This document shows, one piece after another, positions 1 through 64,000 of a stretch of 64,000 nt of DNA; within the stretch, counting starts at the first letter, position 1; each line of letters opens with the position of its first letter. Both the position numbers and the translations under genes were made by a program. Under the pieces are notes generated by a model, which did not search any database, was not told where the DNA came from, and worked only from the letters and a program-made list of their open reading frames with translations. Source of the DNA: Hyphochytrium catenoides (Eukaryota > Protista > Hyphochytriomycota); assembly GCA_900088475.1 (NCBI GenBank), contig FLMG01004575.1, positions 7,683 to 71,682 of the forward strand, written 5' to 3'.

Positions 1-1
1 G

Positions 2-244
2 TTTGGCTATGAGCGAGGGAAAGATCTTTACGTTCATGTGGATCCTATCGGAGGGCATGATGAAGATGCCTGGGCCCACAGATTTGGTCTTATAATGAGG
101 TGGCTTTTTCCACGACCTCAAGAAGAGCATGGTGAGGGGGAAGGGAGGCTGGAAGTTGCGCAGGGCCCGTCGCGGCAGGTAGATGGAAGGTCGATTAGGG
201 AAGCAGAGTATAGGAACGGTCCAACGAGGAGCCATATTGAATAG
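2..244 (+). CDS. 3' end of an alpha/beta-hydrolase (putative esterase family) gene entering from the left edge
   Basis: Frame is open from base 2: FGYERGKDLYVHVDPIGGHDEDAWAHRFGLIMRWLFP. This fits the C-terminal GxHxExxWxxR...LF catalytic-His motif of putative esterases. Stop at 244. Confidence 0.6.
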   Translation, partial: FGYERGKDLYVHVDPIGGHDEDAWAHRFGLIMRWLFPRPQEEHGEGEGRLEVAQGPSRQVDGRSIREAEYRNGPTRSHIE

Positions 245-382
245 AAACAGATATGTAAATATTTTTCAAGGAAAGAACTTGTCGTAGACACCACCTTCCT
301 TCTTCTTTCTCTCCTAGTACACTGTCCCTCGTCAAAGCTCTTCTCTCACTCCATCTGTTGTCTTTTGAGGCTAGCTATCGGT

Positions 383-3300
383 TTAAAAGTCCTTGAACCA
401 AGTGTCGTCTCCTTTAAAAGGTTCTCCCACGTCTAGAAGTGCATCCTCCGTAGGAGTAGAAGCTGTAAGTTCTGCATACTTTGTCTTGGCAGCCTCAGCG
501 AGTGGAGCCTGAGAAAGAGATCAGATATTAGTACGCATATACCCCTTCTTCATCGCCCCTTCATCCTTATTAGGCCGATTGTGCCAAAGAACGCTTAGCT
601 TACCTCTACCAGTCCAGTTCTGAGTTTATCCCAGTCAATGCTTGAGAAAAAGGCATGAGTCTGCAGCTGTCTTCCCGGATCATCTAAAGAGGAATGCCGT
701 TAGGTGGCAAGTGTTAGCGATATATCGTGCCTCTTCTGAGCATGTCACATATTGCCGCTAAAACCTTTCGCTTATAGTCACCATCTCTTCTATGCTATAA
801 TAAATATTTCCCTCCTTTCGCGGTAGCTAAAGGCCATTCTGTCTCTCCGCTCATCTCACTTACCTTGTCCGCCAGGGATCATTGAGTTCCGAAAGCCTAG
901 ACGACCTGCCGGTCGTGGATTGATAAGACCGTTCATAATGTCCCTTGCGTATGGGCTCACGCCTTCAGGGATATTAAGGCCTCCCTATAAGCATGCTTTT
1001 AGCTAACCGTTCGTGTAAATGGCAAGAGCATCACGCCAGTAAACGTCCATTGCATACCGGAGCAAAGCTGGCAATTCGCTTGTAGATTTCCATCTCGTCA
1101 TAAGTCTCATTGTAAAATGGAGTGTTGCCAGCTAGCAACTCGTAGATAAAGATGCCCAGTGCCCAAAGATCACTTGCTTGACCGTGGCCTGATGTGTAAC
1201 AAGGGAGATCAATTGCTGCAAAGTGCAATCCCTTCTAGAACACCATTTGCTATATATGGCACTCAATGGTTCTCCGTCTGTTCCCCTGCTCCCAAAGTAT
1301 CTTTTTGCAAAATTGTGAGGCAATCAATGATACTCGTGTGCTCTCCTGCTCCCAGGTAATGGCTAGTTTGCCTTACCGTGCCCCTTCACTTGCTCGGGGG
1401 CAAGATACTCCGCAGTTCCGCACAGCGTATATGTTCTGCCAGTGCCGACGTACTTGGCTAGGCGAATATTCGTCAAGCAAATGTGACCATCTTTGTCCAT
1501 TGTGAGCATCTCCGGAGAAAGGGCGCGGTACACGTAACCAACCTGTCGGCGAGGCGGAGAACAGTGAGAAGAGGTAACGCCGTAGAAACAGAAGGCGAGG
1601 AGCCACACACACCTCATGCAGGTAGTTAAGCGCAAGCACCACTTCAGCGGCGTAATACTGCGCCACCCTTTCAATCTGAGGAGTCTGGTCCAAGAAGGTG
1701 CTGAGATCAGCTACTATCACTCGCTGCAAAAGCATGTGGAGGGATGTTTCGTCATCGAGAGTTGCAAGAAGAGGCGCCAGTGCATGCGTGCCGCCCGTAA
1801 GGGTAGCATAAACGTCTCTTTCTCCCGCAACTTGAGCCTGTAAACCTTCCGAAACGACCGCACGCTTGTTAGCGCTTTTAAGGGTATACTCCTTTCTTGT
1901 AACTTTGTTCCGAACCAGACGGAGCACCTAGGAATAATGGCGGGTCAGTTTAATAGAGACCAACAGCCATACGCCCGCCCCTCCTGCAATGTTTCTTTCA
2001 TGTCTCGTTCCAGCGATCGGTGGATGATTCTGACCCAATCCCATAGAGTTTAAGAGGGCAAGTCATTGTCGGGCGCTTAACTATTTTCGCCTGATTATTG
2101 TTCTTATTGCATTGGCCAGTGATGTCCATTTCTCAAGCCGTTACTTTCCTTGTTCTTGTCCGCATATCGTAAGCCATACCCACTGACTTACATGGCTATC
2201 TCCATCATTCCAGACTTCTGCAATGACCTCAATATCCTTGATCCCAAAGTTCCACTCTTCTTTGTTTATCGTCCGATTGGTGGTCAGGGAGTTGGGGGCA
2301 GGGACAAAGTCCCCATTCTGCGAACGAAGAAAGCAATCGCAGTTGCGTGCAATTTAGAGAGAGAATATAACAAGGCGGTCTCCTTAAATAGAACTGCGCA
2401 GGCACCCAGGCACTAAGCAGCGAGAAACAGCAATCATCTTGGACCCAGAATTTTATGAGTGTAGTAGGCTTGACCTAGGATTACAGCCAGCACCGGAAAG
2501 AAGAAAACTGCGTACCTTCCAGCTTTTTTTCATTTGCTCAAAGTCTTTCCCCAGTTGCCTCCGTTTTGCGTCCAAATCTATCAGGTAGCGTAGTGGTCCT
2601 AAGTACTTTTCAAAATCATCGCGATGGATATGCAGACACTTGACTTCTTCGGATGAAGCTACTACATCGGCCATTCTATCAAAGTGCAAAAGCATCAGTC
2701 TATTGCAGATATATCGCTCATTGGAGTACAGAGAGGATAAAAGCAAAAGCCAAATGTCATGCTTGATCCGTACTAAGAACCAAACGAGCGGAGGAGCAGT
2801 AGGACAAGAGGTGGGGATAGGACACGCCGAAGTAAATCAGCTGGAGGAGTTAGGTCTTAGCAAGCAACCAGAGCTCAGGGGAGCAGGTATCCCGGTGCTT
2901 ACCTGGGCTCTCCTGTCAGCAAACCTCTTTCTCCAAAGTATTCGTGTGCGCCTAAGCTCACTGGCGGTCCACTACCTGATTCCACCTTTACATCTCCTTG
3001 GACTATAATGTAGAACGTGTCACCGATGTCCCCGGCCTTGATAATTTTATCACCCTTCTTAAAAGTGACGGCTTTCAGAACCTCTGCAAGCCGTTGCAGT
3101 TGCGTGGTCTTTAGAGGTTTCAGGACATCCACCTTCCTTAGCACTTGAACCATGTTACGAATCTGGGTTTACGGCCCCCAAAAGCGCGCAGGAGAGAGAC
3201 CAATAGTAAGCAATTTTGGCCAGCGCGCCTTAAGGAATGGAAAGATGCCCAAGCGGAAAACGTGAAGAGGGGCAAAGTGCCAACAAGTAGGTGATAGAGA

Positions 3301-6300
3301 GCCGCGTAGAAGAAAACGTAAAGGGTCATTGTACACTTTTGGGATAGACTTAGACAAGCGAGCTTGGTATAGTCCACAAGATATCAGAAGGTTGAACGGA
3401 GAGGTTAACGAACCATCATCGGTCTGTGCATGAGAATGTTCCTGAAAGCTAGCCTATCTAGGGCCCAGAGGATGCCTCGGGTTTTGGCAATGACAGTTGC
3501 GGCACGAGGTTTGGAGTGCATCAACGCCAATTCACCAAAAGATGGATGCTGGACTCCCCCGTTTGAACTAATGGAAAAAAATGGTCAGCCTCTTCCCCTT
3601 TTAATCAACAGAACGACCTCAATCACTGGCAACCAGAGGTTAGTTGTAGAGCCTTTTGTAGTACCTATACTCGTGGACCACTGGACCATACTTGCCCTCA
3701 AGAGAATTTGGATCTGCGTCTTGAGAAAGAAGGATATTTAAGGGGAGGTGATGAGTCAGGACATTACGAGTAAGGAAAAGGGGCAGATGGAGGGGCGCAA
3801 GGGATGAGCAAGAGGAGGTATAAATGGCTCGACCTACTTGATTCAGCGCCATCTTGTTTGATGCGGACCTCAAAGTCTCCAATGTCAACCACAAAGAATT
3901 CCTCCCCATGATCTCCTTGCTGAATGACAACCTCTCCTGCGACAACTTCCTTCCTGTACATCACCGAAAAAACGTCTTCACGCTGTTAAGGTAGACATAA
4001 AGATGCATGTTACTATTGTGCTGCAAAGACGAAATCAGACAGACATCGCCACCTGTTTCACGTTGAGATGCTGGAAGAGAAAGTTTGATTTGATGGAATC
4101 AGCTATCCTCATCACTTCCTCATTCGACTTGGTAATTCGGTGCTCGTCCACATCATAACCGGTCAAAACATTGTTCCCAATCTGCAAAGTACGTAGGAGG
4201 TTCAAAGTTTTATACAGAGAGGTGCCCTTAGTCAAAGATGGAGAGAGGAAACCCTACATCAGGTGCTAGTGGTAAAACTCTTGATCAAAGACAACCAAAG
4301 AGGACTCCGGACAAAAGCATGCGCACGGTACCTCCATCTCATCACCGATATCACCGACAAGCGTTATACGAATTGCATCTGAACCAACAATCGTATCTCT
4401 CTTTCTGCCGCCTGTTCTCTCGCCTGTTCGTTTAGGGGAATTTGAGCTCAGATTGCACGAGGCGGAACATAGTTCCATTTGGTTGCTATACCTGCGCGTC
4501 TGACTGGCTTCATGGAAGCTTGGAACTCCAAAAGCTCGGCTCCTGTAAATATACTGCCGCGCTGGTCTCTCTCTTCCGTTACTCCCTCGAGGAAGATGCA
4601 GATCATTGTGATATCATCCGTCCTAACTTCGTACTGAAGCCACAGGTTATACGCTTCAGTGACTACAGCCTTGCAGGCCTTGAGAGGATCGTCATACTGC
4701 TTGACTATGTCCGCGACTGACTGACTTGTCAAGAACTCGAACACACCATCACTGGGAAAAAAAAGCGTCGTTGACCACAGAATCAAAGTTAAATACTGCG
4801 TCGCAGAAACTCAGAGAACTTGGACTGTACCTGGCAATGACAATAAACTTGTCGTTGTTATTAAGCTTCTTGGAGAGAATCTCCGGCACCGCAATGACTC
4901 CTAGTTCTTCTGAAATAGAATCTCCAATGCTTCGTGTGAAGGCTGTGCCCTAAAGAAGTGATAATAAAGGCTTTAGCCCAAGCTCTTTTTCTTGGGTCTC
5001 ACGGGCCATTGTCCTCAGACCAATCAACGGTACCACTGTTATACGTACCGGGTAATCGCCGACAGGATGCCAGATTCTAGGAGGGTCTCCAGTCTCATCA
5101 ATCTCGTCGCCGAGGTTCACACCCCAATTTTCATGAATCGGTTCAAAGCTGTGTTGCGCATCCGGTAGTCAGAATCAGTACTAGAAAGCGGAAGTTGAGA
5201 TGGTCCATAATGCTTACCCTTCCAACTGATCAACGGTGAGCACTCGGGCCCCTGTCTTCTTGACACGGTCGCGCTCATCCTGGAAAGAAGAAGAGAGAAT
5301 AACAAGGTTCAGTCGTCTACAGGCACTAAAACACGCATGCTTGCAGGAGTCGTTAGGACCTTTCGGAAAGGCGTCTGGTCCACGGAGAGCGGTTTTGCAA
5401 CAGTATGAGGACTGCCCCCATACTTTTTGTCCTCCAGCTGTCCAATGATCGCTCGGGAATCGCCAACATTGGAGACATAGATCATCTCGTCAACCACAAG
5501 CAAGCTTATTGCAGTTGTGCCACTCATTGAGTCATCAAAGGGGGCCTCGTGCATCTAAGTGGTGGCAGAGGGTCAATTTGGACATATGCTCCTCTTGTTT
5601 AACCAACTATCTATATACCTTGCGATTGGTCTCCACATGGGCATCAATAATATAATTCTTTAGCTGGAGCTCATTGAAGGTCGCTGGTAGCTTATCAGAA
5701 AGAAGCTTGGGCAGCTGTTCCCCCAACCAAATCGAGGTGAATGAGTGACTCTGTAACCATAAGAGCTCTATTACGATGCACACTGCTTACCTGATCCCGA
5801 GCGAACTGCGCACAAACATCTCCCATCGAACCGTGTCCATCAAACACTGAGAAGAAAGCCATATTCTTATGTCCTCCAAAGTTGGTCTGAACGCAAAAGG
5901 CATCCTGGTTGGGCTTCGACAAGGCTGCAAAGGCCAGGGAGAGCGCAAAGGCTTAGGATGGATTTTCCTAGCAAATTAGCGGATTGACGCTACCTTCAGG
6001 GTAATAGCCTCGTTGTGAGTAGTACGCATACCGAAGATGGTAGCCCACTATATCAACCGATTCAGTCTGCTTTGAGCATGTCACTCTGGAGTTTATCTCA
6101 ATATCATTTAATGGCCCACCAGCGCCGGGCAAGCGGGGAGGCAGATAAGATCCCTGGTTATTGCTGTTGTTGTTGCTTGTTAGGGGGTTGGGAGCAAACA
6201 CTGTATGGAAAGGACGTCAGAATCTCCACGCTTAACGGAAACGCTAGAGGACGAGCTTACTTGGAGGCTGGTTATTGCCTGTGGCCCCGTTAGCGGAAGT

Positions 6301-6360
6301 CGCGAACGGGTCATGATATTGGCTGTTCTTCACATCGGCTTTGTCGCAGCAACCGCCCAT
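383..6360 (-). CDS. Protein phosphatase 2C with two cyclic-nucleotide-binding domains and an AGC-like pseudokinase (multi-exon)
   Basis: Start [11 protein letters not shown]2C motifs: [48 protein letters not shown] motifs: [15 protein letters not shown] and [13 protein letters not shown]. Kinase motifs: [20 protein letters not shown]. Ends DDTWFKDF* at 383. GT-AG introns keep the frame. Confidence 0.9.
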
Positions 6361-7711
6361 CTTTTGAAGAGGGAACCTTAGGTAAGGTTGAGCTCGCAAA
6401 GTTTTGGCCGGATGCGAACCTGGTTCCCTCTTCTCGTCACACAACACCTCCTACTTTGAAGATGAGGGTCAGAGTGCCTGCTACTTGCTGCTGAGCGCGG
6501 ACCCCGAGCGCTCGCACTATCTGGAGCTAAGCGTTAACAATATACTGGCAGAGACTAGGGGGTGACGCCAATGCGACCAGGAAAGAGTTTCCGTTCCTCG
6601 TACAGGCTAGGCACTTCTTATGAGGATCGATAGAGGCTTGATGAGGCACTGTCATAATCAATGTACCTGCAGTAGACGGAGGCAAGCGGAGCCAAGAAAG
6701 AGCGAGCGAGCCTCTGAGATCAGATAACGGGGAGTTATTTTTCCTCTCCGTTGTGAGCGCCACCCCCACCCCACCTCGACGACTCTTACGCCCTATGATG
6801 TTATGTTGGGAGTGATCCCCGCGCTCCATAGGGTACTCAAGAATGTACCATACTTAGGTGGTATCAGAGGTTACCCCCAGAGGGTGGGTGTCCCAGCTTG
6901 TGGAGGGTACACAGGCTGTTTTATCCTTGATAACCTAGTCATTAGCACACTCTGTCTCGCAGATCCTCTCTCCGCTATGCGGCCATGAATAATGCCCGTC
7001 TATTGGTCTATTGGGTAGTTCTATCTCCTGCATTCTATGTGGGGTTCAACCATGATAGCGGGAGGAAGAAAGAGCCAGCCGCCACAGCTGAGGTGATCCT
7101 CACCTGTACAGCTTGTACAGCGGTTGGACGTACACCGAGTTCCAAATGATGAGACAGCACCCGACAGCATACTGTATTATTTACAGCGTCATCACAGTAA
7201 CTCTTGGGATGGCCCTTCACTGGTCATTTCGTAGTCAAAGGCCTACACTGCTGATAAGCTGTTTTATTTTTTTCTCCTGAAAACCGGAGCCATCTCAGGA
7301 TCACATTCACTGCTCAGACCTTTCTTCCCTCTATGAAGGAAGACACCCCTCCTATTGCAGTTTCTTAGCACACTCCAGATCCTTTATTAAGTCCGTGATT
7401 GTGATCAACTATAAAGTTTGCCCGATAGATAGACAGCGACACGCTGGACGCTAAGCTGCATCAGGGAATTCACTATGATCGGTGAAGCAAACCTAAGAGT
7501 CTGCCTTTATCTAAAGGCGCTTCTTCCGCAGCGGAGATAACCTTTTTTAAAAACTTTCCCATATGCTATACGTGACCGCATAAGAATAAAAGCGGTGTAA
7601 TGCCAAAGTAAGGCTCACTCTGTGCATCGTGTTACGTTAATATGATCGTGTGAAGATGCCTAGATTTGTTAACGGAACGACACGAAAGTCAAACTAGCTC
7701 ACGAACATTAT

Positions 7712-7889
7712 ATCCCCTGAGTGGGGCCCGCGTCTCTACGGTCGCATTGGGACTATGGCTACTCATAGGGGATTCGATGTCCTAACGCTTATGACCGTTG
7801 GGCAAGAAAAAATATGGAGAGAAGACGGGGCTCGAGAGGAGCCCAGTCACCCATAAAAACGTCCGAGCAACCACGGGGCGCTCCGGTGG
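7712..7889 (+). ncRNA. Candidate structured non-coding RNA (four consecutive hairpins)
   Basis: Inverted-repeat stems at 7712-7773, 7778-7804, 7813-7855 and 7871-7889. G-U pairs form only on the + strand. No family recognised. Confidence 0.3.
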
Positions 7890-8086
7890 CGTTACCATGA
7901 CAGAAAGTTCTATTTATGAGAGGGCCAACTACCTATGGTAGACTCACATCCGTGACGCACTCCACTAATAGGTCCACCACCACTCCTACACTACTTGAAA
8001 AAAGTTCTAATTCTATTAAACAGACCCCCACATCATAACCACCAAGATATTCACACACCAGGGAGGACCGTCACAGGCTAGCAGGT

Positions 8087-9031
8087 TCACTCAACAAAAC
8101 TTCCTTGACTTTGTCTCTTCCTGCTTTGCTTCTCCAATTTCTTTTTGCTAAGCTTCCGAGTCGCCATCTTGTCATAGTAACCTGCTTGCTTGGCTTGGTT
8201 ATTGGCATAGATTACAAGCGCTCCGAGACCGCCGACGGAAAGAGCTTAGGAAACGAGGAGGGACACATCGTTAGCCGGACTTTCACAGTCACCGAATAGG
8301 GATGCAAAGGCAACATACCTAAGAAGACCCCTATGATCACGTAGGAAGTCGTAGCATCAGATTTGGCCTTCGATTTCTTCCCATTTCGTGTTTTAGCGTT
8401 CGCTGAGGCCTTCGTTTTCCTCTCCCCTGCTTCCTGAGCTTTAGTACGGAGCTCCACATATTGCCTCATACCCTCGTTGACCTCATGCTGGCATCTGGGA
8501 ATGACTTCAGTCAGCTTTTTGTGGATAAAACCCCACTTGCAGCCTGCCTATATCTTACTCTTCCTTAAGCTTGTTATTTAGTTTCCCTTCACCGGTTGCA
8601 CCCTCCGCTTGCAATTCTTCCAACGTTTTCCTGAGATCTGCCTGACAGTCTTCGCTCATTCTACTGTAAATGAAGCTGAACATGCGCGTCCTGCAGTTGA
8701 CAGGCGTAAGCTTTGTTTTTCATAGGCTCAAATGAGGAAGCTGGGCTTACTGCTCTTCCTCGTCAGGAGTCGCTGCGGTCTCCGACTGGTGGCCTGCGTC
8801 TTCGGTCGTTTCGTCAGATGCGTCAAAGTCTTCATCCTCATCCTCTAGGGAACCGGCAGAAGAGTCTTTGGCCTCTAACGTAATATCGTTATCTTTACTC
8901 TCCTCTTTTGCCAAAGCATCGATGCTATCTTTGCTATTGGCATTCGCATAAACGGCGATAACTCCTGTGGCCACAAGCAGCGCGGCTAACAGGAGACCCA
9001 ACAGATTATGTTTACGACGGCCAGACAGCAT
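8087..9031 (-). CDS. Hypothetical type I membrane protein
   Basis: Signal peptide LLGLLLAALLVATGVIAVYA, acidic low-complexity segment, Cys-containing helical region, TM starting YVIIGVFL, basic tail RKLSKKKLEKQSRKRQSQGSFVE*. Spliced. Confidence 0.65.
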
Positions 9032-9766
9032 CCTGCACCTGTACGAGGCTCCACGAGGGCGGGTTGTTGGCTTGTGCAGTCAATTAGAGGCCTCCGATAG
9101 AAAACATATAGTGACTTCATCACTGCTTCCTGAGGACGCGAGCTTGTGGTCTTCCAGGCGGCATCAGATTACACAGTAGTTCCAATCCAGCACACCTTCT
9201 AGAACTAAACTCCAGAGTCTGAAGGATTCGGAGGAGGGAGGAGGATCTCCTGCTGATCTGCAATCTGTGAGATCTGTGGATCTAATAATGTGATTACCCT
9301 TTCTTTGATCCGATATGGGATTATTCTTTGTCCTGGGGGAGGTCTCTACGTGGTTGAGAGGGCGGGAATTACGAAAGCTCAAAAAGGGAACCACATTTCC
9401 CTCGCCTTTCGTCTTCCGAAAAGCTGCAGATCATTGCGGATCAGAATGCGACGTCTCATCATCGCTCCTCTTACGGTTTACTTAGGGAGAATAACCATGG
9501 CACAGGGAGCGATCTCATATATCGCTTGGTCGTCGAGGCACAACGGGGGCCATGTGGCTATGTCTGTGTTTCGTGGCTGCTTAGGGTAGAGCTAACTGGG
9601 AACATAAGAGAGAATGGCCTTTGATAGAGTCTCCACGTGAAGAAGTTTCTCAATTTACACGCCGTCGCTATCTTGACGAGTGACTTAGAGCCTAGGCGAG
9701 CAAAGTCTTTCAGAATTATTCCTGTCGCTTGGTCAACCCTGAAGGCTTCAAGTTCCTTATCGAGCT

Positions 9767-12700
9767 ATGTTGCGCAAAAAGTCTATAATAAGCAAACTTG
9801 GCTCGCCGCCCTCGCAAAAGATAGGAAAGCCCTTCGTCTCGCCCACAGCCAAGAGGCCAGACAACCAAGATGAGAGCTTTCCTAGACATGATGAGGAGCA
9901 GTATCTTACAAACTCCCAAGCGGTGAGCTTAGCGAAAAGTCGCACTGATCTCAACCGCAGCGGGCCTTCTGACGCTGTCTGTGCATAGGTCAAGTCAGGC
10001 TCTGTTGCAGTGCAGCGGATGCCATTTCTGTCTTTTCTCTCTGTCCCAAAGGATACTTCCAGTCTCTGCAGAGCTTTCAAATCACCTGCTGGAGTTAAAA
10101 GAACACCGCAGAGCGATGAGCTCTTGAAGAGAAAGACTCTAGGAGTACGTCTCGTACACCAATGATTAGAGCTAACCCATGTAACTTTTCTTAACGCTCA
10201 ACTCGGTTTTATAGGCAAGACGGATCTGGAGTCGAAATATTCCCTCAGGTTTCCGCAAGCATGACTATGTTCAGGTAAGCGGCAGGCTATTCCAGGGCTA
10301 CTCTATCGTCGTTGACGGGCGATGGCTGACTGTATCTCTCGAAGGTTGAGGATGGCCTCGAGGAAGATGAAATAGGTGTTCCCGAGCAACCTACAATTGA
10401 AGCTCAGCCGCCAACCACAGCGCCAGCGGCTTTACCTGAGGCTCCTCCTTTGGTCTTATGGGAGCCCCCAGAAGGTGAAGAAGGCGAGCCTGTGGTTGTC
10501 GACCCTATTGTGGGAGCATACCTACGCCCTCATCAACGTGAAGGTGTACAGTTCATGTTCGAGTGCGGTGAGTTGAACCTTTGGAAAGTTATGCAAGCCC
10601 CGATGTTGTTGACTAAGATTTCACCCCTACAGTTGCTGGGCTTCGAGAATTCGAAGGCAGCGGGTGTATCTTAGCAGATGACATGGGCTTAGGCAAAACC
10701 CTCCAGGTATAGTTTGTTACTATAGGCGGTTCTTCTTAAGTTGAATACTCAGTCGTGCTGCAGAGTATCACGCTTTTGTGGACTATGCTTCACCAGGGCT
10801 GGAAGGTGAATGCCCCCGTAGATAAGGCCATTGTCGTGTGTCCCACAAGGTCTAGTGAGCATCGGAGTCTGTCCCACCTAAGCTGAGGCTGACATTACTG
10901 GCTTTCAGTCTGGTCAAGAATTGGGACGACGAGATTGACAAGTGGCTAAATAAAGACCGTAAAGGGCTGCCTTCAAGACTGAAGACTGTCGCTCTTAGTG
11001 GTAAGTCGTTCAATGAAGCGCCTCCAAAGCTCCTTCAATCAAGTGCTTCCTTGCCACAGAGGCTACGCGAGAAGAAGTTGTTCGAGGAATCCGTGATTTC
11101 AAAGCTACCAAGTTCAAAGTTGTTTTGATCATTTCATATGAGGTGAGCTGTGGAACGGAAGTTTCAACTCATCAAGCTATTGACAGCGCACTTCAGACTT
11201 TTCGCCTTCACAGCTCCAAGTTCTCAGATCCCGCCGCTTGCAGTCTGCTGATCTGTGATGAAGCACACAGGCTGAAAAATGGAAATGCTCTCACAACGCG
11301 CGCATTATCCAGTAAGCACTAGGAAGGGTTGAGAAGTCCGTGTCGTAGCCCTAAATCTTCCGTCAGATTTGCACTGCAGGAGGAGAGTCCTGCTATCTGG
11401 CACACCCATCCAGAATGACCTTGAAGAATTCTTTGCCATGGTAAAGTACAAGGCTAGCCTCGTTTAGGCGAAGCTCTGTGGTCTTCTAATCACGAGTCTT
11501 ATCCAATGGTGCAGGTTGACTTCACTAACCCCAGTATTTTCGGAGACGCGTCAGACTTTAGAAGGACTTTTATGAACCCCATTCTGGTGGGAAGGGAGCC
11601 AGATGCTTCCGAAGGAGAGAAAACATTGGCTCAGCAGTAAGTGAAAAGACGTAGAACCCAGCTCTTCTTTGCTTCACTCCTACTCTCTCTCCGTTAGGCG
11701 ATCGTCGGAGCTATCTGATATTATCAACCAGTTTATCCTCCGGCGGACCAATTCGTTGAATGCGAAGCACTTGCCCCCTAAGCTTACTCAGGTATAAGCT
11801 TTCTATTGCACCAAACTCTGATATGCAGCCCAGCTAAGGCAGATTCAGGTTGTCTGCTGCAGGATGAGTGAGGTTCAGAACCAGTTGTACACACATTTTC
11901 TCAACTCTAAGCACTGTCGAGCCATCATCAACTCTCAAGATACAAAGGTTCTGTCCTCAATAACAGCGCTAAAGAAGTTGTGCAACCATCCCCAGTTGAT
12001 ATATGATGCCAGGTAACTCCTTGCAAGCTAGTGATTGCTAGCTTATCCTCAACCTTCTTCTACAGCAAGAACTCGTCTGGTGCAAGTGCTCCAGGCTTTG
12101 AGGACTGCGACAAGTTTTTTCCTCCGGAGATGAGATCCCGAAAGGCATGCAATCCGAGTCTTTCTGGGAAGGTTTGTCTGGTTGTTGTTGCTTTGCCGCC
12201 CGGGATATAATGTTAATGCTATTCATGAACTTCAAACTCTGTTCTACTTGGGACAGCTCCAAATTCTGACTGAATTATTGAGATTCATGAAGCTGAAGAC
12301 TCAAGACAGAATTGTCATTGTCTCAAATTACACGCAGGTAGATCCTTGCTAATTCTTAGCAACGGGTTGAATTCTCATTTATCCTTAGCAACGGGTTTAA
12401 TTCTCATTTGTCAACATTTCCCGGCCTAGACGCTGGACTTGTTTGCACAGGTTTGCGAGAGTCATTCTTGGGAGTACATAAGGTTAGATGGGAGCACCAC
12501 AGCCTCAAAGAGAAAGAAGCTGGTTGATGTCTTCAACAAAGAAACACGATACTTTGCCTTTCTCCTGTCAAGCAAGGCTGGTGGTTGCGGTTTGAATCTA
12601 ATCGGCGCCAACCGGTTGGTGCTCTTTGATCCAGACTGGAATCCAGCGACAGACAAGCAGGTACGAGCCCAACAGCAAGACCCAAAGGTCACGAACAGGT

Positions 12701-14699
12701 TGCTTTATGCTAACCAGACCGCTATACCTATAATGATGGTAGGCCGCGGCGAGGGTCTGGCGTGAAGGACAGACCAAGCGATGCTACGTTTACCGCTTTG
12801 TTACTACGGGTATGGTTCTGCGCACCTTGGCCACAGTTAAGTAAAGTGTACTAACTGCAGATTGAGGGACCATTGAGGAGAAAATTTTTCAGAGGCAACT
12901 CAGCAAGGAAGGACTTCAAAACATTGTGAACGATAAAGAAGATATGAATACAATGTCATCCAAAGATCTTAAGGTAATGGCTCTCTAAAAGTTGTCACCG
13001 CTTTTATTTTTCTTCAACCTTCCCTGCAGCTCAAGATCTAAGGCTTCTGTAAAGCACTGCCCCTAGTCATCCTGAAAGTGTGCAGGTTATAGATCTGGTG
13101 CACTGGGCGTTGACCACACTGGTTGTCTGGTTCTCACAGTGCGTCCTTCAACATTTCAAAATTCTAGAATCTCTTTAAGTATCGGGACGCTGTCTTCTCG
13201 GACACTCATGATAAGATAAAATGCAAGCGATGTCCGTGGCCTCTATACCATCAGGAGGAGGTGGAGGAGATAGAGCCACCCATATCGCTGCCTAGCCCTA
13301 TCGTTGCTCTTGAGAAGTGCCGGAGGGTCCTGGACACTATCCTCGACCACAAGCTCTGCTCACTCTTTGAAACAGGTATGCCTCTCATGGCCATGTCTTC
13401 TTCCTGGAAGTCTTCGTGAGTTTCCTATCTCCTTCACCCACTACCGTGCTAATTCAATAGCGTTTGCTTACAGCTCCGCTGGACTTAGACGATATTGAGG
13501 AATATACTAGGATCATTCAGAAGCCCATGGACATTGCCACTGTACAGCAAAACCTTGTTTCTGAGACTTACAAGCGGGCAGGAGAATTTTTGCGGGATAT
13601 GCGACTAGTTTTCTCAAATGCCTTAGCATTTTATCATCCGCAACAAAGAATGCACAGAGACGCACTAAAGCTTACAAAGGTCTTTGAAAAGGCCTTCTCC
13701 AAGCTCGTGGGGAAGCCGAAGGATTATGAGAACGATTTTGAGATGGAAGAGAATGTGACACCAGCAAAAGCGGGTAGGTCTAGTCGGGGTCAAAAGTTCG
13801 CTTAGCTCCCCCAAGTGTCCGCGTACAGCTGGCCTCACAGTTCCCACTTTCATATCATTTTCTTTAGGCCTTGTTAGTTCCAATCCTGACTTCCCTTACC
13901 TCGCATCGCCAGGCTCTCCCGGCAGGGCGCAATGTAGTCCAGAGGTGCAGGACGGTAGTCCGTCTCTGGCCTCCTCTGACACGAGTGACCTCTGCTTGTC
14001 ACTCAGCGCACTTCGAATAAAGTATAAGGGCCAGTCTTCGTCCCAAATTGGGTAAGCAGGGAAATATCTTACAAATCTAAGCCCCATTTGCTTCCCGGTC
14101 TGCGTCAGAACTGATCAGCAGCGCCATGCAGGCTCCCCTCTGAGGATGACCTAAACAGCTGGGGTCATCACATATCTTATGACACTGTCGACGACGAGGT
14201 TATGCGCGCTGCATGCGAAAGTAGCGATCTGGTATGTTTTTTGGCCTCTTCTCTGCATAATCAGTCAGCTTTCTAACTGAGAGCAACAAACTTCAGGTGT
14301 CTTTTATCTTTACCTGTGAAATTGATTACGACATTATGATGAAGCACGCTGAGAAAGAGGCGAACGAACAAAAAGATAAGTCTTCGTCAACCAATTCTAG
14401 CACAGACTCCCCTATATTACCCGATGCGGAAGAGGTTCAAGAAGAGCTAAGCTCTACACGAACTGGTAAGTCTCCATTCACGGGCATCTCTTGCACTTCA
14501 GGTCAACATCAATGTGTTCTCTTCAGAGGAAGACAGCCCAGACAAAGGCAGCAAGATGATGAGTCCTGTACCTATGCGAACCGGCCTGTCCTACCTTAGT
14601 GCGGACAGCTCGCCCCAGAAGCGCAGTGCTGAGGAGGAAGAGCAAGCATTTGACGAGAAAGAGAATTACAGCGGCAATAGGCCAGTAAAGAAGGTATGA
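9767..14699 (+). CDS. RAD54: RAD54 SNF2-family DNA translocase with an inserted bromodomain (multi-exon)
   Basis: Motifs [119 protein letters not shown], and C-terminal [12 protein letters not shown]...DDLNSWGHH...VSFIF. Start and last exon approximate. Confidence 0.9.
12355..12412 (+). repeat. Tandem 29-bp duplication inside a RAD54 intron
   Basis: cttagcaacgggttgaattctcatttatc followed by cttagcaacgggtttaattctcatttgtc (2 mismatches). Confidence 0.9.
13305..13700 (+). other. Bromodomain-coding segment within RAD54 (split by one intron)
   Basis: [98 protein letters not shown] fits the bromodomain pattern Y..I..PMD..T...L....Y.....F..D..L.F.NA. Confidence 0.85.
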
Positions 14700-15263
14700 A
14701 GAATGAACTCGACAGCACCAGTGACCGACATCTCATGCGTGATGGGATCCCTACCCTGCACTTTGGACCCTCCTTTGCTCTGATGACAGACCAAGACCCT
14801 CCAGCAGGACTCAATTTGCATGAGCACTCCGAAGCTCAGCAGCAAACATGGGCGCCTCCCTGCTGGGTAGCTCTGTTCCGCTTCCTCCTCACACTTTGTC
14901 TGCTTCCTTGCAGTTGTGTACGATTTGATCTTCATCTATTTATTATAACGCTTGTATTAAAAGTATCTAGCAGATATTGTTTTTCGTACATGTTCTGCCT
15001 TCCGACTTCTCTCGTACATTAAGGTGCTTGGTACTGGCGTCTCCACCCCAACTTGGAGAGAATCGATAGCTCTTTCATAAGCCTAGAGATGCTCGTTTAG
15101 GCCTCTCCTTCAATATCACTTCGGTCCGATTGTCCCGTCCTCTCTAACCAACTCGCGGTTCAAAACCAAAGTCTGGTGGTTGACTGTGATACTGTGATGT
15201 TGAACCACCTTTCAGGTCGCCGTCCTTCTCCTCGGCGGCAAAAAGCTCACTTTTCGTGAAGAC

Positions 15264-17641
15264 TTAGCCTTCTCGACGGATGCTGTCATATCTTTTCAAA
15301 GGCCTTGGGAAGACGCTGTGCTTATACTTGCCATCAACAAATCGCTGATAAATGAAGATATGGAGGGGCCGCATTGTCTCCGGTGCCGTTGCGTAGATAT
15401 GTCCAATTAATGCGAGAGAGAGGGAGAAAAGAGCCAGCTAACCAAGCCCGAGAAAACAACCCATCGCCATAGAGGTATAAGAGCAGAACCCGAAAGGCGA
15501 GAGAGGCAGAACGAGGAAAGCATGAGCTCCATTTTGCAAATCAATCACATCTGTACATTTACCTCTGGATGCGGCAGGAGTGATCTCACTCCCTTACTCT
15601 TCAGTTGCCCCACCGCCGTGTGGAAAGCTTGAGCTAAGAGGTACAGACAGAGCTCAGCCCGACGGCTGCTCTTTTCAACGGTAATAGAAGCGCCACCAAG
15701 CAACCCTGCCAAGGTTCTGAAATGCAAAGAGTCAACTTCAATACTGGAGAAGCAGGAATTATCACATATCAAAGTGCAAAATTGATGCATGGGAACATCT
15801 ATAGGCTAAGCTACCGGCAGCCAAAGTACTTACACTGTTGCAGGAGTCCGCCGTCCACCCCGGAACAGAAGCAATAAAGCGCACCTACGTAGGGAGAAAA
15901 GGGGAGCGACATTTATCTCAAAGCGGACGTGATGGAAGCAGCTCGAGTCGATCTGTTGAGAGAAGGTAGCCCTTATATATATATAAAGAGAGAAAAGGAC
16001 AGTTGATGGGAAGGAAGAAGCTCTAAAAGGCTGTCGATGAGTACCATGATATGCCCGTCAGCAATCCCAGAAATAATGACGATCTGGCCACACCCAAGCT
16101 TGCGCGATAAATAACTTTCCTGGGTGTTGCAGGGTTAAGAGCCAAGGCGTGTGAGCTATGGAACAGGTTAGGGTTTCATGTGAAGCCCGTGCTTACGTGG
16201 GTGAGGTGAGAAATGCCTTCGGACTTAGCATCACTAGCGGGAGAAGATAAACAGGATAGTAGAGCCGAGCCGCCCTCTGATAGCCGCGGAACGTCTCTCT
16301 ACGGATGGGGAGTTTGTGCAGCTTAGACCAAGGCGTTGGCCGCCGAGATAAGTAAGAAGTCGGAGATCACTCACTTGAGGAAAAAGGATAAAAGAGGTTG
16401 CGCAGAAGGGTTTAGGGTCTGCAGTAAGTCATGTCCTCCAAGAGCTGAACACGAATTAGATATTGATCCGCTGAGGCCCCCCGTGCGCTTCGACTCTAGG
16501 GTAGCGCGGATGGCACTAATAGCAGCTGGCTTTCCGGTCTGCTCAACATTGTGAGGCAAACTCGAAGGTGTCCCTGGGTATGTTGTCTTCCTTCTCCCCA
16601 ATCATGATCTTTCTCTCTTCTTTTCTTTCACTTTGATCTTCCCCGTCCACAGCGGCATACGATCCGCCTTTGATCTCTTCTCCCATGGGTCATGTCGTCA
16701 TGTCACACCGACGCCGCTTGCTATCTACCCCTAAGCTGACCTGAATAGCCATAAACCTGCGGTAACCTGCTGGGATAACTTCCGGCGATAGAGCGAAGGC
16801 TGTTAAGAGGTAAGATGTCGACGCCATGAAAAGTCCAACGTCAGCAAATGGGATCCGAAGATGGGTGTGCTTCTTGAGAATATAAGAGGAGAGAACCTGT
16901 ATCAAGAAGGGAAAAGAGCGAGAGGAGAAGAGAGGTGCTGCATGAGGGCACTTACAGAGACGGAAGCGTTTGGTAGAAGTGCTCACCTCTAAGGCTCTCA
17001 CAAAGACAAAGAGAGTTACAGGCACCCGCTTGGAGGGAGATAGCATCAGCAAGGAGGCGCTGCTCACTAGCCCTAGTGGTGTAAGAGAGCCAACATGCCG
17101 ACTTGAGGTCCGAGAAGAATACCGACGTAGAACCGATCTACCTACCAGCTATTGCCCCACGTAGCGGATAGAGCAGTTTATCATTGACCCTCAGTAGGTA
17201 CATCATCCCATTGAACGTAGAGAGAAAGACGGCAAAGGACATCTGCACAGATGCACAAACCCAAAATAGCATAGAAGTGGGGAGAGATGATGGGACGACA
17301 AGGGAAGGGGATTATTACTCTGCCTTGACCAGTGCCTATGAGGCAACCAACGGCTTACCCCGTGTTCTAATGGCTTCTTTCCTAGCACCGCCGCCATCAG
17401 GCGTGCCTTGAAGCTCTGGTCAACTACCCTGACAACAGCAAAACAGATAATCCAAAGTCAGACTATGAACTACTAAGCGCTGAAAGCAAGTGAAAGCTGT
17501 TCTATTTCAACTACCTTACCGCAATAGACCGTCAACAAAGACGACGTTGAGACGCTTCAGAATGAGAGGAAGGACGTCTAGGACTATCTGGCCCGTCCAG
17601 ACGAACGCAAAACCCTGCAGCAGCTTTCCGTTAACTTCCAT
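15264..17641 (-). CDS. TMEM135-like multi-pass membrane protein
   Basis: Spliced hydrophobic exons. FRGYQRAARLYYPVYLLPL and LAGLLGGASITVEKSSRRAELCLYLLAQA match the TMEM135 E..SRR.EL.LY signature. Start MEVNGKLL, end RYDSIRREG*. Confidence 0.7.
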
Positions 17642-17817
17642 GACGGAATGAATGCAAGAGTTGGATGACTAGGAAACAGACGTAGAAAGCAAAAGCTGTT
17701 AGAATGAAAGACGGGGTTGGAGTTCTTAACCTTGACAAAGCTTCTGAGCACACATTCAGGCAGTCCAAAGCGGTAGGAGTATAGAGCCCTTCACAAAAGC
17801 TTTTTTGAGTGAGGGTA

Positions 17818-19150
17818 TCAACACAGGGAGGCGTGTTCGTTCTCTCGGTCAGGCCACGGTACGCGCTTCTCCATCGCACAGCGTCCCTCCTTCCCTACTC
17901 TGCCACCTTTTCGCTTTGCCCCGTTGTCCAGACTTTGCTCTCCCTCAAAGTGGCGTTTTGGCCTTCTCCTGGTATACGAACTCGACTTCCCAAAAATATA
18001 CGCCAAGTAACCCTTCTGGACTCACTTTCGTTGGTGGGCTTTCCGTTGGCCTGTCTCTATGACTGACGGACCCGGCGGAATCTGCGTTGGAAGGTTCTCC
18101 GAGGTATACAGCTCCTTCAAGTGATGTCTGCCGTCATACTCTTGGAGCTGCTCGTCATCCTGGTTTGCGCGGTAGAGTTGGTCCTCCGAGGGTGACGCAG
18201 TGAGTCGTGAAAGCTGGTCTAGATGTGACTCCACGCGAGAGAGCACGCTGACCTAGCAACATTTGGATGCGTGAAGAGGTGAACTTTGCAAGCTTCGATA
18301 AAAGGTGAGACAACTCAAGGATATTTCTGGAGGATGTGAAAGGTATCGCCCCATCCTAGTTCCGGCCTTCTTCTCACCTCCATCACTTCAGTCTAAGGCG
18401 AAGGAAGCACTTCGCCCTTTGAAACCTTCTTAGAGCAAACAATCACCCCGATGAACTTGCTCCGTCACGTTTTCCTGACGTAGGGCCAGGTCTGGAGTCC
18501 CTTGGAGGTCACTGCGTGGCTGGATAATCCGAAGTGCGGAAAGAGAGAGGGGAGCAGGCAAATCACTGAGCTTCAAGGCGAAGAAAGGATCAGAACAGGA
18601 ACAGTGTGCCAAAGATCTTTAACAGCGGAAGTGGGCTAAGACAGAGTGACGTGAGGGGAGAGAGGGCTGTCTGGGAGATGGAAGAAGTAGAGAACCTGAC
18701 GTGACAGAAGGAGAGAGAGAGCATCAGAGGGAGCGGGTAACGCCAAGGATCCGTCACGAAAGGGTGTGAGGTGAGGGAAGTGAAGACATCACCTTTGGAC
18801 TTGAAGACCCATCGGCTAGTGAGACTGATGACAGCGCCGCCGACCGGACCGTAGTCACCTCCCAAGCAAGAGAAGCAAGAGTCAGGGACGGACGATTTTG
18901 AGAGAGAGAGAGGTGATAGGGAAGAGCTGACATTATCAATAGGGATGAGTGAAAGGCGTCCTCTGAGTGGCGAAGGGTGTGGCTGTTCCTAATAAGAAAA
19001 GGAGGGTAGTTGAGTGTATATACGGTGCTTGTCAGTGGTAGCAGCAGTGCCATAGAGTCCTTTTGGCCAACGTCGTGGCCCCATCGAAGTTGGGCCCAGA
19101 TATGTTGGAGTCCGCAGGCAAGGGTACCACGATGATTTATGCAAGGCCTT
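17818..19150 (-). CDS. Possible small multi-exon hypothetical gene
   Basis: Exon-like ORFs 18022-18246 and 17818-18006 join in frame across a gtgagt..cag intron. Upstream exons unresolved; no recognisable domain. Confidence 0.25.
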
Positions 19151-19340
19151 AGGAGCACGTTGTCCCGTGCGTCATATCTTCCAGCTTGTTATTCCCTGTC
19201 GACCAGAGCTTTATGATCTTTGATGTCGATGCCCGACACCTGACAATATCAGAGACTATTCAAGACTTTCTATGTCGCGCCAACTAGTCCGCGCCGCACT
19301 AGAGCAAGCATAAAACTAACGTTCGGCTTTTATTGACGGA

Positions 19341-22300
19341 CTATATACAGGCATTCTTTGAAAAGACTTCTTCTTCCACTTCTGGCGTCAAGTCCTTGCG
19401 CGATTGTCCCTCTGACGCTCTCCAGTGGTAGTAGTTGAACTTCGGCTTGACCTGTTCCGCATCTGGAGTTTTTTCTTTCTCGGACCCGGTCTGCACGGCA
19501 AGCGTCAGGCTCCAGGCCCGACCTAGCCTTGACCGCTCCGCTGGTTCAGGGGTGGTGTGACCTAGTTGTCCAACCGCGTCTGCAAACGAGGGAGTTAGCG
19601 CACAAGAAGCCTCAAAATAAAAGCTAAACATTTGCCTATACCTGCAGATCTATCTCTGAGTCCGGGACTTGGCTCGTTATTATTGACAGGAGGAGATGGA
19701 GGTACGCTGGCGTTACTGCCACTTGAAGGTCTGGCGGTAGCCCTTGGAGCTGTTTTCGCCTTCAGAAAGCTGATGCCTGAACCCACCACTTTCCTTGACC
19801 TACAAATTCACCAACGGGAGAATTTTAGCCTTCGGGCTCAATGGCGGGCAACTCCATCTCACGAAGCGCCCATACTTCCTGGCTCTAACGGTACATGTGA
19901 GAGTGACAAAGAGAGAGTTGTAAACTTACATGAGGGCTGCTTTTCTGGCTTCGGGAATCAGTTGCGTCACCTGTGGAAGTGAGGGTCTGCGTATTCGAGA
20001 CGATATACCGGACCAGCTCGCTCGGTAACCACTGACGTCTGTCCCAAAAGCACTAGTGACCAAAGACAAAGGTTATGGCTCGGACGCCACTGATACCGAG
20101 GAAAGCACCTCTAGAGCTTTACCTACCTTTTACTATCTCCTGAGTGCCTCTGCTGGAGACAGAGACGGCATTTGCTAGGGACGTGAGCAGCCAAGACGTC
20201 CAGGCCATGTGATTCATAAGTAGAGAGAACGGAATGGCAAGCTGCAAAGCCTCCGCTGACATAGCAGACGTACTTAATTTGTTTTCTTTGAAGAAAGAGA
20301 GAGAGCTTGCCTAATTGCTTCTTCTGTGCTATCAGAGATAGTTCGGCCTCTGACGACGAGAGATCCTTCAGACACCCACTTGATGGCCAAGGGATGCCAT
20401 GATGCAGCAAAAGAATCGCTCGATAGCGGTCCTGGCAGTCTTCCACCTCTTTCACCACCTCCTCCAGCTTCTCCGGGCGCTCCCAGTATGATGGGTCAAT
20501 CGGGACCGTATTCGGTAGCCTGAAGAGATAGGAGAATAAGAAGGATGCCACCCCTGTACAGACGGATGTTGCTCCGGTCTCCTTATCCTTCTGACTCTTT
20601 CGGCTCACCTGCCCACGAACATATCATCACTGCTTCTCACGGCCCTACAGTCGAACACCAGGCATGGGCGACCACCATTGCCACTTAGCCACTCTAGAGC
20701 CTCCTCCGCGATTATTGGAAGGCAAAATGTAGGCACATCTTCCGCAGTACGAGGTTGGAAGGGTGAATCCCACTGCGTGGCGTGAGTCTTCGAGTTATAC
20801 CAATAGTGCTTCCCTGCATAGGTTTTTGACTCCACCCGCGTCCACTGCCATCGGCCGACACCTTCTTCGTTATCCTAAGAGAGGAAGTTTAAATTAAGGG
20901 CAATCTGCCAGTGCTCTACTGTTATCAACGCTCTCACCTCAGCCTCGCCGAAGCTTATACTTAAGCCTTCTCCAATCCGCGCCTACATTAACATCCGACG
21001 TACGGTAAGCTGATAGCAGTACATTGCAATGGCTGACACTTACCTCCTCCGCGAGGCGGTAGAACATGCTGGGTGTACGTTGCTTGAGGATTCTGCTCTG
21101 CCGACAGCAATAGTCCATAAATCCTTCGTTATCGAAGAGCTCTGACAGCCTGACACCCATAGTTCCTCTTATTCCGTCTCCTTGACCTTGTATCAGTTCA
21201 TCCTACACAACATTGGAAGCAGAATCGTGAGGATAAAGTGTTAGTTGCTACTGCTGTCTCTGCAGCCGTTGGCATCTCCTACCTCCAAAGCCTGGATAGC
21301 GCTTAGAGCCACAAAAGATCCAAGCTCTAGATCTTTCGTGACAAGCATTTGCTGAAAAAGGGAGAGGACAGCACTTGGGGGGATGGAGCCGGCAAAGTAA
21401 GTGCCTAACCATTCATCCGGGATGCAGTTGGGATCTGGGGCAAGGTATAAAGTCAGGCATATTTTAGCAGAGGATTAAACTTTCCTAGAGTTCCAGTCAT
21501 AACGCTTTCCGTGTCTTACCGAGTTCCCATTCTTTCCATTGATCATCCAGATGACGAGCGAGCCTCGGTGCGTGGTAGTAAAGGAGGACTCTAAAGAGCC
21601 GGCGTTTAGCCGCCAGGACATTATGTGAGGGCGTAAAGGATTCCTGTGGTACTGGTGAGGAGTAAGTATCCCAGACTCCTTCTAGAAGTCGCCAAAGCGT
21701 TGCTTAGGTACCTGGCTCGGAATGGGAAGTGTGGTTCAGGAGCGCTATAAACTTGAAGATACAGTCGAAGAGAGTGAGAAGCGGTAGGCCCAATAAGAAG
21801 AATGGGGCCACAATGTTAGCCAGGCCCGTTGGATAGTGCATTGATTTTCTTGAGCAATACAACGACAGAATCATCTCCATCTCCGCTCGGGATGACTCTC
21901 CTGCGCACAACTGAGTTAGACTATTTGGCCTTCTCCATACAAAAGGCCTTGCAATACATCTCACCGATACTGCCCGCTATGGAATGAGATGCCATCAAAC
22001 ACTCTTCATGCAAAACCTCTGCATTAGCGACTGTCGAAAGATCCTGGAAAAGCCCGGAACCGCCTTCTGCTCTCTCACTGACATCCAAAAGTACTCTCCA
22101 TACGCTAGCTCTCAGTTCCTCCGGGACATTGGTGCCCAGCCGTAAACAAAGGTCTCGAACTAAGCTAATGTCAGGCACCGGTTCGTCCACCTCCTGAGCC
22201 AGCTTCGCCTGGACCTGGTGGACCAAATGACACACATCAAAGTCATAAGTTGGTATATAATACAAAAGAGTTGAAGAGAGAAGATGAAACAAGGTACAGA

Positions 22301-22865
22301 ATCGAAGTAGAGATCAAAGGAGAGGGACAGGAGACCACCCCAGGAGATTAGACAGCCGGAGGTTGAGAAATAGCACAAAAGAGACGGAGTATGGCGATAC
22401 CTCTTTCCTCAAGCGCTGGCTCTGGTGTTTCCATCTCAACAAAGCAATCGCTCTTATCTTCTGTTTGAATATGCAGAATCTCTCATCTGTAACATTGCAG
22501 TGTGAGGAAGGGCGATGGAGGTGGTGGTAAGGGGCGTACCTTGACAGGCTGAGCCATCAGCTGGCTCAGGAGAATGTGTCGAGACGCTAGTCTCATCCTC
22601 GATCTCCCGACTTGACTGAGGAGTCCAGTCTTCTTCCGGATGATGATCACGCTTTAGAAGCCATTCCTCTTCGTTATCACTTCTCCTGTCGGACTCCACA
22701 CTCTATAGGAATATATTGAGCAACATGGCCAGAATGTTAGCAGCGCCATGAAATTGGTAGAAAGTAGTTGTCGTACACACTCACCAACGAGGCCTCTCCC
22801 CTGGGGCTAACGGAGTCCTTGGCGGACATGGCATCAAAGGAAGACGGTGGTGGCTCGTCAGCCAT
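19341..22865 (-). CDS. TBC1D23-like protein: degenerate TBC domain, WW domain and rhodanese-like domain
   Basis: TBC: VPEELRASVWRVLL, YCSRKSMHYPTGLANIVAPF, LFRVLLYYHAPRLARHLD. WW: WTRVESKTYAGKHYWYNSKTHATQWDSP. Rhodanese: LVFDCR...YVCYVSGGFAACH. AATAAA follows the stop at 19341. Confidence 0.75.
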
Positions 22866-23289
22866 AGTAGGCTAACTCACTGCCCATCGGTTCTGTCACC
22901 CTTTTCTAATAGGTCTCTACCCTATTCATTCTTGCTTATTGGGATACGTCCTTCACTTATCCTTGACGCCCAGCAGTATGAGGCGGCAATGCACACTTTA
23001 CGCAGGAGAAACAGACCTTTCTAACCGCAGAGATAGCCAATGAAGACACCGCTCTTCATCGACTGCCTCTTACCCCTGTTGAATGCCCGTATGAAGATAA
23101 TCGGATGCTATGGTGACACTGTTCTTATCTAGCGCTTGACGATGGTGGAGCTTTTTACTGAAGACGCCGGCAGCTGTTGTCTGATGCGAGTCTGCTGAGT
23201 CTTTCCTGGGCTCCTCGCAGTCCCCATGCCCATCATCATCGTGCTTGTGTCACGCTGCTGCGCTGACGTGCCTGCCGACTGGCTCCTTG

Positions 23290-23560
23290 TGTGCCCCTCC
23301 CTCCCTTTGTGCACGCACCATCATCATGTTTCTGTCTGCCTCTGCCTCTCTCTCTCCGCTCCCTCTACTAACTTTTCTCTCTCTCTTCTCTGTGTCTCCC
23401 TTCCCTTGTCTCTCTCCTCCCTCTGTCTTGCACGCCCTCTCTTTCACACGTTTCCCTCCTATCTCGAGCACTTCTTTCTGCCTTTTCTCTGTCTGTCCTG
23501 TCTTTCCTCACTCCCTCCTCTGTCTCTCGATGCTGCTCTCTGTCTCTCTCCTTCGCGGAT
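23290..23560. repeat. CT-rich low-complexity tract (degenerate microsatellite)
   Basis: Almost exclusively C/T on the + strand; the overlapping ORFs are compositional artefacts. Confidence 0.8.
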
Positions 23561-26019
23561 AATAACAACACGCTAGATCCTCTAATCTTCTTCTCTTGAC
23601 TAATTTCGGGTCTGATCCTCTATAGCGGACACCACAACAATTCTGACTCCTTCATTGCCCTTTTAACACTTCAATGAAGATGGAGTACTGTCTAGAGGGG
23701 TCGTGTTGATGATGGAAGGCCTGGGTCCAAAGACTGGTCATTTGGCGCGTCCATTTCGGTTCTGATTTTTTAGAACCGCCAAAAAGCGGAGCCGCTAACG
23801 CTCAGCTCCGTCAGTTCAATGATGGCTTTTTGACTCGGCTGCACTTTGATCACATGATGACCGTCATTTCCTGTTGGGTTTCTTCTCTTGTTGGGAGGAC
23901 CAAACTACCTTCATGCCTGCCTCCATCTGCTTTCTGTCATCATCATGGCACGATCAAGCCTCATTCATGCCCCCTTTCTATCAGTTCTGCGCTCCACCGC
24001 ACAGCGGAACCGTTCAAGAGAACTCTAAGATGTCGAGTTGCTGCCCCTTCTTGGTTGCCCACCAATGAGCCTCCACAACGGCTCTTTAGCTTTCTTGCAA
24101 GTCCCTCACCACGGCGAAATCATGACATGGCGAAACGCCGCCGTACGATGAGCCTTGGTATCGATGTATCTCTTCCTCTCCTCTAGCCTTTGATTGGGCT
24201 TTCCAAATTCTTCAAATAGTCCAGCGGTCGTTGATGGGCTGACAGCTGTACAAGAGAGCTCAGCTCTGAATTACTTCTTAGGTTATGAGCGAGGCCAAGT
24301 CTGAGATCAGTCGTGAAAATGTTGCATCAACAACTTCGTATCCATGGTGGGCCAATCCAGTCCAATAGATAGAACCACCATAGATGGCGCTTCAGGTTCA
24401 CCTCCTTGGATGGAGCTATCATCGATTATTGGTTTGAGAGTGCTGCCCTTTGGGTAGTGGAACTACAAAAAGAAGAAGTCTCTTTCCTAGACAGTTGTTG
24501 AGGAGCCAGAGTAGCAGCAGGGCTATCTGTCTTGCGGTTTGGTAAAAAGTGAAGGCTGCCCTTCAGCCACAAGGGCTGTAGCCGGATAATACACCCTGCT
24601 GCTAGTCGAATATCAGTTTATTGAGCAAGTGGTCAGTTCAGATAGAAAAGCCACGACTAGTAGGAAAAAATAGCGCACATATGACAGCCGTGTTAGTCTG
24701 CCCGCATCTGCTACTGGTTCTCGTCCGAAGTAGACATGATTGAATGCGAGCAACAATGGTACAATGTACTGATCTATTATGATGCCTCGGGATTCCTCTT
24801 GCACGGTGCTGATTACTTGCCTTTGCTATCCATCAGGTAAGTCGACGACGGCTTGTAAAGTATCGTGCTGGATCGTTTTACCGCTATTGGTTAGTTCCCA
24901 TTACGCTGTGTGCCCTAATAGAATGGTAGCCTCTCTTTGCTAGCATTTGTTGGAATTGCTCTTCGTGGTCGCGTCTTCAGTAAAGGGCTCGGCACACCGA
25001 TTGAAAGATTATTGTCTGAGCACCAACATTCCAGTACTGGGGGAGGAGGGTGCGGACAGCGATCATACCATTATCCTGCTGCTCCCGCAGTACCTACTCC
25101 CAGTAACAAGTATGAGAAAGATTCACTAATTAGTAGGAGCGCCAGTCTCGTGCACAGAGCTAGCCTTAAGGAACGACGGCGAAGAAGTAGATATTACAGC
25201 CCGATTGGCAGCAAGACATCGATAAACCTCCAGTACTGTTGCGACCATAAGTTTCAAGAGACTAGAGGTAATAGCGATAATAGTGCTCGACAAAGCACTC
25301 TTGTCAACAAGGAACGAGGAAGCATATAAAGATTTTCGTTTATTTTTAGTCACATTCAATGCTAGCTGGTTGCTGCCTGTCCGCTGCTTCTTATAGATCT
25401 GTGCCGCTAGGAACTACTTCTGCATGGTTAGTGAGGAGTTAGTCCTCCAATATGAACAAGAAGAAGCGAGGAGAGCAATCCAATCAATGATAAAAGTTGT
25501 TGATTATTGTGGATGATTATAAAGGATTATGATGATGATGGATACCGACCTGAGTGTAAAGTGAGGACTACCTTGACACAAAGAAACAGTGTATGTCAAA
25601 TATCGTGTCAATATCGCTCTGTTTGGTTTCATAGGCTGGTCAGAGCACTTGAAGAGTGTGTAGTCTATATTGACGGCCAGTCAAGGACTTGTCAAAAAAC
25701 AAAGATTATTCCCAGCTTTTTCTTCTTTGGCTGGAGAGTGTGTGATTTATTAGCGTATGAAGAACGGAGGGTTCCTGGGTTTCTGGTCTGTGATGTGCCT
25801 TTGTCCCGCGTTTTCAGCGGGTTGTGTTGAGACTTCACCGATGGCACAGTGGACAGTTGATAGATCGAGCGTCAGTGACAAGGGTTTGGAGCTGGCAGAC
25901 CTTGAGGCGCGTGTAAGATCCGATAAGGGAGTCCATCGGCATTCCTTAACTGGCAGTCCTCTTTCCTTGAAAATTGGAAGAAGTGGTTGTCTTTATCTTT
26001 CTTTCCGAGTTATTGCAGG

Positions 26020-27287
26020 ATGAGCGAGAAGAAGCCAAAGAATAGAGGTCGGCACCAAATGCTCTTAGTGATCTGTACGAGGTGGGCGCCTTAATTCTCG
26101 GTGGTCTATGCAGGAAAATTCAACAAGGGCCGCCATGGCGGTTCAAGGTCGTTTGTTCAGTCAGAGGAGGAGATGCGTCAGCGAGCACAGATTGAAAAGG
26201 AACGAGCCATCAGAAGAAAGGCTAGACGAGGCGACAGTGACGAGGAAGATGGCGACTTTGAGGAGGGTGAGAGTGGCGGTAAGTCCAGTCATGCCCTGCA
26301 GGAGTAGAATAATTGGGCACTCACCAGGGCACTTTAGACGATGAGGTGGAGTTCAAGGATGATGACGCAGGTGAGGATCAGCAGCTGGCTGACCGAGCTA
26401 GAGTAGCTATTGGCCTTGGAGGAGAAGTTATCCATGTACCCGGAGCTCAAGATCTACCTCCAAAGGTTGTTAGCTTTCTGTGTCAGTCCTCCTCGCATGA
26501 TCTAAAAGATGAATCTAGCCAAAGAAGGCATCTGGTGTGGCGGGATTGATCCAAGTTGAAAACCCCAATATGGCAAAGCCTCAAGATAAGGTGATCAAAG
26601 CAAAGGACATGAAGGACAACTTTGAGCAAAAGCTATCCCGGCGAGAAAGGTTAGATTTAGGAGCCACTTATGCCTGCTTCCAACTCTAAAAGGGATCTCG
26701 TCATGCTAACCTATGTTCCTTTAAAAGGGAAGCCATTGAAAAGGCTCAGGCGGAAGCAGAATATAGGCGTAGACATCTGGCGGGCCAAACGGTAACCTTC
26801 AGTCTCACCTTCTTCGTTATGGATAACGCTGGCAGTGAATTCATTGCCTTACTCATCAGGAAGAGGCAAAGCGAGATTTAGCACGTTTAGCTGAAGTCAA
26901 GAGGAGACGAGAAGAAGCAGCCAAACGGAAGCAAGAAGAGGAAGAAGGTATGACGGCATTTCGATGTCTTGAAGGCTATAGGTAGCGCTTAACCTTTTCA
27001 TCACTATTTGCTCTTTATATCCCTGGACAGCCGAGAAGCAGAGGAAGGCTATGGCAGGACAGAAGGCCGATGACGACTCTGACGGTAACTATAGAGCTTT
27101 AGCGATGAGAAGAACTTGTGTGAGATTACATTCGGGCTCACTTCTTGTCTCTTTAGATGAACTGGACTCCATTAAAGTCAAGAAGATGAACCCCACAGAA
27201 TTGAAAAACGCGTTGAAGAAGAAGGATTTGTCCACTCAGGGCAACAAGAAAGAGTTAATGCAAAGATTGTTGGACTCGCTCAAGTAG
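26020..27287 (+). CDS. PDAP1: PDAP1/HASPP28 (PP28 domain) protein with a C-terminal SAP domain
   Basis: GVAGLIQVENPN...[48 protein letters not shown] is the PP28 signature. Last exon VKKMNPTELKNALKKKDLSTQGNKKELMQRLLDSL is SAP-like. Confidence 0.85.
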
Positions 27288-27365
27288 AAGTATTTCCAGC
27301 GTCTCAGAGTCTTTTCTACGTATTATTAGGAGGTTACAATGCAAGAATAAATATCTAGTTCGGCA

Positions 27366-29242
27366 CTAAGCAGACTGGGCGGCAGCGGGGAAGCGGTGGG
27401 CCCGCCTTTCAAAGGGTTTGGGTTGGCGAAGGTTATGAGACATAGAATCAATCCCTGGCTTGTTGCTAGAGGGAGAGGCATGCATGGGCTCCGAGGGTGG
27501 AGAGTACAGTTCAACTTCCGGGCTGAGAGGGATTAGCTTGTACAGCTCCTCAGTATCGAAATCCTCTTGGCAAAGGGACGGCCCGCTTATTAGTGAGGTG
27601 GTCTCACTTTTTAGAGACCCGGAGGTGAGAATGGATGTGCTCAGCGGATCATCAATATAGAGGTGCTGCAGAGTTACTAGTGCGCGGGAGAGCTCTGTAG
27701 CAGGCGTCACTTTTGGCGTGTAAAGAGTAACATTCCCAACCCCTGCTCTGACCTCCGAGGTCACCATTGTCCGAGGAGAAAGTATTTGCTCCTCACTTCG
27801 CCCAAGAGGAACAGGGCTCTTCTCTCCACTCCAAAGGTGAATCAGGCTAGGTTTCCTCTTGTTACCTATAGAAGGCCTTCTAGCAGGAGGGGCTTGACTG
27901 TCACTGACTCTCCCTGGTTCCTTCTCTGCATAATCCTGGTCCCCACCAGATAATATACATCGTAAGCACATCTTGTGCTTGCTGAGACCTAGGGCAGGTA
28001 TTGCGACCATTCTGGATGCAGTACAATGGCCGCAGGTCACCTAGGGGAAAGGGACTGATAAGTTTCTCCAGCAAGATCTTGGGAGTTAATGCATATATCA
28101 TCGAAGCAATACCTCGCCACAAAAACGGCAGCGATGACGGAGTCTCAGAGGTCCAAAATTCCGCAGACATATGGCACAACTCGGGCGCTTGCTATTTTGC
28201 GTTGAGAGCAATCTTCAGAAATGAGTTATCGAAAGTAACATGCACGTTTAGCTGTCTTACCGTAAGGGAGGCCAAAGGAGGTCAGGCACGTAACTTTGCG
28301 CTGACTTTTGCAGGTGCTTCTCCAAAACGATACGAAGCTTCTTGAGTATGCTCAGACTCCAATCTGAGCCGTAGTTGTTCCCTATCCAGCCGGTCCAGCC
28401 CGCTCGAAGGTCGACTTTGCTTATAAAAACAACGTCTAAGACACCTTCAGCTGGAGACTGGTAGAAAAGGAAGCCAAAGGTGTCAAAGTATCCTCGCACT
28501 AATTTCTCACTGGACCCAGGTCCACGGACGTTGTCGCAATCAATGCTCTGCATGATATAATATCCAACTTGCCGGCCGCTTTTTGCTATCTTGACACCTG
28601 AAGCCTAAGTTAAGTATATGGCAAACTTGGGGGTTAGTAGTTGTCATCGAATCTTGCGACAATACGGCTTACCTCCAGAAGAATAAAGTCTCTATCCTTA
28701 CTAACCGTGCTATCGAGCCCAAGGACACTATTTATGGGAAGTTTAGGTCGAAGACGGAGCCATTTGAAGGCGATATGTCTTTCGGGGAAGCCTGCGGCCT
28801 TCTTGTCAAAGACGCTACTCAGGTGCTTGCAGTCCACAAAGCCGTCGAAGAGTTTTCTACAGATCTGCCTATATGCCTCGGTGTCTCTTGTCACAAGGAA
28901 ACTCAAGACATCGGACACGCTCGATCTTATCTTGGCTACTGCTTTGGTGAAGCCCTTGACCAACGGGCCCTTATCGGAAGTCTGGTTTAGAGACACCCGG
29001 CGATACCTAGCCGTTGGCGCTGTCCTTGAAGACCTTTGCGCAAGAAGCTCTTGAGGGTCTAGAGCCCCTTTACTGATGGTGACCCCGTCAACAGCCTCGG
29101 TTGGTTTCCATTTCATTGGACCGCTCTCCCTAGAAGCACGCAAGACCGCATGAAACATCTTCTCAACATATTCCTCATAGAAGATGGCTTCCTCAGGCCC
29201 AAGCTGGACAGCATGCAACGTGTCTTCTGAGAAGAGCTCCAT
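27366..29242 (-). CDS. START-like domain plus FYVE zinc finger protein
   Basis: START-like: WKPTEAVDGVTI, HIAFKWL...SKDRDFILLE, MQSIDCD...LVRG. Spliced FYVE: CAICLRNFGPLRLRHRCRFCGE|VTCGHC...MCLRC. Ser/Pro-rich tail. Confidence 0.8.
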
Positions 29243-29892
29243 CGGTCGAGCGCTATGCGATAACAGCAAAAGCCACGAATTTGTTATGAACTCGACAAAG
29301 AAACTCTCCTTACTCAAACTCCAAATGCCCCCCTCAAGCAAGCACCTCTGACAACCCAGGTAAGCTATATAGGACAGAGGAGTAACGATGATGGATGCGC
29401 GACACGACGCGAACGATGTTCAACACGAGCCCTCACACAGCAAGGCAGCAATAGGCTAACCAATTCTGCGTGTCTTCAGCCGATGGTCAGGCCGCAAGAG
29501 GCCAAGAAAGGCTCGATAAGAAGGTTCAAGAGCCATGCCGCGACAGGCATCGGCGATCTGAGGCTTCGGGTGCTTGTACTGTATGATCCTCGAAGGAGAG
29601 GGAGTGAGGCAGGGAAAAAAGGAAACGCGGATCGAAGAAGTGTACCTACACTTCTCCTTCTGATCCCCACCCACCTCTGCCCTTTCTCATCTCAGCCGTC
29701 GTGATCATTCCTTATCATAAGAGCTTTAGAGGAACGATTATAGAATATAGTGATAGGGTTATTCCTGACCTTCACTCCTCAAAGGTCACCGCCAGTCTGT
29801 ACATACACATCCTGCGCTCATCCATTCTTTTGTGGCTTGTCAATCATCCGCAGCAGCGCGGCTTTTGCCTGCCTTTTTGTTGTGCTGCCTCC

Positions 29893-29927
29893 CCGCCCTG
29901 CCTGGCCGCCCTGCCTGGCCGCCCTGC
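29893..29927 (+). repeat. 13-bp minisatellite (ccgccctgcctgg) x about 2.7
   Basis: Direct tandem copies upstream of the START-FYVE gene. Confidence 0.85.
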
Positions 29928-31855
29928 TGCCTGCCTGTCACCTCCTTCAACCAGGACAAAAGCCTGGCCACCTCTGTCATAATGATGAGCGACCAACCAG
30001 CCGACCTGACCAACCGACCGAACTCAGCTCACTGTTCCTGGGGAGCTATCTTCTCATCATGATGGCGGTAGCAGCAGCAGCAAGAAGAAGGAGCGAAAGA
30101 TGGAGCGAGGATGCACCCAGTCCCTATCTCTCCTTCTTGGCATGGCGAAAAAGGATGGCACTGCACTGTGTTTTCGAGCTGCGGTTAAGTGATGATACAG
30201 CAGCAGTAGTAGTGTCAGCAAAAGGGCCAAACTGCATTGTTGCTCCAAGAATAGCGTATGTTCCAGTAGCTGAGAGCCCCTCCCAGTTCAACAGCAGGAT
30301 GACAAGCGCCACGATTGTCGAGCAGTTGTAGCTCTGCCGCTGGAAGGCATTGTACACGTAGGTTCAATACAGGACAGACCACCTTGTTCCCCTACTCTTA
30401 TCTGTTCGATTCTTGATTATGACCATACTGGCGCGATAGAATAATGAGTACTTCTTGTAGGTTAGCGGCAAAAAACTCTAGGCTCATTGAACCCCAACCT
30501 CCCCGCCGCGAGCCGTCAATAATTTTGCGACGTAGTGCGAAGCCCATGAAGCTTATGGCTGCTAGCTAGGCCGATGATTATCCTTGAGACTCGATAAGCA
30601 TCTGGCCTGACCACCTTATAGTGGACACCACCAGTAGTCTTGAGCAGCTCACACAAACGACAAATAGGCTACTATGTGATGGACAGAAACTACCTTCTTT
30701 ACCTGATTGCACTGCTCCTTCTTAGAACGGCCCTCTAAGTCTAGACTTAGCCTTGAGCAGGGCTGCTTGACCTCGCCCCTCCTCGGAGGAGTAGTACATC
30801 ATGATAACGACACAAACTTTTATCCGTCCCTCATCCTCCTTCTCCACAAGACCTTTGGTTGCCCTCATCTCTCCTCTAATAAGTTCCATCATTGTCATCG
30901 TCCACAAATTCTCATTCAGCCCGCTCCCGTTGGCTTCTCTTCCATTTACTACAATAATCGCGGGAGGAGAGGTGCTGCTTTAATCACTCAATCAGAGAAG
31001 AGTCCTCGTCTGAACTACTACTTACTCAGGATGGCAGCTAGCATCTCGATAGGTAGACGAAGAAGCTCTTCTTTATAAACTCGTAAGACCAAAGTTGCTA
31101 CCTTTTACAAGAGTCGCAGTAGGCGCTTCATCATCAGTAACAGCAGCTGAGATTGGTAGAGGTGCGAAATAAGAAGATGGAAGTAGTAGTCGTCTATCCT
31201 GCTGCTGCTGACCTGCCGCAAGAGAAGAAGATCATTGCCACTCTCTGCCCCTCCTCTGCTGACGGGATCATCACTCTCCTCCTTCCGTCCCTCACCCCAT
31301 GCGGCCTGCCCCTCTATTATCTCCTCGTCGTGCTGCTGCAGGCTGCAGGTGAAGCTTCTTGTTCGTCGTTGTAGTAGTCGTTGTACTTGTGTAGCTTCAG
31401 GATCTGGAAGTACTTACTACTATTCTGTTTTGACCTCCAGCCTCCAGCTCGCAGAATCCGTTACAGGCTTGTCCCGTCTTTCAAGGTTGATGCAGCATTT
31501 GTTCTTCAGCCTCCTGCTCGCTGCTCCTACAAGTACCCTCACAGCGGGCGTCGAGAGGACTGAGCTGCCACAGACGCAGGAGGAGACTCTACCTACGTCA
31601 GGTCAAGACTCGAGATCCAACCCCTCTTGACCTCCATGTGCCTCCGAAGCGTCAAGATGCAGCGAAGTCCACCTTCCACCCGGCCTGGACACTCTTCTCA
31701 CTCTTCCTTTATAAAATGGGTGTACGGGGTTGCCATGGATTAATCCGGAGTGGGAACAACATAAACCATTCAAGCGTGGCCCCTTACAAGGGCTGTGTGG
31801 ACTGGTGTGGTGGTTTATCTGGAACAGAACTGCATATCGCACTTGAGGAAGAATA

Positions 31856-34682
31856 ATGGCCATGGCAACCCCTCAGCACATAATGATATGGGAGAGGATA
31901 GCCGCGGAGGGTTGGACGCCACCCACGAGGACCGGTGAGGAAACCCAAGTCACACCTTTCCTCTTCTATGGCATCCATGGCGTCAAGAGGAGTAACCATA
32001 TAGTACTCTTACTGTAGGTCACTCTGCGGCCGTGATCAACAATAAGCTTTACATATTCGGTGGCCTGCAAAGCGGCGTTCCTGTGAACACCCTTCTTTGC
32101 TATGATCTCAGTGAGTTACCCGAAGAGTTGGGGCGAGCATCACGGGGCACTCGCTAATCCTTGCATGCGACGTCTGTTGCAGGTTCCAGACAATGGACCT
32201 CGATAGATCCATCGGGCAGTATCCCCTCCCCTCGGGCGCGTGCGTAGAGAACCTTTCCTTTGCAACTACCTATTATGATTGGTGCTTACCCTCAGATCAT
32301 GACACTTCTGTAGACCATGCCTCCTGGGTACAGGGAAGCAAAATCTTTATACACTCTGGGGAAGGCTCTCCAATTCACGATGGCAAAGATGCAAACCTTG
32401 ACGAAGGGCAGCGGCTACAAGAGGCCATGGCGGAGGCTTTGATGCTCTTGAACGACGGTGTGCGGCCCCGTCGCCTTTGTTTCGACGAATTGCATTGCTA
32501 CGACACAGGTTGAAACACTCGCCTTCAGCATGAAATATGACTTCCCATTGACTCTATCTTCACATCAATAACCTTTACAGAGTCAAATTGTTGGTCTAGC
32601 GTACAGACACGACTAGCACCTTTCCCTCGGAAAGGCCATTCCATAGTCTCAGGTCTCGACGGCAATGGAAAGCCGGTTGCCATTCTCTTTGGTGGGGCTC
32701 CACCTGACCCTAAGCCGTTGTCAAATGAAGTCTTCATGCTCAAGAATGGTAACGCTTATGCCAAGCACCAGATAGTTCTTTCCGAGCCGTAGTTAAGTCG
32801 CCGAACTGTTTTCGTCTGACTAGATGAAAAGCTTATATCCGGGAAGGCTACCTGGACCAAATGTGCAGCCAAAGGACTGGAGCCCTCTCCTCGCTTCTAT
32901 CACAGCTGTGCAGTGATCGAAAAAGAAGAAGGAGGGCAGGGCTGCCTTATCCACATCTTCGGTGGCATCAGCCGTGAAGGCAGCCTGCTCGGCGACAGCT
33001 TTATCTTCGACACTGGTTGGAACAGCAGATTTACTAGCCTTCGAATTCAAATATTTTTGCTTACCCCTGATTTCACTTGCAGGTACCTTGACATGGGAGG
33101 CGATTAGGGCGTCGGGAACTCCGCCATCGGCGAGATCTGGCCACCAAGCGGTGACCATAACAGCATTGAGCGGACATCCTTCCGTTCTTATTTATGGAGG
33201 TCTGTGTCAAACGGAGGGAACTATTAGCTTTCCTACAACCATTCATGTCTTTGAGACTGGTAAGCTACAGAAGCACCATTTTTCTCGAGGACAGCTGGTT
33301 TTGTCGTTCTCAGATTTCAATCCCAGAGACAGCTTCATGGTCCTCCTTGGATGTGGGGCATCTGTATCCTCCTCCTAGGTCAGTTGTTGAATATGTTACC
33401 AGACTATAGTTCAGCTTCCCTTATTACGGTGACGTATCAGATATGGCCACTCAGCGATACTGGTTCCCGAACTTCAGAAGTTCTTGCGTGACCCTGGAGG
33501 ACCCTTTGTAGAAGGGAGGGCCCCCGGTACTGAGCCTCGGCCTCCACTGGCGAACGCTGGCGGCAATCCTAATGCAGGGTTGCTTGTGTTTGGCGGAATG
33601 AACTATGGCTACTGCAGCAGGTTGTCCCCCTAACTGTCTACCTCTTCTCGTTTTATGGCAACTAACTGTCACACGATAGTGACATTTGGTGCTTAGACAC
33701 TCGATGGAGAAACAAGGCCTTAGGGGTTCTAAAAGAACCGCCTAGGATCTTCATCCATCAGGAGTCGTTGACCGATACGAGAGAAGGGGGAAGTGACTCA
33801 TTATCTTGGGGCACGCCTACGATCTGTTAAGGGAAGAGAAGTCTAGGGTAAAACCGCTCAGAAGTAAACCTCACTGAAAAGTGCGATGAGTTCTGACTCA
33901 AACCGTCTAGCTGGAACACAAGGTGAGGCAAGAGCAGGCCAAACTCACGGAGGCTGAGGCGGCAGTAAGGACATCCCAAGAAGAATCAGAGGTGAGAGGC
34001 AAGTAGGATACTACCTCCAGCTAAGAAGAACTAATCTCTCATTTCTGTCAGCAATGGAGGCACAAGGTTACTGTTTTAGAGAAGCAGCTGGAAGAAGAAA
34101 GTTCAAAGGTGAGGCGATCCCAGCAATGGGATGAAGTTCGTTGTTTAATCGCTTCTCTAGCTTCGTAAAGCATTAGAGAATGAATGTATGAAGAGCATTC
34201 GCCTTGAGGAAGAACGTGATGAAGCACTGAGATTATTGGCCATGTCAAACTTTGCAGCGGTAAGACTGGCCCGTTGTCCATCGCAATCTAGGTCCTAAAG
34301 GGCCTAACTCCACAAACAGAGACTTCGCCTTGACGCGGAACTACTTTATCGAGAGGAAACGACCAAACATGCGGCAGGTCAAATCCGTTGTAAATGCGAT
34401 ATAAGCGATGAGCCCAGGGGTCCTGTTCAAAAGACAAGCTCTCCCAGTGAGGCGCTGCCACCAAGAGAACAACTTCGCGAAGCACTGCACCTAACCGATA
34501 AGAACCCGAGAGAAAATGAAGACGAAAGTGACCACGCCGTTTCCCAAGATCTACAATTAAGTCCAGCTGACGCAGCCGCTGCCACCGCTTCATCGCCATC
34601 AAGACAACCCGTGCTGGAAGACTCTATGCCGCCTCTACATGTACTTCCACGACGTCATCAAGGCGAACATAATCGCGTTTGA
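31856..34682 (+). CDS. Kelch-repeat beta-propeller protein with C-terminal coiled coil
   Basis: Repeats PPTRTGHSAAVINNKLYIFGG, PFPRKGHS..ILFGG, PSPRFYHSCAV..IFGG, PPSARSGHQAV..LIYGG, followed by E/Q/K-rich helical exons. 3' end approximate. Confidence 0.8.
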
Positions 34683-35859
34683 CATAGGACGGCAGCACGT
34701 TAGGCTTCATTTATAAGCAAAATTTATAAGGATGAGGTTTTATTGTCCGGACACGATCAGCGCAGCGTCACATGCTTCAGGATGACCATTGTTATGCACA
34801 CAGACGCACACTAGCCCTCTAGGAATCATGCCTTTGTTTTCCGTTGGCAGAGAGGTGTGTTAAGGGTTCACAAGGATTGACTGACTGGGAAATGGGAGCA
34901 GAAGGGCGATGCACTCGGGTTGACGGGGCCAAGCTGCAGGTCCATCCGTCTTCTTGAGTTTGAGGCAGGCCAGCAGGTCAGCAAAGAGTGGAGGTGTTGC
35001 TTCTCACTTCCGTCTGTCTCAAGCTCCATATTTCGGATAGTGCCCGTAAACTGATGCCCGATCTAGGTTTTTATAGATCTAGTCCGGAATAAATGCTTGG
35101 GCGTTACAGTACAGCATGGTATGTTTATGATGGGAAGAGTTATAAGAGGAAGAGGGAAGAGTGACCCCACTCTCATGATACTTCCAGGGCAAGGGGACAG
35201 CGGAGGAAGTGGACCTGAGGCAGCGGTGGCGCTGACTGCAGGTTGAGAGCATGTCCCAAGGCGCTATGTGGTGCAGCAGCAGCGGTCCCGTCATGTTCAC
35301 CTTCTAATAGTATATAAAGCTTCATGAAAGGATGAGCTCTGACCATTGCTCGCGAAAGCCCAATCACCGCACTTCTCTAGGAGCGGATGCAGCGCTGGTG
35401 GTCTAGCTAGCTAGGGCTCGTGCGCACGGTGCGGTAGGACATGTTGAGACTATACAGTCCTTGTAGCACCAGGGCTTTGTAGGTCTAAAAGGAACAGGTG
35501 CTACGGGCATGGCCGCTCAAAGGAACGTTTGGAATAGAGGTATTAACACTTAGGTGAACACGAGGCCAAGGAGTGCGATCCTTGCCATTACATCTGGGCT
35601 ACTTTAGGGTCTATACTCTCGTTCCATGTAAGGACAAAGCAGTAACCCCCTGAATGTAAGCGATTATGGCGATCAGATAGTCAGATCATCGCCATAAGAG
35701 GTTCCCTCGTGGTAGGGCTGCGCGATGGCGCTTCAGCGCAAAGAGGTGGAAAGGATCTCCAAGATCATGTAAGACTCGTTCAGCTAAGGCAAAATCCCAT
35801 GCTTTTTTTATCCGTGCCCTAGTCTAACTAGCATCATTAGCCAAATCTCAGACCGGAGG

Positions 35860-38370
35860 ATGCAGACCTCGGTCATGAGAGGTCTAAAGCTATCAGGTAC
35901 CTGAGACAATGGCCTGCAGACTGAAGTTACCCACTTACCCACTTGGTTCTGATACATCGTCGGCTCGTCGCAGATATAAATCCACGGATAGAGGCCCTTG
36001 GCCACGATGTGGCCAGCCTCGGACAATATCTGACTTCACTTAGTGAATCAACGGAGCCACAGCTTACAGAGGTACTCTCCTACGTCGTGAAGGAGCACAA
36101 GATTAAGTATCAGGTAAGTCTAGGCATCAGCCAAGGTGATGTCGCTTTGGAAGCTACAAGTAAATCTGATACCGAAATTGATAGGAGGAAGATAAGGACA
36201 AGTGGCTACTGACATTCATATCCTCTCTGGTTCTGATGCTGAAGGAGGGGCTGGAGGTTAAGGTAAGAGCTCTCTGTGGAGTGTACCTACCCCCACCTGA
36301 GAGTAAACACTACGATGGCCAACGGTTATATGTCGCAGGATGATGTCGTCAGAAAGGAGGTTGTGCAGCATGTACATGGCTGGTTTGCACATAAAGTGAT
36401 GCGGTTTGAGGTAACTGACTCTATTTCTTACCAAGCCCTTCTATGGAGTCCACACTTATAAGAACCGAACAGGCCATGTTTGGCGGCGACAGGGCATGGC
36501 GCCTCAGTCTCGGGGGAAAGCCAGAGAGTAGCAATAATGACCCCTTGATACCGTTAGGAAGAGTCAGCTCTAGGTGAAAACTACTGGACAACTTAGAGCT
36601 CTTTAGGACGTCTACTCACTCTTGGCTCCCGTTCAGTACGCCTCAAGTGGTTCACGGAGATCAGAAAGCACCACTTACAACCAGTCTAGGAGCGTCGTTC
36701 AAGGTTCTCAACCGCTCCTTCGCCGAGAGGGCAGCGACTTACCAACAGCGCAGCCTGCGAACGTCTAAACTTAGACGAGAGCTGAACGCTCTTAGAAGCC
36801 CAGAGGATGATCACGAAGGACCAAATGGGGAAACTGATGGGACAAGCTATGAGAAAGCTTCATCAACACAGCCCATGGGCTCTAGATTCGCATCTAGCCC
36901 CAAGGCTACTGATGAATCTTCTTCTGGCCAAGGGAGCTTAACGTATCCAGTCGCCACAGAAAGAGTCAAGGTAAGTCTACTTCTGCGCTACCGGTTAAAC
37001 ACGCCGCCGAGACGGATTTCATGCCTCACATCATGTTCACCGCAGACCGGACAGCTTATACATACAGATGTTACCGCTGCGGAGGTAGGCGTGACGAGGA
37101 GCCTATTACTTTCGGCATTCTCACTTCTTTCACTTTTGTAGGCTAATCTTCATAAAGTTTGGTTTGACCACCGGATAGAAGACCTAGCGGAGAGTCAGAA
37201 TAAAGGTAGGTAATTACTTATGCGCTGCATGAAAGAACACTTCGTAAGCGTAGCTGCACAGAGGATGTTCACCGAGCCCTGGGTCGTTGGTCTACTGCAA
37301 GGAGCAGACTAGACGCCGAAATAGCGAGGCGACAGGTAGATCCTGAAGCCCTCAAATAGACTTTGCCCTTGTACTGAAACCCTTACTTGTCTTTTCCTTC
37401 CAAACCTATTCAGGAAGCTACACATGTAACAATGAAGGTCATGAGCCCACGGGCGGCAGAGAGCTATCGCAGTAGTGTAACCCCGTCCTCGCCATCAAAG
37501 AGCCCAAAGTCTAGAAGCGTTGTGCATCCGGGAGAGACTCTTGTGCAGTTCGAGGCACAAGAAATTTCAAGTAAGAGTTCGTACCACTGCTTCTTCGGGC
37601 AAAGGAGCGCTAATTTCCTTTCCCTTTTTGCCAGGAGCTACTTATTGCGACCCTGCTGAGAGCTCACTCGTCGACTTAGAGAGCAAACGACACCCTACGG
37701 TGGCAAATGTCGAAGCTCTTGAGAAGGCCGTCAAGGAAAAAAATGCGGTGGTGGTAGATATGGATGCTGCAGTCAAGCCCACCAAAGCTCCTTCCAAACA
37801 GTCCTCCACCACTGCTGCCACAAAAGAAGCGAAATCAGAGCCCCCTCCTTTTGTCTCGTCCTATGTAAGACCGTGCAACGACGTGGCTGTTTGTTGTTCT
37901 CCATGTACCTTAAACAGTGTCTCTGACTCATCCACAGGTAAACTCAACGGGGAAACTTATGGTACGAAGCAAGGTCGCAGAGCTGACGAGGGAGACGGAC
38001 GAAGAGATTAGTCGGATAGCGTCATCGTTTGACAAGTATGGGCTTTCCGTTAACAAGGACTTATTAGATAGGTAAGAGAGGGTTTGCTCACTGCTATCAA
38101 TGCAAAGATGTGAGGAAGGCTTAACCTGGAACTCCTCGCAAGGGCATTATCTATACCTGAAAGCAGGCCAAAGGTAGAGAGCGTTCGAAACTTGCCCTTA
38201 CCAGACCATAGGCTGCGGCAGAACCCTGCCCCTCCAGCTCAAAAGAAGGTAAGACAGCTCCCACCGGCGGTGTTCGTGATGCTTGGCAGCTAAGCTAATA
38301 CTACTTGCGGCAGGGCAAAAAGAAATCTTCAAAGAAAGGGGGGAAGAAGAAGAAGAGTGCCAAGAAGTGA
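35860..38370 (+). CDS. Hypothetical multi-exon protein with a Lys-rich C-terminus
   Basis: Consistent GT-AG exon chain ending SRIASSFDKYGLSVNKDLLDRALSIPESRPKVESVRNLPLPDHRLRQNPAPPAQKKGKKKSSKKGGKKKKSAKK*. Confidence 0.6.
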
Positions 38371-39658
38371 GGCATTCTAGAAGTTGTGAGTCAGCATTCT
38401 CACAACAACCCAGACGGAGTGGCACAGGCAGCCCGCGGTTGGCTGTTATAACATGAATATAAACCTGTTGCCATGCACCACTCTGTAACCATCTGGCGCA
38501 CCATAGAAGCAACGAGATGCCACTACGGCTGTAGTTGCCTTGCGTGGTTCAGCGTCATTTTCAGTCCGAGTCAGTATTCAGTCAAGATTAGCTCGTTCGC
38601 AGCTGTACTAGGCACCTCTCAGTGGCGAAGAGGAGGTGGACGAGGGACACGCCCTAGACGGTATTGCCATCTCTACTGGGTGCCAAGGAAAAGAGAAGGG
38701 AGGAGTAGGTGATAAGACAAGCTGTACGCAACCCTTCTGCCTGGAACGAAGACTATGAATCTACTTAAGAAAGAGGTCATATCTGTGGCCGCATTGAAGC
38801 TCTCTCATTGCTGCGATGGCCCACCCTACAGACCCAAGCTGGCCTAAGTAGACCTGGAGCGGACAGTCCGTTTATAAGGATTGAAATCTTTGTGCACTAA
38901 ACTGACCCAGCTGTAGGGATGAGCTGATGGTCTTCTTTACCTTCATTCTTAGCCGACTGTACACCCGAACAGACAGAGTTCACTTGGCTAGAAATGAGGG
39001 CCCGTAACGATGTCATGGCTTGATCATCTAGGTCCGCAATGCGGAATAGGGTATAAGGTACGTACCACTGCTCGTCGTAGCTTTCTAGGAGGTTTTTCCA
39101 TCAGAGTTCTCAACCTCACATCAGCAGTTGGAGTCGCTAAAAGCTGTCGGTAAGGCAGTTGTGCATGTCAAAGGGTGGGAAGTAAGAAGTAACGTAAAGC
39201 ACGACAAAAGAGTGATGGAGTCGTACTAGCCGGTAACTACCTTCCCCTTCTACGAGTACGAGTTGTACGAACTACATCTGTCACTCGGACGAGAGAGACC
39301 CTCAGCTTGAAGATCTGCCTCAAGCGATGCAGAATGCCTGCTCGTCTCATTTATTAGCCAGGCTGTAAGAGTACCTGGCCTGTCTGTTCATTCCCATCCT
39401 TGACCTTCTTCCAGAGCTAGCCTACCGGGTCAATAAGCCTCTAGTGCAGTTCTTCTTGGGCAAGAAGGGGTTGGCAACAGAGTACCGCAGCCTCATTCTT
39501 ATCTGATCTGCTTCTTCAGAGTGCCACTTCCGCAATGAGTATTTAAGAGAAATTACCTCATCAGGGTGATGAAGAAAGGCCTCCCATTGAGCTCTTCTGT
39601 TTCTTCAGCTGGATTGCTGTCTAGCACACGTATGCGGCCTGACAAGTAGAGTTACAAT

Positions 39659-41404
39659 ATGGGAGCGGAGAGACAACAAGGCAATAATACTGCTGAGGAG
39701 GAGATGGAGGAAATTGACGGCGATACTGGACCACCTTCCGCTGAGGATCTTGTCATGGTATGCTAGTCTGGTCGTACACTGTTCCTGACTCAATGCTGAT
39801 TCCTGGGAGCAGGAGCAGGAGCTACGGTCGTTCTTAGTAGGTTCTTTCAAGCCTGGCGTAGTCCGGCTATGTGCCCTGCTGATTGACGCTTTCGGGATAC
39901 TGGCACCCCACTCGACCTCAAGACATTTTGTGTTTCCTGTAAGTCCTGGAGGGAAGAAGCTCATGATGCCGCCAGCCAATCCATCACCACCTCAGGCCCA
40001 ACCGCTGGCAGCACAGCAGGGCATGGCTTCACAACAAGCTACCTTGTCCAAGGATATACCTCCTCCAGGTCTACCTACACCGCCGCCCGCGCCCACCGCC
40101 CCTTTAAGCACCCGCACCGCGTCGTCCTCATCGATGAAGTTTGTTCGAGTATTTGAGCAGCTTAGAAGTGGCTCTCCTGCAAGGTACCACCCAGAAACTT
40201 CTAGCGGCGCAATCTCTCCTGCTATGCGGTCAGCTCAGCTTGCTCAAGGGATCCATCGACTGGATAGCCAGAAGTTGAGAGGATCTCTGCAAGTTGAGGT
40301 GGGTGCAAGCGAATGTGGACATAACAAACCATTACCTTTCATTCACTCCGTTCATTCTGTGGCAGTGTGGCAAGGTAGTCGGTGGCGAGCTTGAGGTTAG
40401 GCTTCAGAAAGCTCGTAATCCTCTCTTCAGGACTACGTAAGGAAGACAAACGCAATTATCCATTTTCCTTGGGACATGGTTCTTTGAGAGCCATCCTTGA
40501 CCCTCTTGAATACTCCCTTCCATGCACTGCTGGCAGACACATTGCTAACGTAGCCCCTTTCCCGCACTCCTCTAGGATAACGAAGCCCATTGTCCTGGAC
40601 CAGCTGCTATATGCTTTACGAGCTGTCCAGAGCGCGTTGTTAGAGCTTCATCCTTGGAAAACTCTTCTTTCTGAGGGCTCCACTACTGCGTGGAAACACA
40701 CTGATCTTCCTAACTCTCCAGAGGATCCCACTATAGAGGATCAGCTTCTACAACTAGCTGCAGACTTGCAAAAGGCTGACTTGGTACATGCTCTAGAAGT
40801 GAGTGTGATATTTTCCAAACATGTAAACTCTTCTTGCACTCTTCCACCAGACGCTGGCTGCCGTTATTAAGCAAGTTAGAGAAGCCATTCGTGCTTTAGA
40901 GGTTCCCAACTCTGGGACACTATTCCCAAGCTCGATTTGCTTTCAGCTGGAGACCAATCCTCCTCTTCCGAGCGATACAGTGCTAGATTTTTCAGTGCAG
41001 CGCGGTCATCTGGTAAAAGCTGATGTACGGGAAATTCCTCCACAAGTTGGTAACGACAACAACTCTCTTTCTAATCTTTATCAGGCTGTGAATGCTTATG
41101 CGATCTCAGAAACTAATTTGAAAGGAGCGGTAAAGCAGCAGTCTGATCTTACGACAGGCAAGCTTGTCGGAACTTCAGTGTAAGTTGCAGGTCGCATGGT
41201 ACTAGACTGCTATTGCGCCGTGCCTAACCTCGAGCTTCTGTGCGAAGACTATATAGGGATGCCATTGTGGATGTTTTGGAGCACGGGAGAGCTACTTCCA
41301 GCATCCCGGAGGTCGACATTGCACTCAACAGCCTCACCTCTGTCATGCAGGAGATTGGAGAGCTAAAAGCCTCCAGCTCTCCTTTATTGAAGACAATAAA
41401 GTAG
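39659..41404 (+). CDS. Rogdi/Rav2-like protein (RAVE/rabconnectin-3 V-ATPase assembly subunit), tentative
   Basis: Order of segments resembles Rogdi: EQELRSFL helix, KLRGSLQV strand, IVLDQLLYA, NPPLPSDTVLDFSVQRGHLV, and C-terminal SIPEVDIALNSLTSVMQEIGELK. Contains a Pro/Ser insert. Confidence 0.45.
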
Positions 41405-42604
41405 AGCTGGATAGGTAGACGGAGCCCAGTCACTGGCTAGCGCTCTCCTCTGCGCAGATAGCTCAAACGAACCCAAAGCAATGCCTCTTTTTATTCATTG
41501 GTGGTAAACAAGAATCCTGCGTCTATGTTTTTTTATTCTCAGCGCTGACACGTCGGGGTATATAGTACAATCCTGCATTGATCATAGGCATCCGGAGGTG
41601 TCCGAGTAATACATAGTTCTCCTCCACCTGCATGTGACGCATTGACAGACTGATAAGAACTTGTGGGAGTGAAAGGCCACCTCTATCAGTGGCATTTTTC
41701 CAGGAGTTCTTCAAGTGTATCGGAATAGTTGGGCGTACGGACCAACGGCCAACTCTGCCAGATGATCATGCCAACCTCAGTTCGGGCGCCGGCGCACCTC
41801 TGGGTTCGTCCTCCTCGAAGGTACGTCTCTAGAGTGGACCAACGGGGTGTATCGTACCTGGCCTAAAAACCAACCTTCCGACTTGTGCCATACGATTTGT
41901 TCTTTACCAAAGACAATTAGTTGGCGGCATACCAGGCTTGAATAGAAGTAGGGCGTACTTAATAACCCCATCCTACCTACTTTGCTGCACCAGCCTCATG
42001 TGCCTTGGCTGTGTGCCAAGAAGACTATTGCCATGTGGATCACGAACCGAAGATCGGACCTTCTGACCAGCTTCGAGCTCTAAGAACGAGGAACTAGCTT
42101 CTCGAGGATGAGAAATGAGGAGGATTGCGCACTGACCGTGATGACAGCCCAATAAGAAGCCATCATGTAGCCTCTAACGGCTATCTCCGCCTCCTTTTGA
42201 GACTCGACAAGTCCTGTATCGTGTAACGCACCAATTGCTCGCCATCAGGAAGATTCGGAATGGCCTTACAGAAGACCTTTACTATTCTAAATAGATAAGG
42301 GCGAAGCAGCGAAGGAAGCGTCCAAAACAGCCAAGGAAAGTTGGCGCGAGGCGGCACTGCACAGTCCACACAGCGGCAAGGAACAGCATCAAGCTCATCA
42401 GCTCAATCAGCTTCGCGGTGGGCAGCTGCCCAGACGTCGATCATAGTTCTGAGAGAAGGAAACATCGCCCACACTTGCCACTTATTTGCCGCACTATCTA
42501 AAGCACCAAGATCGATGCCAACAGAACCTAGCTTGGCAGTTCCTTGAGTTCTCTCTTTCTTTTTGTCCAGTTAGCGACGTGTGTTCGCTCTACTGTTGGG
42601 ACCA

Positions 42605-44428
42605 ATGGCTTCGTCCATTCCCATTGACCGAAGGCGAAAGCGGCGTTTAGAGTATGCTGGTCGCAAGCTGATTGTCGTCGTTGGGTTAGCTTTCGGTTCA
42701 TTTGGCAGAGATTCTTATGGGGAACACACAGTGCCTCCCCTGCGGTGGGACACGCTTCCACCAAAGTCTAAAACGGTCATTCCGAACTCTATAAACCGAA
42801 TCGTTCTCAAGAGTGACTGGAACGCTGCGACAAGTTGTTATGGAAGGTTCTACCTAAACGGGAGGGAGTTATGGTTGAGTGTAGACACAGTCTCCCCTGA
42901 TACCTGGGCAAAAAGTACTTCCTCAGAAGTGTTCACTATTCCCGCTAAGGACTGCTGCAAAGGAAAGTGCTGTACCCGGCAGGCCCCTTGTAGGCAGTGG
43001 CGGTCGTACAAGCAGATTCTCTCAAAGTACTTTTACCTTCCAGACTCTGGCTACGACGTTGAGTTGGCAGAAGGCGGAGCTTGCTCCTACATAATAGATA
43101 ATTTAGATGGGATTGTTCAAGTCTCTGCTGCCCAAACCGAGATGAGTCTGGTGAACCCCACGCAACCACTTCTCGACGAAGAACCGTCCGATACCAGCTT
43201 GGGAGTAGACATGCAGATCGGCAGCTACGTCTCTGGCAACTCCCTGTACGCGTTCGACGGCGTGGCTGGGCTCGGTCTTTCCAAACGGTCCCTAGTCACT
43301 AGCCCGCGATTAGCGTCATGGTTCAAAAATTTTACTTTCCAGTTCTCTTCCAACTTCAACACTGGGAGCTTTCTTCACATTGGTCAAGAGCTTTCTTTTT
43401 TCCCTATAGAGGACAGGGGTATAACCTGGATACACGTTCCAGTTACCAAAGTCGATGGCGCCTTTAAGGACTGGGCAATGGAAGTTATGCAGATTTCTAT
43501 CGGCCGAGAGACCATGTATCTGGGTCCGGGATCGGATAGTTACGGGTTAGGCCACGACGATACGATTGAACCAATGTTGCCGCGACGGGACAAGGTCCGG
43601 CTCATTGCAAAAATATCGAGCTCCATTCCCTTCATTTCTCTCCCGTTTGAAATGTATGCTATACTCCAAAGGTACATTAGCACAAGCAACGAGTGCGGTA
43701 TATGCGAGGAGCTTGGCAACAGCAGAGAGTTTTTCTATATGTATGCCTGTGAAACTGTGTACCAGCTGCCAACTCTGAAGCTTACCATCAGAAATCCGAC
43801 GGATCCCACAGGTCTTGTTACCTTTTCCATCCCTCCCAAGGCCTACACCCAGACTGGACTATGCAGAGAGCATCCTAGCCATCATCTCATCACTGCGTAT
43901 CCAATAAGGTGCAATATGTCCAGCACGAATGTTACGGCAGACGGAACCGCTAACTGCGCTATTGAGCTTGGCATATCGTTCATGAGAGACTTTCCCTTCC
44001 TTCACTTCGATACCGGGGAAAGGCCAGGACCAGATGAAGAGAGTGAGGAAACCCCAACTATATCCTTCGGATGCTCAAACATGACGGTCTCGAAGTGGGA
44101 AAACATCACAACGAAAACCTGTCATATCGATGGGTCAGGGGCACCAACCGTTCTCGACACTGCTAAGGTTATTGAAATCTCCACCAGTTTGCTGATAGAC
44201 CTTGTCGATATCAACTTGGTACCGCAGTCAATGACTTCGACAGTATGGTATGTCGCGCAGCACGGCCTATTGGTTATTGGGCTGTATACTCTAATAAGCG
44301 CTCTGGTCATCTCCTTCCTCTACGTCAAACCTTGCGTGGCAAACAGGCTTGCCCGACGCAAAGTGGTGGAGGCAACGGGGGAATGTAGCCCAAATAGTGT
44401 CAACAGGGAGGAACAGAGTAATCTATAG
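42605..44428 (+). CDS. Intronless pepsin-like (A1) aspartic-protease homologue, membrane anchored, probably inactive
   Basis: YGRFYLNGRELWLSVDTVSPDTW, FDGVAGLGL, LPTLKLTI, FSIPPKAY and IELGISFMRDF mark the pepsin fold. N-terminal hydrophobic segment and C-terminal TM GLLVIGLYTLISALVISFLYV. First ATG at 42605. Confidence 0.8.
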   Translation: MASSIPIDRRRKRRLEYAGRKLIVVVGLAFGSFGRDSYGEHTVPPLRWDTLPPKSKTVIPNSINRIVLKSDWNAATSCYGRFYLNGRELWLSVDTVSPDTWAKSTSSEVFTIPAKDCCKGKCCTRQAPCRQWRSYKQILSKYFYLPDSGYDVELAEGGACSYIIDNLDGIVQVSAAQTEMSLVNPTQPLLDEEPSDTSLGVDMQIGSYVSGNSLYAFDGVAGLGLSKRSLVTSPRLASWFKNFTFQFSSNFNTGSFLHIGQELSFFPIEDRGITWIHVPVTKVDGAFKDWAMEVMQISIGRETMYLGPGSDSYGLGHDDTIEPMLPRRDKVRLIAKISSSIPFISLPFEMYAILQRYISTSNECGICEELGNSREFFYMYACETVYQLPTLKLTIRNPTDPTGLVTFSIPPKAYTQTGLCREHPSHHLITAYPIRCNMSSTNVTADGTANCAIELGISFMRDFPFLHFDTGERPGPDEESEETPTISFGCSNMTVSKWENITTKTCHIDGSGAPTVLDTAKVIEISTSLLIDLVDINLVPQSMTSTVWYVAQHGLLVIGLYTLISALVISFLYVKPCVANRLARRKVVEATGECSPNSVNREEQSNL

Positions 44429-45853
44429 TACAAAACTAGAGTAACTTTCACGAACATGTTCTTGGCCCATTGCACCCGTCACGTTTTTTATCCCTATGGA
44501 ATAAGTTCGACAGCAAGTCTGCGGGTTTAGTGTTCGTAGAGGTCTCTCCATCTTATTGATTAGGTTACATAGGCAAGAAGACAGCCTAGCTGTATGGCAC
44601 ATGGCCGTGCGGACCAAGGACAGCCTTTTACCTGAGAGAGCCGCCGGGCGGATAGTCTTGACTCCCTCGAACTCACCTGCTCCCAGGAAGAAGCCTTTGA
44701 GTCAACTTATGACCTTTCAGCGAAGAGATTCTCGTTCTGTTCTTCTTCTCTCTCTTTCTTCCTTCCCTATTGCACTAGCAGACCTTATGGCTCTCAGCGT
44801 TCTCCTTGCTCCACCTTTGTCTTTGTGTACCTCAGGTAGATTGTCTTTGATAGTCCGTTGAGACTTCTTTACTCATGATACTCACTAATACACTTCTGAG
44901 AAAAGTTTGTAATCGATGCGCTGATGGTCCTTGCACCGCTTGGCTGAACTGGGCCTTTCGGCAGACTCTCGCCAATAGAAAAAGTCCTCTTCTACCTGGC
45001 TCTCCATCTCCTCCCTTATATTAATAACAGTCTAGTACCCTCTCTCATGACACCACCCTCAGCCCTTATTAGGCGTTATAGAGGCTTTACTTCGAGTCTC
45101 TCTTCTGTTACTCGCTTTTGCTCTCTCTCCTTCCTCTCATTGCACTCAGAATCCTTGTAAAGGCCAGACGTGCTTTCTAGAAGAAGTTTGGCATCATGCT
45201 GATTTCTTTTTACCTAAAAAGTACCGTCATTTCTTGGTAGATGATCGCTCCATTCATGTGACCATGTGAGCCTTTGACCGTGAAATGTCGACGAAGCGTG
45301 AGGCTCTTCACACCGTAATCATTGGTAAGTAGAGAATCATTATTGGGTTTTTTGATGTTTACAAGCAGGGATGGCAACCGAAGAGAGGGTGAGGAACCTC
45401 AATCGGTCATTTCCTAGCAATTTGTTGCTGGAACAGGATTCCTTATTTCTGGAACAAATGAGGGAGCTATTCCCCATCAAGCAGCGTATTATCCATAATA
45501 ATATTGGCATGTTCTTGTTGTTGTGTCCTCCCAACTTTTTTGAATATTTCATTAGAACCATTCGAGAGATTGACCTAGAGAAACGTGGGAAATATTCCCA
45601 TGAAAATTAATAAATCCGAACTTTCTGGAAGGCCTCTGTTTCCTGTGCTGCTGTTGATGGTGGCGAGCGCTTCATGTCAACGCGGCAGTCGGCTCATCAA
45701 GCTCAAGATCAGAACTGCTGCCCAAGATCCTTTCTTGTCGCTGCAGATGGAGACAGCTCAGACCTTTTCTTTCTGAAACATCAACATACTGGGACCAAGA
45801 GGCCTCCATACACAGAGCAACTCACGTCGGTTTCCATTTTTGCTTATAAAATA

Positions 45854-46394
45854 ATGGTAAGTAGACTATATGCGGAGCTTGTAGTCGTTAAAGTTCATGG
45901 GCTCCTTGACTTCTATGGACTATGTGAAGAGGGAACTCGTACTTATCTTGTCACTCTCCTTTCTACAGTCCACTCTTGCAAGAAGACTGATTCCTCTTGG
46001 GGACAGAGTGCTAGTCAAGCGTGTAGAGGCTGCGGCAAAGGTTAGGAGAACTCCGGTCTGAGAGTATGTTAACACCTGACTAACACTCACTCTAACTATA
46101 CAAACAGACTGCTGGTGGCGTCTTCCTTCCAGATACAAAGAAAGAGCGCCAGAATGAAGGAGAGGTAGGGATCTGATCACAACTTCAGCGTTTTAATGAC
46201 TTAGCCGGACTTTCCTATAGGTAGTAGCCGTAGGTCCTGGTGCACGTTCAAAGGACGGCAATCTGATTCCTCCCTCCTGCCAAGTTGGAGACAAGGTTCT
46301 CTTGCCTGAGTACGGCGGAAGCCTCGTAAAAGTCGGAGAGACTGAGCTTCACCTTTTCCGTGATGAGGATATCCTAGCGAAGTTCGACAACTAA
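45854..46394 (+). CDS. HSP10: 10 kDa chaperonin (mitochondrial-type Cpn10/Hsp10), 4 exons
   Basis: M|STLARRLIPLGDRVLVKRVEAAAK|TAGGVFLPDTKKERQNEGE|VVAVGPGARSKDGNLIPPSCQVGDKVLLPEYGGSLVKVGETELHLFRDEDILAKFDN*. Missed by the ORF track because the exons are short. Confidence 0.95.
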
Positions 46395-46593
46395 GCTACA
46401 AATGAAGCTATTTGCCACAGCCGCGGACAAGCTGCTGTGCGTAGGTGTCGCAGACCCAATGAAACTCTCCACATAACCTTATCAATAGAAATAGTATGAC
46501 TCTATCTGAGGATGTCATCTCCAATTATACACTCTCAGCCAGTTTCTATGCTTAAGCTGAGATCAGCTCTGATCAGCTCTCATTAGGTTACTA

Positions 46594-49500
46594 TTAGTAC
46601 AGCTCGTCCCAGTCCCTGTCCACTTCTCCATCAATAACAGGAGCCGGAGCAGCAGTCAGTGCTTCCATACCATGGTGTTCAAAAGAGGCAGTTGGTTCCT
46701 GAGGGATCTTTTGCTGAATGACTTCGTCATCTTCATCCCAAGAGTCACGGTCTGCCTCATCGGAGACATCGCTCAGTGCAGAGTATTTCGATTTACTGAC
46801 AAGGGGCGTCAACTGGTAAAGAGGCGGAGTGACTGTCAGGCGCTGATTTGCGTTGACAAATATATCCAGTAGACTCACTTTGGTTAGAGACTTACTCTCC
46901 CAACCCCGAGACTTGGGGACCTGTGCAGCCTCAGCTTTTATAGTATCTTCTGGGGCAGGAGTTACTTTCTTTGGCAGCTCCCAGACGAGCTTTAAGTCCA
47001 AACTCGTGTCGCTTGTCGCATCCCGATATGATGGCTGACTGGAACCTAGTCGCATGGAGATACCTGAGAAAACTCTGCGTGCTTTTTCGACGGTTGATAG
47101 AATTACGCGGATGTTGTGAGCATCGAGGACTTCTACTTTACACTCCGCAGGCGATACATATCTAGAGTGAACGCCGTCAGGAAGCTGCCAATAGTGGAAA
47201 GAGATTAAATCGACGTACTTAGATAAAAGCTCCATGGCTACTGTGCGATCTAGGGTTGGGCTCCAGCATCCATTGTAAATCTTGAAGGTTTTGCTGTTAG
47301 GACCCACACTACATTGAGTGAGATTAGTTTTGACTCTACCGCAAGTATAGCAAACAAAGCGTGCAGGTCTTACTCTGAACTCTGGGCTTGCTTGAAGGTA
47401 GAGTCATCACTAACCAACCGCCCGTTGTCTCGGGAGATAGATTCTGAGAGCGAGGTCGAGCGAAGGACTGTCGAGAGGAGTTGAGGTGGGATGGTGCTAG
47501 CCTTTGTCTGCCAAAGGGGTGGTTGGTCAGATTACCTTGAACCTTCTGTTCTACTGCTGTACCAAAAGGATTGATTTATCTTACCCTATGCACGCAAATG
47601 TACCGCTTTGGTTCAAAGCCATAAGAGGCTGTACTGAGGCCGTAGTAAGTACAGAGCTCGTGAACAAACGCCCGCGTGGGGCGGTCCATGGCGGAGAAAT
47701 TGAACCTGAGGAGAATGAGTCAATCGTCGTGCCAAAGAACTCAATCTGTTTGCCGGCCATTCAAAGACATGCGGAGACATACGTCAGATTCCTTGGGGTG
47801 AAGTCAAGTTTCAAAAATTGGTCCAATCGTTTCTCTATTCTAGCCACCGTGGCTGGATTCGCAAGGCCAAACGCAATGAGCGCATCGGAGTACTTCACCG
47901 CCTGGCCTGGTTTATTCTCCTCAACCCCTAGAGCACTTGCCAGGCGTCTGTTTCGCTCCAGCTGTTTGCACTACGACAGGATGAGATATTAGTTGACGAC
48001 TATATGTGAACCACACACCTCAGGGTCAGACGCCTACCTCCTCATTACAAGGTAGTCCCCGACGTATGAGCTCCAGTCCTGCCTCCACCGAAGAGACATC
48101 AATGTCATCGTCAAATGCCGTCCGTCGGCCACAAGGACAGCGGAGTGACTTGAGTTTACTATGCGTGAGTGAATGAAAGCGATGGTTTAGGGAGTGAAAC
48201 TAGTGACTTAGGGTTTCCGTAGGGGCATTGATATTGTTCTTGTAGGGATATGGACATACATGGTATATTCTCGCTGAGATGCAGCAGTAATGGTCCCTGG
48301 TGGGCGATTACTTGGAGCTAAAGAAGGATTCGGGAGGCTTGGGGGCAGCGAAGGAAAGTGAGCCTCCTGATTTGTCTCAATGCTGTGAGGCAAGTGGCTC
48401 ATATCCAATGCCAATGGCTCCGGGGGCCTAGGGAAGGGCTAACCAGCACAATGATCAGTGACTAAGAATCTGTCCGCTACGCTCTGTCAAGTTAGTACTA
48501 ATCCGACGGGAGGCTTACCGTTGATAACCCTTCCTCTGAAGCTAGACCCGTGGCATCTCCTCTTCTGACTCTAAAGCCCACCTCCAAGTTCCTATCAATT
48601 CTAAGGTGAGGGTGTACTGAGGCCATGTGAGCCTTGTAGTCAATGATATTGCCGAACACGACAAACTTGCTTCGCAAACAGTCAGGCTCCTACATAGGAG
48701 AGATACTGTTAGGCACANNNNNNNNNNNNNNNNNNNNNNNNNNNNNNNNNNNNNNNNNNNNNNNNNNNNNNNNNNNNNNNNNNTGCTCCAGCTCATTATA
48801 ATCACGGTAGTACCGGTCTCTGACATTGTGCAGAGATTGACAGAGATGGCACTCGTAATGATCCCGGTGCAGGTGATCATACAGTTCATTGTTGCTATAC
48901 CAGCGAGATCCACAGAACCGACAAAGCGGATGTCCTGTACGAATCCAGCTTTCCGTCAGCACCTGTACAAGTAGTGCTGTTTCATTCGAACCTACCTTGA
49001 AAACCTTCTTCAGGATCGCCTTTCTTTTCGTGCCTTTCTAGAGCTTTTTTAGTAAAGAGAGCTTGCTCTGAAACAAATAGCTGGTCGAGAGCCGAGTCAG
49101 ACAAAGAGGCCATCGCAGCTGTTCACGACTCACACTTACCATTTTGGACTTCAAACAAAGCTCGCAAAAGGAGAGTCCATGACCCTTGCCCAGATGAGCT
49201 TTATACGCTTTCAGCGAGAGGAAACTTTCGCCGCACTTGTCACCCCCTTTGCATTTGATCCCGCGCAGTTCTTGGACATAGGGAAGCCCCTTCTTGATCA
49301 AGAACATTTGGGAGTCCTCATCAAAGACATGGTTGGGGCCAATGCTATCTCCCCAGGACTCAAAGCTCTAGGAGCGGCCCACAGGCGTTAGTGCTTATAG
49401 TCTCCAAATATTTGACCAATAGCACTGGATATCAATCCCCAAACATGCAAACAATGGCTCTGGATTTTTGTCTCAGGCTACAGCCGTAACTGCACGATTT

Positions 49501-50777
49501 TTTATGGACCCTCTTACCAGGCTAGACCTCAGAAACTATCTGATGCTTACCTCGTAGCTTTGGCTCTCATCTTCTATGCAAATCACCTTGTCCATTCGTG
49601 TCTTGCAGATTGCACAATTCAGCTCTTTCATTAATTGTCTCATTCGAAGGACGCATAGACTGCAGCAACCCCGATGGTTGCACGCGCCTATAGTGTTGAA
49701 GGTTCTCACGTTGTCAATCGTGGAACAGCAGATTAGACACGTAACTGCACCTTCTGCCTGTTGGCCTGAATATAGGTGGAAGCGATTCAGTCCATATCTA
49801 ACGAGAAAGCAGCTACTCACTATATCCTTACCTTCAAGATCTGCTTTATCCTTTCCCTCCTTTCTTTTGTAGGCCAGAGGCCGCTTTCTATCGTTTCGCT
49901 TCCTTTGTTGTCCGTCACTCATGGCACCATACTTCTCCGTAAACGTTTCTTTGCTGGCCGCCTGGGGATCTGAGTTGGTTCCTGAGCTTCTTTCTGCGGT
50001 CACCTTAGCCGGGTCACGTCGACTTCCCTTGCGCTGGCTCTCCCGCGATTGTCGCGGCCGCCGCTGAAGGCCTCCAGCACTTGCGTCTAGCCGCTCAACG
50101 TTTCTCGTCGCCTCTCGACTGTTCATCCGCTTGTCTGATTTTTCACCGTCATGGCGCTGACTTTCAGGGGCAGCAGCTGCACTTAGCCCCTCCGTATTAG
50201 TGAATGAGATGTACTGCTGTTGAGGACGATGAGGGCGCTGATTACGGCTAGCTGGAGACGGCCCTCGAACCGACGCATTGTTCGCTCCTTCCTCAGGGTG
50301 ACGAGAGGAAGATGAGGAACTATCTGCCAGGTGGTGCTGCTCCTTCTGCTTAGATTTAACGTACTTCTCCTTTGGTTTGTTCTTTAATAATACTTCTCCC
50401 TTTGGAGCTGTGCCGCGTGGCGGTTGTGAGGCAGCCAACATCACCTGTAAAGGCGCCATTGAGATGTTGGAGGTGCCTGTACCCAAGCTATCAGAAGCAA
50501 GAGAGGAGGTTAATTTGCCGTTGGCTGGCTGGAAAGCTTGATGTGAGTAGCGGCACTTATCACCGCTTCGACAACCGCTTCTGGACACGGGGTCGAAATG
50601 GCGGCAAACAGCCGTCCGCTTGGGTTTCGAAAGTTTGGATCTGGCTGGATGGGCAACGTCGCTCCCGCCTTGTCTCTCCCTATTTTCCTTTGGTTTTGAC
50701 TCCTCACTACCTGATGGTAAGACAGCGACTGAGCTGGTTTGGGCGAAAACCCTTCCGTCGGGCTGCACGGTGTCCAT
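46594..50777 (-). CDS. ZNF598: ZNF598/Hel2-type ribosome-collision E3 ubiquitin ligase with an N-terminal CCCH finger
   Basis: RING: CLICC...GACNHRGCCSLCVLRMRQLMKELNCAICKT. C2H2-type fingers: GHPLCRFC..WYSNNELYDHLHRDHYECHLC, RYYRDYNELE, CLRSKFVVFGNIIDYKAHMASVH. HFPSL motif. CCCH: CRHFDPVSRSGCRSGDKCRYSH. Confidence 0.85.
48718..48783. other. Assembly gap (66 N) inside ZNF598
   Basis: Run of n. It hides the end of a zinc-finger exon and an intron donor. Confidence 0.99.
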
Positions 50778-51592
50778 CTTCAGCAGCAGCAAGGACGAGG
50801 AGATCTGAAGCCCAGAGCCTTAGGAAGGCCTTGTAGACCTCTAAACCATCCTTTTCCCCCGCCAGAAATGAACGAAATAAAGGAGATGGGAGGAAGGAAG
50901 AGGAACGTGAGAGAGAACGAGCGAAGAAGAGAGAACCGCACCGCCTGCCCCTACACTGATTGCTCGGAGAAACTGCTGATTGATGTTCGCAGCCGCAAGC
51001 CCCGAACGGAGTGATTGTGCTGCTTTATTTGCTGTGGTGACTCCTACTGTGCAGTGAGTTCGGAATCCGCATTGTCCGATTCTGATCGGAAGAACAAACC
51101 CAAGCAAATCCCTTCACAGTCATCAAGTCGTGCGGGAGTGATAACTAGGATAAGATGTTGATCTATCCTCACACAGCTTGGTTGGGCAAACTCACTACAG
51201 CGTTATCCACACATACAAAATCACCCCTTCCATTATTATGAATTCACTGAGGTTTATCAGCGATCCGAATGACTAATGCTCTTCATCAAGCGGTTTGGTT
51301 GAGTGGCGGACCAGCAGGCGGGACAACAGCGAAGGGAAGCGGAAGGAAAGAGGAGAGCTCGCTCTCTTTATGACTCTGGTACGGAGCTTCCCTCAGGGAA
51401 CTGATGATCTCTTCCATGCTTCAGAGACTTCCGATGCCATGATACACTATTGAGGGCAAGACGACTCCAGATATCAGCTAGCTCGTAGACTTGCTTGAAC
51501 AGCAGGTGATCGCCAAGAACGCAGGGGGCAAAAGATAAAGCAGGAGGGACGGAAAGCCAGGGCAGTTCGGAACAAATACTGACGATAAGGGA

Positions 51593-52173
51593 ATGTCTGT
51601 GACAACCTCTGCTGCGCCTTTATGGCGTGCCCTTGCTTTCAACAAGCAGACTCGCAGAGGGAGAATCCTTCGTGTCACTCAAGAGCACTACCTGAGAGAC
51701 GACATCGGCTGTTGCTCCGAGCTCTGTTTAATCTGTCCTCCGCCTCAACCGCGAGAGGATGTAGAGCCAACTCTCCTCGGAAAGAGGTAATACTGCCACC
51801 AGTGATAAGGGAAAGGTCGTCTTTGCATCTTCTAACCTGCCTTCCATGGTACTCGCTTCTCACCAGTCCGGACGGTAACCGGTATCTTGTACTCGACACC
51901 AACACGTTCCTGCATCAGATGGACCTATTAGAAAATGCTGTGGGAGCTATTGATAACGTCATTGTAACTCAGACAGTGATGGAGGAAGTAAAGCATAGGA
52001 ACATCAGCCTTTATAGGAGGTTATACGCCCTAGTGAAGGTACTGAGAGACGGTGAAACCCGGAAGGATGGGTAATACCTGTCGTCGATAGCTGGCACTAT
52101 GTCTTCCCGCTATCAATCCTACGGGTCACCTCTCCATGCCGGTTAGCTTACGGTCTTCTGTTATCTCTCCTTT

Positions 52174-52242
<69 letters not shown>

Positions 52243-55200
52243 CTCTCTCTCTCACCTTGGGCTTTTCCTGCAGAATCCATCCCGTCATTTCGTCATCTTC
52301 GCCAACAAGCATCACCAGAACACATTCGGTATGTCAGAGACCTCCTCGCCGCTGTACTAGTCTATGATGGTTACGTTATCGCCCCAAACGCCACGCTTCT
52401 CCACGCTCAAAAGAGTCACCGGGTTACCTCACTTTCTGGATTAACCATGTCGATCAACTAACAAGCTGCTTGTCTCCTGCTACTTAGTGGATAGACGGCG
52501 AGGAGAGACTGCAAACGACTACAATGATCGGGCGATCAGAAAGGTTGTCTCCTGGTACAAGGACCATCTGTCGCAGAGTAAAAAGCCGAACCTCTCAGTA
52601 GTATTAGTAACGAATGATGCTGCGAATAAGCAGCAAGCCAAGATACAAGGTTTACAAGCAGTTACCATCCAAGAGCTGGTCGGTGGATTTAAAGACAGAT
52701 ATCCCGAACTCTCAGAGTTGGTGGCGCAACCAAATGACGGGGATAGTGTGGGTGAGGTTGACGCTGTTCCCCGGCCCACTGCGAGCAACGTTAAGAACCA
52801 GGGCCAGAAAAAGGGTTCCAGAGAAGGTCCAAAGGGATCACTTTACCCAGAGTACCTTCCGGATGATCAACTGAACATAGGCCTTAAGGCTGGAAGATAC
52901 TTCAAGGTGTGTTTTTCCAGAAAGCTGAACTAGGGCCTCCTCCCTTCAAGCTCATGACAAAAAATCTCACACCTCTAGCCTTCACAAATTGCCTCAGATT
53001 AGCCCTTAGGACCTCTACTATGAACCTCTTCCTGCTTTGTCTTAGCTTATTACGACTGATTTAGGCCTAATCTATCTGTAGGGTACTCTCCGCTGCTCGC
53101 GGGACAATTGGCAAAGTGCTTATGTCGTAGTCGGAGCAACCGGCGGAGACCGAGTGGGGGTCACTATTCAGGTAAACAGAACGTTACGCGCTTATCAGCC
53201 TTGCCTTGCCTTTGTTACTGATTAATCTTCTGTACGCCAGGGGCGAGAGAGAATAAATCGTGCCATTGATGGCGACATCGTGGCTATTGAGATCCTTCCT
53301 CAGATGGAATGGGGAAGGGAAGGAACCCCGAAAGCTCCAAAGCTTCTTGCCAAGAGCGACGCAGAGGGTGAGAGGAAGTAGGATAGGACTGACCCCTGTG
53401 TGCGCCTTCTAAGACGTGACTCCTCCAGTTGAAGGCACTGATACACGGGAGGAAAAGGCCAATGCAGAAATAGCTGATATTGTAAACATCAGCGATGAGA
53501 CGTGTAAGAGACTGAGAATCGACGAGATAATATAGTTCTTCCCGCGAATTGGTCTAACCCCATTCCTCACCTACAACAATTCCAGCCACCACAACGGAGA
53601 AGTCATTAGGCACTAAACCTTGTGGCAAAGTTGTTGGCGTCCTAAAGAGGAATTGGCGCAGCCTTTGCGGTTCAATCGAGCCGGTTGATGGGCCAGCAGT
53701 TAGCAGCTACTCTTTGTTCGTACCAGTAGATCGTAAGGTGAGCAACTCTTTCTGAGATCTAGGTCGACTGTTTGCTTTGAAGCAATTAACTCTGCTTAAA
53801 GAACCTAGGTTTCTCCCCCATTACTCTATGTAATCTCCGTCCCATACACACCTCCTTGCTCTGACTGGAGAAATGGTCCTTCCTCATATTCATAAATACC
53901 GGCAGATCCCTAAGATCAAGATACTGACGAGACAGCGGGATGCTCTACTGAACAAGCGCATCATGGTTACCATTGACGGATGGCCAACAAACAGTGGATT
54001 TCCCATAGGGCATTACGTTAAAACGCTCGGAGACATCGGGGATAAGGACACAGAGACGAAAGTGATCCTTTTGGAGCACCACATACCCACTGAGGAGTTT
54101 TCGCCGAAGGTACGGCACGGACAAGACGTGGTTTTGGCGAGTGGGAGAGCATTTTTACGGTTAAAGAGGATTACTAGATACGAAGGGAGTCTTCTTTGCC
54201 TACTCCATGTGGGCAAACGGGGGTGTCCAACTGTTGGAAGAAATATTTGAGTCGAGAAAAGACAGTGATGTACCAATGTCTTACCCCGATGATAGGTTAT
54301 TGCGTGTCTACCACCATCTAACTGGGTAGTTACGGAAGAAAACTCGAAGGGCAGAAGAGACTTGCGCCATCTACCTGTGATGAGCATCGACCCGCCAGGA
54401 TGCAAGGATATTGACGACGCCTTGCATGTCATCAAACTGGACAATGGAAACTATCAGGTAGAGCTCTATTAGTTCTGGCTGTTTGTAGCTTGCCTACACT
54501 ATGTTGCCTAGTGGCCTGGCCATGCAGTAATGATCGGAGTTAACCCATTCGATAATATTCTCTCATGTTCACTGTCAATGCCAACAACAGGTGGGGGTTC
54601 ACATTGCAGACGTGACACACTTCGTCGCCGCAGGTTCAGCGATGGACCTTGAAGCTGCAAATCGAGGCACTTCGACCTACCTCGTGGAACGGCGTCTTGA
54701 CATGTTACCTGGACTTCTGACGACGGACATATGCTCTCTAAGGTGAGAAGTGACTCTCACCAATCATCATGCGGGTGGTAAAATCAAGCCAATCAAAAAG
54801 GGGTCTCGGGTAGCAGTCAGTTGCATGCATGGAAGGTGACCGCACTATTTGGTGGGGTGGCGGAGGGTACTATCAACCACTGCGCCGTAAATGGGGTTAA
54901 ACTGCCGAAAACGCAAGAAGCGAGTACGCTAGGTGCTGACTGAGCTTGACTGGCAGGGAAGACTAGCTAACCTTCACTTTTGACAGGGGTGGTATCGACC
55001 GCTTTGCCTTCTCAGTTGTCTGGGAGATCTCTCCTGCCATCGAGATTGTATCGGTAGAGTTTTTCAAAAGTATCATCCATTCGGTAGCCGCGATGTCATA
55101 CCAGGACGCACAGGATCTTCTGGATAGCGACAGAAAAGATGTCAAGGTGGGTGAGGTGGGCACAGAAATAAAGATTTTCCCAGGGTCATGTGACCTGATA

Positions 55201-57397
55201 AGCTGAGTACTCTTGCCACCTAAATGAAGCTGTGGCCTAGCGTTCGGTCAAGTTACTTGCTGGAGCCTGCTGCTTTGCTAATTACTTCCTCTGGATCTCC
55301 AGGCGAGCTCTGTGAAGATGTTAAATCACATCGCAAAGGAACTGCGACAGCGGCGCCTGGAGGCGGGAGCCTTAACACTGGCCTCTCCAGAGGTTTGACG
55401 TCACTCTCAGGCTGTTAGTTCCAACCCAGTCGTCACGCCACTAGACCATCATGTTTCTCTTGTACACCTGTTGCTATTCCTAAATTATGTCGTCTGGGTG
55501 CTCTCATGCTATCTTAGGTGCGGTTCACACTGGATGCCGAATCTCAGAACCCTCTAGATGTGCAGCTGTACCAGCTCAAAGAGACAAATGCGTTGGTGGA
55601 GGAGTTCATGCTACTTGCCAACATCACAGTAGCGAAGAAAATTCTGCGCCACTATCCGTCTTTCTCCATGCTTAGACGCCATCCTGCCCCTTCCCGGCAA
55701 CAATTCGACGATCTTATGGCCGAGGTTAGGGCATTGGGCTTTGACATGAACGTAAGCATATCAAACTAGGCTGCTTGGCGATGGCGCAAGCCACTAGTAT
55801 GTTTCATCGAGTCTTCGTTTCTGAACTGTCTCTAAACTGCCAGACGGGGTACTTCATCATCTCGTTTCTTACTCCTTCTTTCCACTCTTATTCTTTCGAC
55901 TGTTCCACTGTTCAGGTGGACACGAGCAAAACGTTAGCCCAATCCCTTGACTCAATAGAGTCCTCTGAGAACCCGTACATGAATAAGTTGATCCGCATCC
56001 TGACCACGCGCTGCATGAGACCAGCCGAGTACTTTTGTTCAGGTATGACTAGAGCAATAGTGTCACCAAGCATCACGACATCCCCGTCCATGTTACCTCT
56101 CGCACTACCGTTTGCATTTGCAGTTTGGGTTTTACCTATGTGCCCATCTTCTTCAAGCTCCTTTCTTCGGGTGCTTGTCAACGATAACTATACTTCAATT
56201 TCAGCGCTGTACCAGAGATCTTTTTGACATCTCATGCCCGACTATCCCAACTGATATACTTGACCTCAGGAGAATTCGCTCCAGCTGAGTACCATCACTA
56301 CGGGCTCGCCGCGCCTATCTATACACACTTCACGTCTCCCATTAGGCGGTACGCAGATGTTGTGGTCCATCGCCTCCTGGCGGCCGCGATCGGTGTCTCG
56401 GCTCTACCAACCCAACTAGAGAACAAAATGCAGCTGCATGAAGTAGCGGAAAATCTTAACCGACGGCACCTTGCAGCTCAGCAGGCCGGAAGAGCGTCAG
56501 TGCAGCTGCATACATTGCTATACTTTAAGGATAGGGAGACGGAGGAAGATGCGGTAGTGCCAATCGTCTCTTATATTCTTGCTAATCGCTTCACCGACTT
56601 CCAACTTACAATCTAGTCTATTGGTACCTCCTCTCCTCTTCTCCCCAGAGCTCGAATTTGTTTAATTCTGTCTTTCCTCTCATAGCTCCCATCTCCAAAT
56701 CCTCGCGCTCATACTCCGCAGCTCACCAAGGTTTGTACGTAGATGGTAATGAAAGTGAAGCCCAACGGCTTGAACGTACTGGTCCCTCGCTACGGCATTG
56801 AAGGGTCGATATTGTTGTATGATGAAAAGGGGCAGAACGCAGGAAGCAGTCCCTTCATCTTTGATGAAACTGCCATGACACTCAAGCATAAGACAAATCC
56901 GGATGTCGTAGTCAGAATTTTTGATCAGGTGGGCCTCCTCTTCCAGCCTTGGGCTCTACTGTTACCTGGATTTCCTTCAGCTGCGAACAACTCCTTGTGG
57001 GAAGACTTGCTGCTGCTCTCTTACGTTGTGGGACCGCGCTCTTCTCTGTCGTCCAACACTTTCATTCTCCTTGTTCGTGCTGAGTCCAGTCCTCAAGCTG
57101 CTGTCAGCATTTGTATCGTGCTCAACAAGGTCTGCTTGTGCCACAGCTAAATATAGCACAATTTTTCCTTCTGCCACACAGGTTCGTGTGAAGATATATG
57201 TAGAGAAGCGTGCGGGTTTCAGGAACGAGCTGATGGTTAGGCTCGTGAAGCCAAAGTTCCCCGGGTCAGAGTTCCAGGAAGACCCGAACGGGACAAAGAA
57301 AGCCGAAGCGAACAAAGTCGAGGGCAAGAGGCCTGCCAACTCTGTGGATGATACCTCAGCTCAAAGCGAAAAAGAAAGGAAGAGGAGAAAGAAATAG
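51593..57397 (+). CDS. DIS3: Exosome catalytic subunit DIS3/RRP44 (PIN, CSD, RNB and S1 domains)
   Basis: [21 protein letters not shown]: [22 protein letters not shown]. Also [13 protein letters not shown]: [56 protein letters not shown]-terminal basic NLS-like KERKRRKK. Confidence 0.95.
52155..52252. repeat. (CT)n/(CTTT)n microsatellite in a DIS3 intron
   Basis: ctctctctctct...ctttctttcttt run just before the 3' splice site. Confidence 0.9.
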
Positions 57398-57749
57398 AGT
57401 TCGGGTACTAACGGAAGGGTTGTCGGCTGACTGAAGACAGATGTCAAGGTTATCCCATTTTCTAGTGGACATCCTTTGAGGCGAATAGTAACTGCATCGA
57501 GCCGCCACGAATAGGGCAACCTTTGACGTGAAATGCAGCTATTTAATTTACAGACACAGGGTTGAACTATCACTTCTTCCTAGACTGACTCCACTTTACT
57601 TCTCGACGTATAAAGCTACATCTATGATGTGAGCATGGCAATACTCAGCATTGAACGTTTACTCGACCTGCTACAAAGGCGAAGAAAGGGCAGAATTAGG
57701 AAGGGAGCAGAAAGAGGAGGCTTAGTGATGCATTAGATAAAGAAAGCAA

Positions 57750-60360
57750 TCACCACCGTATGTACCTGCCCGTGGAGGTCTCCGTCGACACAGTATCTGA
57801 TAACTGACGAGGAGCGGGACCTGCCTCACGAAGTGCTTCGGAGGTCGATGGCGGTGTTCGAGGTCTATTCCTTATCCCAACACGTTTTTTGCCCCCCGGT
57901 CTTATATGAACCAGGACCAGCGGATCTCTTGTGTATGGATCGCTAGGGTTTATAGGGAGCTTCATTACAGCGTGCATGCGGAATACTTTCTCTGAAGAGA
58001 CTGCTGTCAGTGTGGACGTACTAGGTCGACGATTAGGTATAATATCGTACTAGAGAGGTTGACAAGGTCCACCAAGTATTGTTCATGGTGCACACTGAAG
58101 CTGAATCATCAGTACTACCTTTTTGAGAGCTGGCCTTATCTTTGCCTCTTCCTCCTCTGTAGCAGGTGGCGGTGATGTACTTGACCAGGGGTTGCGATTT
58201 AGGGATCTCGGTTACGAAAGACATCTTGCGCCAGCCGTATAGACGCTTGCAGTTTCTATACTGATCATCTTGGTTGCTATGCGACTGAGCTGAAGCCCTA
58301 TAAGGAATGGTAAAAAGTGCTTCTAAGCACAGGCAAACCAACGCATCGGATGAAAGCTATAGCGAAACGAGCCAAAAAGAAGACAAGTAAGGAGGTTACA
58401 AATGATGTGACTCACAGACAATGACCCTAGAACTTAGGACGAGTAAAAGGTCGATAAAAGTCGTAACAGAGCGTTAAGGTTTGGAACTCATTAGCAAAAA
58501 CAGAGAGACAGCTTGAAGCCGAGTCGTGAGCAACCTGGGGAAGCCGAATGAGCCTGCTCCTAGCAGCTCGGGACATCTCAGAAAGTAGAAGCATTCCCTG
58601 GGTTCAACATAAATAAAGCTCGGCTGGATGGGGACATTTCTGGAGTCTACTCCTAGATCATAGATTGGGTATCCGGGTTGTCCAGCCTAGAGTCGGGAGA
58701 CGCGAAATCAGCAGGTGCTACTCTATTGTCCATAAAAAGAACAGGAAGAAAATGGACGAGTAATAGAATCTCGAGGGCCAACAAGCCAAGAGTTCAGGAT
58801 ATCGAGGGTGATGAAGCAGACTTCACTAACGACGCGGTAGACCAGGACCTTATCGAAAAGTTTGTAGTAGTGCTCAGCTGAAGGCCAAGGGCTGTCATCT
58901 TCTACAATTGTCGCAGAGGTAGAGATTTGTAGACCGTGCTTCTCGCACTTCTTCGAAGAGAGCTGCTCTAGGTCCTGTCCGTCGCTTTGCGTCCAAGGTT
59001 CACCGACATCCCGAAGACTCCCAGACAATGAGTCACCTTTAGAGACGATAGAGGTTGAGTCGATAGGATGAGAAGACAGGAGTGGCGGTTCCGAAATGAG
59101 CCTCCGATCAGGGTGTCGGAGAGGGGCTAGCCTTGGCTTGTTTAATGGCTGGGACCGTAGTTCGCCACTTAGACAGGCGCGCTTAGGGGGTACTGGTTGT
59201 GCAGGTCGTCCACCTGACGCGGAGGAACCCAGCCGAGCAACCGTAGAACCCATCAATACTGTTGGGAGCCTATCTGAAGAGAGAATGTCGGCTGTGAGCT
59301 GGGTCACTAAGGAGGAAGATGCTTTGTGAATACATCCAGGCAGGATGCTAGCCCCTTCATCCACCAAGTCCCTGCAAGGCGTCTCTGACAGCAACTTCTC
59401 GTCTTCATGTACGCCATCCGCAGGAAGTGGCACATAGCTGTATGAAGGGTGCTCTTCTGGAGCGGAATCGCAGCGGCCACATAGGTCCTTGGATCCCCAG
59501 AATGAAGTGGACTTCTTTCCCCTGAGGTATAAATTAGCAAAGCGTTGTCGGTAAGAGGTAACAAGTGGAAAGTCAGAGCAAACGTGTCAGAATTGAAAGG
59601 TAGTAAGACGACGCGATAAGAAAGTTAAGCGTCTGCATACCAACATTCCGCACATTTGTCTTGCTCATCGGCTTGAACCCCAACAGAGGTTCCCGTCTTC
59701 AGAAACATCAGTTGAAGATTAACATCGGGGCCTGAAGGCTCCGTTTAGATGGGACGGACTGTGTACCGATAGTGTCAATGGAAGCGAAAGGTCCATCACA
59801 CAGCCAGCTCGGGCTTCATTCATGCGTTTTACTTATTGCCAGTAACGTAGAGGGTGTGCGAACAGCGCTATTGGAAGACCAAGAAGAAGGAAAGACTTTA
59901 CGTCAGCGCGGTATAAAACCTAGGCTGCAGGCCCGGCAGAAATCTAATCTTGGCGTCGCCACTGCGCTGGGGACACTCACTCTGCCCCGTTCGATCAATT
60001 GAAACTAGGGAATGATAGGAGGTAACAGCCGGATGGGGCGAGGATTGTATGATGCGCTCGCTGGATCTTGATCAGAGAAGCTTCGCCTCACAGACATGAG
60101 TACAATCTTAGTCATTCAACCACCAGCTTACTTTCCTAAAGGGTGAGCTCTGGCTAGACCGCAAGCCTACGTGGGCCGGCTTTTCTCTAGCCCTGAAGCC
60201 CTTTTCAAGATCTATGGGTCGTAACTCCCTCGCTGCTGCTGCGGTAATAAGCTTAAACTCGAGAAGTAGCGCGCGAGAGAGACGACACCTTTCTCCTTTC
60301 GGGCCAGAGCATAGCAGTCGCTTCTTCCCTCTACGCCTAGAAGTAAAAGGTGTCCTCCAT
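57750..60360 (-). CDS. Hypothetical Ser/Pro-rich multi-exon protein (limits uncertain)
   Basis: Chain of minus-strand ORFs (58723-59433 of 236 aa, 58033-58341, 57750-57977) with intron-like spacers. No domain recognised. Confidence 0.4.
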
Positions 60361-63300
60361 CTGGAGAGAGAGAGAGAGGAAAGATACTTGATGAACTTCG
60401 ACTCGTTTGGTGCTAGTCATGGCCTCAAAGAGCATGGGTAAATGGCATATGATGACATGATGGGGAACTGCCAATGAAAGAAAAGCGAGCAGGGAAGGGA
60501 GAGAGGACAAGGAGCAGAGGTGGAAAGTGCTTGTGCTCACTTGAGGCTCGAGCTCCCTCTTCGCCTGCTGTCCCTTTCCATCTCCTCTACCTAGGGGCTC
60601 CAGCTCGAGCACCTGCTACCCTTGCTTCCCTGTTGTTGCTGCTACTCGGCGGCGGTTGAATGCTGATGATTGGGTGGTTATATCCTCTCCCATCCCCTAC
60701 AACCTGTCTCTTCTCCAGCTCGATCATCATTCTTCCTTGTTCCCTTTCGCTCGCCTTTCTCTCTCATTTTGGCCCCGTCCCTCTCTCTCTCTCTCCGCTG
60801 GTCCCAGGTCTGCTTCAACTCCCAGCACCCAAAAGGATTCTTATGCCTCGGCCGCCCAGCGTCGAAGTTATGACATGAGATGATCAGAGAACCCAAGCGG
60901 TTAATCATCAGGTGGCTGATTAGAGAGGAGGAACTTCAAGGATCTGTTTGGCGGCGAAGGATTGAGAAACTTGTCGTGATAGCTGGCGGAAGTGAGGGAG
61001 GTCAAACCCATACTACATTCTAAATTCATGCTTTGGTTGTTGGTAAGGATACAAGTGTATTACCACAGGTAGGCTACTCAAACACAACTTATAGATCAAA
61101 CCCACTCGCCTTCTGTGGGCTCTGCCTGTCACGACAGACCATAGAGGCAAGGTGGCGCAACCCTTAATACGCTTGCCCTAGCATTTTCGCTTTTGACAGT
61201 GGCAAAGTATAAACCTAAATAATAATATCCCCATAGCTCTACTATTCCAAATCCCTAATAAGATTCTTTGTAGGGCCGGTAGCTGTGAAGACTCTAGACT
61301 TTTGGCAGATCTTAGTACGTAGAGAAGGCCGTCATAGTTGCGGCAAATAAAAAGCCTCAGAATGATCTGCAGATGGCCAAAAAGGAAACCTATGACCGTC
61401 ATAAACACGGGCAGGCAGGCGGAAAGCTACGTTATTGAAGCTTTCTTGAGCTCGTCGTAGGAACACGGAGATCGGCCTAATGAAACCTTCAAAGCCTTTT
61501 CACTTTCACAGCCAAAGTTTTCATGCCGCTGCCTAGGTCATCAAAGAAGGATGATGGGTTCCCATAAAGAAGTCTCGGTTGGTAAGGAAGGTCCAGCGGT
61601 CCAGCCCCCTTTAGATGCCTCGCTTTAGCCAATGGACTCGAAGAAGCAGCTAGCGCTTCGTCTTAGTCTGGCGCGTTTGGGCGCTAGAGACAGACGAGTA
61701 TAGGGGCGCTTGACAGAGGGTTTGTTGAGCTGTTTGTTGATGTAGCTTCACAATACCTTTGAAAAATAATAGGTGGAGTTTTTGCTGGTGCCTTTTTGTC
61801 AGCGGCGTGTTGAAGCTACTGACTGCTCCCCACAATTATGCTATAGTAGTTCTTACTAGGAATCAATGAAGGTTCAGGGATCTAAGAATCGAGTAGAGCC
61901 ACAGCGACGGATCCATCTGAGACAGTGATAATACTGGGACCGGGTTATGTCACAAAAGCTATCGTCCATGTCGTGGCATAACCAGCCCGTGGATACTTAT
62001 ACTGAGAGGAGCATCCACGCCTATTGTCCATTCCTAATACCCGGTACAGCTTCAGTTAGGTTGTTCTATTACAGTTCTTGAAGTATACCGTCTTCATGAT
62101 CGTTGAGTGCTCTATCATTTTGCTGTATCTCGAACTCTAATCAGGGCCAAACCATTTTGATCAAAGGCTCAGCGGCCCTTTTTCCCCCGTCTCATCATAG
62201 GTCTACAGCAAACAGTCAAGGTCATAACAGAGCTATTGCTGTGCAACGCTGTTGCTGACATTAATTGTTGTCTGGTCTGATAATAAAAGTTGTGTGCCGA
62301 TCATGATGGATGTGGCGTCTTTCTGCACTTATGCTGTAGGATGCCCAGCAGGATGCTCATCAAGGTTGTTGTTGGTTTTGGTGGTGGGGTGTTCTCGGAG
62401 ACATTGACAAGCAGGGTAGTGGAAGTACAGTTATCAGCGGGAGCGTCGTGCCGTACTGGAAGGGTCAAAGGACCAGTCGGAGTACCCTGGCCGGAATGGC
62501 TGCTTCTTCTGGTACACCAAAGACAGGGCGGCGTTGGGCATCCTTCTTCTTCTAGTCTGGTCACCAGTCTTCCATAGTTCTATGTATGCCACCAACGGCC
62601 GATCTCGACAATGGTGCTCTCTCTATCATCTGTCTCCCTTCTGCTCCTCTTCTTCTGACATTGCACTAGTTGAAGTAATAAAAACTGCACGGAAGGAGAC
62701 CTGACACACTAAGCCAACTGAAATCTTGTTAAAGATTGAGAGCTGCGACGACGTCGTTATTGACCTTGAGGATTATAAACAAGCACGAGGACGAAATGGT
62801 TGTCGTGACAATCTTGATGCGCTGTTGGCCGAGCGCGGTTGAGGCAGCTGCTGAGGTCCAGTAGTACTGACCATACGGTGCCAGCTAGCCGGAAGCTAAG
62901 GGATCCTCCCTGAAACTCGCTCTATTTGCTCCGGCACCAGGAGATCATCCTGCACTTACTACAGAGGGACTGCAGATATCTTTTCCACTGCCACTTCTTT
63001 TTGTCGTCACTGCAAGCTTTTCATATAGTTCTAGTAGACCGCTTTGTCAGCAGAACCCAATCTATTTGTCTCCTAACATCCTGACGTGATAATAAAGAAC
63101 AGGATGAATTGCTGCACCGAAACTCGGACCTCCTCCCTTGTATCCTAGCAGCAATAGCGCCGAGGAGTGGTCTTCTTATTTGAGAGTATTTCTTTATTAG
63201 GCTCAAGAAAAGACAAGCATATAATATCCGAGCGCCAGACTCATGCTACAAGTACTATCTGGCTGAGTGATGATGGCAAGCGAAAGGAAGTAATTCTGTA

Positions 63301-64000
63301 GGCAATTTGAGCGCGACAGCGCTGGATAGGAAGTACGGAGTAGTGTTTGTGGCTCTTTCTACTTGTAGAACTACCACAAAAAAAGGAGGAAACCTACCTT
63401 ACCATACTCAGCAACAAGCAGGTAGATGGTCTTTCTTACAAAGTGATTGAAAAACAATACTCTCACATTGTCCACTACAAGAGGTGCGGAAGAGGTGAGG
63501 GAGCAGGTGTCCTTGCTATGCATCTTCTAGCCCATGTCCGACCTCTTCTCTGTGATGATAGACTGGGACACCCAGTGGTGCAGCATGTCTAGCTGTGACA
63601 CACAGCAGAAGACGATAGGACATGCTCCACAACCAGCTTTATTTCGAGGCTTATGATAACAGCGGGATGGAAGAACAGGAAGTAAACTTAGCAAAGGATA
63701 GCCAAAAAACAGAAGAAGGGACAGCGCCAGCGAGCAGCAGCAAGGAAGTCAGACCATCAACATTGGCTGTCTGTCTGTGTGGCGATGGAGGCAGCGATGA
63801 TGGGTTCGACGTGTTCACCGGCTCCGGACTAGGTCCTTCTATAGAGGTCACAGGGCCAGAGAATATATACTTTCCTCTGGAGCTTGTCGTTTAGGTCCCT
63901 ATAGACAAGTTGAGGTCTTTATACATTAACTCTATCCTCGGAAGTAATAATACAGGAATGCTTGGGTTCTGACGATAAGCTCATACATTTACTGCTGACT

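What the first reader, a model, noticed from the sequence alone, without database searches (positions are those of the whole stretch)
13195..14330. Bromodomain inserted inside the C-terminal Zn-binding motif of RAD54
Seen: after the helicase lobes, [12 protein letters not shown] is followed in frame by a complete bromodomain and a linker, and only then by the second half of the RAD54 tail ([16 protein letters not shown]...VSFIF). Known: in canonical RAD54 the CxxC and WxH halves are close together and bind zinc, and RAD54 has no bromodomain, whereas SWI2/BRG1-type remodelers do. Inference: this recombination motor may carry its own chromatin reader, which could target homologous recombination to modified nucleosomes. 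I do not know of a described RAD54-bromodomain fusion.
Basis: partly seen in the sequence, partly recalled or inferred. Interest (0 to 1): 0.85.

Follow-up and report, generated by a model that had tools for sequence, protein, structure and literature searches.

The report
RAD54 motor with built-in bromodomain
A 24-exon gene for the DNA-recombination motor RAD54, in what is probably the soil protist Hyphochytrium catenoides, carries a complete but atypical bromodomain spliced in frame into a loop of its C-terminal tail; no such combination turned up in the papers or databases I could search, and whether it is transcribed as modelled is still untested.

Summary
A spliced model of 24 exons and 23 short GT-AG introns (ATG 9767 to stop 14699) gives one open 1071-aa reading frame.

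- **The motor is RAD54-type.** Its ATPase pieces match zebrafish Rad54 (1z3i) best: 96.5 bits, against 73.7 for ERCC6 and about 57 for BRG1/SNF2.
- **The insertion is real and in frame.** After [12 protein letters not shown] the same exon runs without a break into a 22-aa linker and bromodomain helix Z. The next exon holds the rest of the bromodomain (Pfam E=1.4e-17). An S/P-rich linker exon follows, and only then the tail [13 protein letters not shown]...VSFIF.
- **No plausible way to skip it.** The flanking splice sites are strong. No reasonable in-frame splice leaves the bromodomain out.
- **The DNA is sound.** A contig from an independent DNA run spans the whole locus. In a diverged soil-metagenome relative, the insertion-coding exon part is far better conserved than the adjacent intron (p about 0.004).

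Weak points:
- No RNA run was available.
- No orthologue could be searched, because the spliced protein has no reference.
- The acetyl-lysine-anchoring Asn is replaced by Tyr.

The papers searched describe no RAD54-bromodomain fusion. The scan noted this stretch twice before on overlapping windows. Verdict: a genuine new variant of a known kind, with function inferred only.

The parts
9767..10567 (+). Tentative 5' part of the gene: exons 9767-9976, 10052-10144, 10215-10274 and 10345-10567. It holds the N-terminal region, ending in [13 protein letters not shown].
   Evidence: GT-AG joins that keep the frame open. The first donor is weak (score -0.1). No Pfam hit to the N-terminal pieces, so the start codon and the first intron are provisional.
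10633..12973 (+). SNF2-type ATPase core in 14 exons, with motifs [34 protein letters not shown] and [16 protein letters not shown].
   Evidence: splice model. Helicase_C E=2.1e-13, SNF2-rel_dom E=5.9e-5 on single exons; best solved relative is zebrafish Rad54 1z3i (96.5 and 37.8 bits), ahead of ERCC6 (73.7 and 32.4) and BRG1/SNF2 (about 57).
13168..13233 (+). First half of the RAD54 C-terminal tail: [22 protein letters not shown] (CxxC = aa 713-716).
   Evidence: aligned to 1z3i chain 567-587 (LFSLNEKTLSDTHDRFRCRRC). On its own the match is weak (whole-sequence E=0.057, 16.8 bits; domain 14.4 bits).
13234..13375 (+). Same exon continues: a 22-aa P/E-rich linker, then bromodomain helix Z and the start of the ZA loop ([25 protein letters not shown]).
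   Evidence: contiguous ORF with the CxxC and no in-frame Met; bromodomain alignments start here and cross the splice junction; at most 2 changes in 138 nt in a diverged metagenome relative, against 11 in 114 nt of the neighbouring intron (p=0.004).
13376..13473 (+). Intron (98 nt) inside the bromodomain.
   Evidence: donor cag|GTATGC scores 10.1, acceptor 2.4. The join makes codon GCT (Ala) and restores the '..F-E-T-A-P-L-D..' ZA-loop motif.
13474..13773 (+). Bromodomain exon: ZA loop and helices A, B and C, then an acidic stretch. The canonical YN is replaced by FY ([12 protein letters not shown]).
   Evidence: PF00439 63.8 bits, E=1.4e-17, profile positions 20-83 of 84; 383 solved bromodomain chains hit, best single domain BRD4 BD2 at 42.5 bits. 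Tyr aligns with the acetyl-lysine-anchoring Asn; codon score 0.24.
13774..13867 (+). Intron (94 nt).
   Evidence: donor cgg|GTAGGT 7.5, acceptor ttctttAG 6.7.
13868..14051 (+). Linker exon: a 61-aa S/P-rich, probably disordered stretch ending ..GQSSSQIG.
   Evidence: open frame with correct phases on both sides; codon score 0.11 in frame, -0.14 and -0.60 out of frame; its splice sites beat those of the long-intron alternative (acceptors 14118 at -2.9, 14121 at 0.4); two nonsynonymous variants between runs, so constraint is weak. No Pfam hit.
14052..14131 (+). Intron (80 nt).
   Evidence: donor tgg|GTAAGC 4.5, acceptor catgcAG 5.0.
14132..14231 (+). Second half of the RAD54 tail: [33 protein letters not shown].
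   Evidence: in frame; codon score 0.39. Homology to the RAD54 W-x-H...DEV..AA segment rests on recalled RAD54 sequences. phmmer against solved structures did not recover it alone.
14297..14699 (+). Last two exons (14297-14465 and 14527-14699): VSFIFTCEI..., then an acidic/Ser-rich extension of about 100 aa and stop TGA at 14697-14699.
   Evidence: intron 14466-14526 with donor ctg|GTAAGT (10.1); codon score 0.38. No Pfam hit.

Best explanation
One gene encodes a RAD54-type double-stranded-DNA translocase in which about 209 residues have been inserted into the loop between the CxxC and the W-x-H-H halves of the C-terminal tail. The insert is a 22-aa linker, a full four-helix bromodomain and an acidic, S/P-rich linker of about 83 aa.

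**How it fits (inferred).** The two ends of a bromodomain lie next to each other, and long flexible linkers flank it here. So the two halves of the tail can still come together while the bromodomain hangs off as a tethered module, with its ligand pocket pointing away from the motor.

**Shown:** the gene structure, the RAD54 affinity of the ATPase, the completeness of the bromodomain, the intact ATPase motifs, the soundness of the DNA assembly, and constraint on the insertion-coding exon.

**Inferred:**
- The protein is made as modelled (about 0.85).
- The module serves as a targeting or regulatory reader that binds an acylated or otherwise marked lysine, on histones or on a recombination partner or on RAD54 itself. 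This would bring into the same polypeptide what BRD9 does from a separate protein for human RAD54 (about 0.35).

Because Tyr replaces the anchoring Asn, binding may be weak, non-canonical, or not to acetyl-lysine at all. The overall confidence of 0.6 weighs the well-supported architecture against the untested function.
For: - **Open spliced frame.** 24 exons and 23 GT-AG introns of 53-194 nt give 1071 open codons.
- **No separate gene.** Helix Z of the bromodomain shares an exon and ORF with the RAD54 CxxC, and that exon has no in-frame Met for an independent gene.
- **Complete bromodomain.** Pfam E=1.4e-17; alignments cross the splice junction.
- **RAD54-type motor.** The best solved relative of three separate pieces is zebrafish Rad54.
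- **Splicing favours inclusion.** Sites around the insertion score 4.5-10.1 (donors) and 2.4-6.7 (acceptors). The only in-frame skipping donor scores -7.0.
- **Coding signal.** Codon-usage scores are positive in frame for every insertion exon.
- **Sound assembly.** A contig of an independent DNA run is collinear over 9700-15000.
- **Constraint.** The insertion-coding exon part is conserved against the adjacent intron in a diverged relative.
- **No mobile-element signs.** No flanking repeats were found.
- **Functional precedent.** The human BRD9 bromodomain binds acetylated K515 of RAD54 and promotes RAD51-RAD54 complex formation (PMC7251110).
Against: - No RNA evidence: no RNA run was listed.
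- No orthologue with the same architecture was found. The searches that could be run (bromodomain exon or junction exon alone) could not have seen full-length kin.
- The anchoring Asn is Tyr and the preceding Tyr is Phe.
- The linker exon carries two nonsynonymous variants between runs.
- Homology of the second tail half, and the zinc site itself, rest on memory and not on a tool result (one search found nothing; searches found no text on zinc).
Confidence: 0.6

Rival explanations
1. The bromodomain is a degenerate, structural or protein-docking module and not an acetyl-lysine reader. The architecture is real, but the domain acts as a spacer, a dimerisation or partner-binding surface, or an autoinhibitory plug on ATPase lobe 2.
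For: Tyr replaces the anchoring Asn and Phe replaces the preceding Tyr. The best solved single-domain match is only 42.5 bits. The flanking linker evolves quickly.
Against: The rest of the fold signature is kept, including the P-M-D motif, helix Z and the F-S-N motif. In one search the first bromodomain of human PBRM1 also aligns Tyr at this position, so an Asn-to-Tyr bromodomain is not unique to this gene.
Confidence: 0.3
2. The bromodomain exons are not part of the main RAD54 mRNA. They would be skipped, used only in a minor isoform, or the transcript would end early, so the fusion is a gene-model artefact.
For: No transcript data could be laid. An in-frame skip from 13236 to 14132 exists on paper. 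The 345-nt alternative intron would remove the linker exon.
Against: - The skip donor tcc|GTGGCC scores -7.0, against 2.9-10.5 for nearly all real donors. Other GT sites in the exon give frameshifts.
- Helix Z is in the same exon as the CxxC, so a bromodomain-free product still needs that poor donor.
- Insertion exons have coding codon usage and are conserved in a relative.
- Even the long-intron alternative keeps the bromodomain in frame.
Confidence: 0.1
3. The gene is not the organism's main recombination RAD54. It would be a RAD54B/Rdh54-like or lineage-specific paralogue that has moved to another chromatin task, with a canonical RAD54 elsewhere in the genome.
For: - No phylogeny was possible.
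- The solved-structure library appears to hold no RAD54B to compete with 1z3i.
- N-terminal pieces match no Pfam family.
- The extra acidic C-terminal tail is unusual.
- From memory, RAD54B has a longer spacer at this same loop.
Against: The CxxC form of the motif, the SDTHD box and the N-terminal ..AFKSP..KRKTLG.RR.. stretch resemble RAD54 proper (the N-terminal resemblance is recalled). No second RAD54 was noted by the scan in this genome, which is weak evidence.
Confidence: 0.15

Closest known systems
RAD54 / RAD54L (Snf2-family recombination motor; zebrafish Rad54 structure 1z3i)
   Same: ATPase lobes with all motifs. Best solved match in three separate pieces. The SDTHD-CxxC box is present. 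The tail motifs W-x-H-H and VSFIF are in the expected order.
   Different: 209 residues, including a bromodomain, sit between the CxxC and W-x-H-H. There is also an acidic/Ser-rich extension of about 100 aa after the tail. Canonical RAD54 has no reader domain (established knowledge).
SWI2/SNF2-BRM/BRG1/Sth1 remodelers (Snf2 ATPase plus C-terminal bromodomain)
   Same: The Pfam domain list is the same: SNF2-related, Helicase_C, Bromodomain. This is why the architecture could hide in domain-based surveys such as the oomycete 'Brahma-like' entry in PMC4030286.
   Different: The ATPase is much closer to Rad54 (96.5 bits) than to BRG1/SNF2/Sth1 (about 57-59 bits). No HSA or SnAC region was seen. 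The bromodomain is an internal loop insertion, not a C-terminal appendage.
Human BRD9-RAD54 axis (PMC7251110)
   Same: A bromodomain working together with RAD54 in homologous recombination. The BRD9 bromodomain binds acetyl-K515 of RAD54 and promotes the RAD51-RAD54 complex.
   Different: Here it is part of the RAD54 chain and has Tyr in place of the anchoring Asn. No functional link is shown here.
Atypical bromodomains lacking the anchoring Asn (for example the first bromodomain of PBRM1)
   Same: Tyr at the Asn position in the ungapped alignment (..NAKSYYKPDS.. against ..[10 protein letters not shown]..).
   Different: Only about 28 bits of similarity to that domain, and a different protein context.

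Membership tests
RAD54 subfamily of Snf2 ATPases | Bipartite SF2/Snf2 ATPase with motifs I-VI intact | tested here: met
   (Helicase_C E=2.1e-13; SNF2-rel_dom E=5.9e-5 on one exon). Motifs [27 protein letters not shown] and [14 protein letters not shown] read from the spliced protein.
RAD54 subfamily of Snf2 ATPases | Closer to RAD54 than to other Snf2 subfamilies | tested here: met
   1z3i is top at 96.5 and 37.8 bits, next is ERCC6 at 73.7 and 32.4, and BRG1/SNF2 about 57. No tree was built, and RAD54B was not available as a competitor.
RAD54 subfamily of Snf2 ATPases | C-terminal tail: SDTHD-CxxC, then W-x-H and a (V/I)(S/T)F(V/I)F strand | tested here: inconclusive
   First half aligned to 1z3i 567-587. 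The second half is visible as motifs (WGHH, DEVMRAA, VSFIF) but was not recovered by phmmer alone. The comparison rests on recalled RAD54 sequences.
RAD54 subfamily of Snf2 ATPases | Zinc bound by the CxxC and the His/Cys pair | not testable with these tools
   No text on it was found. The spliced protein has no reference, so no structure could be predicted.
RAD54 subfamily of Snf2 ATPases | N-terminal Rad51-interacting region; Rad51-stimulated dsDNA translocation | not testable with these tools
   N-terminal pieces match no Pfam family. This needs biochemistry.
Bromodomain (PF00439) | Profile match above the curated cut-off | tested here: met
   63.8 bits against a cut-off of 21.7, E=1.4e-17, from one exon alone.
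Bromodomain (PF00439) | All four helices present (Z, A, B, C) | tested here: met
   alignments to bromodomains of other proteins span segment positions about 30-140, crossing the 13375|13474 junction.
Bromodomain (PF00439) | Conserved Asn that anchors acetyl-lysine (the YN motif) | tested here: not met
   FY in place of YN; Tyr aligns with BRD4 BD2 Asn and with the Asn of chytrid relatives.
SWI2/SNF2-BRM type remodelers | ATPase of the Snf2/Brg1/Sth1 subfamily with a C-terminal bromodomain | tested here: not met
   BRG1/SNF2/Sth1 score 57-59 bits against 96.5 for Rad54. The bromodomain is internal to the RAD54 tail.

The most novel reading that the evidence does not exclude
A self-contained 'reader-motor'. 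The inserted bromodomain would read an acyl-lysine mark on histones at the donor or broken chromatid, or on RAD51 or on RAD54 lobe 2 itself. This would gate or target RAD54 translocation, doing inside one polypeptide what BRD9 does for human RAD54 from a separate protein. The zinc-knuckle loop would then be a permissive insertion site that couples ligand binding to the position of the C-terminal domain on ATPase lobe 2.
Probability: 0.2. Interest if true: 0.75.

Novelty: new variant of a known kind. Interest (0 to 1): 0.55.

Why it matters
RAD54 is the central motor of homologous recombination and has to work on chromatin, yet canonical RAD54 has no histone- or acetyl-reader of its own. In humans a separate bromodomain protein, BRD9, was recently shown to read acetylated RAD54.

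A natural RAD54 with a bromodomain wired into its C-terminal domain would be a ready-made test case for two things:
- how reader modules steer recombination motors;
- a loop in RAD54 that tolerates large insertions, which is useful for engineering.

It is one gene in one probable species. Expression is unverified and the ligand pocket is atypical. This genome and its oomycete relatives carry other chromatin-domain chimeras, so the surprise is moderate rather than large.

Tried and rejected
- **RNA evidence.** Two searches for sequencing runs listed no RNA run. The single read-laying run could use only DNA contigs.
- **Orthologues.**
  - The exhaustive representative search with the bromodomain exon returned only multi-bromodomain (polybromo-like) proteins in its top 150. 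No single-domain hit scored above 92 bits, so neither the window's own protein nor a close orthologue was visible. None of those 150 holds a Rad54-like ATPase.
  - The word-index search with the bromodomain exon and with the junction exon found nothing. Its length filter excludes full-length kin.
  - The metagenome scan gave one spurious locus.
  - The Atlas look-alike search on the junction exon gave only noise, Helitron-like fragments.
- The spliced 1071-aa protein has no reference and was not typed in. So the full-length homology search, the Pfam scan of the whole protein, the phylogeny and the structure prediction were not run.
- **Nested independent bromodomain gene: rejected.** There is no in-frame Met in the exon that starts the domain, and it shares its ORF with the CxxC.
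- **Recent transposon-borne insertion: rejected.** There are no flanking direct or inverted repeats beyond one 14-nt chance pair.
- **Long-intron model (13774-14118 or 14121): considered less likely.** Its acceptors are poor, at -2.9 and 0.4.
- **Zinc site.** Literature look-ups found no usable text, and two recalled PMC ids were wrong.
- **Closest bromodomains.** They come from chytrid fungi and MMETSP transcripts, which says nothing clear about where the domain came from.

Full report
**What is there**

Three-frame translation of 9900-15100 shows RAD54-like peptides scattered over all three + frames, the pattern of a eukaryotic gene with many short introns. I located twenty conserved peptides and enumerated the GT-AG introns that keep the frame open. 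This gave a model of 24 exons and 23 introns (53-194 nt) running from ATG 9767 to TGA 14697-14699. It translates to 1071 residues without a stop. The three N-terminal exons are provisional: one donor is weak and there is no family match. The rest is anchored by homology.

**The motor is RAD54-type**

- Single exons hit Pfam Helicase_C (E=2.1e-13) and SNF2-rel_dom (E=5.9e-5).
- Against all solved structures, the helicase-C exon matches zebrafish Rad54 (1z3i) at 96.5 bits. ERCC6 scores 73.7, and BRG1, SNF2 and Sth1 score 57-59.
- A lobe-1/HD2 exon again ranks 1z3i first, at 37.8 bits against 32.4.
- The stretch [22 protein letters not shown] aligns to 1z3i chain 567-587, LFSLNEKTLSDTHDRFRCRRC.
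- ATPase motifs I-VI are intact in the spliced protein.

A proper tree, and discrimination from RAD54B/Rdh54, could not be done.

**The insertion**

- Exon 13168-13375 encodes the SDTHD-CxxC box. Without any stop, it continues into a 22-residue P/E-rich linker and then [25 protein letters not shown].
- Intron 13376-13473 (cag|GTATGC ... ttacAG) joins it in phase to exon 13474-13773. That exon alone scores Pfam Bromodomain at 63.8 bits (cut-off 21.7), E=1.4e-17, covering profile positions 20-83 of 84. It also hits 383 solved bromodomain chains.
- In the sandbox, phmmer alignments of the spliced segment to bromodomains of unrelated proteins start at segment positions about 30-40 and run to about 135-155. 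They cross the splice junction and include helix Z. This validates both the junction and the completeness of the domain.
- After the domain comes an acidic stretch, then intron 13774-13867, and an S/P-rich 61-codon exon 13868-14051 ending ..SSSQIG. Intron 14052-14131 follows, then [33 protein letters not shown] (14132-14231), intron 14232-14296, and VSFIFTCEI... (from 14297).

The insertion is residues 717-925 (209 aa), between C716 and L926.

**Is it more than a gene-model artefact?**

No RNA run could be listed, so splicing is not observed directly. The indirect evidence is consistent.

1. **Shared exon.** Helix Z of the bromodomain and the RAD54 CxxC share one exon and one ORF. That exon has no in-frame Met, so a nested independent gene is excluded.
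2. **Splice-site scores.** A position-weight matrix built from the gene's own 23 introns scores the donors around the insertion at 10.1, 7.5, 4.5 and 9.7, and the acceptors at 2.4, 6.7, 5.0 and 5.2. The only in-frame donor that would skip the bromodomain (13236, tcc|GTGGCC) scores -7.0, and other GT sites in the exon break the frame. The acceptors of a long-intron alternative that would drop only the linker exon score -2.9 and 0.4. Even that alternative keeps the bromodomain in frame.
3. **Codon usage.** A log-odds score trained on other ORFs of the window is positive in the true frame for the junction exon (0.21), the bromodomain exon (0.24), the linker exon (0.11) and the tail exons (0.39, 0.38). 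It is negative in the other frames, and introns mostly score at or below 0.1.
4. **Assembly.** A 6104-nt contig from an independent DNA run of the same organism label is collinear with 9700-15000, with 25 substitutions and one indel. The arrangement is therefore not an assembly chimera.
5. **Conservation in a relative.** In a soil-metagenome relative, the intron upstream of the junction exon carries 11 substitutions in 114 nt. The insertion-coding part of the exon carries at most 2 in 138 nt (Fisher p=0.004).

Variants between runs include two nonsynonymous changes in the linker exon, one just after the bromodomain and one (M to V) inside it. That is too few for a dN/dS test. They suggest the linker is only loosely constrained. 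No repeats flank the insertion.

**The bromodomain is atypical**

In ungapped alignments to BRD4 BD2 and to chytrid polybromo-like proteins, [12 protein letters not shown] lies over FSNCYKYNPPDH and FSNALLFNGPQS. Tyr therefore takes the place of the acetyl-lysine-anchoring Asn, and Phe the place of the preceding Tyr. The first bromodomain of human PBRM1 also aligns a Tyr there. Canonical acetyl-lysine reading cannot be assumed.

**Organism**

Other first-stage notes on this genome mention a kalium channelrhodopsin in a non-algal stramenopile, giant-virus insertions and oomycete-like promoters. Kalium channelrhodopsins were found in Hyphochytrium catenoides (preprint listed). Its genome paper describes a diploid genome, viral insertions, and data added to an earlier BioProject. 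That fits the 2011 and 2017 DNA runs of one study, and the hits in soil and plastisphere metagenomes. The identification is an inference. That paper does not mention RAD54 or bromodomains.

**How it most likely works**

*Shown:* a RAD54 motor with intact catalytic motifs and a tethered, complete bromodomain fold inside its C-terminal tail.

*Inferred from the known bromodomain fold:* it is a left-handed up-down four-helix bundle. Its N and C termini lie together at the end opposite the ligand pocket. With linkers of 22 and about 83 residues, the CxxC and the WGHH half can still meet as in canonical RAD54, while the pocket faces outward.

*Recalled, not verified here:* in RAD54 these two halves form a zinc site in the C-terminal domain that packs on lobe 2, and RAD54B has a longer spacer in the same loop.

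*Most likely role:* a targeting or regulatory module that binds a modified lysine on histones, on RAD51, or on RAD54 itself. The precedent is human BRD9, whose bromodomain binds acetyl-K515 of RAD54 after damage and promotes the RAD51-RAD54 complex (PMC7251110). I put the architecture being expressed as modelled at about 0.85 and a genuine lysine-mark reader role at about 0.35. A structural or docking role without acyl-lysine reading is about equally likely.

**Novelty**

Full-text searches combining Rad54 and bromodomain with fusion, oomycete, Snf2 family or domain architecture found the BRD9 work and general reviews, but no RAD54-bromodomain fusion. A table of oomycete chromatin regulators lists a Brahma-like Snf2-bromodomain protein and a CHD with an inserted bromodomain-PHD, but nothing like this.

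Database tests for orthologues were blunt. The exhaustive search with the bromodomain exon was swamped by multi-bromodomain proteins. The word-index tool cannot see full-length kin of an exon-sized query. The metagenome scan found nothing real. I therefore cannot say whether oomycetes or other hyphochytrids share the insertion, or whether it is already present, unremarked, in annotated proteomes. A Pfam domain list would look just like that of a Brahma-type protein.

**Verdict**

The RAD54 assignment and the in-frame loop insertion are well supported. Expression, zinc binding and reader function remain untested. It is a new variant of a known kind and of moderate interest. The same stretch was noted twice by the scan on overlapping windows.

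Noticed in passing
window 14360-14699: After the RAD54 tail the protein continues for about 100 residues of acidic, Ser-rich sequence (..[15 protein letters not shown]....[15 protein letters not shown]..). From memory, canonical RAD54 lacks this. It has no family match.
   Followed up: partly
window 13590-13660: The bromodomain has FY where the canonical YN sits, so the acetyl-lysine-anchoring Asn is Tyr. The first bromodomain of human PBRM1 aligns a Tyr at the same place.
   Followed up: yes
window 12974-13167: At 194 nt this is the longest intron of the gene. In a soil-metagenome relative it is about 10% diverged, while the flanking exon is nearly identical.
   Followed up: partly
window 9700-15000: An independent DNA run of the same organism label differs at 25 positions. 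Two DNA runs disagree with the window at several sites, which fits the diploid, SNP-bearing genome described for Hyphochytrium catenoides.
   Followed up: partly
window 8747-9031 (- strand): A 94-aa ORF with a signal-peptide-like start (..LLGLLLAALLVATGVIAV..) and an acidic tail lies head-to-head with the RAD54 gene, leaving about 735 nt between the two start codons.
   Followed up: no
L001:3065-3178: The only metagenome locus returned for the bromodomain exon is a 40-residue, 42% match (E=1e-4 among candidates) with no other similarity to the gene. I treat it as spurious.
   Followed up: yes
not in this window (same genome, scan note s1-342013): The scan's note on a CHD remodeler with a bromodomain-PHD cassette between its chromodomains matches an architecture tabulated for Phytophthora infestans PITG_03401 (Chromo, Bromodomain, PHD, Chromo, SNF2...) in PMC4030286. 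That chimera is probably conserved across pseudofungi.
   Followed up: partly
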